A DNA stretch of 62,250 nt, counting the filler, from Circinaria calcarea (taxonomy: Eukaryota), in assembly GCA_051942165.1 (NCBI GenBank). It is 8 parts of 8 records of this genome, joined end to end, with 100 filler letters (N's around TTAATTAATTAA, not from the genome) between each part and the next. Parts side by side here need not be neighbours in the genome. Positions count along the whole stretch, not along the records: positions 15,606 to 23,306 come from JAVECS010001267.1; 7 more parts are not named here. The stretch is one strand, 5' to 3'. Below are positions 1 to 62,250 of the stretch, one piece after another; the stretch's first letter is position 1; each line of letters begins with the position of its first letter. Made by a program: the position numbers and the translations under genes. The notes below the pieces were generated by a model. That model saw nothing but the letters and a program-made list of their open reading frames with translations. It did not search any database and was not told the origin of the DNA.

Positions 1-1
1 G

Positions 2-358
2 CTGGGAGATAAGCAGCCGACCAGTGCTGTCAAAGCGGCAGAGCTTGTCTGGCAACTCGGGCACTGTAGTTTTCCGCCTCTCCGGCTGCTGTTGGGGAGT
101 TACGCAGTTGAGAGTGTAAGAGATCGGTTAAGGACGATTACCGAAGAGATCGAAGATTGGAAACACTTAAGCTTCCCCCCTGCCTCGGATGAGTCTATGA
201 AGCAGGAAGACGAGGAGAAGGAGGTGAAGGAAGAGAAAGAGGATAATGGGAGAGAAGAAGACGAAGATATGGGAGACGACGAAGATAGAGAAGAAAACTA
301 TGGACGAGATGGTTATAGTCTCGAGCACGCGCGGCTTGACGAGCGGATGACTCCTTGA
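2..358 (+). CDS. 3' end of an unknown gene with acidic C-terminal tail (5'-truncated by window edge)
   Basis: Frame open from base 2 to TGA at 356-358; ends in a Glu/Asp-rich tail (EDEEKEVKEEKEDNGREEDEDMGDDEDREEN). No family recognised. Confidence 0.45.
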   Translation: MGDKQPTSAVKAAELVWQLGHCSFPPLRLLLGSYAVESVRDRLRTITEEIEDWKHLSFPPASDESMKQEDEEKEVKEEKEDNGREEDEDMGDDEDREENYGRDGYSLEHARLDERMTP

Positions 359-628
359 GGGAAATACCTATGCAGATGCGTATCTTTGCAAGGAAGCTAT
401 CTTGAATGTTGTATTCATGGAAGCTGTTCACCACTACCACTAGAAGAAGGCTACTCGGAAACACACCTTGCGTCACAAATCTCGTCTGCTATACGCCGTT
501 CAGTCAGATATAAAGCTCCCTAATCCGCAATCCTGGGCTCCGAAACAAGAGCACAAGAAGTTTTTTACTACAATCAGCTTTGAGTTCCATAGGCTCATCA
601 GAGCACTTGGTACCCCCCATACAACTTC

Positions 629-2482
629 CTACCGCTGAAAGGGACAATCACCAAATCTTCCGGTTAGGATGAACGCAGGATCTGACGGACTCGCGGGCAA
701 CGGCCATGTCACTTTCCCATTACTGCCAAGGGACATAAAGACATATGATTTACAGGTACCTGCTATGTGCAGGGGATCGTCAATCAGAGAAGCGAAGACC
801 TGTTTATTCGACCGATTCCCATTCATCCAAGTATCCCAAGCACCTGCAAAGACATCTACCATGAAGCTGTCTCAGTACCTTGTGGGGAAAACGTCTTCCG
901 CCATAGATGTCGGACACCCGAAGCCGGGGTCGTCAACGTGATCCTCTTAAAACCCAGTTTCTTATCGTGTTCCCAAATTTGAACTTGGGACGTGGGATGT
1001 CTTCTCAACAGCGTGCAGCTTACGATTGGTATAAGGACCCTCAATGATGTAGAGCGGTTGATTACGAACATCATGGAACAATTCACAGGGGTCCTGCCTT
1101 TGAGGAGAAACTTTCGAGACCGCCTTCATTCTCGACCACGAATCATGATCACTTCGGTGCACCTTGGGTGCGGTCGATTCGTGCAATCTATCACAGTGCT
1201 GATAAGTCTTTGCCAAATGTCCCTCATGCTTCCCTTTTCCCGAGAAAAAGACACACGAGAGACATGGTGGCCTAAAACTTTCACTGCGGAACTAGTACCT
1301 ACCTCGGACCTAAACTACCGCGGAACAAATCTTTGGGTATGGGATTCTTTGCGTGTATTCCCTGGATGGTTCTACCCACAAAGATGAATGTCCGCATAGA
1401 AGATTTACCGCTACGTCATTGGAGTTCATCAAAGCATCGATTACCCGCCGGACAAACGGGACGCCTGGACTGTCGTTGGCAAGGGGTGTAATCCAGACAT
1501 CCATCTTGCACTCTTGCAAACCTGTCGGAAAACACGTGATGAATCTCTGAAGGTCGTGTATGCGGGGAATGAGATCGGCTTCAATTCGACTACAGTGACC
1601 GCAAATGTTTAACACCAAGTCGTGTGCCTGAAGAGATTGCCGAGATTCTGACAGACGTGGTTCTACATGTCAAGAATATCGAGTGTCACACGAGCCTAGA
1701 CCCAAATCATCTGCTCGACCGGTTCCTCGAGAAGATCTCACGGCCACCACGGACTACAGGATGTGGCTTTACTGTACGGTGAACTCACCTATCGGTCTTA
1801 CTATAAATGACGGGATTAGCTGTACATGAGGGTTTCTTGTATAATTGCTGATTTAACAAGCCTTGACAACGACTCATTCTCCGAACCTGTTTCCAATACC
1901 ATCGTCATGCAATCCGGACGCTTGCTCGGTGAAATGCGGGCTATGTGGTTGTGGAAGGCCATCACGGTTGAGTTTCTAGATGACATGGACTTCAGTCTTT
2001 GGGATCCCAAAGCCATCAGATACCTACCAAAGCGTCTGGGACCCAATGTTTAGCGCGAGACCCACCAGACCGACTTCTTATTCCATCCTGCAGAATACAA
2101 TGGGCTCCTTTCGATCTGGTACACCGAAGGCAAAGAGAGCAGCTATGGTGATGCTTCCAAGGGTAGATGTACCTATCCCAGTGTACATAGTAAACATGAG
2201 CAACCAGCCTGGTTTACGACATCCCTCTGCCCCTGACTGAAACGACACTTTGGTAAACAATGCCCGCTTCGAGGACTAATCCGCAGACAAGTATTCGGGC
2301 GACGACTTCGGAGGAAGCTCAACAGCAATTCAAGATGTCATGAGTCCGTACCTTCTGGGAAATTTGGCATAAGGCGAGTACTCCGACACCCTATCCGAAG
2401 AAGCTTAGGAAGCCATTGAAGCTGTCGAAGCCTCGGAACTTGCCGAGACCGACGGGACTCAAGAGGAGATGTTGTAGAACAT
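629..2482 (-). pseudogene. probable decayed gene of unknown family
   Basis: ORF pieces 629-862, 962-1216, 1310-1618, 2078-2260 and an ATG at 2482 all lie in the same minus frame, separated by scattered stops; intron-like signals near 1790-1820. Confidence 0.3.
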
Positions 2483-4075
2483 GGAGACGCCTGATATTAT
2501 GAAGATAGGGAAATCGCCGCCTACGTTCAAGTGTCCACGTTCGGCAAAGCTGAGAGGGTTCTATATAGATGCATGCACGTAATGAGGGATCGGAAGCTTT
2601 GGGTGGACAATGTACTTCTAGCGTGCCAGTGAATCATGCTCACAATAAGAATTTAGACTTAAAGATTAGCATCAGGAGCTATCCCTTGGCTACATCTCTG
2701 CATCCAACAGTAGAACAAACAAGTGAAGTCAAACACCTGAGACACAAAGTCCACGGTCAATTTGAAACGTAACAGAATCGCATACATTTAACTACATCGT
2801 ACTTTGGCTCTATGGTCTTTATTTAGGGTAGGAAAACATCGAGCCAACAATGCTCGATATGCGTGGAGCTGATGCCGCCAAGCATCCTTTCAATCCCTCT
2901 TACCTTCCGTCACCCAACCGATAATAATGCATTACTCTCTTCCACCGATGGAAGTCTCTGAAACTAGTAACGTGTGAGGACACGTCTCGATGTTTGTTCT
3001 CGGGGAATTCCAACATGGCGGTAGGGCTATGTATGGCTGTTGGAAACGTTTGTTCTCTCATCATATGAGCCGAGTGCGTATCTGTCCTTTCTTCCAACGC
3101 TCCAAGTGCTGTGCGGTAGATAATGATAAAGTGGGAGGATGGTTGGATCGTGCTTGACAGTCCATTCGAACCGGTCAGAGGCGTTACGCCGGGATTTTCA
3201 AACACGGCGGTTATGGTGGGAGGTTTCGAGTTTTACGCTTGACGAGAGATTTTCCGCTCTCTGGTTGGGGAATAAGTTGTACCTGGCCGCCTGATGCAGA
3301 CTCTCACAAAAGCCCCGAAGATTGACGAATCATCGGAACTGGCGATAGTGGTGGCAGTCAATCGACGGGGAATCCATTATGATGATGTACAGCCACAGCC
3401 ACAGCCGAGAGAGGACTCTCGCCACGCGATTCGAGGTATTCGGACCCGGACCCTTGCAGGTGGACAGCTGTGAAACACAATGCATTTCATTTCATTCCAC
3501 CTTTTCTTGTTGCGAAATCATAGAAGGCACGATGGCTACCTACTGCTATTCATCTGGCCCAAAGAGTAGTCGTGAGGCACTGATCGAGGGATCTTCAATG
3601 AGCTCCCAAGACGTCATGTCCAATAACGATGATTGCATGTCAATATGTACCCTTCCCAGATTGGCGCCAACAACCCCTGAACGGGACAAATCCTGTACAT
3701 TCTCCTCACATACGAAGACCGACTCCCACAGTTACCAACTCGGCGCTTACCGCTCATCCTCTGCTAACCACAGCCAGATCTTCCCGTGCTTGGATTGCGC
3801 CCTCAGCAAGCCGCTGCAAAACTTCTCTCGCTCCAGTTTTCTTTTTCCGCATTTGGACTTTGGATGCACGTCAGGTCTTGGCCACCAACTTTTCGCTTTC
3901 GAACACTTTGATAGTCCCGAATCTTCAAACAGTATACGCTTCACCTTCACCTTCTCTACTTTAAGCACCCAGCGAACCCCTTTACGTGGTTAATCACCGC
4001 AACTCCTTTCTTCGCCACGCTCGACAATCGGTCCCCGGCATCGCCACACGTCGATCTCAATAATATCATTTTAGC

Positions 4076-5655
4076 ATGAAAGGCATTGCCGTTGCAGCTG
4101 TTGCAGCTGGATTGCTTGTCACGGCATCGGAGGCGATACAACTGGTGAAGAGGGATATACCGTCCGTGGTTGCTATTGGGATACAACGGAAATCAGTCGA
4201 CAATCCCGTCGCGAGGGACCGTATTCGTCGAAGAGCCGGCAAGACCGTCAGCCAGACACTCGATAACTACCAGGTAAGGGGACGCTTCGTTCACACAGGA
4301 TTCTTGTCAAATCTAACGCAGCTCAGAGTGGAAGTCTGTACTTTGCCAATGTGACGCTTGGCACACCACCTCAAAACCTCCGTTTTCACATCGATACCGG
4401 CAGTAGCGATCTTTGGACTAATTCGGTAAATTCGGAATTATGCCAACTCAGTCCAGAAGAAGCCGAGGCTCAAGATTTTGAATCCTGCTCCGTTTCCGGT
4501 ACCTACAACGCCAACGCCTCTTCGACGTATCAGTATCTTGATAGCAATTTCCTCATACGATATGCGGACAGATCCGGCGCCCAGGGTGACTATGTTACTG
4601 ATACACTTCGAATTGGGGGCAGCACCCTTACGAAACTGCAGCTGGCCGTCGGCTACAATTCCACGTCGTCGGAAGGAGTTATGGGCATCGGGTACCCTGC
4701 TCTTGAAGTACAAGCGGTGAATAACGGTGACCAACCATATGCCAACATCCCCCAAGCCATGGTTGAGCAGGGGTTGATTCAATCCAATGCTTACAGCCTA
4801 TGGCTTGACGACTTGGCGTCTAGTTCCGGGTCTATCCTGTTTGGCGGTGTGGATACCGACAAGTATCACGGTTCTCTATCCACCTTGCCGATCCAGCCAG
4901 AAGAAGGTGCATATCTGGAAATGATTGTTACTTTGACCGGTGTCAGTCTTACCCAGAACGGGAAGAATACGTCGATGGCAACAACCGAACTTCCAACCGG
5001 CGTCCTTTTGGACTCCGGTAGTACCTTGTCTTACATGCCTGCTACTCTAGCCCAGAATCTGTACAAGGCTCTTAATGTACAATACAGTTCAAGGGCACGA
5101 CGGGCGTTCTGCGATTGCTCGTTGGCACAATCTACCGCCACCATCGATTTCAGCTTCTCCGGGGCGGTCATCTCCGTCCCTCTGAGAGAGATGGTGTTGC
5201 AGGGCGGGGCAGATGCGCAGACATTGTCTGGCTCCTTGGGCTGCACCTTTGGAATTGCAGCCATACCAGCGTCGAGTAGCGGAGGCGGCACCTTCACTTT
5301 GGGGGATACCTTCCTCCGAAGTGCTTACGTTGTCTATGACATCGCAAACAACGAGATTTCCCTCGCCCCGACAAACTTCAACTCCGTGAAGACCAATGTA
5401 ATGGAGATTGGCACCGGTGCTAACAGTGTACCGGATGCGTCTGGTATTGCCAGCGCTGTCAGCGTGGCAGTCACGGGCACAGCTACCAAGGTCAACGGTG
5501 GTCTTACCGCCACCGGTACTGTGACCCTGGGCTCCGGCGCAGCTGCGACTGCTGCGGCATCTCGATCCCGTGGGCCCTCGTCAATAGGTCGGATATCGCT
5601 TGCAGCGGCAGCTGGTGCTTTGGGTGGCGGGTTGCTCGGGCTATTGGCTCTGTAA
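4076..5655 (+). CDS. opsB: GPI-anchored aspartic endopeptidase (pepsin family A1, OpsB/yapsin-like)
   Basis: Signal peptide MKGIAVAAVAAGLLV; intron 4274-4326 (GTAAG...CTAAC...CAG) joins TLDNYQ to SGSLYFANVTLGTPPQ; catalytic DTGSSDLW and LLDSGST; LGDTFLRSAYVVYD; Ser/Thr/Ala linker and hydrophobic C-terminal GPI signal. Confidence 0.92.
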
Positions 5656-6491
5656 ATGGAGAGGCTTTTTTTGCTGAGCGTTTTGCCCACATCTTCGGCC
5701 TTGTTTAGCGTTGCATTGGGCCGGTGTCCGGGAGAATGTTTTGTGAGATGAACAAAGCATAACTTCATATATAGCATGCACTTTTCTATAGTGGCTTGTG
5801 TCAAATATTCCACTTCTGGACTACTCTCAGATAAGAAGAATCTGATTTCAACACACTCCAGGTTATTCTGGAAGCCAGTTTCATGGCCTTACAATTTATA
5901 CGCTGTCCCACCAGCTTTGCTTGATCACTATGCTAGTCGTTGTATTGCCTCCGCATTGAAGCGAACTAATTTGGAGGCCAGCGGATCTCTGGAAGGATCA
6001 AGTTTTGTGTCACGTGGGAACCACAATCGGCTTGATTTACCTACTATAGGGTACCCTCTTTACAAATGGATTTCATCCCACATACAAACCAGGCTGTACT
6101 ATACTCAAATTCATCAACCAAAAGTTCTGCTCAAAAACTGCAATAGATGTGAATGGTATTTTTGGAATTGCCCTTCTGGTTATATCCGATCTTACGTGTG
6201 TCTTTTTACTTTCTTCTTTGCCTGTTCTCGAGTACCTAAGCTTTAGCCACCCGTTTGAAAGCTTCTTGGTTTCTTAGCGAAAGTCCGTTTTCGCTAGGAT
6301 TACGCTTTTCAGGCTGGGGCTGTTCTAATGCCTTCTTAAAAAACCGGGTAAGGGATCGATGGGCTTCACGTTAACCTAATCTATATTATGGCAAAAGGCA
6401 AACTTCTCCTACAGTGTACTGGGAGCAATTGCAATCGAGATTTGTTCGCTCCTCGGGCCGCTCTCTCCACCTAGCACGCAGGCCCTGCAAG

Positions 6492-7380
6492 TCAGGCAAG
6501 AAAAATGTTTCTCTCTCCATACGGGTTGGGCAATTCGAGCCGAACCCTTACCGCGTTTTTGGCTACCACCATGTGTCTTAGATGTGCACTTGTTGTGAGG
6601 ATTCGTTTCTCCTGCCTATATATGTCTAGTCGCCATTCCCTCAGTTCCTCACGTCTTTCCTCATTGTTAACCGCCTCTTCTTCCATACTACATTTCGCCA
6701 AACCCTTCAAGACTGTCGGTAGCCCAATAAAGCCTTTGGCTTTCTTGAGATTTGTAGGTAACTCCCCATACACAACGGACTGAATACCTAAGCTATACCA
6801 ACCATGATCACCGTTATGCATTGGTCCTTTACGTGTAGGTAGTTATTCAATACCAAGCTTTTTCAGTCTCACTTTCCCCTTGAGAGCTAGGACCTCATTA
6901 GTTTCATCCTTAGTTATACTCATTCTCCTTGTCAACCATTTCAACCTGTATCTGTTAGCGCCGGTCATCCATCTGCAAACTTGTTTTACGGATACCGCTG
7001 CCCACAAAGCAATGTTGTCGAAGTGACTGGCATCGCCGAGCGGCAAGGTATCGACGATGGAATGTGATAATGCTGGTAGATACAATAGCTGTCGAATCTC
7101 TATGGGATTCGGCTGTGATCAAAGCAATCTCGAATATGACACTTGAAACCAGCGTCGTTGGGAGGTGTTTGATTGTAAGGAAAGGCCTGATCCTCCGTGT
7201 GGCCACCCTGAAATCTGCTTGGGCGGATTTATAGCGCTGGCAATTTAAAATTCCAAAAACTCCTCAGTTGCAACGAGTTGTTCACCGGTTACCATACCCA
7301 AAGACCTGGTCGTTCGTGACAAAGATCTCGACGAAGTGTCTGAAGTTGCCGAAGTATATATCATGCAAAGTAGTATGATG
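6492..7380 (-). pseudogene. possible degenerate coding or transposon relic
   Basis: Overlapping protein-like ORF fragments in shifting minus frames (6492-6821, 6843-7085, 6955-7206) next to a contig end with a poly-G run; no family recognised. Confidence 0.2.
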
Positions 7381-7703
7381 CAGGGCAACCCCGAGTCTCA
7401 GGGGGAGTCGCCAAGCTTTCCGGGGGGGGGGGGCGTCCGGTATTTAAATTTTACCCCGGGATATAATAAAAACTAGGCGTATTCGCCCTGAGTCAGGCGG
7501 CCTTGAATGTTAAGATCGGCTCGAATTAGTGTATGAATAACGTGAATTCGAAAGAATATGCTAAATATAGATGGAATGGCTTTATGCAAACGGAGCGGCA
7601 CACTCACCCCCCCGCTTTGCCAACGCGGGGTAAGAAGAATGAATAGCAGACGGAGGCCCCCCAAGTCTTTTTGCCTTCTGCATTGCTATTATTCTTCGCA
7701 TAT

Positions 7704-7803
7704 NNNNNNNNNNNNNNNNNNNNNNNNNNNNNNNNNNNNNNNNNNNNTTAATTAATTAANNNNNNNNNNNNNNNNNNNNNNNNNNNNNNNNNNNNNNNNN
7801 NNN
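7704..7803. other. artificial contig-joining spacer
   Basis: 44 N + TTAATTAATTAA (stops in all six frames) + 44 N. Confidence 0.99.
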
Positions 7804-7856
7804 GCTTAAACCCCCCCCCTCCCAAAAAAAAAACAAAAAAGAAACCCCAAACTCAC

Positions 7857-8792
7857 CTTTCCTCGCTCCCTGAAAGAAGAACCTCACGATAAACACTTGC
7901 AAGCCGGCCATGCAAACCATCAGCGCGCTCTCGACGACGCTAAAGTTGAAGATGCGTTGCTCGGTGGAGCGGACGGTGCTGAAGTTGCGGTTCTCGCGCG
8001 TGCGAAAGTACTTTTGGTTGCGGTTAATCGTCGACAGCTGGCCGGACAGTTTGAAGAGCGATTCCTCGAGCACCGACGTCTGTTCGGGCGAAGAACCTTT
8101 TTTCGACGGCAGTTGGGTGCGGACTTCGTTTTCAACCTAAAGCGGGGTGGATCAAAGGGTCAGTAAAGAAAGAGATGGAGCAATTGAAAAGTAGCAAAGG
8201 GGGAAGGGGGGGCCAGGAGGAAAGGTTTCGGGAGAAAGGAGAAGAGAGCCAAAACGGGGGGCCTTTGATAGAGATGACATGTTACAGAGCTTGTCGAAAA
8301 ACCCCGGGCGGTGGGGAGCAAAAAAAGGGAGGTTCAAGTCCGACGACCTACCGCAATCTCAAAATCCACCATCTTGTCCTGAAACGTCGACATCTCGTTG
8401 TTGAAGCACACGCGGTACTCGCCCACCTCTTGCGCCGTGAAGACAAAGTCGCCCTGGCGCTCGCGCTCGTTGGCCATGATCAGTTTGTCATTGGGGCCGA
8501 CGACGCTGTAGTCGATGTCAAAGGACCCGCCGGATTGGACCTGCGCGAATGTCTCTCAGCGACTGCCATTTCCAGGCCCCCCTTGTTTTCCGAGGTCGGA
8601 AAAAGCTGGCTGGCTGGGGTACTGGGAAAAGGGACTCACGGCGAAGTAAAAGGCAACCTTGGCATTCTTTTGCTCCACGTAGGTGAAGAAGCAGGCTTTT
8701 TCATTCGGGGCGAGTCTATACGTGAGAGCTGTCGTAGATACCAGGGAGACTGTATAGGCCAAGATGCCGCATATGATCATAGGTAATCGCAT
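7857..8792 (-). CDS. emp24/gp25L/p24 family cargo receptor (Erp3-like), last exon lost at contig end
   Basis: Exons 8792-8640, 8540-8352, 8136-7857 with GT-AG introns: signal peptide, GOLD domain (ACFFTY...FYFAVQSGGSFDIDY...GEYRVCFNNEMST), coiled coil YFRTRENRNFSTVRSTE, TM helix and FFQGARKG tail. Confidence 0.92.
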
Positions 8793-9124
8793 GTTGGCGC
8801 GTGTCTTTGGTGAGAAGAGGGAGCCTACAAAGAGACGCTGTAAAGATTTATGCAAGGTATCCAGGTCTTGGCATTTTTTAATCCCATCTTTGCACAAGTC
8901 GGTTACCCACTTCTAGTCACTTATATTGAGACCACGGTAAGGGCAAGGTTTATCTGATAATAAGAGTACACGCAACCACTGTCTTCCAAGGTTACTTTCC
9001 TTGTTCTAGGTATGCGTGCAGCAGTGATATCATAACACAGATTTTCCTATCCCCCATCCTCATGCCACTGCCGCATTCTAACTCCAATATGCAACTGATG
9101 GACTACCGACCCTAATTACTATAC

Positions 9125-13174
<4,050 letters not shown>

Positions 13175-14042
13175 TTTGTGAGGAGTGCGTACTCCCAAGA
13201 GTTCACGAGACTTTCGAAATTTTTCGACCTGATCTGGGAGTGAATGGATGTTTTTCAGGCGTTATATTGAGAGGGTCACATGGGGCCTACGATTGTAGTT
13301 TGAGTGTGCGCAAAGTCTGAGCGTCTTAAAACCCCGTTTACCGCTTCTAGGGCCGTCGATAAAATAAGGCGCAGGAGGTGGTAGATATGATGACGAAGAG
13401 AGGCGGAAGGAATGCTCCCGGTGAGTCTCGCCGGGTGGGAGAGTGAATGGCACGTTGAACAATTCGAGCCAGACGATAGTGAAGAAAAGAGTCGGTCAAT
13501 CTAAATCCTCACAGTTCTCTGTCTCGGGCAAGACCAAGAGGTACACGCTGGATTGTCGGCACGTTCGTCATCGGCTCGTCAAAGCAGCAAGACACCGAGG
13601 GGACTATAGATAGGTATTCTACATACTCTGTGCGCAAACGGGATCCCGGCTTAACATTCTCTATGCTGGTTATCCCGAGTCAAAGCTTCAGGAAATGGAC
13701 CTCGTTGCAGGCCGATCTACTATGCGACAGGAGGTTGTCAGCCTATATAAAAGCAATTCAAGTTACGTGCGGGGAAGATAGATTTTCTCAATGTTCGATC
13801 GCATGTACATTTACAACCGGTCCTGCCTAGAATATCTGGTTTGCGGGGCCAGCAGACTCCAACGCCCAGCCCAAGCGTCCGCATGCTCTACACCAACTCC
13901 AATTGGGCAGACAATTGGGCAGAACAATTGATGTAAAGTTCATTTAGGATGAAGTATCGACCCTAGTTGCGAAAGTTTGGTCTTCTCGAGTTCTTAGATA
14001 CCGGCCAAGCCGATTCTCCTCCATCCGCATGGCAGTTCTGAG

Positions 14043-15505
14043 ATGCTACACTCCAAACCCAGGCGCGTCGAGCCAAATGCCTGGGCCAGAAAGGCCGGTG
14101 GTTCCCATAGTCTGACGTCTGCAGCACCTCCATGGCGACCGGCTGCGATCCTGGACGAGTAGGTACCATCCTCCCAGAGCCGTGTGTGTGACACAGCTCT
14201 AATGCCTGGCAACTAGATGGGTGCAAAAGGAAGCCAGGCCCATCAGCCTACGCCAATTGACCTTCTTCGGGAGGACCTTGACTGAGAATCGGCTGAAGAG
14301 TTCCGCCAACTACGTGCGGACGGAGCTTCCGACGAGGTCAACCTCTGTCGTATGCCCTAGCCTTTCCACACACTAACCTGACGACAGACTTGCTCATCGG
14401 CTCCGTGACATGCAAACATTGCCCTATGTGGTGGTAACCAACTCCCACATGTCGCACGTCTACGAGCTTTACTATAAAGCTTTCGAAACGTTGCGGAGGG
14501 TTCGAGAGATCAAGACGGTCGAAGACAACGATAGATACTGTGCAGTTATCAGCGAAACTCTTCGGGAGCATTTGACCGTCATACCTAGACTCGCAATGGG
14601 CGTGTTGGAGTGTCAGCATCTCATGCGCCCAGAGGATATGGACAAGTTCATGAACACGCTCCTCCGATCTGTTTGAACCCCTTCCACACCTCTTGAAATC
14701 TGACTGATCTGTTCCCCAGCGCATTTCTCGTCGAGTCATAGCCGAACAGCACCTTGCGTTAACCGAGACGTTTAATTCACCATGGCACTTTCCTGACGTC
14801 AAGAACGACCTCGAATCCAATGCCGACTTTGTGGGGGAGGTCTTCTTGCGGTGCAATGCGCGCGAAGTGGTGGAGAGCTGTGCGCGGATGGCACAGAAGC
14901 TGGCCATGCAGGCAAACGCTTCGAATGATATGATACCCAAGATTACCATCAATGGCCACCTCGACGCCACCTTCCCGTATATCTTAAGCCATCTAGAATA
15001 CATCGTTGGTGAACTACTCCGTAACTCTATACAGGCTGTGATAGAGCGGTTCAAGGACTCGCCCGGCAAACCACCGCCGATAGACGTTCTCATTTGCGAA
15101 GCTCCTCAGCATGTGATCATTAGGATCTCCGATCAAGGTGGTGGAGTTGCAAGAGAGCTTTTGCCGTACCTGTGGTCGTTTAGTAAAGGACCGTACAGCG
15201 AGACCCGCCTGAGGAATCTGAACCAAGTCCCCAAAATGGCTGCGACCATGCAAGAGTTAAAGTGTCCGGAACCAGCAACGCTCGAGTCTGCTACCAAAGC
15301 TCTTCATGTTAACAACAAGCCTGCACAAGTCAACTCACTGAGCTCGCTCACCTCGCGCCCACCAGATTTGAAACTCGGCATGGGCCTGCCAATGAGCAGA
15401 GTCTATGCAGAATACTGGGCTGGAAGCTTGGAACTCCATAGCTTGGAAGGCTATGGGGTCGATGCCTTCCTCCAGATTTCCAAACTTGGCAATAAGAACG
15501 AGCAA
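14043..15505 (+). CDS. mitochondrial pyruvate/branched-chain alpha-ketoacid dehydrogenase kinase (3'-truncated)
   Basis: WRPAAILDE|WVQKEARPISLRQLTFFG; ELPTR|LAHRLRDMQTLP; RISRRVIAEQHLAL; GHKL motifs ELLRNSIQA, IRISDQGGGV, LGMGLPMSRVYAEYWAG; three introns; runs into spacer. Confidence 0.93.
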
Positions 15506-15605
15506 NNNNNNNNNNNNNNNNNNNNNNNNNNNNNNNNNNNNNNNNNNNNTTAATTAATTAANNNNNNNNNNNNNNNNNNNNNNNNNNNNNNNNNNNNNNN
15601 NNNNN
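15506..15605. other. artificial contig-joining spacer
   Basis: N44-TTAATTAATTAA-N44. Confidence 0.99.
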
Positions 15606-16193
15606 GGGGAAGGCAACTAAATCGCAAGAAAGAAAAACCCCCGGGGTATGGGGGTGATGGCAACCCCCCCTTTGTAATCTTCCAATTTTCGTAGAAAAGC
15701 TATTTACAAATTCGTATATCAAACGGAGGTTTATCAAAACGCGGAAATGCAAAGAGGGACAAACACCCTCCAACACTCTCGGGTTGTCACTGTTGGATAT
15801 CTATTACATTACTCTACATCGTGTAGAGTACAAGCGCTACTCCTTATCTCCACCCTCCCCGCCCGTGTTTGATGTCCGCATGCCTGCATCAGATCCTGGA
15901 TGCGAGTCCAAGGGTGAGAATGTCATGCTATAAGAAAATTTATGGTGAAAAATGCCGGGATATATTAGTACAGCGAAGAAGAAGATTGAGGGCGAGTTAC
16001 ATAGAGGTATGTCGAGGTCTCCAACCTCTCGGCTTCTAGTGTGTCCGTATTCATGACGCTACGCCCGAGGGGAGAGAACGTTAGAATGTTAACCCTGACT
16101 ACCCGTAGATTTCACCTTGGCAGAAGGCTACAAAGCAAAGGGTGTCGCCAACGACCGTGGAATAGCCATGCAATCAGCCTGCAAGGAAAAGCC

Positions 16194-17400
16194 TTATGCT
16201 TTCCTCGACCTTGTGCTAGGACCATTGGATATCCTTCCAGACGCATTAGCATCTCCATTGGACTTGATCGCTCGGTTGCCATGACTGGTAGAATCCACTG
16301 TGGGAACCTCCAACCTACTCATGTCTATCACGGCTTTCTTAGCAGTTCCACTCCTCTTTCGACCTTTTTGGCCGGTTTTCTTGTAGGTTGCCAGGTAAAA
16401 GGAGATGAAGAGTAACAGGTAGGAACTGAGTATGGTCATCCCGGCGACAGCGGCAAACTCCTCGCCAGCGCATTCACCGGCATTCAGGACCCATGGAAAG
16501 TATGTGGAGGTATAGTATGTGTAAGATGCAAAGTATACGAAGCCTGCCAGTTCGTTGGTAAGCGTTCAATGGTGAATAGAATCGTCTTTATAAACGCTTA
16601 CCAAGGTCAACTATAAATTGAAGAATTTGAAGGCGCGTGATCCATTCCTTCCACCAGATGCGAATGCCTCGTGCGCTTTGAAAATAGTACCAGTACATGA
16701 CAACATGGACGAGAAGGTTGAATGTGATGGGAACCCAAGAAACAGGGGTCAGGCCGGCGAGTTGCGTGTAGCACAAAAGGGCGGTGGCTCCGTGGTGATA
16801 AGTGTGCAGGAAGGCTATTACGGTCAGCCACGGTCCTTAGCATAAGCGGTCAGTGATCTTACTGAGGGGTTTCTTCTTCAGAACAAGAAACACAGTATCA
16901 ATCAATTCAATGTACTTGGTAATGTAATTAAGCTGATATCTCGTTAGCCCCATAGCTTCGCATCCTCCCAGTCTCCAACCTACATAATATAACGTAACCA
17001 GTTTGTGCGTCCACCCTCCGTTGTGATCGCAGATCGCATAAAAGATCCCATGCCTCCAAACCGTGGGGAGTAGCTGCTCGATGAAAAGCGCAAGCAGACC
17101 TCCACTGATTATTGTCAGATAGAGATTGTGTAATATGAACAAGCCATTGAGCTTGAAGGCAGGTCGACTCTTCATCAATTCTCTCCCACCAAGAACGATA
17201 ATGTAGTATGATGACAGAACTGCCACCGTCTCCTTCAGCGTCGATATCGGAGTCGTACCCGGTATGAACCGGAAGTCCTGTGGGGTAAAGGTTCGGAAGG
17301 TTGTCCATAGCTTCTCGAAGATTGGCCATACTTCAATCGCGAAAGGTCGATCGAGAGTCGGAAGAGGAAAAGGCACGGATTTCAGCGCGCCGGAGGCCAT
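16194..17400 (-). CDS. very-long-chain fatty acid elongase (GNS1/SUR4/ELO family)
   Basis: Multi-[26 protein letters not shown] histidine box, [23 protein letters not shown]; three introns; basic C-terminus TRSRKA. Confidence 0.95.
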
Positions 17401-18505
17401 CTTATTGGTTTTGCGCCCAGGAGGACTGGTTGTCGACAAAATCAAAGGCTGAGGCTGAGAAAAACCGTTGAGCCTCGTACGAAAGTAGAAGAAGGCGCGT
17501 CACTGGCGTTTTCGCGGAAAACGTATCGCGATCGATTAATTGGGCGCTACGACGAAGTGAGGATAGACAAAGGGTTCAAAGGAGTGACAAAGAATGAATA
17601 AGAAGATGTGATGACAACGGCGGGAAGTTCAATTGCTCTTACTGCCAGCTGCTGATTACTTTTGCGATTGGGAAAATGAAATGTTGTTCGGATTATTAGG
17701 AAAAAGGGGAGGGTCGGGTTCAACGGACCGAGGAGCCGAGGTAAGCGAAAAGACGACGGAAGCGGCTCTAAACCGACGCTACTCCGTAGGCGGATTACTA
17801 CCGTACCGGTCGGGTGAATCACAAATGTTAGGGTGATTTCTGCGCAAGAATTATAATAGGCTCAAACCACACTCTCAAGCTTGCAGAATGAGCCGAAATA
17901 GTCAGCGGAGGATGGCCTTAGTACTAGTCGTCTGTTTTCCCTAGACTTTCTTGTCTTTTTTGATGAGTACACAGAGGGTCCGTGGTCTCGGCTATTGCGT
18001 TTCTTCGCCAATCGCTCAAGCGCTCCAACGTCTCTTGTGACAACCGTCAAAGGTCGAGGTCAGCATATACAAACTATCGAGCGTCGTAAACGGAAATGCT
18101 GGCTCGTCTGGATTACGCCTGAAGTGAGGTAGATCCTTTTCCTTCACTTTACTCCCGAAGTCTGTGTGGGTTAGCACTTGCTCAACTCGTAGCTTCGATT
18201 TCAAATGTATTATTACAGAACGAACAATCTTTTTCTAGCTCTTAAGTTGCCTTTTAAGCTTTTGCTGCTATCCCTTTGATGACTGGTCTATCGATATATC
18301 TATTAAACAATAATGAAAGACAATTCAAGGCATATCCTCCTGTACGAGTAATGGTAGTGACAGTGATATAAGCGGTATATATGCTCGGAGATGGACCTTG
18401 AAGCTCCATATGAGCTATGCGTACACTTTACCATAGTAGCTCGAATATAACCCGAATCAAATAACACGAGAGTAAATCATAACAATATACCCTTGATCCC
18501 CCAAA

Positions 18506-20543
18506 CTACTTCCACTGAGCCTTGCCAATACGCTTGGTATGAGGCGGAACGCATACCTCGACCAAAGGGCTTATATCAGGTTCACACATCTCGAACGGTA
18601 TTTTAATCTTGGATTCCACAAGTCGAATTTCCAAGTCAAGACGTCGGTTGCCAGTCTTCCAAGTCAGAGTCAGCGGTTTACATTCAGCAGCACCCATGAA
18701 GGCCCATCTGGACGCAAGATATCGTTTTTGTAGCCGCACTTGACATAATACTCTCTGTTCTCCATCATCAGAGCCTTCAAATCTGTCATGATGTTGGTTT
18801 AGGGCCAAAAGAACGAGAGTAAGGTAGTAGTATCCGCCTTCTGCGGGGTAGTGGTCGAAACTGATGTTGACGGACAGAGGGTTACGAGCATCCTGTAACA
18901 TAGTTCAGCAAAGCAATTATCTTCCCTTTCCAGTCCTTACCCCTTTGAGTGGATAAACATCAGTTCTCGATCGAGTCTCTGAGTTATCGCCGATCCAGGA
19001 CAGACTGGATGTGCTGGCCAGGTCGTATACTCGTTCGCCGCAGACGAGGCCAAGGCTGTAATCCTCAAAAACAGGTCGGCGACGTAACCGAAGACATCCC
19101 CCATTCGAAACTGCGAGCTCTCTAGAGACAGGTCAGTTGTATGACATTCAACCCAGGAAGGAGATCCCTACGGATCTTGAGCGATGTGAATCTTCGTCTT
19201 GGAACAGTGATTGAGATACTGGGCCGCAGAGGGGAGCATCTCCGTGAAGGCGTTTCGTGCTTGTGCCATACGAAAGTATCCTCCGCAACCTACAAGATGA
19301 TTCTGTGTACAGTTAGTAATCTTCCAGCGACAAAACTAACGGCGAGCGGTGCTTGCCAGGGGTTTTTTGTAGGCCTGCATTGCCTTGAGAACGGCCCGCT
19401 GCACGCGAGCTATAGTCTCGTGAAATATATCTCGGAGATCTTCCCTATGTTCTACTCAATATCGATTTGCAGATAATCCCGGTACCGGTTTATTTACCTG
19501 GTTAATTCGAGCCACCCTTCTCTGATGCCAGCAGCCTCGCTGTCGATTAGCCTCTTTAAAGGAAATTTAGTGGACTCAGACCCATCGCCGTAACGTTTGA
19601 AGGTATACCATGCGTAGCTTTCTCGCAGATCCCGCGAGATTTTTGCGGCATCAAATTGAAGATCCTGTATGAGGGATAGTCGTTGTTTAACAAAGTCCTG
19701 GAAGGCAACATCTATATCAGTGGCACCAGTCGCTTTCCCCTGACAATTCCATTCAAGCTCGAATCGTATTGGATCATTAGCATCTGCAACGGCCCTTACA
19801 ACAGCAATATCAACAGTACCCCCGCCAACGTCACAAACCATCACACTCTCGCCGTCCTTCACCTTTTCCGCGATTTGCCCAGCGGCATATAGTGCTGCCG
19901 CTTGAGCCTCATTCGTTGACAAGTTCACCAAGTGGGACCTTTGGTCATTTTGATATCCCGCCGCGATTATGCACTCTCGAAAACTCTCAACATCTGCAGC
20001 CGTCCATGTAGTTGGCCATGTGAATCGGAATTCAATACGCATTGTATCCCATGATAGTTCAACTTGGCCTTTTAGTATCTCTACCTGCACCTTGTCGTGA
20101 AGCTTTCGAAGGTAGTCGATATACCATCGCCGTACCTCTGAATCAGACTTGGGAAGGTATGCCGCCGTTACTAGACTTGCCGCCTGGAGGTAATCCGAGT
20201 TCAGGTATGGTTTGAACCACTCCACTATCTTGGAGTGCTCTCCCTCGATCACTGTGTCCGAGCCTTCGCTAGCCTGAAAGCCCCATGATGTGAGATGACC
20301 ACCTGATGGACTCGAACAAGCCTCGTATCTGAGTACTGTGGGTATTTTCGTTGTGGCTTTGAATGTAGCTTTACCAGCCTCTTCCGCCCAGTCCAGCCGG
20401 TGTATCGTCTTGTGTGGTCGTCGGGTATACGCCACACCTAATACTTGATTAATTGATATACGTGTTTTCAGGTCATTTCTGTTACCTGTAGAGGTCATGC
20501 CCAAGTCAATGCTGACTACAACGTCCACGGACATTTTCGACAT
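18506..20543 (-). CDS. atypical Hsp70-family (HSPA12-like) actin-fold ATPase, ~594 aa
   Basis: Exons 20543-20486, 20437-19498, 19444-19357, 19302-19172, 19121-18941, 18892-18506 splice into one open frame. Motifs IDLGMTSTGVAY, TWPTTW, NEAQAAA, VCDVGGGTVDI, LVGCGG, PELAVSNG. Divergent C-terminal domain, no EEVD, no signal peptide. Confidence 0.88.
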
Positions 20544-20841
20544 CGCCCGTATGGTAAAGTGTATGGTTATCAAAAGCTGTATTTCCCGTAACCCGCCATG
20601 CATCAAAGGGTATTCTGGGTTAAAAGTTAGGCTGAAGAGGAGATAGATATATGATTATCAAGATATAAAGAAAACAGAAAACAGAAAAAACAAGTCTGTT
20701 TACCAATGGGTACGGTAGAACATCATTTAATCAAACATCCAATGCTGCAGCACAAACAACATTCCCGAGACCTCTCTCGGAAAGCAGCGCAAGCAATCTG
20801 GGGATCGTAGATCGAAGGACATTCTCCACATATCTGCACAA

Positions 20842-21210
20842 GCGCCGAACTCAGACTTCAAAGCATGGCCATTTTGGGTGAAATGTTGCAGCGGTATGCA
20901 ATTATATTTCTTTGTCCTTTCGATCTGCTGTCCCCTATTTTGTCGCTTCACGTATGCGTACCAGCGCCGAATCCGGACTTGAGGGTAGGACGGTTTCAGG
21001 TGAGAGTGTTGCGGCAGCCTGCATCTTGATTTTTTGTTCCTTGGAATTGGTGTCCTGCAATTTTGACGCACCATATATATGCACCATCGTCGAAACCCAG
21101 ACTTGAGGGAAATTATGTTTCAGGTGAGAGTATTGCGGCTGACGGAGTTAAGATTTCCTTGTCATTTAATTCGGTGACTTTGTCTGCACGCCTCCGAATT
21201 TCACGTGGAG
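20842..21210. repeat. three degenerate ~123-bp tandem units
   Basis: Units start at 20842, 20964 and 21087; units 2 and 3 share GACTTGAGGG-N7-GTTTCAGGTGAGAGTRTTGCGGC; unit 1 is more diverged but collinear. Confidence 0.75.
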
Positions 21211-21504
21211 AAGTGACCTTGTTCTACTTCGCCCACATCCTTGGCGCTCCCTCCGATGTCTGCGCCGACACTGATAAGTGTTGAGCGACCCGAAACTCCA
21301 ACTTCAGAGCATCAAGACAGCTGGCGGTGACCGAGAGAAAAAAGGGGCTCTGCAGCGTTTGGCTGGGTTGAGAGTGGCAGGACCGCATGCAGAGTTTTCT
21401 TTGTTTTCCTGATATGTGCATGCCTTCAAAGTAAATTCACCCCATTTAAAATGAACAAGATCCACTCCATTCTACCACTCACCGAACATTAATCGTCATT
21501 CAAT

Positions 21505-22492
21505 ATGAATGGACCTCGTTTAGCAGGACTGCTTACCGGAGTGGCAATTGGCACATTGATCTTAGGCTGTCTGTTTACGTGGGTTATCACGTGGGCGATT
21601 GGCCAAAGGCGCCAAAAGCTCGCCCGGGACCTCGAAGCAACCAAGGCGGTCTTACGATCAGGTCGACACTACACTCTTGAACTCCTCGAAGATCCTCCCA
21701 GAGATCATGATGCCTTTCTAGCGATGCAACACTTGCGCATGTATATGCGGAACATTTCCGGACACTGTAGCGACAAATGCAGCATTTCATCTCCACCAAT
21801 ATCCGATTCACGGCTCCAAAGTTACCTAACCGAATTAAGTGGGGGCGACTATCGACTCTCGTCACAGAGCCTCCTAGAGCTCGTTCCAAGCTGGAAGCGT
21901 GCCTTTGTGAGCCATGTAGTTACCACTACGCTCATCGGTGCAATTACCGACCATGCAAAGTCACCGATGACCATATTGCATTCGGCGCTTTCTCCGGCAT
22001 TGACCGCAACGCGCCCGACTCAAGATCCTGAAGGTAGGTCCCAAATTCCTCCCTGGCTAAACTTGCTCCTCACTGTTCAACGCAGACCAAGAAGACCGAA
22101 GACGCGTTCTCGCTTTGATACGCAACTGCGTCAACACCGTACACGTTGTAGAGTCTAATGAGGAAGAAATCGATCGCCTCAAGAAGGTGTTGACTAATCT
22201 GATCGGAGAGGTATTCGGCTCCGCTGTAATCGATGATAAGGACTTTCAGGGATACCTGCGCTCAGCCTTTAATGCAGCGATTAAGCTGGGCTCCATCCTC
22301 TTGCATCATCCGGCAGAATTCCGCTTCGACTGGACTGCCGATGCGCCGGCCAGCGAGAAGCCAGTCACGATGTTCCCGTGGTTGTATCGGGTAACCGACA
22401 TGACGGGAGTAGTCGAAACGCAGCCATTACTCATTGATTCTGGGGCCGTCGCGCTCACAGCGGCGGGCAAAGCATTATACGTGGACCTTTGA
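21505..22492 (+). CDS. single-pass membrane protein of unknown function, 311 aa
   Basis: Exons 21505-22033 and 22086-22492 (GTAGGT...CTAAAC...CAG intron, frame preserved); N-terminal TM (LAGLLTGVAIGTLILGCLFTWVITWAI) then basic QRRQK; C-terminal AAIKLGSILLHHPAEFRFDW...VTMFPWLYRVTDMTG. Confidence 0.8.
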
Positions 22493-23306
22493 TCTGGGCT
22501 ACGCTAGCCGTGGGAGACCGAGTATTTGAGAAAATCAGCTGTTTAGCCACCAGTCGGTGCGGTCAGTGCTTTGTAGCTCACTCTTATAGGAGGAGGTGGA
22601 TTCATGGGCAGTGCGTGCTTATCCCCTGTATAATCATCGTTTGGAGTTCGAGAGTAACGGCTATTTTTCCAATTCATTGCCCCTGGAATATTCTCCATCA
22701 CCGTGAAGCGTGCTCCGTCGTGAACAAGGGCAGTGTAAACCAGTTGGTGGAAAAGGTCCGCGACCCCATAGTAACGGGTATGTAGATGATCTACCTCCGT
22801 TGAAGCAGGGTGGCAGGGTAGGAAGAATCGTAGAGTAGAAAAATCTTATTACGGGTGCGAGTATATCCGCGCTCCACAGTACACCATATCCCATCTTGCC
22901 CTCAGCGTGAGCTGTAAGTCACCGTGTTACCCTGCCCAGAAAGTCAAAAAGGGTAGAATATCCCAGGTAACCTACTTGACGAGTAAGCAATGTCTTCCAC
23001 TCCGACACGTCCAAGATTCATGCCTGTCAACCTCTACAGTTTCCATGCATTTACTTCCGACCAAGTTACCTGGAACATGTTGTGGCACAGGTGAAAAGTA
23101 TTATGCTATTGAGTACATGAATTCCACAGGAACATTAATGGTACAGCACGCGTCAATACACTGTCCCCCCCTTCTCTCCGCTTCCCTACTCATTGTCAAG
23201 ACCTCTCTGCCCAAGGCTTCTTGGCAAATCCTCCTCTCCCAGCTGCAACACCAAGGGTGGGCATGTCTTGGATTGCCTAGCGAGACGGGTTAGCAAGCAT
23301 GTCTGC

Positions 23307-23406
23307 NNNNNNNNNNNNNNNNNNNNNNNNNNNNNNNNNNNNNNNNNNNNTTAATTAATTAANNNNNNNNNNNNNNNNNNNNNNNNNNNNNNNNNNNNNN
23401 NNNNNN
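23307..23406. other. artificial contig-joining spacer
   Basis: N44-TTAATTAATTAA-N44. Confidence 0.99.
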
Positions 23407-23670
23407 GCTTGGGGTGAGGGATGGGTTGATTTTATAGAGTCATAGTTTTGTTAGATTGTGTCACGTCCGTTACAAAATAGAATTTTTTGAGAATAGAATT
23501 GAATAGCTAAGTTTATGGTGCTTTTTGTGTTCAAACTTTTCGGTTCTGGGCTCGCTTGTCTAGATATAATGCATGAAAGCTCTTGGGTACAATCGCATAA
23601 TATAAACAAAGCGCCTATGCCTTCTACCGTTCTTTTGCTTTCAAGCTCCCTCCTTCCACCATTCTAACGC

Positions 23671-25379
23671 TCACTCATCAAACTTGATCCCCTTGCCGCC
23701 ACCTACATCGATCATCCCGCCCTTGCTAAACGGGAAAGTCCGGTCAGTAACCGTCGACTTCCAATATCACAAATAAGAAAACATAGTACTTACTATGCAC
23801 CCTTCTTCTTTTTATTCTTCTCCTTTGTAAAATTCTTTCCCTTTGTAACAATCAAATCCTGATGCGCCTTTTCCGCATAGTCATACGGCACATAGGCATT
23901 CGACGCCAACTTCTCGTCGATCTTGACGTCTTGCGGAATGCGACTGAAAGGAGTGTTGTTTTTCTTAGCGGCTTTGGGTTTGGCATCTGGGGATTGAGAC
24001 CGCTTGCGCTTTTTAGGTGCCGGTTCTTTTTTGACAGCTGCAGGCGAGGATACTGGGAGAGGGACGGCGGTGGGGCCAGGGCTGGATGAGACGGAAGTGG
24101 ATGATGAGGTGGGGGAAGAACCGGAGGCAGAAGTTACTTTTTTCGCTGCTGTTACATTAAGAGTGGCGCTGGAGTCAGTGGAGGTTTTGCGGTCAGCCGA
24201 GTTAGGTTGGTCTGGGACTTTCAATTCCGCTCCTGATTTAGATTTGGATTTCGCGGCAGCGCGAGCATCAGATTCGCTGCTTGATGAGCTGGCACCTGAC
24301 GAAGACGAAGATGACTTGGATTTTGCCGGGGCAGACCTTTCGATGCTTTTCTTAGACTTTTTCGGAGCCTCGACGGACACTTTTGATATTTTTTCTGTTA
24401 CATTAGCCTTTGGCGGTACTAGTGCATCAGTAGCTTTCGTAGGCTCCTTAACACCATTTAATTTCTTCTTCTTCTTCTTCGCTGGTGCGGAAGCATCAGA
24501 ATCAGAATCAGATTCAGATTCCGAACTAGCGTCTGAGCTGGAAGCTGATGATGATGACTCGCTCGATTTGCGCTTCAGCTTGTTGACTAGACTTCCAACA
24601 GTAGACTTCGTGCTAGACGCCTTGGCAGCCAAAGCACCTTTCTCGTTATCTGCATCGCTGTCCGAACTAGACGCCGACGAAGACGCCGAGGACTTAGCCG
24701 CAGCTTTTGCCTTATTGCCAGAAACTTTGGATGTTGTGACCCCATTCACCTTGGTAGCTTCACCCTCGTCGTCATCACTGCTCGAGTCGCTTCCGCTACT
24801 GCTCGTGTTCTCGGCATCGTTTGCCTTCCCCTCCTCCAATTTCAATTTCTTCTTGACCATCTTGGCTCTCTTGGTCACAGCATCATCATCATCATCGCTG
24901 CTCGTCATCTCAAGCTCCCGTCTCTCTTGCCATTCCCTAAACCATTCCTTGTAAATCTTTACCAGGTCCGGCGTGCCTTTGTCAAGCTTCTCCCCGATCT
25001 CATCTTCCCAGCCATCAAGCTTTTTCCTAGCGTTGCGCTCCACTGTGAAGATCCGACAAGTACTATTGAACCCATACGAAGATAGGAAGGCTCCGACAAG
25101 TGTAAGTAATTTGGTTGGAGGTGCAGGCTTCATTGGCGCAGTAACGGCCTTGTGCTTGAGGAATTTGATAGACTGCTGACGTTCCTCTTCATCTCTTCGT
25201 CTTCGTGCCTCGTCAACAGGCTTGGGGTTTAGAATGGGATTTTCTTCATCGGGCGGAAATAGCCAAGCAGGTTGTGGTCGATCAGGCGCGTTCTTCTTCT
25301 TTCTCTTTTTTGGAGCTTCAGATTGACCGTCGGGCACTACCTTGGCTGCCTTTTCAGGCTCGACTGGATCACCCGACAT
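23671..25379 (-). CDS. SRP40: SRP40/Nopp140-like nucleolar phosphoprotein
   Basis: LisH-like LLTLVGAFLSSYGF, alternating Ser/acidic and Lys-rich blocks, SRP40_C domain PFSRI...AHQDLIVTKGKNFTKEKNKKKKGAY|KGGMID...IKFDE; intron 23793-23726. Confidence 0.92.
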
Positions 25380-25677
25380 ATTGGTGGTCGTGGTGGTCTG
25401 TACAATAACAAAGTAAAAAGGTCGAGAAACCGTTTTCCATGAAAAATTAAAATGTGTGACAAGTGAGCTTCGTAGGGCTTAGCTCGAATTGGAAAAGAGG
25501 CCAATAAGCTAAAGCTCCGCAAATACTCCGACCGGTTCATGTGCGAGTGTGCTGGGACATGTCGCTGATGCGCTGAACTGTTACAAGAATAATCCTACTT
25601 GTTAGCCAATCTGCTTAGCTGCACTTTACATATCAGATGAGCGATCAATCCGGCTACGTCAGAAGACCCAGTCTATC

Positions 25678-28600
25678 ATGACTGTTAACCCCCAGTTTCA
25701 ACGTCCGCGCGGCATTCCCAATGGATCATCAACAGAGCCTTCCCAGGCCTCAAGCGCCGATGTCTGTAACGGAGGCGTGGGGGGCCTATCGGGGTCAATG
25801 AGTCGCGCAGAAAAATTCGAGGATGAGAAGAGGCGCATCATCGAGAGCTGCTTCGGGAGAACAGACGCCGATGGATCAGGTATACCACTCTTTCTACGGG
25901 AATTTTTCCATCTACCACGAAATTCTGGCAAGGTACACGTTGAAATTGAGACCATGTTGGACTCCGGTGGAATAACTCTATTACATGTAGCGGGTGTTTG
26001 TGAGGTGGAGGGAAAAGCGCTCATGACAAGATGTTTACTGACAGCCGGGCTGCGTAATAGTATCCGAATCATACATCACACATATACGAATCGTCGAGGA
26101 TGCAGCTTTTCCCTCATCTCCTCCCCCGCCCCAATCGCCGGAAGAAAACAAGAAGCCTCGGATCGTCATTGTAGCAGTTCGGAAGTCCGGTCGAGTGCGG
26201 ATGCATAAGGCGAGAGAAAACGCCAATGGATCTTTCTCAATTGGAAAGACCTGGGTTCTGGACGATCTTGCAGCTATCGAGTCCTTTGTGGGAACTATAC
26301 CAACATCCCGCGAAGAACAGCAAAGGAAGGAGTGGGCAGGGAACGTAGGCTTTCTTATAACCATTCAAAAGCCGTACTACTGGCAAGCAAGCACGCCGAA
26401 AGAGAAAGACTTTTTCATCGGAAGCTTAATTAAAATCTACAGAAAGTATACTGGTGGAAAGGTGCCAGAACTCTATGGCTTCAGTCAGCAAGAATTGGAC
26501 CACCTCACAGGAGTACCTACGCAGCAGCCAAAGGCGCCACAAGTTCCATCATCCCGACCAAGCCCCGCTCCTGTGTCTTCAAAATCTTCCTCATCAGAAC
26601 AAGCACCCATATCACAGCCTGCACTGCATCGAGATGCTAATCGCGAAGCTAGCCGTGAACCAAGGCCATACCAGACAAATACATCACATTCCCGAAAGGG
26701 TGATAGCCAGGAGCGTGAAGTTTCAATTCCAGGACAATTCCCGACGTCCGACTTTGTGCGTAACTTAAGGCCACAGGACTCTAGATCTCGCTTTCAAGCT
26801 CTTCGAACTGATTCTCACTCAACCTTGGATACGCGGAATGATAGTCCTGGGCCTCCTTCAACAGAAGACAGTAGGAGTCTGCGCTCTTTAGGCGGCACTC
26901 AAAGCACCGAATCTTTCTCAAGCAGGCGGGACCAGCAAGGCCACCCTCTTCCACCAAACTCGAATCCTAGCGTAGAGCGGCTGAGGACAAACGGCGTATA
27001 TCCGATCAATACTCGAGGCGACTCACCGAGTCGGCAAGGTACCAGGTCACCTGGGAGTCCTATACCAAGCGTCCCAAGAGTTGGCACTCCTCCAGCTTTA
27101 CGGCAAAAAAATGAGATAATTCCTGAAAGGAAACGCCCACCAATCGTGATTCCTAACAATCAGAGTCAGAGGAGTCTCAATGTAGAATCTCCACAGGACT
27201 TTGCCACCCCCACAGCAACCTCTTTCAGAAGCAAGCCCTCTACTCCGATTCTAGATGATCGGTCCCGCCTCAACTTTGTGGACAGCATAGACGAGGAGCA
27301 GCAGAAGCCCTCCAAGGAGTATTTTCCAAGACCAATATTACCAACTCCGGAGGACTCTGGTCCAAGCGAGGCTTCAGAAGCTGTGAATACAGAACCAGCT
27401 GTCCTTATCGATGGCCAGGGGTCTACTCAGCCAGTATCGAAACCCGCTACACTTACCAGTCCTTCTTCTCCCGATCCTCCTATAGAAGAAGAGGTACATC
27501 GACCTGGCCTCGGTCCGATGATCAAGAAAAAATCGACCAAGGAGATTGCCGACGTGTTTCGAAAAGCTGCAATTGCTCACAACGCATTCAAACCTCGTGC
27601 AGGGGGCGCTGCAGACAAAATCAAAGGGGAAAGTGTGAAATCCCCTAATACACCCGATGGTATTAATGGGGTGTTTCCTGCACCTTCGTTCCTCCGAGAT
27701 TTGCGCCAGGAAAGTGCAGGTCCAACTCCTGTTCAGACACCTACAACTGGACAATTTCCAGCTGAACCAATTAAAGTATTGCAGCCAGAGCAAGTCAATA
27801 ACCTACCAGAAGTTAAAGTTACCGCATCTCCGGCTATTACGACCACCCTTCCCGAAACCCCGACCTCGGAGATACCACCGTCTGTTAGCCCTTCATCGCA
27901 GCGACCTGAGAGCACCGATAGCAGTCCGCAAGAAGAACGTCGCCGAAGACGTCCGTCCCAGCATTCGGCAAAATATGCCAAGGCTCTAGGAATCGATCCC
28001 AGTCTCCTCGAAGGTCGTACGTTTGATATCGAGTCGGTTCTTAGTGATTTTGGCTGGGGCGAAGATGGGAGCGAGAAGAAGTCATACGATGACCTTCAAG
28101 CCGAGATTCGAAGAGATCTGGCTCGAGTTGAGACTGGAAGCTGGCTGGGGAATTTCGAACACAATGATGAGCGGGTTGCCGTGGTCGGAAAGTTGTTGGA
28201 CAAAGCCATCGCCGAGTGTGAAGAGCTAGATGGATTGCTAACCTTATATAATGTTGAGCTCGGAGTAAGTCAAAGTTGCCAAAGCCAGGTTGTCACATCG
28301 CTAACACCCTACAGACTCTGAGTGAAGATGTTGCATATATTGAAGCTCAGTCGCAAGGACTGCAAGTGCAAACTGCAAATCAGAGACTATTACATACTGA
28401 GCTACAAACACTTCTGGAGACAATTTCCATCTCATCATCCCAACTTCGGGTCCTCAAGGATGCATCTTTAACTAAAACTGAAGGTATACAGTCGGTTGAA
28501 ACCGCGCTTGTACAACTTTATAAGGCGATGTTGACCATCGACCCAAAACTTCGTCAAAATGGTTCCCGACCCGATTCAGATAATCGCAACAGCACAGGAG

Positions 28601-30409
28601 ACAGAATAGGAAACGAGATTAGTACCATGCGAGCGGTCCAAGAGAAAAGAGAGGGATATCGGAGGGAAAGTATAGACTTTGTACGAAGGCTAAAGCAGCA
28701 CCTGGATGTTAAGTTCCACGAAGTTGAATTGGAGATGTCCAGCGTAATCCAGAGAAGTCGCTCTGGTGCGCTTTCAAGAAGCTCTACTAAACTAGATGTT
28801 CGTTTACGCGATACAGCCAGGGCCAAAATCTGGGTTTACTCGCCCTTCATGTTGTTTGCTCGTGAAGTCGATCCTTTTGAGTGGGGAGAAATGATGCGAG
28901 TGTATGAGAGTGCGGTTAAAAAATCATACCAGGAAGAGTTTCGAGACAATATATCAGCTTGGAAGCGCAATGTTAAGAAGTCATCCGGCGAAGAGCAAGA
29001 GACCCTCTTCACTACGCAAGAAAAGGATAGTGAAAGTATTGTTTCCCGCAAACTAACTGTCAAGCGAACCAAAACAGTCAGAACAGATGGATCGACTCGA
29101 ATAGCAAGTGGTGAAAAGCCTAGAGCTGGAGGCATTACCGGCTACGAAGCCTTTGCTGGAGCGCTGTACGATATGGCGCAATGTATTTTTGTTGAGCAAA
29201 ACTTCCTAGTCGACTTCTTCCACGTTTCTTCGCTTGAGAATCTCGATTTCCCGGATGCCGTTGCAGCTGCACCCCCTGAATCAAGAAATGACAGGAACCT
29301 GCTTGAGAAGAAGCTGTTCGACCCGGACCGCCAGATGGCTAGGCGTGTAGAGGATATAATGGATGATATGTATTCATTTTGGCCCTCGGAGATGGAGGAA
29401 CTTGTTGATATGATTGTCAAGCAAGACGCACTGTAAGTCTTCAAGATAATTCGGTCCATACAGTATCTAATGGTTCTCTAGACAAGGCGTAGGTGTGCTG
29501 TTTGCCCTGGAAACCAAACTTGCAGAATTGGAAGACACCAACCAGGACTACCTCACACAGACGCTCTCGAAGATCTTAAGCAAACTCACAAGCCGTTTTG
29601 ATCGGTTCGTAGACGAACAGATCCGAGCCATCGAGGACACAAAGGTCAAAATTAAGAAACGCAAGGGCGTCATCGCTTTTATGAAGACGTTTCCCTACTT
29701 CTCTTCCACAGTCGAGAATATGCTTCCCAGTCCTCGCGCCAACCGTTTCGAGGTTCGCCATATGGTGAATGAGGTTTACTCCCGAATCAACAAAGCAATG
29801 TTTGAGAGTTTGAAATTTATCGCCAAAGAAAGCCCTGTGATACAGAAACAACAGGCAGCAACAGTTGGAGACACGGAAGACAAGGAAATACTCAACTACC
29901 ACATCCTACTCATAGAAAATATGAACCATTACGTCGAAGAAGTGGAAGTTCGTGACAACCCCATCCTCGAAGAATGGAGAACCCGCGCCGTGAACGAAAT
30001 GAAAGAACACATGGATCTCTACCTCAACGCCGTCATCCGCCGTCCTTTGGGGAAACTCCTCGATTTCCTCGAATCCACCGAATCCTTACTCGCCCACTCT
30101 CCGGACGGAAAAGCCATTGCGACCCGCGCATCTCATTCGCGTTCTACCTTTAAAAAGTTACTCTCCATCTTTGACGTCAAGGAAATCCGCCGCGGCATCG
30201 AAACCCTAAGGAAGCGAGTAGAGAAACATTTCGGTGACGCGGATGATCCGGGATTGAGTCGGAGTCTGGTCCAGAAGGTTCTGCGGGAGTGCGAGGAGGA
30301 GTATGGGCGGATCTATGAGCGGACGGGGAGGATTGTACAGGAGGTTTATGAAGCGGAATTGGAGATTGAATTCAAGAAGGAAGACGTCGCTACTGCATTT
30401 AGGCGATGA
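25678..30409 (+). CDS. SEC3: exocyst complex component Sec3
   Basis: MSRAEKFEDEKRRIIESCF, ESYITHIRIVED, HKARENANGSFSIGKTW (PIP2-binding domain), long Pro/Ser linker, DIAYIE-like EDVAYIEAQSQGLQVQTANQ, NYHILLIENM; three introns (first 25880-26060). Confidence 0.96.
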
Positions 30410-30707
30410 TGCTACCCTTGCGGATGAGAAGGGGAATGAAGGAAATCTGATTCTTGTACGTGCTTTGGGTGTCAATAGGGGGGAAGGGGTGCATGTTAAT
30501 GCAAATGGGAGTGGGGATACCCATGTTGCATGTATATTCTTGCATGATAATGGCGCTTTCTTCCATCCTGCTTTTTTCAATCGCTTTCGCTTCCGCTGTT
30601 TCGAAAATGGCTACTGTGACTTGAACCATATTCGCTCTGCAGAATTCTCGTGGGGAGGGGGGGGGATTTATATCACTGAGCTTTCCATGTTCTTCCTTGT
30701 TCTTCCT

Positions 30708-30730
30708 TGTGTGTGTCTGTGTGTGTGTGT
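30708..30730. repeat. (GT)n microsatellite
   Basis: tgtgtgtgtctgtgtgtgtgtgt downstream of SEC3. Confidence 0.8.
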
Positions 30731-31102
30731 ATGAAATTCTCTCCAGAATCCAAACAAACCGGGTCTCCTCCCCTTGAACCCATCCCCCTCCCCCTAAAAA
30801 AAACCTCTAAATTCTCGTCCCTATCCGAACTTCTTTCCCACATTACACTAACTTCCACGCAGTTCTATACCCACTCACGCGCATTGAGATGGGTAAGGGG
30901 AAGATAATTAATAATACTAATACTTGTTTCATTCTACATTTACATCTTACATCTAGGAGTCACTCACGACTGCGGGGATAAGGGATAGGGGTAGATTATT
31001 CCCAAGCGCGGTTGTCGTTGTGGCTTTTGTTTTTGGTTCTCTTTTTCTTACGAGTCACTTCTAAACTGGAAGGAGGGTGGGACGGTTTCGATGTTTCGGT
31101 GT

Positions 31103-31202
31103 NNNNNNNNNNNNNNNNNNNNNNNNNNNNNNNNNNNNNNNNNNNNTTAATTAATTAANNNNNNNNNNNNNNNNNNNNNNNNNNNNNNNNNNNNNNNNNN
31201 NN
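31103..31202. other. artificial contig-joining spacer
   Basis: N44-TTAATTAATTAA-N44. Confidence 0.99.
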
Positions 31203-32276
31203 CCCCCCCCTCTTCTAGCAGCGTTCACCGATGGAGTGCATAATCTCAGCTACTGCAGGAGCACTGACTTGCCCCATCCTCGCAGCTGCAACAACTGATC
31301 GCGCTTCTGCGACTGCAGGCCGCACAGGGCCTTGGATAAACTCTCGTTATGTCGCAGTAGTAGTACTAGTATTCCGTGGAATCTTTATGCCTACCTAATC
31401 TTACATCCGGGCCGCAGCAGACACCGGCGTCTTCCCAGTTTCTACTTACCCGGTGGAATATCGATACTATCACGTTGGGGACCGTCACCCTGGTACGGGA
31501 GGCCACCCACCACCCACCACCCCTTTGAGCCTATTTCCTCCCGCGACTGTCTATCGTTGCCAATCGTTCGATATCAATGCAGATCCAACCCTATCCTTGT
31601 AGCTGCCAGCCCCACGAACCCGTGTTAAAAATAAACTTCCTCCTTTGGATCCTGTGTGCCGGAGTTTGTGCCTGACAGCTAAGGATCGACCGAAAGCTAC
31701 GGCAGAACGCAAGTCCCGTCCTACGTACAGTGGATTCATTTAGGAAGGAGTACAGGCGGTGGCAGGGCATGGCGACCGGATTCGCGGACCTACAAGGCAT
31801 CCATTTCATCTACTTGCCCCACTCGGATTAGGACTAGACCACCAGTATTCCATTCCGCTGGCCAACCCTCTCATCAAGCAAGCTGCAGTCAGTCTGCAGT
31901 GGGAGATTCGACTGCAGAGCTCTAACGAACTAGTGACGATTCTAGTGGCCCAGCTCCCAACCACGGAGGAGCTTGACGATCCGCACCTCAATTTACCATA
32001 CCGGTTGCCTCTACCCAACGACTAGAGATTACATAGATTAATCATCGGGATCGTCGACAAGGGATTGGGGCCCCTCAGTCGATGGTCGATAATATCACCG
32101 GAACCCACCTGCTCCTGCTCTTCTCTTGTGCCCGCTATCGTCATTATATTCTCAACGCATCCCGAGCCCTTCTACTATAGGAGTTAGAATAGAATAGTTG
32201 CTCATCGACTTTACTCCATCGATGCCTGGGCGCTATAGTTTGGCATTGTAATAGTCCGGTTCAAACCCTCGGAGCG

Positions 32277-34802
32277 ATGACGGCGTATTTCCAGCCAGAA
32301 TTATCCATACTGAGAGAGGATGGTGATCACCAAGCCCAGATGTATCAGCAAACCAATCTCCTGGCCGAGACTCAAAAGGCACCGTCCACGAACCTCACCC
32401 GCTGGTTTGACCTTGACAGCGACGCCTCGGCCCCAAACCCAAATGGGACTGTGCGAGTACGGCGTCGTCCTCCGCCCGGGAGCGATCAAGTGAAGCATCG
32501 GCGGACGAGGAGTGGCTGCTATACCTGCCGTAGCAGGCGGGTCAAGGTGGGAGATTTGTAGTAAAGTGGCTGCAGACTTTCTCCGCTGATATGTCACCTA
32601 CACAGTGCGACGAACAGCAACCCATTTGTGAGAGTCTGTTCTCCTAATCTTTGGCGTCGCGGCCCCAGAGTGCTAATGGAGCTCGAGGGCAGGATGCAAG
32701 AAAGGATCACGAGAATGCGTTTACCCCGAACCACCGTCTAGCACAAAATCGAGCGGTAGTTCTCAAGCAAGTCAGCATCGGAAACCTGAACACGAAAGCG
32801 AATCGTCGTCGGGAGAGTATGAGGATGACGAGCTGGATACTCCCTCAATCGACTTGACAAGTGCATCCCGAAATCCAAAGGGACCGAGCTCCCGTACGTC
32901 TCCTTCTAATCTACGATCAGCCACACACAAGCAGAGCCGACAAGCACTACGCCAGGCACGAGTGGCGGCGGTCAACACAGGCCAGGACAAAGAGAAGAGC
33001 GTTTCACCTTCCACGGATGAATCCAGTGGCCTTTCCAAATCTCGTTCAACCTCTTCCACGTTTGCTCACTCCGAGGCTCTGTCAACTCTCTCGGCAAACA
33101 CATCCCTAGACATAGCACCGTGGTCCCATCTACCAAATGATTTGCAATACTATCTTGGTTATCACCAAAACCACCTCAATTATCACCATTATCTTTTCAA
33201 GCATGATGCCGCTCAATTTGTCCACGAGATACTGCTCGATGCCGCTCTCACATATGAACCTTTGCTTTACGCCGTGGTTGGATTTGCCGCTTTTCAGTCC
33301 ACAGTCCAGAAACACAATGGAAAGATCCAAGACTTCCTGGGCTACTACAACAAATCGGTATCACTGTTACTAAAGTCATTGCAGTCCGGTGAAAAGCATA
33401 CTGACGCTACAATGTTAACTATCCTGCAATTGGCAGCTTTTGAGGTTCGTCGCTGGCAACTCTGGGAACTTCAGCAGCCAACGCTAACAGGATCAGGAAC
33501 ACCTCGGAGACTGGGCGAACCTGCTTAGCCATCAGAAGGCCGCTTTTGAAATGCTAGTGGAACTATACAACCCGCAAACCGTTATGCAAACCGAAACTAG
33601 TAGGAAGATGTTAGCTTGGTATTCCCGTTTCGATCTTTGGGCGAGCGTGATGGCTGGTTCCGAAATCACGCTCAGTCGCGAGTGGTTTTGTGCCTCGGTG
33701 GAATATTACAAGCAGATGTCGATTCTTCATCCCACCAGCCTGAGCATCAAGATCGAGGGATACTTAGCCTCACACCGTCTTTTGGCATTGGACATGGCTT
33801 TCTTATCTGCCAAATTACCCAGGGGAACCATTTCCGTCGAGGATTTTACCAGGGAGAACCAAGTTATAGCCGAGAAAATCAAGGATTGGAGGATTGGGTT
33901 GGACGAGCTAGTTGCTGATCAAGAACACCTAATCGTATCTCATGAAGGGGCACCCCAGCGTGATCCCGAAGACATTGTTGATCCGTATCGGCCCGGTGGC
34001 CTGTATCGAGGGCCGTTATGGACTTGGAACTATTTGATGTTGGATTGGTATGGCTTCAAGATTATGCACGCCTTCCAGGTGGCCTTGATGCTACAGCGGT
34101 CACCACCTCCGGACTTGGGACAATACGCTTTGGAGCTGTGTAGGATTTTTGAAGCTATCGAATACTGGCAAGCGAGTCCGCCAGGAGCCATACTACCAGC
34201 CCAAGTCAGTTTAGCAATAGCTGCTCTATTCTTGCCGAAAGATGTTAGACACATTAAGTGGATCCGGCGGAAGCTTGCATCAATCGAAAGCATGGGGTAA
34301 GCCGCAACTAGGTTTAGAGCCCAGGGAATTAGTGACTGACATAAACGTGCCTAGCTACATCTTCCCACCCACGCACCGCACGAAAGTGGCCGAGATATGG
34401 AATATTCCCGAGTTACATCACTGGTGGCTTCCCAACGATGAGGGTTATCCGCCCATCATTCGGAGTATCCGTTCGTTCGTTGAAGAACGGACATTGAAGC
34501 CGACTAACCAGGCCAACGAAGACGTGCGAACTATGAAAGGTATATTCTCAAAGATGAGCATTTTTGACGAAAGCCCCAAGGAGAGTCCGAGCAACAGCCC
34601 CAAATGTGGCGGTGGCGGACCCGAAGCAGAGGTCCGGCATGGTCGCACAAGCACCGACCCCAGTTATGGGCAGTTGATCCAGCCACAACAGGGGCCGGAT
34701 CTGAACGCGATGTTTGACGAGTCGGCCCTGAGGCACGCGACCGAATGGCATGTAGAAAATATAGCAATCGGTCAAGAAATATATCCGCAACGACAATTGT
34801 GA
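32277..34802 (+). CDS. Zn(II)2Cys6 transcription factor with Fungal_trans_2-type domain
   Basis: Spliced binuclear cluster RTRSGCYTCRSRRVK|CDEQQPICE|RCKKGSRECVYP; then YEPLLYAVVGFAAF, TILQLAAFE|EHLGDW, WYSRFD; four introns. Confidence 0.92.
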
Positions 34803-35520
34803 TATAAATGTATAAATGGCGGGCTTTCTCGGAGTTTGGTGGGCCAGGTACCCATAGGCAATGGGGACTTTCGGGGTGGACCGGTTGGTAAAGTTCTGGG
34901 GTGTACAAATAAGAAAGCTAAAAAGGTGACGGGATTGTTGTTTTCTTGCACTGGTACCTTCTCGATATGGATGAAAGGCATCGAATTTGAGTGGACTTGG
35001 GGGACACATGGGCCACGAGGGACCCATTTGAGGTTAAAAGAATTCACTCTGGGTTTTGGAGTCAATACAAGGGGCACATACAAAAGCAGGACGAGGGGAA
35101 TAAATGGAACGGTGGGATGTCTACGAGATTGGATAGTTGGCAAACGGTGCAGCGCACGTAGGGTTATTGGAGTACAGGATACTTTCAAATTCTTCTCTTG
35201 TGTAAAGATCTTAGTCTGGCTTGAGTTGGAAATTGCCGAGGGGGGAGATTGTAAGAGTGCAGAGCAGAAGGGCCTAGAAAGTACCGGCGCTACCGTATAC
35301 TATGCCGAATGAAGCGGCAGATAGAATCCGGTGAAAACAGCCGAGGATCCTCACTAAATGAACAAGTGACAAACTTTATCTTAGACTGAACTCAAAAGCT
35401 TAGCGCCGTGGGAGGACGGAGGAATCTCCGGCTCTGTTCGCGACGGGGCAAGAGTTAGAGCACGAGACTTCATCCGGCCATTCTCTGTGAGGCCGGCTTA
35501 GAACTCCTACTTGAGTTGAC

Positions 35521-38500
35521 ATGGTAAAGTCACAGGCTGCTACAGTCCCAAATCCAGTCACACGCAAGAGAAAGCGGAAAGCCCCGCCAGAAGAAGCCGA
35601 GGAATCACCTCAACTACAGCATCAGGCCGGCGGCGCATCCCTTTCGACCACCACTATCATCCCTACAAAGACATACGATGGAGGCAAGAAGCCACGTCGA
35701 ACAATCGGCGGCAAGAGTGGGACTCCTAAGCCTCCTTTACTGCGACGAGATTCTTCGACCATTGTCGAAACCACTGTCCAGTGGCCCTCCCATTTTACCA
35801 AGCTCGCTCAGACCCATCGAGCGTTGAATCTTGTATACACGTTTTGCTGTACGAGAAAACATTTGGCCACCACCTTTGAGACGATCAAGAAAGCAGTCGA
35901 GGGGCATATCAAACGAGAATTGCTGGTAGAGGATGTGGCACAAATCAAAGCCCTCGTGCCTAGGGCCATCAACTTCGCCTATGTGGACGAGGCGACGCTG
36001 CAGGTTTCGGTGATGGGAGAGGAAGGTGGGATGAAAGGCGGAAAGGCAGAGGACTTTCGGTCGTTGGAGCCGTCGGGCGCGGACAACACGAAGGAACGAG
36101 AGAAGAAAGACAAGGAACTACTGCTATTCGAATTCATTGACGGTGACCTGAAGCGTCAGGTTGTGAGCCCCAAGACGGGAGAGCCTACAAAAGCGTTTCG
36201 TAAGCTGAGAGAAGAAGAACTCAAAATGCCCGTCTTTAGTCAGAATCAGATGATGAAGCTGATTGAGAAGAGAAATATCAAGTTTACCTCTGCCGTGAAT
36301 GCCTTCCTGAACCAATGTGCTGCTGACGGTACTGATGCCGTGGAGGCGATATGTAACCATGAGAAACCGTTCGTGCCGGTTCCTTCTGATAGCAGAGGAA
36401 CTTCTCCGGCGCCGCAATCGAGAGCCCAACCGCCACCGACGATACCCAAGGAACGCAAAAGCATCGCAGACATTATCGCGGAGATCAAGCTCATGGAATG
36501 GTATACTGGGCAGATTGTACCTGACGGCCACCGCGTCTTCGATCCTCAAACAGCCATCTATGGTGATCTCAACTTCCAGCTGTCACAAAACCTCGTGAAT
36601 GCGCTGTACAACACCAAAGGGATCACGCAAATGTATTCGCATCAAGCAGAGGCCATCAACAACCTTTATGAGGGGTACAATGTCATTGTTGCAACCTCGA
36701 CCAGTTCAGGAAAGTCGCTCATTTACCAAGTGCCCATGCTTCATGAGTTAGAGCTCGATCCGAACAGTAGAGGGATGTACATATTTCCTACCAAAGCCCT
36801 CGCTCAGGATCAGAGACGCAGTATGAAGGAATTGATGCGCTATATGCCGGGGCTCGAAAATACGATTGTCGAGACCTTTGACGGCGATACCGCTATGCCA
36901 GATCGGAATCTAATTCGGGACGAAGGCAGGATTATCTTCACTAACCCAGACATGCTACATATTACCATTCTACCACAGGAGGACAAATGGAGGTCCTTTT
37001 TGCAAAATCTCAAATTCGTGGTGGTTGACGAGCTCCACGTCTACAACGGACTATTTGGTTCCCATGTCGCTTTTATCATGAGAAGGCTAAGGAGGATATG
37101 TGCGGCGGTGGGAAACCGTCACGTCAAGTTTGTCTCATGCTCTGCGACTGTTGCCAATCCAGAAGAGCATATGAAGACCATATTCGGGGTGGACAAAATC
37201 AAATTAACGGATTTTGATGGATCACCTTCGGGGAGAAAGGAGTTCCTTTGCTGGAACACGCCATTTAAAGACCCCAAGGACCCTTCATCCGGTCGAGGCG
37301 ATACGATGGCTGAAACTGCCCGTCTCTTCTGCCAACTCATCCTCCGTGGGGTCCGAGTCATTGCTTTCTGCCGGGTCCGAAAACAGTGTGAAGTCCTCAT
37401 CACTGCCGTACGTAAAGAAGCCGGATACCTCGAACGCCACGATTTAGCTGCGCGGGTAATGGGATATCGAGGTGGTTATGCAGCCCAAGATCGACGCAGA
37501 ATCGAAAAGGAGATGTTTGAAGGGAAATTACTTGGGATCATCGCAACTACTGCCCTTGAGCTGGGGGTTGATATCGGCTCCCTCGACGCCGTGATTACCG
37601 TCGGTTTCCCGTACACTATCGCCAACCTTCGCCAGCAGTCCGGTCGGGCGGGTCGTAGGAACAAGGACTCCCTTTCCGTCCTCGTGGGGGACTGCTTCGC
37701 TACAGACCAGTATTACATGGACCATCCAGACGAGATCTTCACGAAACCAAATTGCGAACTTCAAGTCGACCTTTCCAACCCCCTTGTCCTGGAAGGTCAT
37801 ATCCAATGTGCTGCTTTTGAAATGCCCATCCACCCTTCCAACGATATCCCATATTTTGGTCCTCAACTGCCTTCTATCGCTACAACCCGAATGGTAGCCG
37901 ATCCCCAAGGCTTTTATCACTGCAACGCTCGCTTCCGACCCTACCCCAGTAAATGCGTGGCCATTCGCGACACGGAAGAAGGCGCCTTTGCCGTCGTCGA
38001 TATCACAAACGGGCGCAATATCGTCCTCGAAGAAGTCGAGCCCTCTCGAGCTTTCTATACCATTTACGAAGGCGGCATCTTCCTCCACCAAGGCTACACC
38101 TATCTCGTCAAGGAATTCTCCCCCGAAGCCAAAATCGCCAAAGTCCAGCTCGTCAAGGTCGACTGGACCACCCAACAGCGCGACTTCACCGACGTCGACC
38201 CCATCGAAACCGAACTCATCCGCCGCCTGCCCAGTCCCTCCATGTCGCGTGCCTTCTTCGGCGCCATCCAGATCCGCGCCACCGTCTTCGGCTTCTTCAA
38301 AGTCGACAAGAACCGGCGCATCCTCGATGCCGTCCAAGTCGACAACCCGCCCATCGAGATCCTCTCCAAGGGCCTTTGGCTCGACGTCCCAAAATCCGCC
38401 CTCCTCATCCTCACCGGCCGCCGGCTCAACGTTGCGGCCGCCATCCACGCCGCCGAACATGCCGTCCTTAGCCTCATGCCCAACTTCGTCATCTCCATGC

Positions 38501-38894
38501 CCGGCGACGTGCGTACCGAGTGCAAAAACGCCACCAAGGAACTCGCGCAGCGCCAAACCCAGCGCAAGCGGCCCGCCCGCCTCACCTTTTACGACGCCAA
38601 GGGCGGCGCCGGTGGCTCCGGCATCGCAGCCAAGGCCTTTGAGTTTGTCGACCTGCTCCTGCCGCAGGCGCTCGAGCGCGTGCACGCGTGCCACTGCCTC
38701 GACGGCTGCATCGAATGCGTCTGCAGCGAGGCCTGCAAGGAGCAGAATGTCGTCACGAGTAAGGCAGGCAGCGAGGTCATCCTCAAGTGTTTACTCGGCC
38801 GGGAGACGGAGATTGATCTGGAGGCGTTGCCGTGGGGCGAGGAAGAGAAGGTCCCTGCGGGGGTGGAGACGGTGGTGGAAGCGGAGGAGGTGAG
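35521..38894 (+). CDS. HRQ1: Hrq1 (RecQ4-like/MrfA) DEAH helicase with C-terminal DUF1998 Zn-binding domain (3'-truncated)
   Basis: Intronless; YSHQAEA, TSTSSGKS (Walker A), FPTKALAQDQ, TNPDMLH, VVDELH, SAT, TTALELGVDIG, QQSGRAGRR, HAAEHA, YDAKGGAGGSG, CHCLDGCIEC. Confidence 0.95.
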
Positions 38895-38994
38895 NNNNNN
38901 NNNNNNNNNNNNNNNNNNNNNNNNNNNNNNNNNNNNNNTTAATTAATTAANNNNNNNNNNNNNNNNNNNNNNNNNNNNNNNNNNNNNNNNNNNN
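38895..38994. other. artificial contig-joining spacer
   Basis: N44-TTAATTAATTAA-N44. Confidence 0.99.
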
Positions 38995-38996
38995 GA

Positions 38997-39206
38997 ACTG
39001 TATTGGGTTCAACCGAGAGCCTAAGATACCCTCATGATATTTTCACAGACGGACGAGCTCAGATTCTTCCGCCGCTAGACGATAATATCTTGGAGGTTGC
39101 TATTGGGCTCAGCCGGGCGCATATGAAATGGTTGAAAGAAGATGAGCTGTTTGCACAGTATGCAAAATTTCAGGGAGGATCGGATGCGATCTCTTCAAGC
39201 CGGTAA
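38997..39206 (+). CDS. coding fragment at contig start, unknown
   Basis: Frame open from contig start (YPHDIFTDGRAQILPPLDDNILEVAIGLSRAHMKWLKEDELF), ending at a GTAAGT donor or stop. Confidence 0.3.
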   Translation, partial: TVLGSTESLRYPHDIFTDGRAQILPPLDDNILEVAIGLSRAHMKWLKEDELFAQYAKFQGGSDAISSSR

Positions 39207-39339
39207 GTCTCTTGTTACTTTCCAGGGTGGATTTTTCAAAGAAGAATGACCATCGAATGACGTATGCTCGGGCAATTAATGTAGTAGCAAAGCCACACGC
39301 GTCTACGATCGTTTACTAATCGATTGCAGCTCCTCACAG

Positions 39340-40159
39340 GTACCATTGCCCTTTGCCCCAACACTTACCACCCGCTTGTACACCCCTGATTCCCTTCGCG
39401 CAAGTCCAATTCTCCCTGATTTAACCTCAATGATCAATGACGCATTCGCCCAAACCCACCTCGCCATTATCCCGGCCGGCGGGCCCTTGCGCTTCTCCAC
39501 CCCTACCCACCTTGTCGACAGTCTCCAGGGAACAGGCTTTCTCTTCGTCACCTCCGACGCCGCAAACAACGACCTCATCATCGCAGTAGCCGAGGCAAAA
39601 CCGTGGAGAGGAAGCACGGCGGACGGTGCAAGAGGAAAGGTAACGCAAAATGGTACTGTGCCAAACGGGGAGAAGCTAGTCTCATCTGAAGGTAAGCCTA
39701 ACTACTGATTAGAGTTACCAATTTTTCCTCCCCAAGACTGAAATCAGAGCAACAGCAGCTGCATGGGAGATCACCGCCGTTGCCGTCCGCCAGGAAGCCC
39801 CGTACCAGAGCCGTGGTCTCGCGCGCGCCCTGCTCTCCCTTATCGACGCCGAAATCATCCGCCGCGTTAGCAGCAAGACTGACCGTACCAGCTGCGTCAA
39901 CTCCCTTCACTCTCCTCTCCCGCATTCCCATTCCCATTCCCTTGCTGCAGACGGTCCGCTGCAGAGAATCAGACTGGTCATCCGCACCCTCCAGGCTGTC
40001 AATGGCGCGTACTGGGTCCGGCAAGGGTATATACCCGTTTCCGAGGGGAGGGTAACGAGGGGGTTGTTTGGGAATACGGAAGAGGTGGTGAGTGTGACGA
40101 TGGAGCGGTGGATTGAAGGGGAAGGAGGCGAAGGCGAAAGGAACCGGGCAAGGCTTTGA
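39340..40159 (+). CDS. fungal GNAT-family acetyltransferase-like protein (start not resolved)
   Basis: LTSMINDAF...LRF; intron from 39692; WEITAVAVRQEAPYQSRGLARALL (acetyl-CoA motif A), VNGAYWVRQGY (motif B); TGA at 40157-40159. Confidence 0.7.
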
Positions 40160-42199
40160 GGAAAGGAGGTTTGAAATTTCTCATTAGTAAGCTGCCTCCC
40201 ATGGGTACTGTATGGATTTGAGGACATATTATAGCTATTATTGCATATTACGGACATGGAATGAAAAAAGGGGGTTGAAGCCATGATGTTGGACGAAACC
40301 CTGGTTTATTTAAGTAGTTTGTTTAATTTTGCCGATTTTCCATGTGCTGCTATCATTACTTATCTTTCCATATATACTGCCCCGATCCCTTTAGGAACAG
40401 ATAGATTCTATATGGCAAACCATCTGCTTATACCTATATATTATACCTCATTTAATAGTGGAGAGGGGCTAGAGGTTGGAAACAGGGGTCACAGGGGAAA
40501 AAATAGGCAATACTATTAACCCGGAACTTCTCTTTTTTTTGGGTTGGCTCGGCAGGAAAGTTTTTCATTCGGAGTAAATCGCCCATACCTTTTCCTTACC
40601 TTGGAAAGTTGCCTCCTTCCCTGCTTCCGCTCTCTACCCTCATACCACCACTCCCATCACTTCCCACAAGCACCCACACCACTAGGTACCCCATACAACG
40701 TATCTTACGAAAAACCCCCCTCAGATATAGATCCTAGATCCTAGAAACGACAGCCTAGGCGGCCTGTGTACCCGGGACAAGAACAGCTATTAGGAAATTT
40801 TTCATGACCTAGCCGGAATAAAGAGCTAGAGCAAAGAGCTAGAGAGCAAGGGCCAGGAGGGCAAATAGGCAACCCGCAGCCTCTCTCTCTTCTTTCCTTT
40901 TCTCTCTGCCCAGGGGAAGGGGAGGAGGGGGGTTTGGGCTTTGGAAAACGAGAATGTCCTCGTGTTATGGCGTGCGTGCCATACTAAGGAAAGACTAGCT
41001 CCGGAACGGAGGAACCCCTGGGACCGGCTAGGTGAGCAACGTGAGCAACGTATTGTATATAGCAGGCTATTCCGCTCTTTAGAATAGCATGCTTATAGAA
41101 CCATAACGAGTTCAATATACTCCCTTTTATATTGAGCCTAGGGCAACAGTTCAACTACACCCTATGTAATCGTGCTATCACCGATCGGGACATACCATAT
41201 TCCTCATTGTGCCCCAAGGATTGCCGCGCCCTTACACGTTACACTGAGGGCGGAAGGCATGGAAGGCACGAGAGGCATGGATTTTGGCTATAAGACACGG
41301 GGCGCGCACTATGATAGAGGGCTATGGTTCAGTTTCGTGGCAATAGCGGAAGGCATTCAGTTATTCGTGCGGAATACGCCATATTAGGCCTGGCCATGCC
41401 CCTGTATTATACCTCCGTAACCCTATACTAAACCCCAGATTATGAGGTCGGGGCCGGAGCTCACAATAATGCCGTCAGCGCTAATGCATTTTATCAGCGA
41501 AATATAGGAAAAGATAAACAACGAGAATCTGGTCAGATAATTATGAAGCTCCGCGGGCATTCGTTGCTCAGCAGGAATACCTAATCCTTGTCGGACGTGT
41601 ATTAAGCTTTCAATATCCCTGTCCCTCATGTACTACCCAGTATGTATAAATGCATGTGTGGAAGGGGTGTAAGCTAACCTTGCAGGAAGGGTAGCTGCGC
41701 TCCTCTGCGCTTGCGTGTCTTTCTGAGAAGGCAGGTTGTTCATTACGCAGCCTATAATCGAGACATTAAAAGAAATTATACCGCATAAATGAAGCCGCTG
41801 CCTCTGCCCTAAATGGAGTCGTAGGCTAAATGGTTCAGATCCACGGTTATGTGGGAACATTTTATAGACGCCTAACCCTGCGCTTACGGAGACCGATCGG
41901 CAGCTCAGCTGACGCGTTATTGCCTAGACCCATCAGGTGCCTAAGAAAGGTGTTGTTTGTTTTACAAAATCGAGGCGGAGACCGGCGCGGATAAATATCG
42001 CCCCGCGAGCACAGTATAACTCTCCACTTGTATCACGATATTCAGCTTCCCGTAATGATAGTCTTTGATCATCTCACAGCTACTGTCGGGCGCCCTGTTT
42101 TGTGATAACTCTAAGAATCAGATCCTGCAATCTCTACACCATCTCCTTCCTGCTAACATTTCTGACTTTTCGACGTTCTCCATCTATTGATTCCCCAAA

Positions 42200-42984
42200 A
42201 TGGAAAAGAAGACATGGGTAATGCTTGGTAAGGGACCTAAGCCCTTATGGACCCCTTGTTTTTGAGTAGAAACTCATCGCAAATGGCAGAGAACAACCCC
42301 GATGTAATGAACCAATTGGCAACGAAGTTGGGTCTATCGTCCGAGCTCCAATTCTACGACGTCTATTCCCTGGATGAACCCGAACAACTCGCACATATCC
42401 CTCGACCTGCCCTGGCTCTGCTGGTCATCATTCCACTTACACCAGCTTGGGATCGAAGTCGCGAGGCCGAAGACGCTGACCAAGAACCCTACACTGGCTC
42501 CGGCCCTGACGAGCCGGTTATCTGGTTCAAGCAGACCATCGGCCACGCCTGCGGCTCGATCGGTCTACTTCATAGCTTGATCAACGGTCCGGCCGTCGAC
42601 TTTATCAAGCGTGATTCCGATCTCGCGGCGATACGAAGCCTCGCCATACCGCTGGATATGACTAAACGCGCCGAAATGCTGTACAATAGCGAGCCATTCG
42701 AACTTGCTCACAAGTCGGTCGAGCAGGCTGGCGACAGCTATGCGGATCCGACGAGTGAGCGTAATGGTGGGCATTTTGTGAGTTTTGTCAAGAGCGGTGG
42801 GAAGCTCTGGGAGCTTGAAGGGTCGAGGAAGGGTCCTCTGGAGAGAGGAAGTCTTACTGACGACGAGGACGTTCTCAGTCCGCGAGCGCTTGACATGGGC
42901 ATCAAGAGGATCATCAAGTTGAACGCGGATGGAGGAGGAGAGAGCCTTCGTTTTAGCTGCATTGCTTTGGCTCGCAGGCCTTAG
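42200..42984 (+). CDS. ubiquitin C-terminal hydrolase, peptidase C12 (UCH-L3/Yuh1-like paralog)
   Basis: MEKKTWVML|ENNPDVMN (intron 42228-42289); FYDVYSLD, KQTIGHACGSIGLLH (Cys), HFVSFV (His), LWELEGSRKGP, FSCIAL. Confidence 0.93.
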
Positions 42985-43229
42985 GCTCTGACTGGGAATC
43001 GGCACACACGCATTACGGATATACTATGCTGTATTCGGAGCATCTAATGAGATTCGAGAAGACATTGTCTTGCTACCCAGATCTACACGAGACCAGAACG
43101 GACACTCGAATCTCTCTACGTTATAGCGCGAGAGAAACGGGCTGCACTAACATGGCTGTAAGATTCCCAGGGAGGAATATCGAACCTTTGCAGTTGCGCA
43201 GAATAGGCAGACGTGTTATGCAGAAGTTC

Positions 43230-44190
43230 TGACCGTGAAAAGGTTGCTATAGTCCCCTAGACTACGACCGTGCGTGTACTGGCCCTCTAGAAACATGTCG
43301 ATAATCTTGTCGTGCCCTTCTGAAGAAGCAGCCTGTAGAGCAGTACTATAGCGTCTGCTCCGCGCGTTAGCATTTGCGCTCTTAGCTAGGAGCATCTCGA
43401 CGATCTTATCGTGCCTTTCTGAAGAAGAAGCCTGCAGAGCATCACCATCGGGTTTATAGCATCTGCTCGGCGCCTTAACAGTTGCGTTATAAACTAGGAG
43501 CATCTCCGCAATTCTATCGTGTCTTTTAAAAGAAGCAGTCTGTAGAGCATTGCCGTAGTGTTCTTTCTGCTCCTCAAAAAATTGCGCCACTAGCTCGGAG
43601 CATCTCCACGATCTCATTTGTGCCCTTTAAAAGAAGCAGCTTGTAGAGCATTGCCGTACTCTCCCCCTTCCGCGTTGACATTTTGCGCGCCCTGGTCAAG
43701 GAGTGCCCCTACCTCAATGGACAGGCCTGAAAACGAGGCATAAATATAGCGGGAGGTGCAAGTCCATGGCTCTTGCGCCTTTGAGTCGCCCGCGGCCGAT
43801 CCATTGGGTGAAGACAGATAGAGTTAGCAAAAAAGAAAACTTCGTTCCCAGTTCAGCAGCTCCATTATTCTAGTATGAAGTCTACTAGGCTCCCGTTCTT
43901 GGCATGGCACTGTAGATATACCAGTTCTCTGAATAGTAACTGCGCAAAGGGAAATTGATGGCGGATAAGCTCAGCCGTGTGTTGTTCTCTTTCATCCGGA
44001 GCAGGCAGGTCACATAAATCTCTGCGAAGGTTTGTTCCGCCCTTTGCTCTTATGAATCGTTACAAAAATTGAATTTTAATATTCGCTGATTTTAGGTACG
44101 CCTTCACCGGAAAGTGCGCTAGCTGGAGAATAGGCTCAATATTATTACTTCGACGATAAGGTGCCTCTATCAAAGACTGAGATACCTCCT
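43230..44190 (-). pseudogene. decayed NACHT-type NLR C-terminal half (winged helix + ankyrin repeats)
   Basis: Four ~100-bp ankyrin units (YGNALQAASFKG, YGNALQTASFKRHDRIAEMLL, ALQASSSERHDKIVEMLL, ALQAASSEGHDKIIDMFL); upstream relics LAHFPVKAYLKS and FPFAQ with frameshifts and stops. Confidence 0.8.
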
Positions 44191-44219
44191 CATCTCTTAA
44201 CCCTAACCCGAACCCGAAG

Positions 44220-44820
44220 GATCTTTTTCCCCGAAAATCTAATTTAAATTATTATTTTAAAAAATATAAGGATTTTTTATGAATAATATAATAATCTTAC
44301 GATAAGGATCGGTAAATTATATAATAATAAACTTAATAGGTTCGCGTAAACGTATAAATTATTACTAAAGAATTCTGGTGTAATATTTCGCGAAGAAAAT
44401 CTTTCTCGCTAAGCTAACACCTCGTGACCTCGGTATATAGTTTATTCATAGGGTTCGTAGAGGTTCTCGGGTAAAGCCCTTATAAAAAAATTTATAACTT
44501 TATCGGGATTAAATTTATTAAGAAAATAGTTGAAATACGGTGCATTCCTAATAGCTAACTACCATGACTGTAGTCATGGCACCCAATGGGGCTTAGCGTA
44601 ATAGTGGCAGTATATCTCTGCCAGCAGAGCGTAGCTAGTTAGAAAACCTTCAATGCAATAGTGGTTCCACCAACAGGTCGTGTAGTGACACTTACCCATA
44701 CTTTTCAAATAAAATTAAGAAATTATATTTTATAAAATTCTTTATTTTAAAAAATAGCTTATTTAAAATTTCCAAAACTATCAAAAAAATATTAAATATT
44801 ATACCGTTTTTAAAGAAGTG
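44220..44820. mobile_element. AT-rich, probably RIP-mutated repeat relic
   Basis: Abrupt AT/TpA-rich blocks at 44230-44530 and 44700-44815 in an otherwise ~50% GC genome. Confidence 0.55.
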
Positions 44821-45099
44821 GTACTTTGCCCCATTTTCAGCTCTATATACTATGGTATTCTGGGCAGAGTACCAGGAGGGAGGATGTTAGGTTTTATAGC
44901 CGCGGCTGTGGTGCGGAGAATGCCCGCGGATCGCGGAAAAAGGAGATGGGGACATGGGAGAGAACGTGAGTGCGTGCGCCTGGTTTTTTTTTTTTTTTTT
45001 TTTTGGGGGGGCGGCTTAGCTTAGTGGTTTGCTCTAGCGCTGGGGCTTTGGTTCGGGAAAGGCAAAAGGATAGAAGGTTTCCGGAGGGGAGGGAACTCA

Positions 45100-46189
45100 T
45101 GTATTTACCGAGGATTGGTTGCGGAGCCATGTATTCGACACTAGCGTTCAAACTCTGGCACCTATTTGATAATCGTAGCTGTACCCTGTATGATCAACCG
45201 CCCCGGTGCATTTGGGAATTTTTCGCCTGAAAGCCTGCAGATCACGGTCGTAGTAAAAGCTGCTGGATATTTCAACGAAGAGCACCGCTTCTTTTCCATC
45301 GGAGAGGCCGTTGAGCAGTTATCCTTGAACTGGGAAGCAGTCTACCCAGCTTGGTCTGAAGGTTGGGTATTCGGAGATGAAGTTATTGAGGTTCTGCATC
45401 ACCTCCGGATATTGTTGGGTAGGGATCAGAGAGCCCGAATCCAATGTGAGAGACGTATTGATGAGGTTCATTCTTGGGACGAGCCAAGGATAGACGCATT
45501 TTCCTTCTCAGAAACTCGGGTAGTTTCGCTATAGAGCTGAGGCGCAGATCCTAGCTGGAAACACGGTTGTTAGCTGTGATAGTTCTTGCTCCTGATGGAG
45601 GTTGATACCATGTAGACCGACAGGTACCTATCACCAGTTTGAACAGATACTTTCGCTATCTCCTTCGTGACGGGAGTAGCGGCATACATTTGCTCCCCAA
45701 CCTCTGCGACGAAACCTGTGGCGGTAAGGGCCCGCATGAGGCGGACTTGGACAGGTCAAGCTCAGTGGCGTCTGGTAGTAAACCGGGCACGAAACAATTT
45801 GTACCCACCGATAAGACGGCGCTCGCCCCCCGAAGCAGCCGCAAGCTCTACCGCAGACTTTGTACCCTTAGCATGCGCAAGGCGATTGAAAAAATCCAGA
45901 TTGATGGCGATCTTCGAGCACATGGTACAACCCGGCTGGTTTATTTCACATCCGAGTCAGCATCATCTACGTATGATTACCAGCATAGCGGTGCCAACCA
46001 TATACCAAATGCCATCTCAGCAACCACATCTTGCGGTTGTTCCAGCGCAGCTGTCAGTTTTCGGGACGCTTGCAGGGCCCGAAGACGTCCAAGCTCGTTG
46101 GTGGAGAAGTCGAAGTCGGGCTGGGCCACCAAGGTGATGGTCTCGCGGATGCGGGAAGCGATGAGGTCGGCATCGCTGGTTGAAGCCAT
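45100..46189 (-). pseudogene. O-methyltransferase (Methyltransf_2) pseudogene
   Basis: ALQASRKLTAALEQP, SKIAINLDFF, SAVELAAASGA, RLMRALTATGFVAEVG...YAATP, SWVDCFPV, AFRRKFPNAPGRLIIQ, PQPILG; in-frame stops and frameshifts; SAM motif decayed to VLFVEISSS; C-terminus missing. Confidence 0.82.
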
Positions 46190-46686
46190 AGGGAGTCCAG
46201 TGGCTGGATGGTATTGAATGGCAACACGATCAACCAAGGGCAAATAACTCCAACGGAGCAATGAGGATGATTTGGTGGTAACAGCTGCACTGTAAGATGA
46301 CAGAACGAATCCGGATGTCTGTAATCCCGTTGTACGAGCATTAACGAAGGACGGAATATGCGGGAGGAAAGAGGAAAGGAAACACAGGCATTGGTTGACA
46401 AGAGGTATGAAATACACTAGAGGTTCCGGAACATTCTGCTGCTTTTTACTTTACGTGTGGCACCGTGAGTCTGAAAGACAGAGGACGTGATTGGCTGATC
46501 TTGGCGTGTTAGCAATCTTCTGCGTGTAAGAGCCTTTAAAAGCCGATGAGGGTGTGATCATGAACGGAAAATACTTTTCTATTGGTATCGGATCCGAGAC
46601 GCCTCTATGGAAGATGTCTCCGCCGTCATGCATGTCAAGCACTCGCGTACAAGTCGTCGCCCTCATTGCAGGAGATGTGCCCTCCT

Positions 46687-46786
46687 NNNNNNNNNNNNNN
46701 NNNNNNNNNNNNNNNNNNNNNNNNNNNNNNTTAATTAATTAANNNNNNNNNNNNNNNNNNNNNNNNNNNNNNNNNNNNNNNNNNNN
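46687..46786. other. artificial contig-joining spacer
   Basis: N44-TTAATTAATTAA-N44. Confidence 0.99.
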
Positions 46787-46787
46787 A

Positions 46788-47324
46788 ATCTCGAGTGCGC
46801 TTTCACCGTCAAAGTCTAGTATAGAGGACCAGGTAACCTCACCAACCACAGATGTCCCATCACTTAGAGGGACACCTCAATTTGACGATGTACAGCTTCA
46901 AGTCACGGCTGATACGCCCGTGGGACCGGGGACCCCCGGATCAGAATACTTTTCCGCACCTGACCTGCCGAAATCAACAGCAAAGACAACGCCGCCCGTG
47001 GCTCCCACCAAACTCACCAAGGAACGGGGCAATGGGCAACCTTCCGGGACGCATCGACAGCGAGGTGGTACCCGTAATGCATCGAAGGGCGGCGGTCTGC
47101 ACGTCAATCCCGTTGAATCCGCCCCGTGGTCCCACCTTGCAGACAAGAATGCCACCCTACCGGTGGACGGTGTGAGAGGAATAGGGAACAAGGCGGCTAA
47201 GCCAACCGGGATGCTCGGGTTCTTGAGCCGGAAAGGTGGAAGAGCGAGAAGTCCCAAACCCCGAGAAGCAGGTGTATTGGGAAAGGAGGGAGCGAGGGTG
47301 GTGATCAATTCGGGAGGGCGATGA
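46788..47324 (+). CDS. 3' end of an unidentified gene
   Basis: Exon ending GAC CAG|gtaacc spliced to tacag|CTT CAA; last exon ends RSPKPREAGVLGKEGARVVINSGGR-TGA. Confidence 0.6.
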   Translation: MSSALSPSKSSIEDQVTSPTTDVPSLRGTPQFDDVQLQVTADTPVGPGTPGSEYFSAPDLPKSTAKTTPPVAPTKLTKERGNGQPSGTHRQRGGTRNASKGGGLHVNPVESAPWSHLADKNATLPVDGVRGIGNKAAKPTGMLGFLSRKGGRARSPKPREAGVLGKEGARVVINSGGR

Positions 47325-48360
47325 GATTCGAGTTGGCCTTGATAGAACGAGCAAAAGGGCGAGAGCTTGCGCTTGCATTGATTTTGGGAGGGGGCCATAT
47401 GCTTTAACGACTTTCTCCTTGCGCTGTGTTTTTGAGCGTGTTGCTGTGGCATCTGAGCGAGGTGGCGTTCTTTGCAGAGACATGCTGATATGACAGCGTG
47501 GCTCGATTTTAACCTGCATTTCCGGCGAAGGAGGAGAGGTGGAAGGGGTCCATGTATGAGATGGTGTTGTGGATACCCCCCTACTCTTCAAGCGGCGAGC
47601 TACTGGTTTATCCCATATTCCTATTCAGCCTGTTGAGTTGGAGGAAGGAGCTACGATGTTGGTATCAAAGGGAATGAATCAACTTAGTCCAGATATTAGA
47701 ACTTAGCTCAACCATTTATCTGCAGAATTCGCTCTTATTCCGGTTAATGCTGATTGACTAAGCACTCTACGGATTCTCTGTCATCAAGTTGAAGCAAAAA
47801 CGACTCCTTTTCAGCATCGAATCGAAATCCATAGGCATTGTGTCACCTTATTAAGGTACATCTATATATATACTTGCAGCATGCACGCCTCCTACGATTT
47901 CATTGGGCGAGATAGGCCCCCGGACGAATCAGACTTGCAGTCGCCCCAGAGGGCGGGGAAACTTGAAAGAACGGCCATGACCTCAACAATACTCTATGCA
48001 TCTTACGAATTGAGTTCTTTGGCTTTGTCCTGTCGCTATCACCAATGCGCATCTTTAGAAAGACTGCGCAAGCCGTTGGATTGTCCTTTGAAGGCCTCCC
48101 CGCCTCTTGAGGCTTCCGCTCGCTTTTCTCTGTTGCTGGGTCACCTAATCCCGATTCGGCGTAAACACGGCCCCAGTGGCTCCAAACCAGGCCCAAGACC
48201 TACCTTTTTCTTGCTCGAACAGCTCAAGTCATTCGTTCGCCGACAAAGCAGCCTTCAAAGATTCACTCGTTGAATTGGTCAAATCGATCGCATTCCTAGC
48301 TCCCGAGCCCAATCTGCCGCATGACCGTGGACCCACATTCCAGCTACAAAAGTCTCAAAG

Positions 48361-50591
48361 ATGGCGGACGGAGACCGCCCCACCTCCAAGTCGAAGACTC
48401 GAAGTCGTCCAACTTCAGGCACTACCCCAAAGGAAAGGACTCCACGTCAATCGGGTGAAAAGTCACATTCCAGAAGTCCAGAGAAGAAGCAGTCGCGGAG
48501 TCCGGAGAAAAAGCAGTCGCGAAGTCCGGAGAAGAAGCAGTCGCAAAGTCCCGAGAAGAAGCAGTCGCAAAGTCCCGAGAAGCGCTCCTCGAAACCTGTC
48601 GTCAAGATAAAAGAAAGCGAATACACGCCATCGCAAACGTCTTCGAATGTGCTCAGCGTGGATTCCCTCGCGAAATTGAACGCGGAAAACGAGAAGACCG
48701 GATCTGGGGAGAATAGAAAAGTTACGGAGAAGCAGCAGAAAGAAAAGGTAGTTACGGAAGGGGAAGTAACAGAGCGGGTGGGACAAAAACGGGAGGAAGA
48801 TCGAGGAAGGAGGAGGAAGAAGAAGAGGATTGTTAGTGGAGCGATACTGGAGGAGGGAGATGGTAGAAGAGGTGGCTATATAAGCCCTGACGAGGGGCGA
48901 CCGAGGATTGGCCGTGGAGGTTGGATAGCCATTGGGTTGGTATTGTTATTGCTCGCGATATTGATACCTGTCGGGGTTTATCTCGCAGGTAGGAATAGCA
49001 AAAGTAATAATGCCGCACCTGGGTCATCTTCAACTTCAGCACCCAATGGAAGCTTGAATGGGGTCAATGTTCCGACATCTGCCAAAGGAGGCTACCTCGA
49101 TCCTTTCACTTGGTATGACACCAAGGACTTTAATGTTACATATACGAATGAGACCGTTGGTGGATTACCTATCATGGGCCTGAACTCAAACTGGGACGAT
49201 ACAGCCAAGGCGAACGACTATGTCCCGGCGTTGAATGAGAAATTTGCCTACGGGACGATGCCCATTCGGGGTGTAAATCTAGGTGGATGGCTATCGATCG
49301 AACCCTTCATCACACCTAGTCTGTTCAATACATATGATTCAAAGTTGGGTATTATTGATGAGTACACCTTGTGCCGGCATCTTGGAACCGAGCAGGCGGC
49401 TCAAACTTTGGAAAAACACTACTCTACCTTCATCAACGAGCAGACATTCAAGGACGTTCAGGCGGCCGGCTTCGACCATGTGCGCATACCGTATTCGTAT
49501 TGGGCCGTTACGACCTATCCTGGAGATCCTTATGTCCCAAAGATCTCATGGCGCTACTTGCTGCGAGGCATTGAATACGCTCGAAAGTACGGTCTCCGAG
49601 TCAACCTGGATCTTCACGGCGCCCCGGGCAGTCAGAATGGATGGAACCATAGCGGGAGACAGGGAGTCATCGGGTGGTTGAATGGTACAGATGGCCAACT
49701 GAACGGGCAGAGGTCTCTGGATTTGCATGAGCAGCTTTCGACCTTCTTCGCCCAACCAAGGTACAAGAACGTCATCGCCATCTACGGATTGGTAAATGAA
49801 CCCAAAATGACGAGGCTTCCCCCTACCTCGGTCATCGGCTGGACCACCAGCGCCATAGAGATTGTACGCAAGAATGGCATCACTCAAACCATTGCCTTTG
49901 GAGATGGGTTCTTGGGCTTGCCCAACTGGCAGGGCAAATTACAAGGTATTGAAGGATTGGTCATGGATGCGCATCAATATGTTATTTTCAACGTGGATCA
50001 GATTGGATTCTCGCACAAGACGAAGCTCAACTTCGCTTGCTCGGGTTGGGCTGGTCAGATGAAGCAAAGTATTAACACAGCCACTGGGTATGTTCTCATC
50101 GTTATGCTTCCCTCCATCCGGATGACTCCACGCGTTGCTGCAGACGCAGAGCTGACTTGGCTTCCAGTTTCGGACCTACTCTTTGCGGCGAATGGTCTCA
50201 AGCAGACACCGATTGCGCTACCTACCTCAACAATGTCGGTGCCGGCAACCGCTGGACGGGCACCATGAACCTTGGTGACCCATCGCTGAACGTTCTCACG
50301 CCATCCTGTCCCAAAAACAGCGGCAAGTGTGACTGCACCGAGGCCAACGCGGATCCCGCCCAGTACAGCGACATCTACAAGCGATGGCTACTAATGAACG
50401 CCCAGGCTCAAATGACGAGCTTCGAGATCGGCTGGGGCTGGTTTTACTGGACTTGGGTGACGGAGACGAACGTCCAATGGAGCTGGAAGCTGGGCATGGC
50501 CGCAGGTATCCTGCCGCAGAAAACATGGAATCGAGATTTCAATTGCACGCAGATCGTTCCGGACTTCCCGGGCTTACCGGAGAACTACTAA
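48361..50591 (+). CDS. exgD: type II membrane exo-beta-1,3-glucanase, GH5 (ExgD-like)
   Basis: Charged cytosolic N-terminus, TM WIAIGLVLLLLAILIPVGVYL, RGVNLGGWLSIEPFITPS, DHVRIP, DLHGAPGSQNGWNHSG, VNEP acid/base, CGEWS nucleophile, GWFYWTW; intron 50088-50167. Confidence 0.95.
48475..48582 (+). repeat. coding 24-bp tandem repeat (SPEKKQS[R/Q]) x4.5
   Basis: AGTCCNGAGAARAAGCAGTCGC[G/A]R repeated four times plus a fifth SPEK. Confidence 0.95.
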
Positions 50592-51424
50592 GGGGGCCTC
50601 TTGGGTGAAAGTAAGGGCCGTACATATAACGGGGCGTTGGAGGATGTAACGATACACGACGTCGCATTTCTATGCCGGGGGCCTCATTTGCATCTGATTG
50701 GGTTCAATTGAATTTTGAGGGGTATCGGGGGGCCTCTATTCGCATGGTCTGATTTGGCTTGCTTTTACATCGTCGAGAGCCTTTTATACCTATCTTCGAC
50801 CGTCTTTGATATACCTACCACCTGCTAAAAGCATACATGCAGCTTGGACCAAACTTGTACATGGTGGACCAATTGAACAGATAGATGTCCAGTTAATGGC
50901 GCAATCGGTGGATGTGCAAAACTCGGGTAGTTAAGACGTGCATAGCTTCGTCGTGTATGTGGAGCCTCAATGACGGAATTTGGTGACTTGATGGTCCCGC
51001 TGCAGCTCTCGATGCTGCCCTGTCTCCGTATGTGTGGGTAAGTTTCAGATGTGGCTTGAGATAAGCACTCGAAGCTTTTTCTTTCCGACGGAACGGGACG
51101 TCCCCGCTTACCTTCTTTTGGGAGAAAACCCCCTTTTGGACGTCCGAGAGCCTCCCCACTCATTAGTTGGCTCCTGTCGTGTGGAGTAGCTTCCTACGGA
51201 GTAAAGCATCGTGCAATGCGCTGTGCGCTGTGCGCTTATCGCCGAGACTCTTCTGATTCGAATGTATCAATGACGGTAGGCGAGTGAGTGCTGCAGACGA
51301 AATGTAAACCGCTGGAGTATTTCACCTGCAAGCTTCTCTTTTTTACCCCCCGTCTTACATTGCTTTGCTCTATGTGATGCTGTAAAGACTGATTGGAATC
51401 CCGTGCATTAATCCCTTGGCTACA

Positions 51425-53227
51425 ATGTCGGACAATCAGCGTTCCACTAATGGAGCGCTCGAAGTTGTACAGAAGGGAAGCGAGAAAACTGCTGGTGCTC
51501 CTGGGGTGGTCATTGTGGATGAAGATCCTGCGGCGCCGTCAAAGGATGTTTCGTCGAAGAAGCGGTCGTTGTCGGATCTTTTCACCATTGTATGCGTGTC
51601 TTGTTAGGTCCAGGCCAGAGTGACCGAAGAGAAGAGCGCTGATGTTGCCGACTCTAGTTCTGTGCGGGCTTTGCCTTGATCAGTGATGGGTATCAGAACA
51701 ACTTGATGCAAGTATCGCTTGCACCAGCTCTAGGGATATGTCAATGGTAGCCGCCATGCTGACTTGTATAGGACAATGACCAATGTGCTGTTCAGGAAAG
51801 CGTTCAAGAAAGAGTATACTGCAGCTGTCAGTACCCAGGTCTCCAATGCCTTGCTGGTGGGAGAGATCGTTGGACAAATTGTGATTGGCCTGACTTGCGA
51901 CTACCTTGGCCGAAAGGTGGCCATCGTCACCACTACGCTCATGATCATCATCGGTGGTATCCTGGCGACGGCGGCTCATGGAAATACCATCCTGGGCATG
52001 TTCTGGATGATTACCATTGCCCGAGGGGTGGTCGGTTTTGGCACCGGAGGCGAGTATCCGGCCTCGTCGACGTCTGCCTCTGAAGCTGCAAACGAACACA
52101 GTCTCAAGAGGCGTGGTCCGATCTTCATCTTGGTTACGAACTTGCCCCTGTCGTTAGGAGGGCCCTTGGCCGTGATAGTCTTCCTGATTGTATATTCCAT
52201 CTGCGGGCCTAGCCATCTATCGACAGTATGGAGGGTGTGCTTTGGTATCGGATGCTTGCTTCCACTGACGGTCTTCTATTTCCGGATCAGGATGCTGAAT
52301 TCAAAGCTTTACCGTCGAGGTGCGATCAAGAAGAAGGTGCCTTATGGATTGGTCGTCCGATACTATTGGAAGTCGTTGATGGGAACGTGTGGGGCCTGGT
52401 TCATATATGACTTTGTAGGTGTTTGAGCTCGAACCGGTCGAGCGGGTATGATCTGATTGGTTAACAGGTGACTTTCCCCAACGGAGTCTTCTCCGGTACC
52501 ATCATCGCTAGCGTGGTCAAGGACAGCGACATTGTCAAGACGGGGGAGTACCAACTCCTGCTTGGAATCATTGCTCTTCCCGGTGTTTTCGTGGGTGCCT
52601 ATCTCTGTGACAGATTCGGCCGGAAGAACACGATGATGCTTGGTTTCAGTGGATACCGTGAGTCACCCGCGCCATCTGCGGGTAAAGAACTGGGAAGGTC
52701 TAACCGGGTTCTCAGTGATCTTTGGCCTCATCATCGGCTGCGCCTATGACCAGATCACCAAGATCATTCCTCTTTTCGTCATCTTCTACGGACTCATGCA
52801 GTCATTCGGCAATCTTGGCCCAGGGAATATGCTCGGTCTCCTGTCGTCGGAAAGTTATGCGACTGCTGTTCGAGGGACATGCTATGGCATCTCGGCCGCG
52901 ATAGGTAAGACTGGCGCTGCTGTGGGTACCGAAGTCTTTACGCCCATCCAGATCCATCTGGGGAAGAGATGGACCTTTATCATCGCTGCCATTTGCGGTG
53001 TTGCCGGTATCCTAGTGACGTATTTCTTCATCAAGGACGTTCGGGGAGATGATTTGGCAAACGAGGACGAGCAGTTCAGAGCTTACCTCGTGTCGCATGG
53101 GTGGGAAGGGGAGATGGGAGACGAAGGCCTGAAGGCTTCGGCCGAAGAAGGTGTCCATTCGGCCATGATAGAAGAGGTGAGAAACAAGCAAGCTGGAAGC
53201 GTTGAGAAGAAGGTAAGCTTTCGCTAA
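51425..53227 (+). CDS. MFS glycerophosphodiester/metabolite transporter (Git1-like)
   Basis: FALISDGYQNNLM, GLTCDYLGRK, ARGVVGFGTGGEYPASSTSASEAANE, GAWFIYDF|VTFPNGVFSG, NLGPGN, RGTCYGISAAIGKTGA; four introns, one GC-AG. Confidence 0.92.
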
Positions 53228-53423
53228 GACTCTAGATAACCAATATACCCATCTACAATGATATTAAATCGTTCAACATCTGATGTTATGCCGGTCCTCT
53301 GTGAATGTCGTGTGTCATATGTTGATTTGATTCACTCGGCTTCCACTACTACTTAAGCAGCGAATCTTCGACACCGACAGCTCCATCTCCAAACAAACTT
53401 CGATATTCACTTTTACTTTCACC

Positions 53424-54179
53424 ATGACGGGCCCCACTGAAACTTCTTCATCCCGGATACGTTACACCAATGAGGAGATTGCCTTCATCTTCCATCACCT
53501 AGGACCCCCCCGTAAAGTCGAAGACGTTACCCACCTGTATAACCAGCATTTCAGTCAGTCACGCTCAAAGGAGGGCCTGACGCAGTTGATTCACAGAGTT
53601 CGAGATCCACGCCACCTTCGCAAAGACGACCACGACGAACAATACTATCTTGCTTCGGCCAAGATATACGATTGGTACACCGATGTCGTCCCTCCACCCC
53701 AGTCAACCGGGTTTGATACTCTCCCAACAGATCAACCGGCCGATTCAAAGCCCGATACGAAGTCACCCAAGTCCCGGGTGCTCACCGAAGGAAACGATCC
53801 CACCTGGACCGCCGGTGGCTACCGGCATACCTGGACCGACGAACAACGCGCCTTTGTGCTGACCTACCACCGCCGCATCCCCAAGCTCGAAGACTTGCTC
53901 GACCGATTCAACGCCCAATTCGTCGACCGCATCGACAGTGGCCGCCTGAAGCTCTGCATCAATTACGTGCAGCGAGACGAAGGGAGGATGAACCGGCTTC
54001 TGGAAATGGCCACACAGTACGCGTGGTACCAGCCCCTTCCTTCGCCGAGCCACCCGGAACGCGCCAAGATGGATCGGGTGGAGCGCCGGCGGGTGGTCAG
54101 CCTCGAGTACCAGAAGAGCAAGAAGGAGAAGAGGGAGGCATGGAAGAGTGGGGCCCTGGATGAATTGTGGCATTCGTAA
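53424..54179 (+). CDS. hypothetical protein with two Myb/HTH-like repeats, 251 aa
   Basis: Intronless ORF with good start context (ttcaccATG); repeats RYTNEEIAFIFHH...VEDVTHLYNQHF and TWTDEQRAFVLTYH...LEDLLDRFNAQF, each followed by an AxxYxWY-like motif. Confidence 0.75.
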   Translation: MTGPTETSSSRIRYTNEEIAFIFHHLGPPRKVEDVTHLYNQHFSQSRSKEGLTQLIHRVRDPRHLRKDDHDEQYYLASAKIYDWYTDVVPPPQSTGFDTLPTDQPADSKPDTKSPKSRVLTEGNDPTWTAGGYRHTWTDEQRAFVLTYHRRIPKLEDLLDRFNAQFVDRIDSGRLKLCINYVQRDEGRMNRLLEMATQYAWYQPLPSPSHPERAKMDRVERRRVVSLEYQKSKKEKREAWKSGALDELWHS

Positions 54180-54473
54180 GTTTCCCTCTCTCTCTCTCCC
54201 TGTCTCGTCTCTCCTCGTCACATCCCAATCACCACGGGGAGACTCGAGGGGAAAAAAGCCGGGGTATTTGGAAAGATGGGTGTTGGCCTAAAACTAACAC
54301 ACTCCTCCCCAAAATGTCTGCAGACCGGAAAGGGCCTCGACGTTGCAAAACTACCACAGCCTCCAACTCTCCCGGCAAGACGGTCATGACGACGACGACG
54401 ACAACGACGACGAAAAGCCCAGATCTATCCTCGCCCCAACCGAACGCGGATCACCTCCCCCCCAGCAAAAAAC

Positions 54474-54573
54474 NNNNNNNNNNNNNNNNNNNNNNNNNNN
54501 NNNNNNNNNNNNNNNNNTTAATTAATTAANNNNNNNNNNNNNNNNNNNNNNNNNNNNNNNNNNNNNNNNNNNN
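54474..54573. other. artificial contig-joining spacer
   Basis: N44-TTAATTAATTAA-N44. Confidence 0.99.
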
Positions 54574-55237
54574 GCATTGCTTCCACGCACCCTACCGTAT
54601 CTGCCACACACCCTCCCTTTTTTCTTTCGCCCAACACACCCCTCTAATATATCACCGACGCACCCCTCGAGTTTTTCCGCCGCCGGAGGCTTCGGAGACT
54701 TCGGACTCGCTCCGTATTATAATCTATAATTATTAGCTAGTGGTATTAATTCGATTAAAGCGCAAAGCGGCGCAGGAAGTAAAGGTAATATAGGCTCGTT
54801 GAAGCTGTTAGATAAACGTCGCAAGATTATATTTATACAGAATTAGTAAAATTGTTAGCGAAAAAGTAAAAAAAGGAAGTTTAATTATAATACGGTTAGC
54901 GCGGACTGGTGCCGGATTATCTATTTTCCGATTAATTTAAATATACTGCCTCGCGGTTGCCAAAAAAACGCGGACACACAAATCTGCCCGACCGTAGAAT
55001 TACCGCCCAATTCTTGCCACTAAGTTTGTGAGGACTGCGGAAGCGTAGGGCCTTCTTAGGCTGGACGGAATCGCTAACTACGGTCGGCGAATTCTGGGTG
55101 TCCGCGTTTTTTTGGCAACCGCGAGACTGCCCAGGGTGCGTGGGCGAAAGAAAAGGGGGGGGGGGTGCGTGGCAGATACGGTAGGGTGCGTGGGAGAAAT
55201 GAATGGTAAAGTAGGGGTGCGTGGTAGATATTCGCCG
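54574..55237. mobile_element. non-autonomous TIR DNA transposon (Tc1/mariner-pogo-like), left end cut by contig start
   Basis: 54574-54643 is an imperfect reverse complement of ~55133-55203 (CCACGCACCCTACCGTATCTGCCAC...TTTTCTTTCGCCCA); repeated CCACGCACCC motifs; right end followed by TA (55238-55239); AT-rich interior. Confidence 0.75.
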
Positions 55238-55585
55238 TATGAACTAGCCCTAATTGTTTCATGGAGCTTCATTCACATAGGCACAAGAAGCCCCCTGAAG
55301 CATCTTTTACAGAGAAGACTAGGACTAGGGTTTGACAATATGCAAGCCTCTCGTTGCTGTCTACAGTACGACTCGGGCGTACTACATATGTTTTGACACG
55401 CCATGTCCCTGCTTTTGTTCCCTTTAATTTGCTTATGTGGTGATAATAAGTCTATATTTTACAGAAATCTCTCTGTTGCAATTATTCCTACGATCATTAA
55501 ATACAGATATTTTTTCCATCTTCTCCTTTCAAACCGTTAAAAGACCGCGAATTCTTTACACTATTTCACATCATCGTATATCAAA

Positions 55586-57414
55586 ATGGTGTATCGCACA
55601 GTCTCGCCCCAGGGTAGAGTATCGTCTTCCTCCGATAACGGGCTCCAAGTCTGGACGCCTCATGATGCGCTTCAATGCTGCGAGCTTGGTTCAACCGCAT
55701 TGCAAGTGGCTCACTGCGAGATGGTCCCAGATAGCCAGCTACCTCAAATTCGTTTGTCGCAGTCACAGAAAGAAGTTGTACCGCAAAGAGGATTTCCTCA
55801 AGTGTCCGAACCTAGTATCGTTCAGCCACCTCCAATACCTTGGGTTCAAAAGAGGTTCCGGAAACTCGTCTGGGCTTTCACGTCTATAGTTTTATTCATT
55901 ATCCTCGTTGTCGTCTTAGTTGTCTTGCTTCTTAAGCTCCAGCGGTCAGGTAAGAACGATGCCTCGTCAGGGCCGAGCGGCGTTGAGAACTTTACTAATC
56001 CGTCGGTTGGACCCCCAACTCCTGATGGATTGAGTAATGGCTCAAGTAATTTTCAACTCCGGTATGTTCGCCATAGGCAATGTTCTTGATAATTTGCAGC
56101 TATCCCTAATACTCTTCAAATTCTAGGGGAACCGACGTTATGGTTGACTCACCGCTCCAACTGGTATCTTACAACAATAGCGCCCAGCAGGCATTCCGAA
56201 TATATTATCAATCCATCAATGGAGGGATCAGGGAGTTACGGAGTAATGGAGGGTCGCCTCCTTCTTGGTTACCTGCAAGGCAAGCCCGCTTTCCGCTCTC
56301 TGCGCTGCTAAATTTCATTTAAAAAATAGGCCAATCTTCACCGATGCCATAAATAATACCGGCCTAGCAACTATTACGTACATGAACAATTCTATTCCCC
56401 AGGTCAATGCATCCGAGGTTTTTTGGAAGATCTGAATCTTACATGGTTCTACAGTCAAGCATCTTTTATGTTGGTTCAAACGGTTACATCCAGGAAAAGA
56501 GAAATTACGCTGCCTTGACGACTTGGAACCATGGCACCATCAACACCATTGCCTTAAGGGCAGTCATTACACCACTGGGCGATAGCATTAACGAAGATCC
56601 GCAGGATAATATTTGGGATAGTCTTCGTATGGCAGCTGCGTATTCAGCAGATTTCTATGGCGGACCTCAAGCCCGCTTATTCTATCATAGCCAGGCTGAT
56701 GATGGGACCCGTTTCTTACAAGAGATGATCTGGACACATAGCGATGACTCGTGGAGATATGGCGCTACTTTAACGTCCCCGTCGGCGAATTCTCATCTAG
56801 CTGTCACTGTTGATTCCGCCACTCAAACATTACGTCTTTTCTACTCGGCTGGTAACCTGACCTTGCAGGAATCGTGGCTGAACATATCCCAAGCAGATGC
56901 AACCTGGCAGACAGGTGAGTCAAACTTCCCTCTTATACTATCCAATGTTATGTGGTTAATTAACGTATACGCAGGCATCACCATACCCAATATGCTTGCC
57001 TACAATGACGCCAATATCGCCGTGGTAGCGTTCGATGGTTCGGTTCTTATATACTATTACGCCCTGCCTGTTGGAGGAGCTGTGTCGATTCGGGAACTGA
57101 ATTTAACTGGCCTTCCAGGCAGCGCTAGTTACCAGAATCTTGCTTCCTTCAACGCTCAATCTGTTCCTGTCGTTTCTCAGCCGCAACTGTCTACGAATGG
57201 TGTTCCGTGCCGTTACTGTCCTATTGGTGCTACTGTCTCAACTCTCACCACCTCGGAACCGCAGATATACGTATTCTGGGCGGAGCAGAATAAGAGCCCC
57301 GACAGCGGCTACGGCGCGCTGAAGACGGTGTCGCGGTACATGGGCGTTGGGTGGGTTTCGAGTAGCGTAGGAGTCGGCATCGGGCAGGTGACCCTCCCGA
57401 TTCAGGGCGAGTAA
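55586..57414 (+). CDS. type II membrane protein with fungal fucose-specific-lectin-like beta-propeller
   Basis: TM LVWAFTSIVLFIILVVVLVVLLL after basic KRFRK; blade repeats RIYYQSINGGIRE, SIFYVGSNGYIQE, RLFYHSQ...LQE, RLFYSAGNLTLQE, each followed by W; four introns. Confidence 0.78.
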
Positions 57415-57909
57415 AGGCAATGTGTAATTTTTCTGGGTAAGAACCCTTTGCCAGAGTGGGAAGTTTAGAGGTTCGGTCTCGTGGTGAACAAATGATTTCC
57501 CCTTCTCTCAATCAGGCCGTGAACAAGTCGAAGATATGATCTTCAGCGTACTCTAAGTCTCCCACCACTGTGACGAAGCTTATGATTACATGTGCACCGC
57601 AAACATATCAATGTTACTATCCATCAAAGGCTAAAATCTCATCAAATTGATTCTTCGCGGTTGATAATACCCCGTTATAATATATTGTAAAGGAGCAAGT
57701 TCAATCAATCACTCGCGCACAATCTCTTACGGCCCCAGCCATGGCTAAGCCATCTGATAGGAGAGATAATCTAGCACGCTTGCCAATTTCGAGACTAGTT
57801 TCTTGCGCTGCATCGGCTAAGAAATAACTACCTTCTCTATTTTCCATTGTGGGATGGTGAAGCCTTTCGGTATCTCGGAAACGGATGAATTTTGACTGGT
57901 ACTATCCCT

Positions 57910-58092
57910 TAGACTGTTGCTCATGCGGACAGAACCGTGCACGCTATACTAGTAGGGGCGTTTTTAGTTCCCCCGCACAAATTACTATGTAAATAGGCAT
58001 TTCTTCTCCACCGATTGGCCAGAATTAAGATTTTAATAGTGCCCGAAACCCCCTGTACCGTGCACGGTTCTGTCCGCATGAGCAACAGTCTA
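57910..58092. mobile_element. 183-bp MITE-like element with perfect 34-bp inverted repeats
   Basis: TAGACTGTTGCTCATGCGGACAGAACCGTGCACG at 57910-57943 and its exact reverse complement at 58059-58092. Confidence 0.75.
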
Positions 58093-58749
58093 GGGGTAAC
58101 GTGAACATGACAGTACAGCGGATGAGGCATCCATGATTGCTGCTCATGCAACCACCACACTGAATAGGAGAGTGTTCGAGTCTTGGGGCAATGCATGCAA
58201 GGTGGCCAGAGGCGACGGCGAAATTTGTTTACATCATGGTCCCCCCCACCGCGCCTTTTGGCATTGCGTACCTTAGTCTGATGCGGATAAAAGAAGTCTT
58301 GCTGATGATTGGTTTGGAATTGCTCCAAAGAGACTTTAAGCTTCGCAATGGCCGCTCGTACCCGCATTCTGAAATCGTCTTTCTTGAACCTATCGTCTGT
58401 GGGTATGACTTATCTATCCCCCCACATCCTAAATACTCCCCACCCCCCTCATCCGTACCTAGCATTTAACGGGGGATTGCGGTGCGGTATAATGATGACT
58501 TCACCGGTTTCACTTCTTTCTGGTACAACTACGTTTGCATCGCCCCCTCCCTTATTGGGAGCCTCCAAGAGGAACTCGGGCGACGACGCTATCAGACTTT
58601 CAATGTATACATTTGCACGACCCTCTCTATAAACGTGAAACTTTCAATGTACATATTACAATCATATATGATAAAAGTTGAACCGAGTCCTCTAATTATG
58701 ACTTACGTTCTTGCAATAGACCCTATATGAATAGAGAGTCTAATGAAGA

Positions 58750-61142
58750 ATGCATATCCTGAAGCAAGTGCGTCTCTCTTTGGCATCAACTCCTAACTGA
58801 GCGGTGCTGAGTTTGCTCCTCTACAGCTGCATTCATACAATAAATGGTACCCGTACGATCGGGGAAAGACCCTGAATGTAGCTTGGAGACGCTTCTTTGT
58901 CATTTTTGCTCTTTTCTTGATATTTTCATTGGTCTTATTGCTAGGGACTTATCAACGACGACGGCCGACGCCATTGCGGGACAATGGCTTCATTGGAGCT
59001 GCTGGGAGCGTCCCCGGTGTAATTTTTGATGCAGAGGAGAAATGGTCACCACCTCCTGATTGGGACCCTGTGAATGCTGTTTGGGAGAACTTTACTAGGT
59101 AAGGAAGAATTTCGGTTGACATTCTTCAAGCAGATATACGATACTAACCTAAGAAGGAACGAGGAAGGATATGCAACTAGTATCGATAGTCTAAACGGAG
59201 ATAGCGGAGCATCATATAAAGCCTATTGTCCTTATCCTGATTATGGAAGTCATCAGTACAAAGAGCAATATACGGGTGATCACATTCCATGTGTCGGACC
59301 ACGAGGACTGAGGCTAAACGAGAGTTTGGATGATGTTGTGTATGGGTATTCTGGGAGGTCTAAGGGTATATATAATGGTAACTCATCTAGGGTTATGGCT
59401 CCGAGCTTACCTCCTTAGGCTTCCCATCGCCTGCTCTTGGTTATTCGCCGATGCTTGGTTTCGATGACAATATCTGCTTTGATCGCCATGGCCGGTTCGG
59501 CGCTTACGGCTTAGCTTCCAAAGGGCACTCGACCGTTATGGGTCCGAAGCAACCATCTGCGGTTGATTGGGATAAGGTCAATTGGGCCTCACTTCAGCAG
59601 CAGTGCGTTGTAGAGAACAATGATCGGTATGATTTGACACCGCGACCGATACCTGGTGATGCCAATTATGAAAGGCCACCGCCGGAGTCCCATCAGTACG
59701 ATGCCACTCACAAGAAGAGGACCGCTGTACTGTTTCGCTCTTACGAGGGGTTCAAGTACACCTCAGACAATGTTAGAACAATGCGATCGATCATTCTGGA
59801 ATTGGCACTTCAATCTGGTGGAGAGTATGAGGTATTTCTCCTTGTCCAGGTAAAGGACAAGAACATACCCATCTTTGATGATCCTGAAGAATACGAACGA
59901 ATCAAGCAGGAGGTACCCAAAGAGTTCCAGAATATGACTGTATTGTGGAGTGAAAGACTCTGGGGAAGGTTGTATCCCAAACTTCCAGAGGGATCACTGG
60001 AGTATGTCCGTTCAAGTTTACTTGTGGGGAAGTGTGTCTGACCAGTCCCAGTGTTCATGCAAGTCAATGGCTGCCAGTTCAATGGTTCGCTCAGTCCTAT
60101 CCCAATTTCGACTTTTATTGGAACTGGGAGATGGACGTCCGATTCACAGGTCACCACTATCAACTTACCGAGCAACTCGGGGCCTGGGCTAAACGACAGC
60201 CACGGAAAGGCCTTTGGGAACGGAACTCTCGATTCTACGTTCCGGGCTTCCATGGTGACTTCCCAACTCAGTTTACCGAATTTATCCAGGCCAAGTACGA
60301 GTCTCGGACAAGCTCTGGAAAGATAAAGACTGACAAGAGTATCTGGGGTCCTCACCCGCCACCCGGTCAACCTCCTGCTCCTTTCGATGACCAACCTCCG
60401 TTGAACTCTCCGACACCCGCTTATGATGAATTTGATTGGGGCGTTGGTGAAGAAGCCGATCTGATTACCCTTCTTCCCATGTTTAACCCCGATACTACAC
60501 ATTATGTATTGCAAAAGGCTTACTTCAACTACTCGGAAAAGCTGAATCCTGCCGGTCCGCCACGCCGCGCTACAATCATCACTTTCTACCGCTTGTCCCA
60601 TCGGCTCCTGAGTACGATGCACTTCGAGAACACCCACGATCCAGGCCACCATATGACTTCCGAGGTATGGCCTCAAAGCGTGGCCTTGCACCATGGCCTC
60701 AAGGCTGTGTATGCGCCACATTCCATACATATGGATCGCAAATGGCCCGCAGTCGCTCTCGATTTCATTTTCAATAACGGTGATGCCCCGCGGATTATAA
60801 ATAGATTCAATGACATGCCCCCGGAAGGAGAAGGTAGCGGGGGATGGGAAAGCGTGTTCGGGAACGAACGTGAACACAACTTTATCCCGTCGACGTGGTA
60901 TTACCGGACATCCTTCGCCACGAGGCTGTACAAGAGGTTGCTGGGGTATGATGTCGATGGGATAGGAGGGCCATCCGTAAGTGAGATTTGGGTCTTCTAA
61001 GATGGGTGGCTTACTGATGTTCGTACAGTGGGAGGGGGAACATGGACGCTTTTGTCTGCCTCCGATGCTGCTCCATCCGATAAAGGACTTGGAAGACCCT
61101 GACATCGTTGAGGCACAAGAAGACGCGCGAGCTACGATTTAG
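58750..61142 (+). CDS. DUF3405-family type II membrane protein
   Basis: MHILKQ|LHSYNKW, TM RRFFVIFALFLIFSLVLLLG; CFDRHGRFGAYG, VDWDKVNWASLQQQC, RTAVLFRSY, ELALQSGGEYEVFLLV, QWFAQSYPNFDFYWNWEMDVRFTGHHY, HHGLKAVYAPH, CLPPMLLHPIK; five introns. Confidence 0.88.
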
Positions 61143-62250
61143 AATTTTAAGCCAGAAGAGGGGGGGGGGCCGCCAACATATGAACTAAAGGAGAGAAAAG
61201 TCCGGGCGAATGTGCAAGTCAACTCTTTGGTTCGGCGCCGCCAACGTTGAGGATAAATAGGCTTGTTCCATCCGTGGGATCGCGACAACAGGGTCGGAGC
61301 TGAGGGGGTATTTTTCCCCTGGGGGAAGTTCTATTGCTGAACGGAAAATTCCCACCTTTCGCCAAAGAACTCGGCAAAGGATCCATGTTATTTCTTTAGT
61401 CACGACAGGGCGCGGTGGACGATTCAAAACTGCTAGACGCTCTGAGATACTCGATGTATAGTCGAGGATGGGTGGTGTACATTGTGCAAGGGAGTTTTTG
61501 GGAACGGAATGAATGGTAGCTCTGAGGATATACAATGTTGCACAGATACATATATATGGGAGTGTGTTTTATGTTTTCAAATGGTTGATATCCCATTTGA
61601 TTATATACTAGACTTATTTAGGGAGTTTGATATATAATATGGGTTCAGACATAAACTTAGTTTTCCTTTTCGGACGCAAGATTAATTTCCCCTCGTTTCT
61701 TTCTGGTGATCTTTGTGAATTCGCTGTGTGCTAGTTTTTGCAGTTTCACTCAGCCTCACACCAGTAGGTAGCTGGTTTTGGCAAGACCCAATACCGAAGA
61801 ATACTGCCCTTATATCGTTCCGATAACGTGGTAGATTTGGCCCCCTCTGATAATAGCATCTCGAACAGGAGCCACGGGGAAGCCTCTTTGCAGAAATTTT
61901 CTTGTTAAAGGGATTCGTATGTCGAGTAGTAGCCGTGGGCTTTGGGTAGTGATTCTCTAAGACTTTATTCCAATACGTCTCAGATTGGTATCATAGACGA
62001 GTGATCTCCCAAGAACTCCTTTCCCATTCCATGCAATTAGCATTTTCCGTAAAACCCCCATTATGCTACCATTAATCTTGCACCTACAATATACCATTAG
62101 CAAAAAATACAGCAGCAGAATATCGTCAAATATATCTCACCTCTGGCGGTTTCCCAACAGGCTGGATCATTTTCTGCACAAAACACCCCCAAACAACGTC
62201 AGCCTGTCACTCCCTCGCCCCTTCTCCCTATTTCCCCCTCTCTTCCACCC

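Follow-up and report, generated by a model that had tools for sequence, protein, structure and literature searches.

Do the two divergently transcribed genes of this locus, one encoding an atypical Hsp70-type ATPase (gene A) and the other a membrane protein (gene B), work together, and in what capacity? The first-pass annotation had proposed a dedicated Hsp70 with a membrane-tethered exchange factor or trigger, perhaps for stress or non-self signalling. The window, i.e. the whole stretch of 62,250 nucleotides that was analysed, consists of eight contigs with N spacers between them, and the two genes share a single contig of 7,701 bases (15606-23306). Both are real and intact. Their start codons, on the minus strand for A and on the plus strand for B, are 961 bp apart, which confirms the divergent pair at about 960 bp originally described (Table 1). 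No Ser/Thr-rich reading frame was found in the spacer between them, which contains an imperfect direct repeat (20976-21015 and 21100-21139).

Table 1. Features of the gene A/gene B locus (positions in the window)
Feature	Position	Strand	Description
Gene A exon 6	18506..18892	-	C-terminal domain, divergent; lacks EEVD and any Pfam match
Gene A exon 5	18941..19121	-	Connect-2 motif and beginning of C-terminal domain
Gene A exon 4	19172..19302	-	Adenosine motif LVGCGG-YF
Gene A exon 3	19357..19444	-	Followed by a 54-nt GC-AG intron (19356-19303)
Gene A exon 2	19498..20437	-	Most of the Hsp70-type nucleotide-binding domain: EWFK, WPTTW, NEAQAAA, CDVGGGTVD
Variable stretch of A, residues 278-332	19500..19664	-	Most variable part among close relatives
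Gene A exon 1	20486..20543	-	Start codon, first strand, phosphate-1 motif DLGMTST; colinear with P0035
Spacer between A and B start codons	20544..21504		961 bp; presumed shared promoter
Gene B exon 1	21505..22033	+	Five-residue N-terminus, transmembrane segment, basic juxtamembrane stretch, start of helical cytosolic domain
B transmembrane segment, about residues 6-32	21520..21600	+	G8-G12-G16 spacing
B intron	22034..22085	+	52 nt, phase 1
Gene B exon 2	22086..22492	+	Three helices and short beta region

Gene A encodes an Hsp70-type ATPase with a divergent C-terminus

Gene A runs from 20543 to 18506 on the minus strand and encodes, in six exons, 594 residues with a single terminal stop. The splicing used here takes out a 48-nt intron 1 and reads intron 3 as GC-AG; the database model of the gene (P0002, 608 aa) retains intron 1 and splices intron 3 differently. 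The spliced product aligns colinearly with P0035, a relative of 594 aa, with 48-63% identity in the individual segments, and its exon 3/4 junction, PLNHLVGCGG, agrees with PLDHLVGCGG in that relative. In the family profile, NEAQAAA (residues 195-201), CDVGGGTVD (221-229), LVGCGG (365-370) and DPELAVSNGG (405-414) line up with the DnaK motifs; DLGMTST (13-19) and EWFK (92-95) we take to be Hsp70 motifs as well. The adenosine motif runs on as GG-YF, where the relatives P0004 and P0005 have GG-LG. The family profile (A5) gave 76 matches to sequences of solved structures, the best 60 of which are all Hsp70-family proteins (top match 8e-7), and the best NCBIfam match was prok_dnaK (E = 2.6e-5, far under its cut-off). 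Judged by its nucleotide-binding domain, with phosphate-1, connect-1, phosphate-2, adenosine and connect-2 motifs present, A belongs to the Hsp70 family.

We also considered A as a canonical Hsp70 chaperone and rejected this assignment: the Pfam HSP70 match was partial and below cut-off (18 bits against 20.6, only over residues 208-369 of P0002), no Pfam match was obtained for the last exon, and the protein ends in KAQWK. Residues 421-594 are 48% identical to P0035 and 14-16% identical to P0004 and P0005. We describe A as a putatively lid-less Hsp70-family ATPase, and the initial description of an intact Hsp70-fold protein of about 594 aa with its nucleotide-binding motifs, a divergent C-terminus and no EEVD is confirmed.

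Gene B encodes a single-pass membrane protein of an unnamed family

Gene B lies on the plus strand (21505-22492), has two exons and encodes 311 residues identical to the database protein P0001. Its single hydrophobic segment, in which the best 19-residue Kyte-Doolittle window scores 2.2 at residue 6, is followed by basic residues; the positive-inside rule predicts an N-out/C-in topology, and the glycine spacing of the membrane helix is only suggestive of a dimer. Exon 2 carries the family motif L..A..LG..L..[HQ]P...F.W ... FP.L...D..G. The terminal helix and small beta region with which the annotation had characterised this intact single-TM protein are both present, and their motifs constitute the most conserved part of the B family.

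Distant B homologues at five loci (L001, L002, L007, L008 and L017) are interrupted near the site of the B intron, as read by eye, and junctions at this site were called by script for L001, L002 and L008. A Ser/Thr-rich ectodomain is found on five distant homologues and is absent from the lichen-lineage proteins, whose B has, from this sequence comparison, lost it; the L002 protein has no transmembrane segment. Thirty unnamed ESM Atlas clusters are far closer to B than the named ones (the three shown are from Ascomycota, at 0.93-0.97), so B is a member of an unnamed fungal family.

The pair recurs and is co-inherited

A second, paralogous pair was found in the same assembly on a 10,342-base contig: P0003 (51% identical to A) and P0014 (37% identical to B) have consecutive accessions and locus tags. 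Of the 8 contigs listed for B relatives, 4 agree in size with one of the 11 contigs listed for close relatives of A, and the other 4 have no size match there. We searched 8,717 reading frames from 80 loci, fetched by their Hsp70 alone, with a B profile built from seven lichen-lineage sequences. Four frames matched at E < 1e-5, each directly upstream of an Hsp70, and a fifth homologue, at L002, was recovered at 3.8e-10 with a wider profile built without L002. Across the 522 kb of these loci, B-type matches occur only directly upstream of Hsp70.

Loci were called informative if eukaryote-type and with at least 1.2 kb upstream of the Hsp70. A B homologue lies directly upstream in 5 of these 11 fungal loci; the adjacency is recurrent and not a matter of chance. 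Two more loci show a head-to-head Ser/Thr-rich membrane gene cut off by the contig end. No B-type gene was found in 4 of the 11: in L014 and L027 a coiled-coil gene takes its place, L012 has a weak candidate 6 kb off and L019 has none. The orientation is head-to-head in 4 of the 5 B-positive loci, the B of L008 being in tandem. Profile-profile comparison of the two B groups gave a probability of 97% (E = 6e-11) for the C part and 83% (E = 9e-6) for the N part. Linkage is maintained down to about 30% identity for A and 18% for B, including through a duplication.

The identity matrices of A and B are correlated over 10 pairs (r = 0.93, 0 of 9,999 permutations) and over the 5 distant pairs (r = 0.88, 2 of 120); over the five lichen-lineage pairs the correlation is borderline (r = 0.68, 7 of 120). 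Parallel divergence is expected from linkage by itself.

We conclude that A and B are a recurrent, co-inherited module. The proposal of a dedicated Hsp70 with a membrane partner is strengthened in this respect by the second pair, the contig matches, the survey of loci and the matrix correlation.

A third gene adjoins the pair at four loci

Four of the B-positive loci extend far enough to reveal a neighbour of B, and each of them has there a gene for a helical domain of about 140 aa (leave-one-out E between 1e-8 and 3e-29). This domain also occurs fused at the N-terminus of the Hsp70 P0005 (E = 1.5e-7). The third-gene profile did not match the N-terminus of P0004: of 100 random frames, 55 scored equally well. 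In the window the third gene was not found (best E 0.5); the contig ends just 814 bases past B, and in L001 and L017 the third gene starts at roughly that distance.

In the Atlas clusters nearest to the third gene (0.88-0.89), 10-14% of the members have PF17111 and 11% have SesA. Pfam HeLo reached E = 0.04 (14 bits against a cut-off of 23.2) in 2 of the 4 proteins and did not match the other 2. No solved structure matched significantly, and the first 25 residues are mildly hydrophobic in 3 of 4. The HeLo (PF14479), HeLo-like (PF17111) or SesA (PF17107) identity of the gene is a lead only; such domains are treated in a fungal cell-death review (PMC12881547) as membrane-targeting or NLR N-terminal domains. 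The idea of stress or non-self signalling gains from the ectodomain of distant B and from this helical gene. The earlier reading had overlooked both the third gene and the lost ectodomain.

Proposed mechanism and its significance

We favour, with a probability of roughly 0.4, a reading in which A and B together form the core of a signalling module dedicated to this purpose in fungi, an Hsp70 switch with a membrane-anchored regulator, whose role is probably surface sensing or defence. The steps, all of which we infer, would be as follows. B would sit in the membrane, where its glycine-spaced helix may make it a dimer, and its conserved C-terminal helix and beta head would bind the nucleotide-binding domain of A. 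In the manner of an exchange factor or trigger, B would set the nucleotide state of A. Acting as a switch and not as a general chaperone, A would then release or activate the third, helical protein, which would most likely be a HeLo/SesA-like effector that acts on membranes in a stress or non-self response. The copy studied here has no ectodomain, so that its input would arise inside the membrane, in the cytosol or through a partner.

A bolder version, which we consider unlikely, would be a newly built fungal immune or damage-sensing pathway. A single-pass receptor with a remotely GrpE-like cytosolic domain would switch an HSPA12-like Hsp70 towards a HeLo/MLKL-like membrane-permeabilising effector, Hsp70 taking the place of the STAND NTPases of NLR signalling; in lichen fungi the receptor would have lost its ectodomain and the pair would recombine like an allorecognition locus.

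Our literature search, in agreement with the first-pass annotation, found no description of such a fungal Hsp70/membrane-protein module. A partner linked down to 18% identity to a putatively HspA12-type Hsp70 provides a first candidate for testing that Hsp70. Should the third gene encode a HeLo-type effector, an Hsp70 switch would drive a route from membrane receptor to cell death in fungi, one that is absent from the review PMC12881547. In the lichen lineage the ectodomain appears dispensable, and two diverged pairs in one assembly allow cognate and non-cognate combinations to be compared.

Alternative explanations

The best-surviving alternative, possible though less probable than a signalling module, is a specialised chaperone machine: B would be a membrane-tethered exchange factor or adaptor of GrpE-like action, A would remodel clients at the membrane without any output in sensing or cell death, the third protein being a co-factor or client. 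The linkage evidence fits this equally, and so do the Hsp70-family matches of A. The terminal helix of B followed by short strands has the element order of GrpE as given in PMC4753570. The nearest named Atlas clusters to the C-terminal part of B are MIEAP (0.76) and GIL1_IRKI_C (0.75), scores at a level often due to chance. However, the Pfam models of GrpE (PF01025), MIEAP (PF16026) and GIL1_IRKI_C (PF24994) gave no match in B or five close relatives (E up to 1-10), no exchange-factor family matched B by sequence, and comparison of the B profile with E. coli GrpE yielded no alignment (probability 0.1%, for a single sequence and with low power). Of two structure models of low confidence (pLDDT 65 and 63), one shows helices of no more than 25 residues in the cytosolic part; B has no long coiled-coil stalk, and just two to three beta strands are predicted. 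The GrpE/MIEAP/GIL1-IRKI fold first suggested for B has no support from sequence, and the remote likeness of its C-terminal domain to MIEAP/GIL1_IRKI_C is a weak lead; we presume that the helix-then-FP-x-L motif of B resembles the MIEAP and GIL1/IRKI C-terminal domains. Moreover, the ectodomain of five distant B proteins, rapid divergence and the third-domain fusion would be superfluous for a housekeeping chaperone.

Clearly less likely is a polymorphic self/non-self (het-like) or poison-antidote locus, in which A and B would be matched in cis and mismatched versions of different individuals would trigger a response. Head-to-head linkage and co-divergence agree with this, and so does L017, where an NLR (NACHT-ankyrin) follows the Hsp70 on its downstream side. 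Between A and P0023, identity is 76% over residues 21-277 but 100% over the 55 residues of the variable stretch, presumably in subdomain IIB, unlike all 11 other close A pairs, in which the last third is less conserved. This is the pattern expected of a diverged haplotype block (B, spacer and 5' part of A) ending at a recombination point, but a chimeric assembly would also yield it, as would conversion between paralogous genes, and P0023 is known as a protein alone. Against this reading, the term Hsp70 has a count of 0 in the fungal cell-death review (PMC12881547) and in the A. fumigatus het-gene paper.

We give an equally low standing to a shared bidirectional promoter and pathway without switch or regulator action, B being for instance a client of A, or both being stress-responsive. 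The head-to-head arrangement, here and at most B-positive loci, and the linkage data as a whole all fit co-regulation alone; yet linkage is kept at very low identity, through duplication and with a changed orientation in L008, and the fused domain of P0005 suggests that the third protein, at least, cooperates physically. Chance adjacency of two unrelated genes, with which a single contig and the 4 of 8 unmatched B contigs would be compatible, has next to no probability, being contradicted by the second pair in the assembly, the confinement of B-type matches to the position upstream of Hsp70 and congruent trees.

Comparison with known systems

The animal HSPA12A/B proteins have, like A, a divergent Hsp70 nucleotide-binding domain and no EEVD, a kinship that we assume, as we do the HSPA12 label, from the motifs CDxGGGTxD and EWFK. 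PF27033, which fungal proteins carry, is precomputed on the relatives P0004 and P0033. HspA12 is described in PMC13580251 as having no helical lid and unknown function, and a 2008 survey (PMC2266713) places HSPA12 in vertebrates only. A linked membrane partner is not described for HSPA12 in the literature examined, whereas A has B.

DnaK-GrpE and mitochondrial Hsp70-Mge1 (PF00012 and PF01025) share with our pair an Hsp70 with a linked partner ending in a helix and then a small beta region, and possible dimerisation. B differs from GrpE in its membrane anchor, in the compact helical domain that stands where GrpE has its coiled-coil stalk, and in showing no match to it by sequence; A differs from DnaK in that Pfam recognises no canonical substrate-binding domain in it. 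According to PMC4753570, no use of GrpE is known in the eukaryotic cytosol.

Fungal NLR-HeLo/HELL clusters (nwd2/het-S, HELLP) are likewise small, with an NTPase and a helical domain either separate or fused to the NTPase N-terminus, as outlined in PMC12881547. Here the NTPase is of Hsp70 and not STAND type, the sensor would be a membrane protein, and the candidate HeLo gene is not seen on this contig. Among prokaryotic conflict systems, an Hsp70 and an exchange factor occur in a predicted defence system of GAP1-N2 type (Kaur et al. 2020, PMC7159879); these are GTPase-centred and bacterial, and homology of B to their parts is not demonstrated.

The A family profile also retrieved bacterial Hsp70s, mostly at 22-41% identity in the best segment. 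The B profile had no match in 78 bacterial genome loci, B had no Pfam match, and hhalign gave no alignment of B with DUF2760 (PF10816) profiles (probability 0.3-0.7%). A DUF2760 partner stands beside these bacterial Hsp70s in 41 of 58 loci from metagenomes and in 63 of 78 from genomes, and the bacterial DUF2760 - Hsp70 - Hsp70/DUF3731 operon resembles the fungal pair as an Hsp70 with a dedicated small partner.

Gene models at the A/B locus

Gene A, encoding a putatively lid-less Hsp70-family ATPase, and gene B, encoding a single-pass membrane protein, lie on one contig (window 15606-23306). The window is made up of eight contigs with N spacers between them; spacers of an N-run, TTAATTAATTAA and an N-run were seen at window 7704-7803 and at six further places, every ~7.8 kb. 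Since these are contig joins, genes across them are not neighbours. A (minus strand, six exons, 594 aa) and B (plus strand, two exons, 311 aa) have no internal stop and their start codons are separated by 961 bp. The two intact divergent genes described in the first-pass annotation are borne out. The protein database contains both under the label Circinaria calcarea MAG, with consecutive locus tags. Spliced A is colinear with its Umbilicaria vellea relative P0035 (594 aa), GC-AG third intron included. An imperfect direct repeat in the A-B spacer (33/40 bases identical, 124 bp apart), which includes a CAG/GTGAG splice-like word, is a possible regulatory element common to both genes.

Features in the window and in metagenome loci (L) fetched by Hsp70
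Feature	Sequence	Positions	Strand	Remark
Fatty-acid elongase gene (Pfam ELO)	window			same contig, upstream of A/B
Intron 3 of A, GC-AG	window	19303-19356	-	missed in database model P0002 (608 aa)
55 identical residues, A and P0023, end of exon 2	window	19500-19664	-	
Intron 1 of A, 48 nt, in frame	window	20438-20485	-	retained in database model P0002
Direct repeat in spacer	window	20976-21015, 21100-21139		
Coiled-coil partner of more distant Hsp70 group	L014	357-1524	-	
Coiled-coil partner of more distant Hsp70 group	L027	2-763	-	
Weak B candidate frame	L012	13-747	-	MGCGGS start; locus end interrupts
NACHT-ankyrin NLR	L017	11334-15700	+	~3 kb downstream of Hsp70

Recurrence of the pair

A second pair occurs in the same assembly: P0003 and P0014, whose accessions are consecutive, share a 10,342-base contig and have 51% and 37% identity with A and B, respectively. 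In this lichen lineage the two genes have thus been duplicated together. The relatives of A and of B were found by separate searches, and their contigs were matched on listed size alone. B relatives occur on contigs of 8 different listed sizes, four of which (10342, 7844, 6176 and 20460) also appear in the list of 11 for close A relatives, the other four having no match there; a ninth size, 3,024, comes from a protein clustered with the B relative P0018 and lies outside the 8.

Metagenomes were scanned with the Hsp70 alignment alone. Of 509 confirmed matches the 80 best were taken; 22 of these loci are eukaryote-type, and in 11 of the 22 the upstream sequence reaches 1.2 kb or more. A profile built from seven lichen-lineage B sequences (threshold E<1e-5) matched 4 of 8,717 reading frames (L001, L007, L008 and L017), all of them immediately upstream of Hsp70. 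L002 carries a B homologue with E 3.8e-10, using a wider profile built without it. The orientation is head-to-head in four B-positive loci and tandem in L008. The two B groups align in both halves by profile-profile comparison (probabilities of 97% and 83%).

In L004 and L006 the contig end interrupts a Ser/Thr-rich membrane gene that lies head-to-head with Hsp70. The L012 candidate lies 6 kb from Hsp70 on the upstream side and matches the B domain weakly in its first helix (E 1); its start is a possible lipid anchor. In L014 and L027 a coiled-coil gene, with no established link to B and no Pfam family above cut-off, is head-to-head with Hsp70; the C-terminus of its product is a helix followed by a VFP motif, which lines up with B on visual inspection but not significantly. 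Nothing recognisable was found upstream of Hsp70 in L019.

Products of A and B

Judged from its sequence, A is an Hsp70-family ATPase and no canonical chaperone. Its family profile matched 76 sequences of solved structures, the 60 listed being all Hsp70-family (best E 8e-7). A falls below the Pfam HSP70 cut-off, and its last exon matched no Pfam family. The nucleotide motifs were found, the adenosine motif being GG-YF in A, P0003 and P0035 versus GG-LG in the relatives P0004 and P0005. By its motifs A is a candidate HSPA12-like protein. The function of HspA12 is unknown according to a 2026 review (PMC13580251).

B has a single hydrophobic segment (residues 6-32) preceded by five residues and followed by basic ones, a layout also found in its relatives P0012 and P0015. 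In two poor-quality structure models the remainder is predicted to consist of helices followed by a short C-terminal beta region. Searching 1.84 billion representatives turned up 10 relatives; the single named one belongs to the same assembly. The C-terminal part gave 30 hits in the ESM Atlas with no Pfam family common to them; the three listed, all Ascomycota clusters, score 0.93-0.97, and the nearest named clusters are MIEAP (0.76) and GIL1_IRKI_C (0.75). No Pfam, NCBIfam or PADLOC family matched B above chance level.

Five B homologues and head-to-head membrane genes (L001, L007, L017, L004, L006) have 83-213 residues with 28-49% Ser+Thr before the membrane segment, as in ectodomains of fungal wall sensors of the Mid2/Wsc type. 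This ectodomain is absent from the window's B lineage, and the A-B spacer holds no such exon.

A third gene and the proposed mechanism

Four B-positive loci (L001, L002, L007, L017) extend far enough past B to reveal a further gene, and each of them carries this third gene; its N-terminal 140-150 aa make up a single family by leave-one-out tests (E 1e-8 to 3e-29). Among the proteins compared, Hsp70 P0005 begins with this domain too (E 1.5e-7). In the closest Atlas clusters (0.88-0.89), 10-14% of the proteins bear PF17111 or SesA, and two of four sequences reach E 0.04 against Pfam HeLo, under the cut-off; a HeLo/SesA identity is a lead, not an assignment. The N-terminal extension of P0004 (residues 1-245) looks SesA-like to us, with no match to Pfam or to the third-gene profile. 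In the window, where the contig stops 814 bases past B, the third gene has no match. Frames preceding the L017 NLR presumably resemble an alpha/beta-hydrolase (SesB-like) domain.

Starting from co-inheritance, anatomy, the third gene and the P0005 fusion, we tentatively infer, with a probability of about 0.4, a signalling module in which B would anchor and switch A, A would control the helical third protein, and the output would be a response to stress or non-self, which might consist in permeabilising membranes as HeLo/HELL proteins do (PMC12881547).

That A and B are purely a chaperone machine is unlikely, and a het-like matched pair and a pair co-regulated without any switch are both quite improbable.

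Hsp70 with a dedicated cofactor is a known kind of system, and predicted bacterial conflict systems include Hsp70 with GrpE (PMC7159879). Sequence tests for a GrpE identity of B were negative; the GrpE/MIEAP/GIL1-IRKI-like domain proposed earlier found no sequence support, and the structure models are of too low quality to settle the fold. B is assigned to none of these families; it may act as an exchange factor would.

The A and B identity matrices correlate (r 0.93, 10 pairs), with r 0.88 (2/120 permutations) among the five distant pairs and a borderline r 0.68 (7/120) among the five lichen-lineage pairs. In both trees the window groups with 6176, 7844 with 20460 and L001 with L017, though support for the last grouping is weak in B. 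As linked genes co-diverge anyway, this indicates inheritance as a unit, not contact. Chance adjacency is rejected: the pairing recurs in the second pair, in matching contig sizes and at fungal metagenome loci.

A/B is a real module with a putative mechanism, and undescribed: no description of it was found among the matches listed in the literature searched.

A mosaic within A

Over exon 2, A and its relative P0023 are 76% identical at residues 21-277 and 100% at residues 278-332, a stretch with a chance of ~3e-7 at the upstream rate. A shares 29-44% of these residues with eight other relatives, no block varies more than residues 301-320 (0.31 versus ~0.65), and the last third of exon 2 is less conserved in 11/11 other close pairs. 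Recombination at the edge of a diverged haplotype block within A would fit this pattern, as would gene conversion or a chimeric assembly. We take residues 278-332 to be subdomain IIB. GrpE rotates subdomain IIB, opening the cleft (PMC4753570).

Bacterial and viral relatives

DUF2760 is not named in the literature searched. It does not align with B, so no bacterial counterpart is claimed. In bacterial loci retrieved with the Hsp70 family profile (L024-L079, L082-L159), a DUF2760 gene lies directly upstream of an atypical Hsp70, adjoining it in 41/58 metagenome and 63/78 genome loci. A second Hsp70 of ~900 aa often comes next (with DUF3731 in L029). One Hsp70-like match with 26% identity was seen on a 157-kb viral contig (L160).
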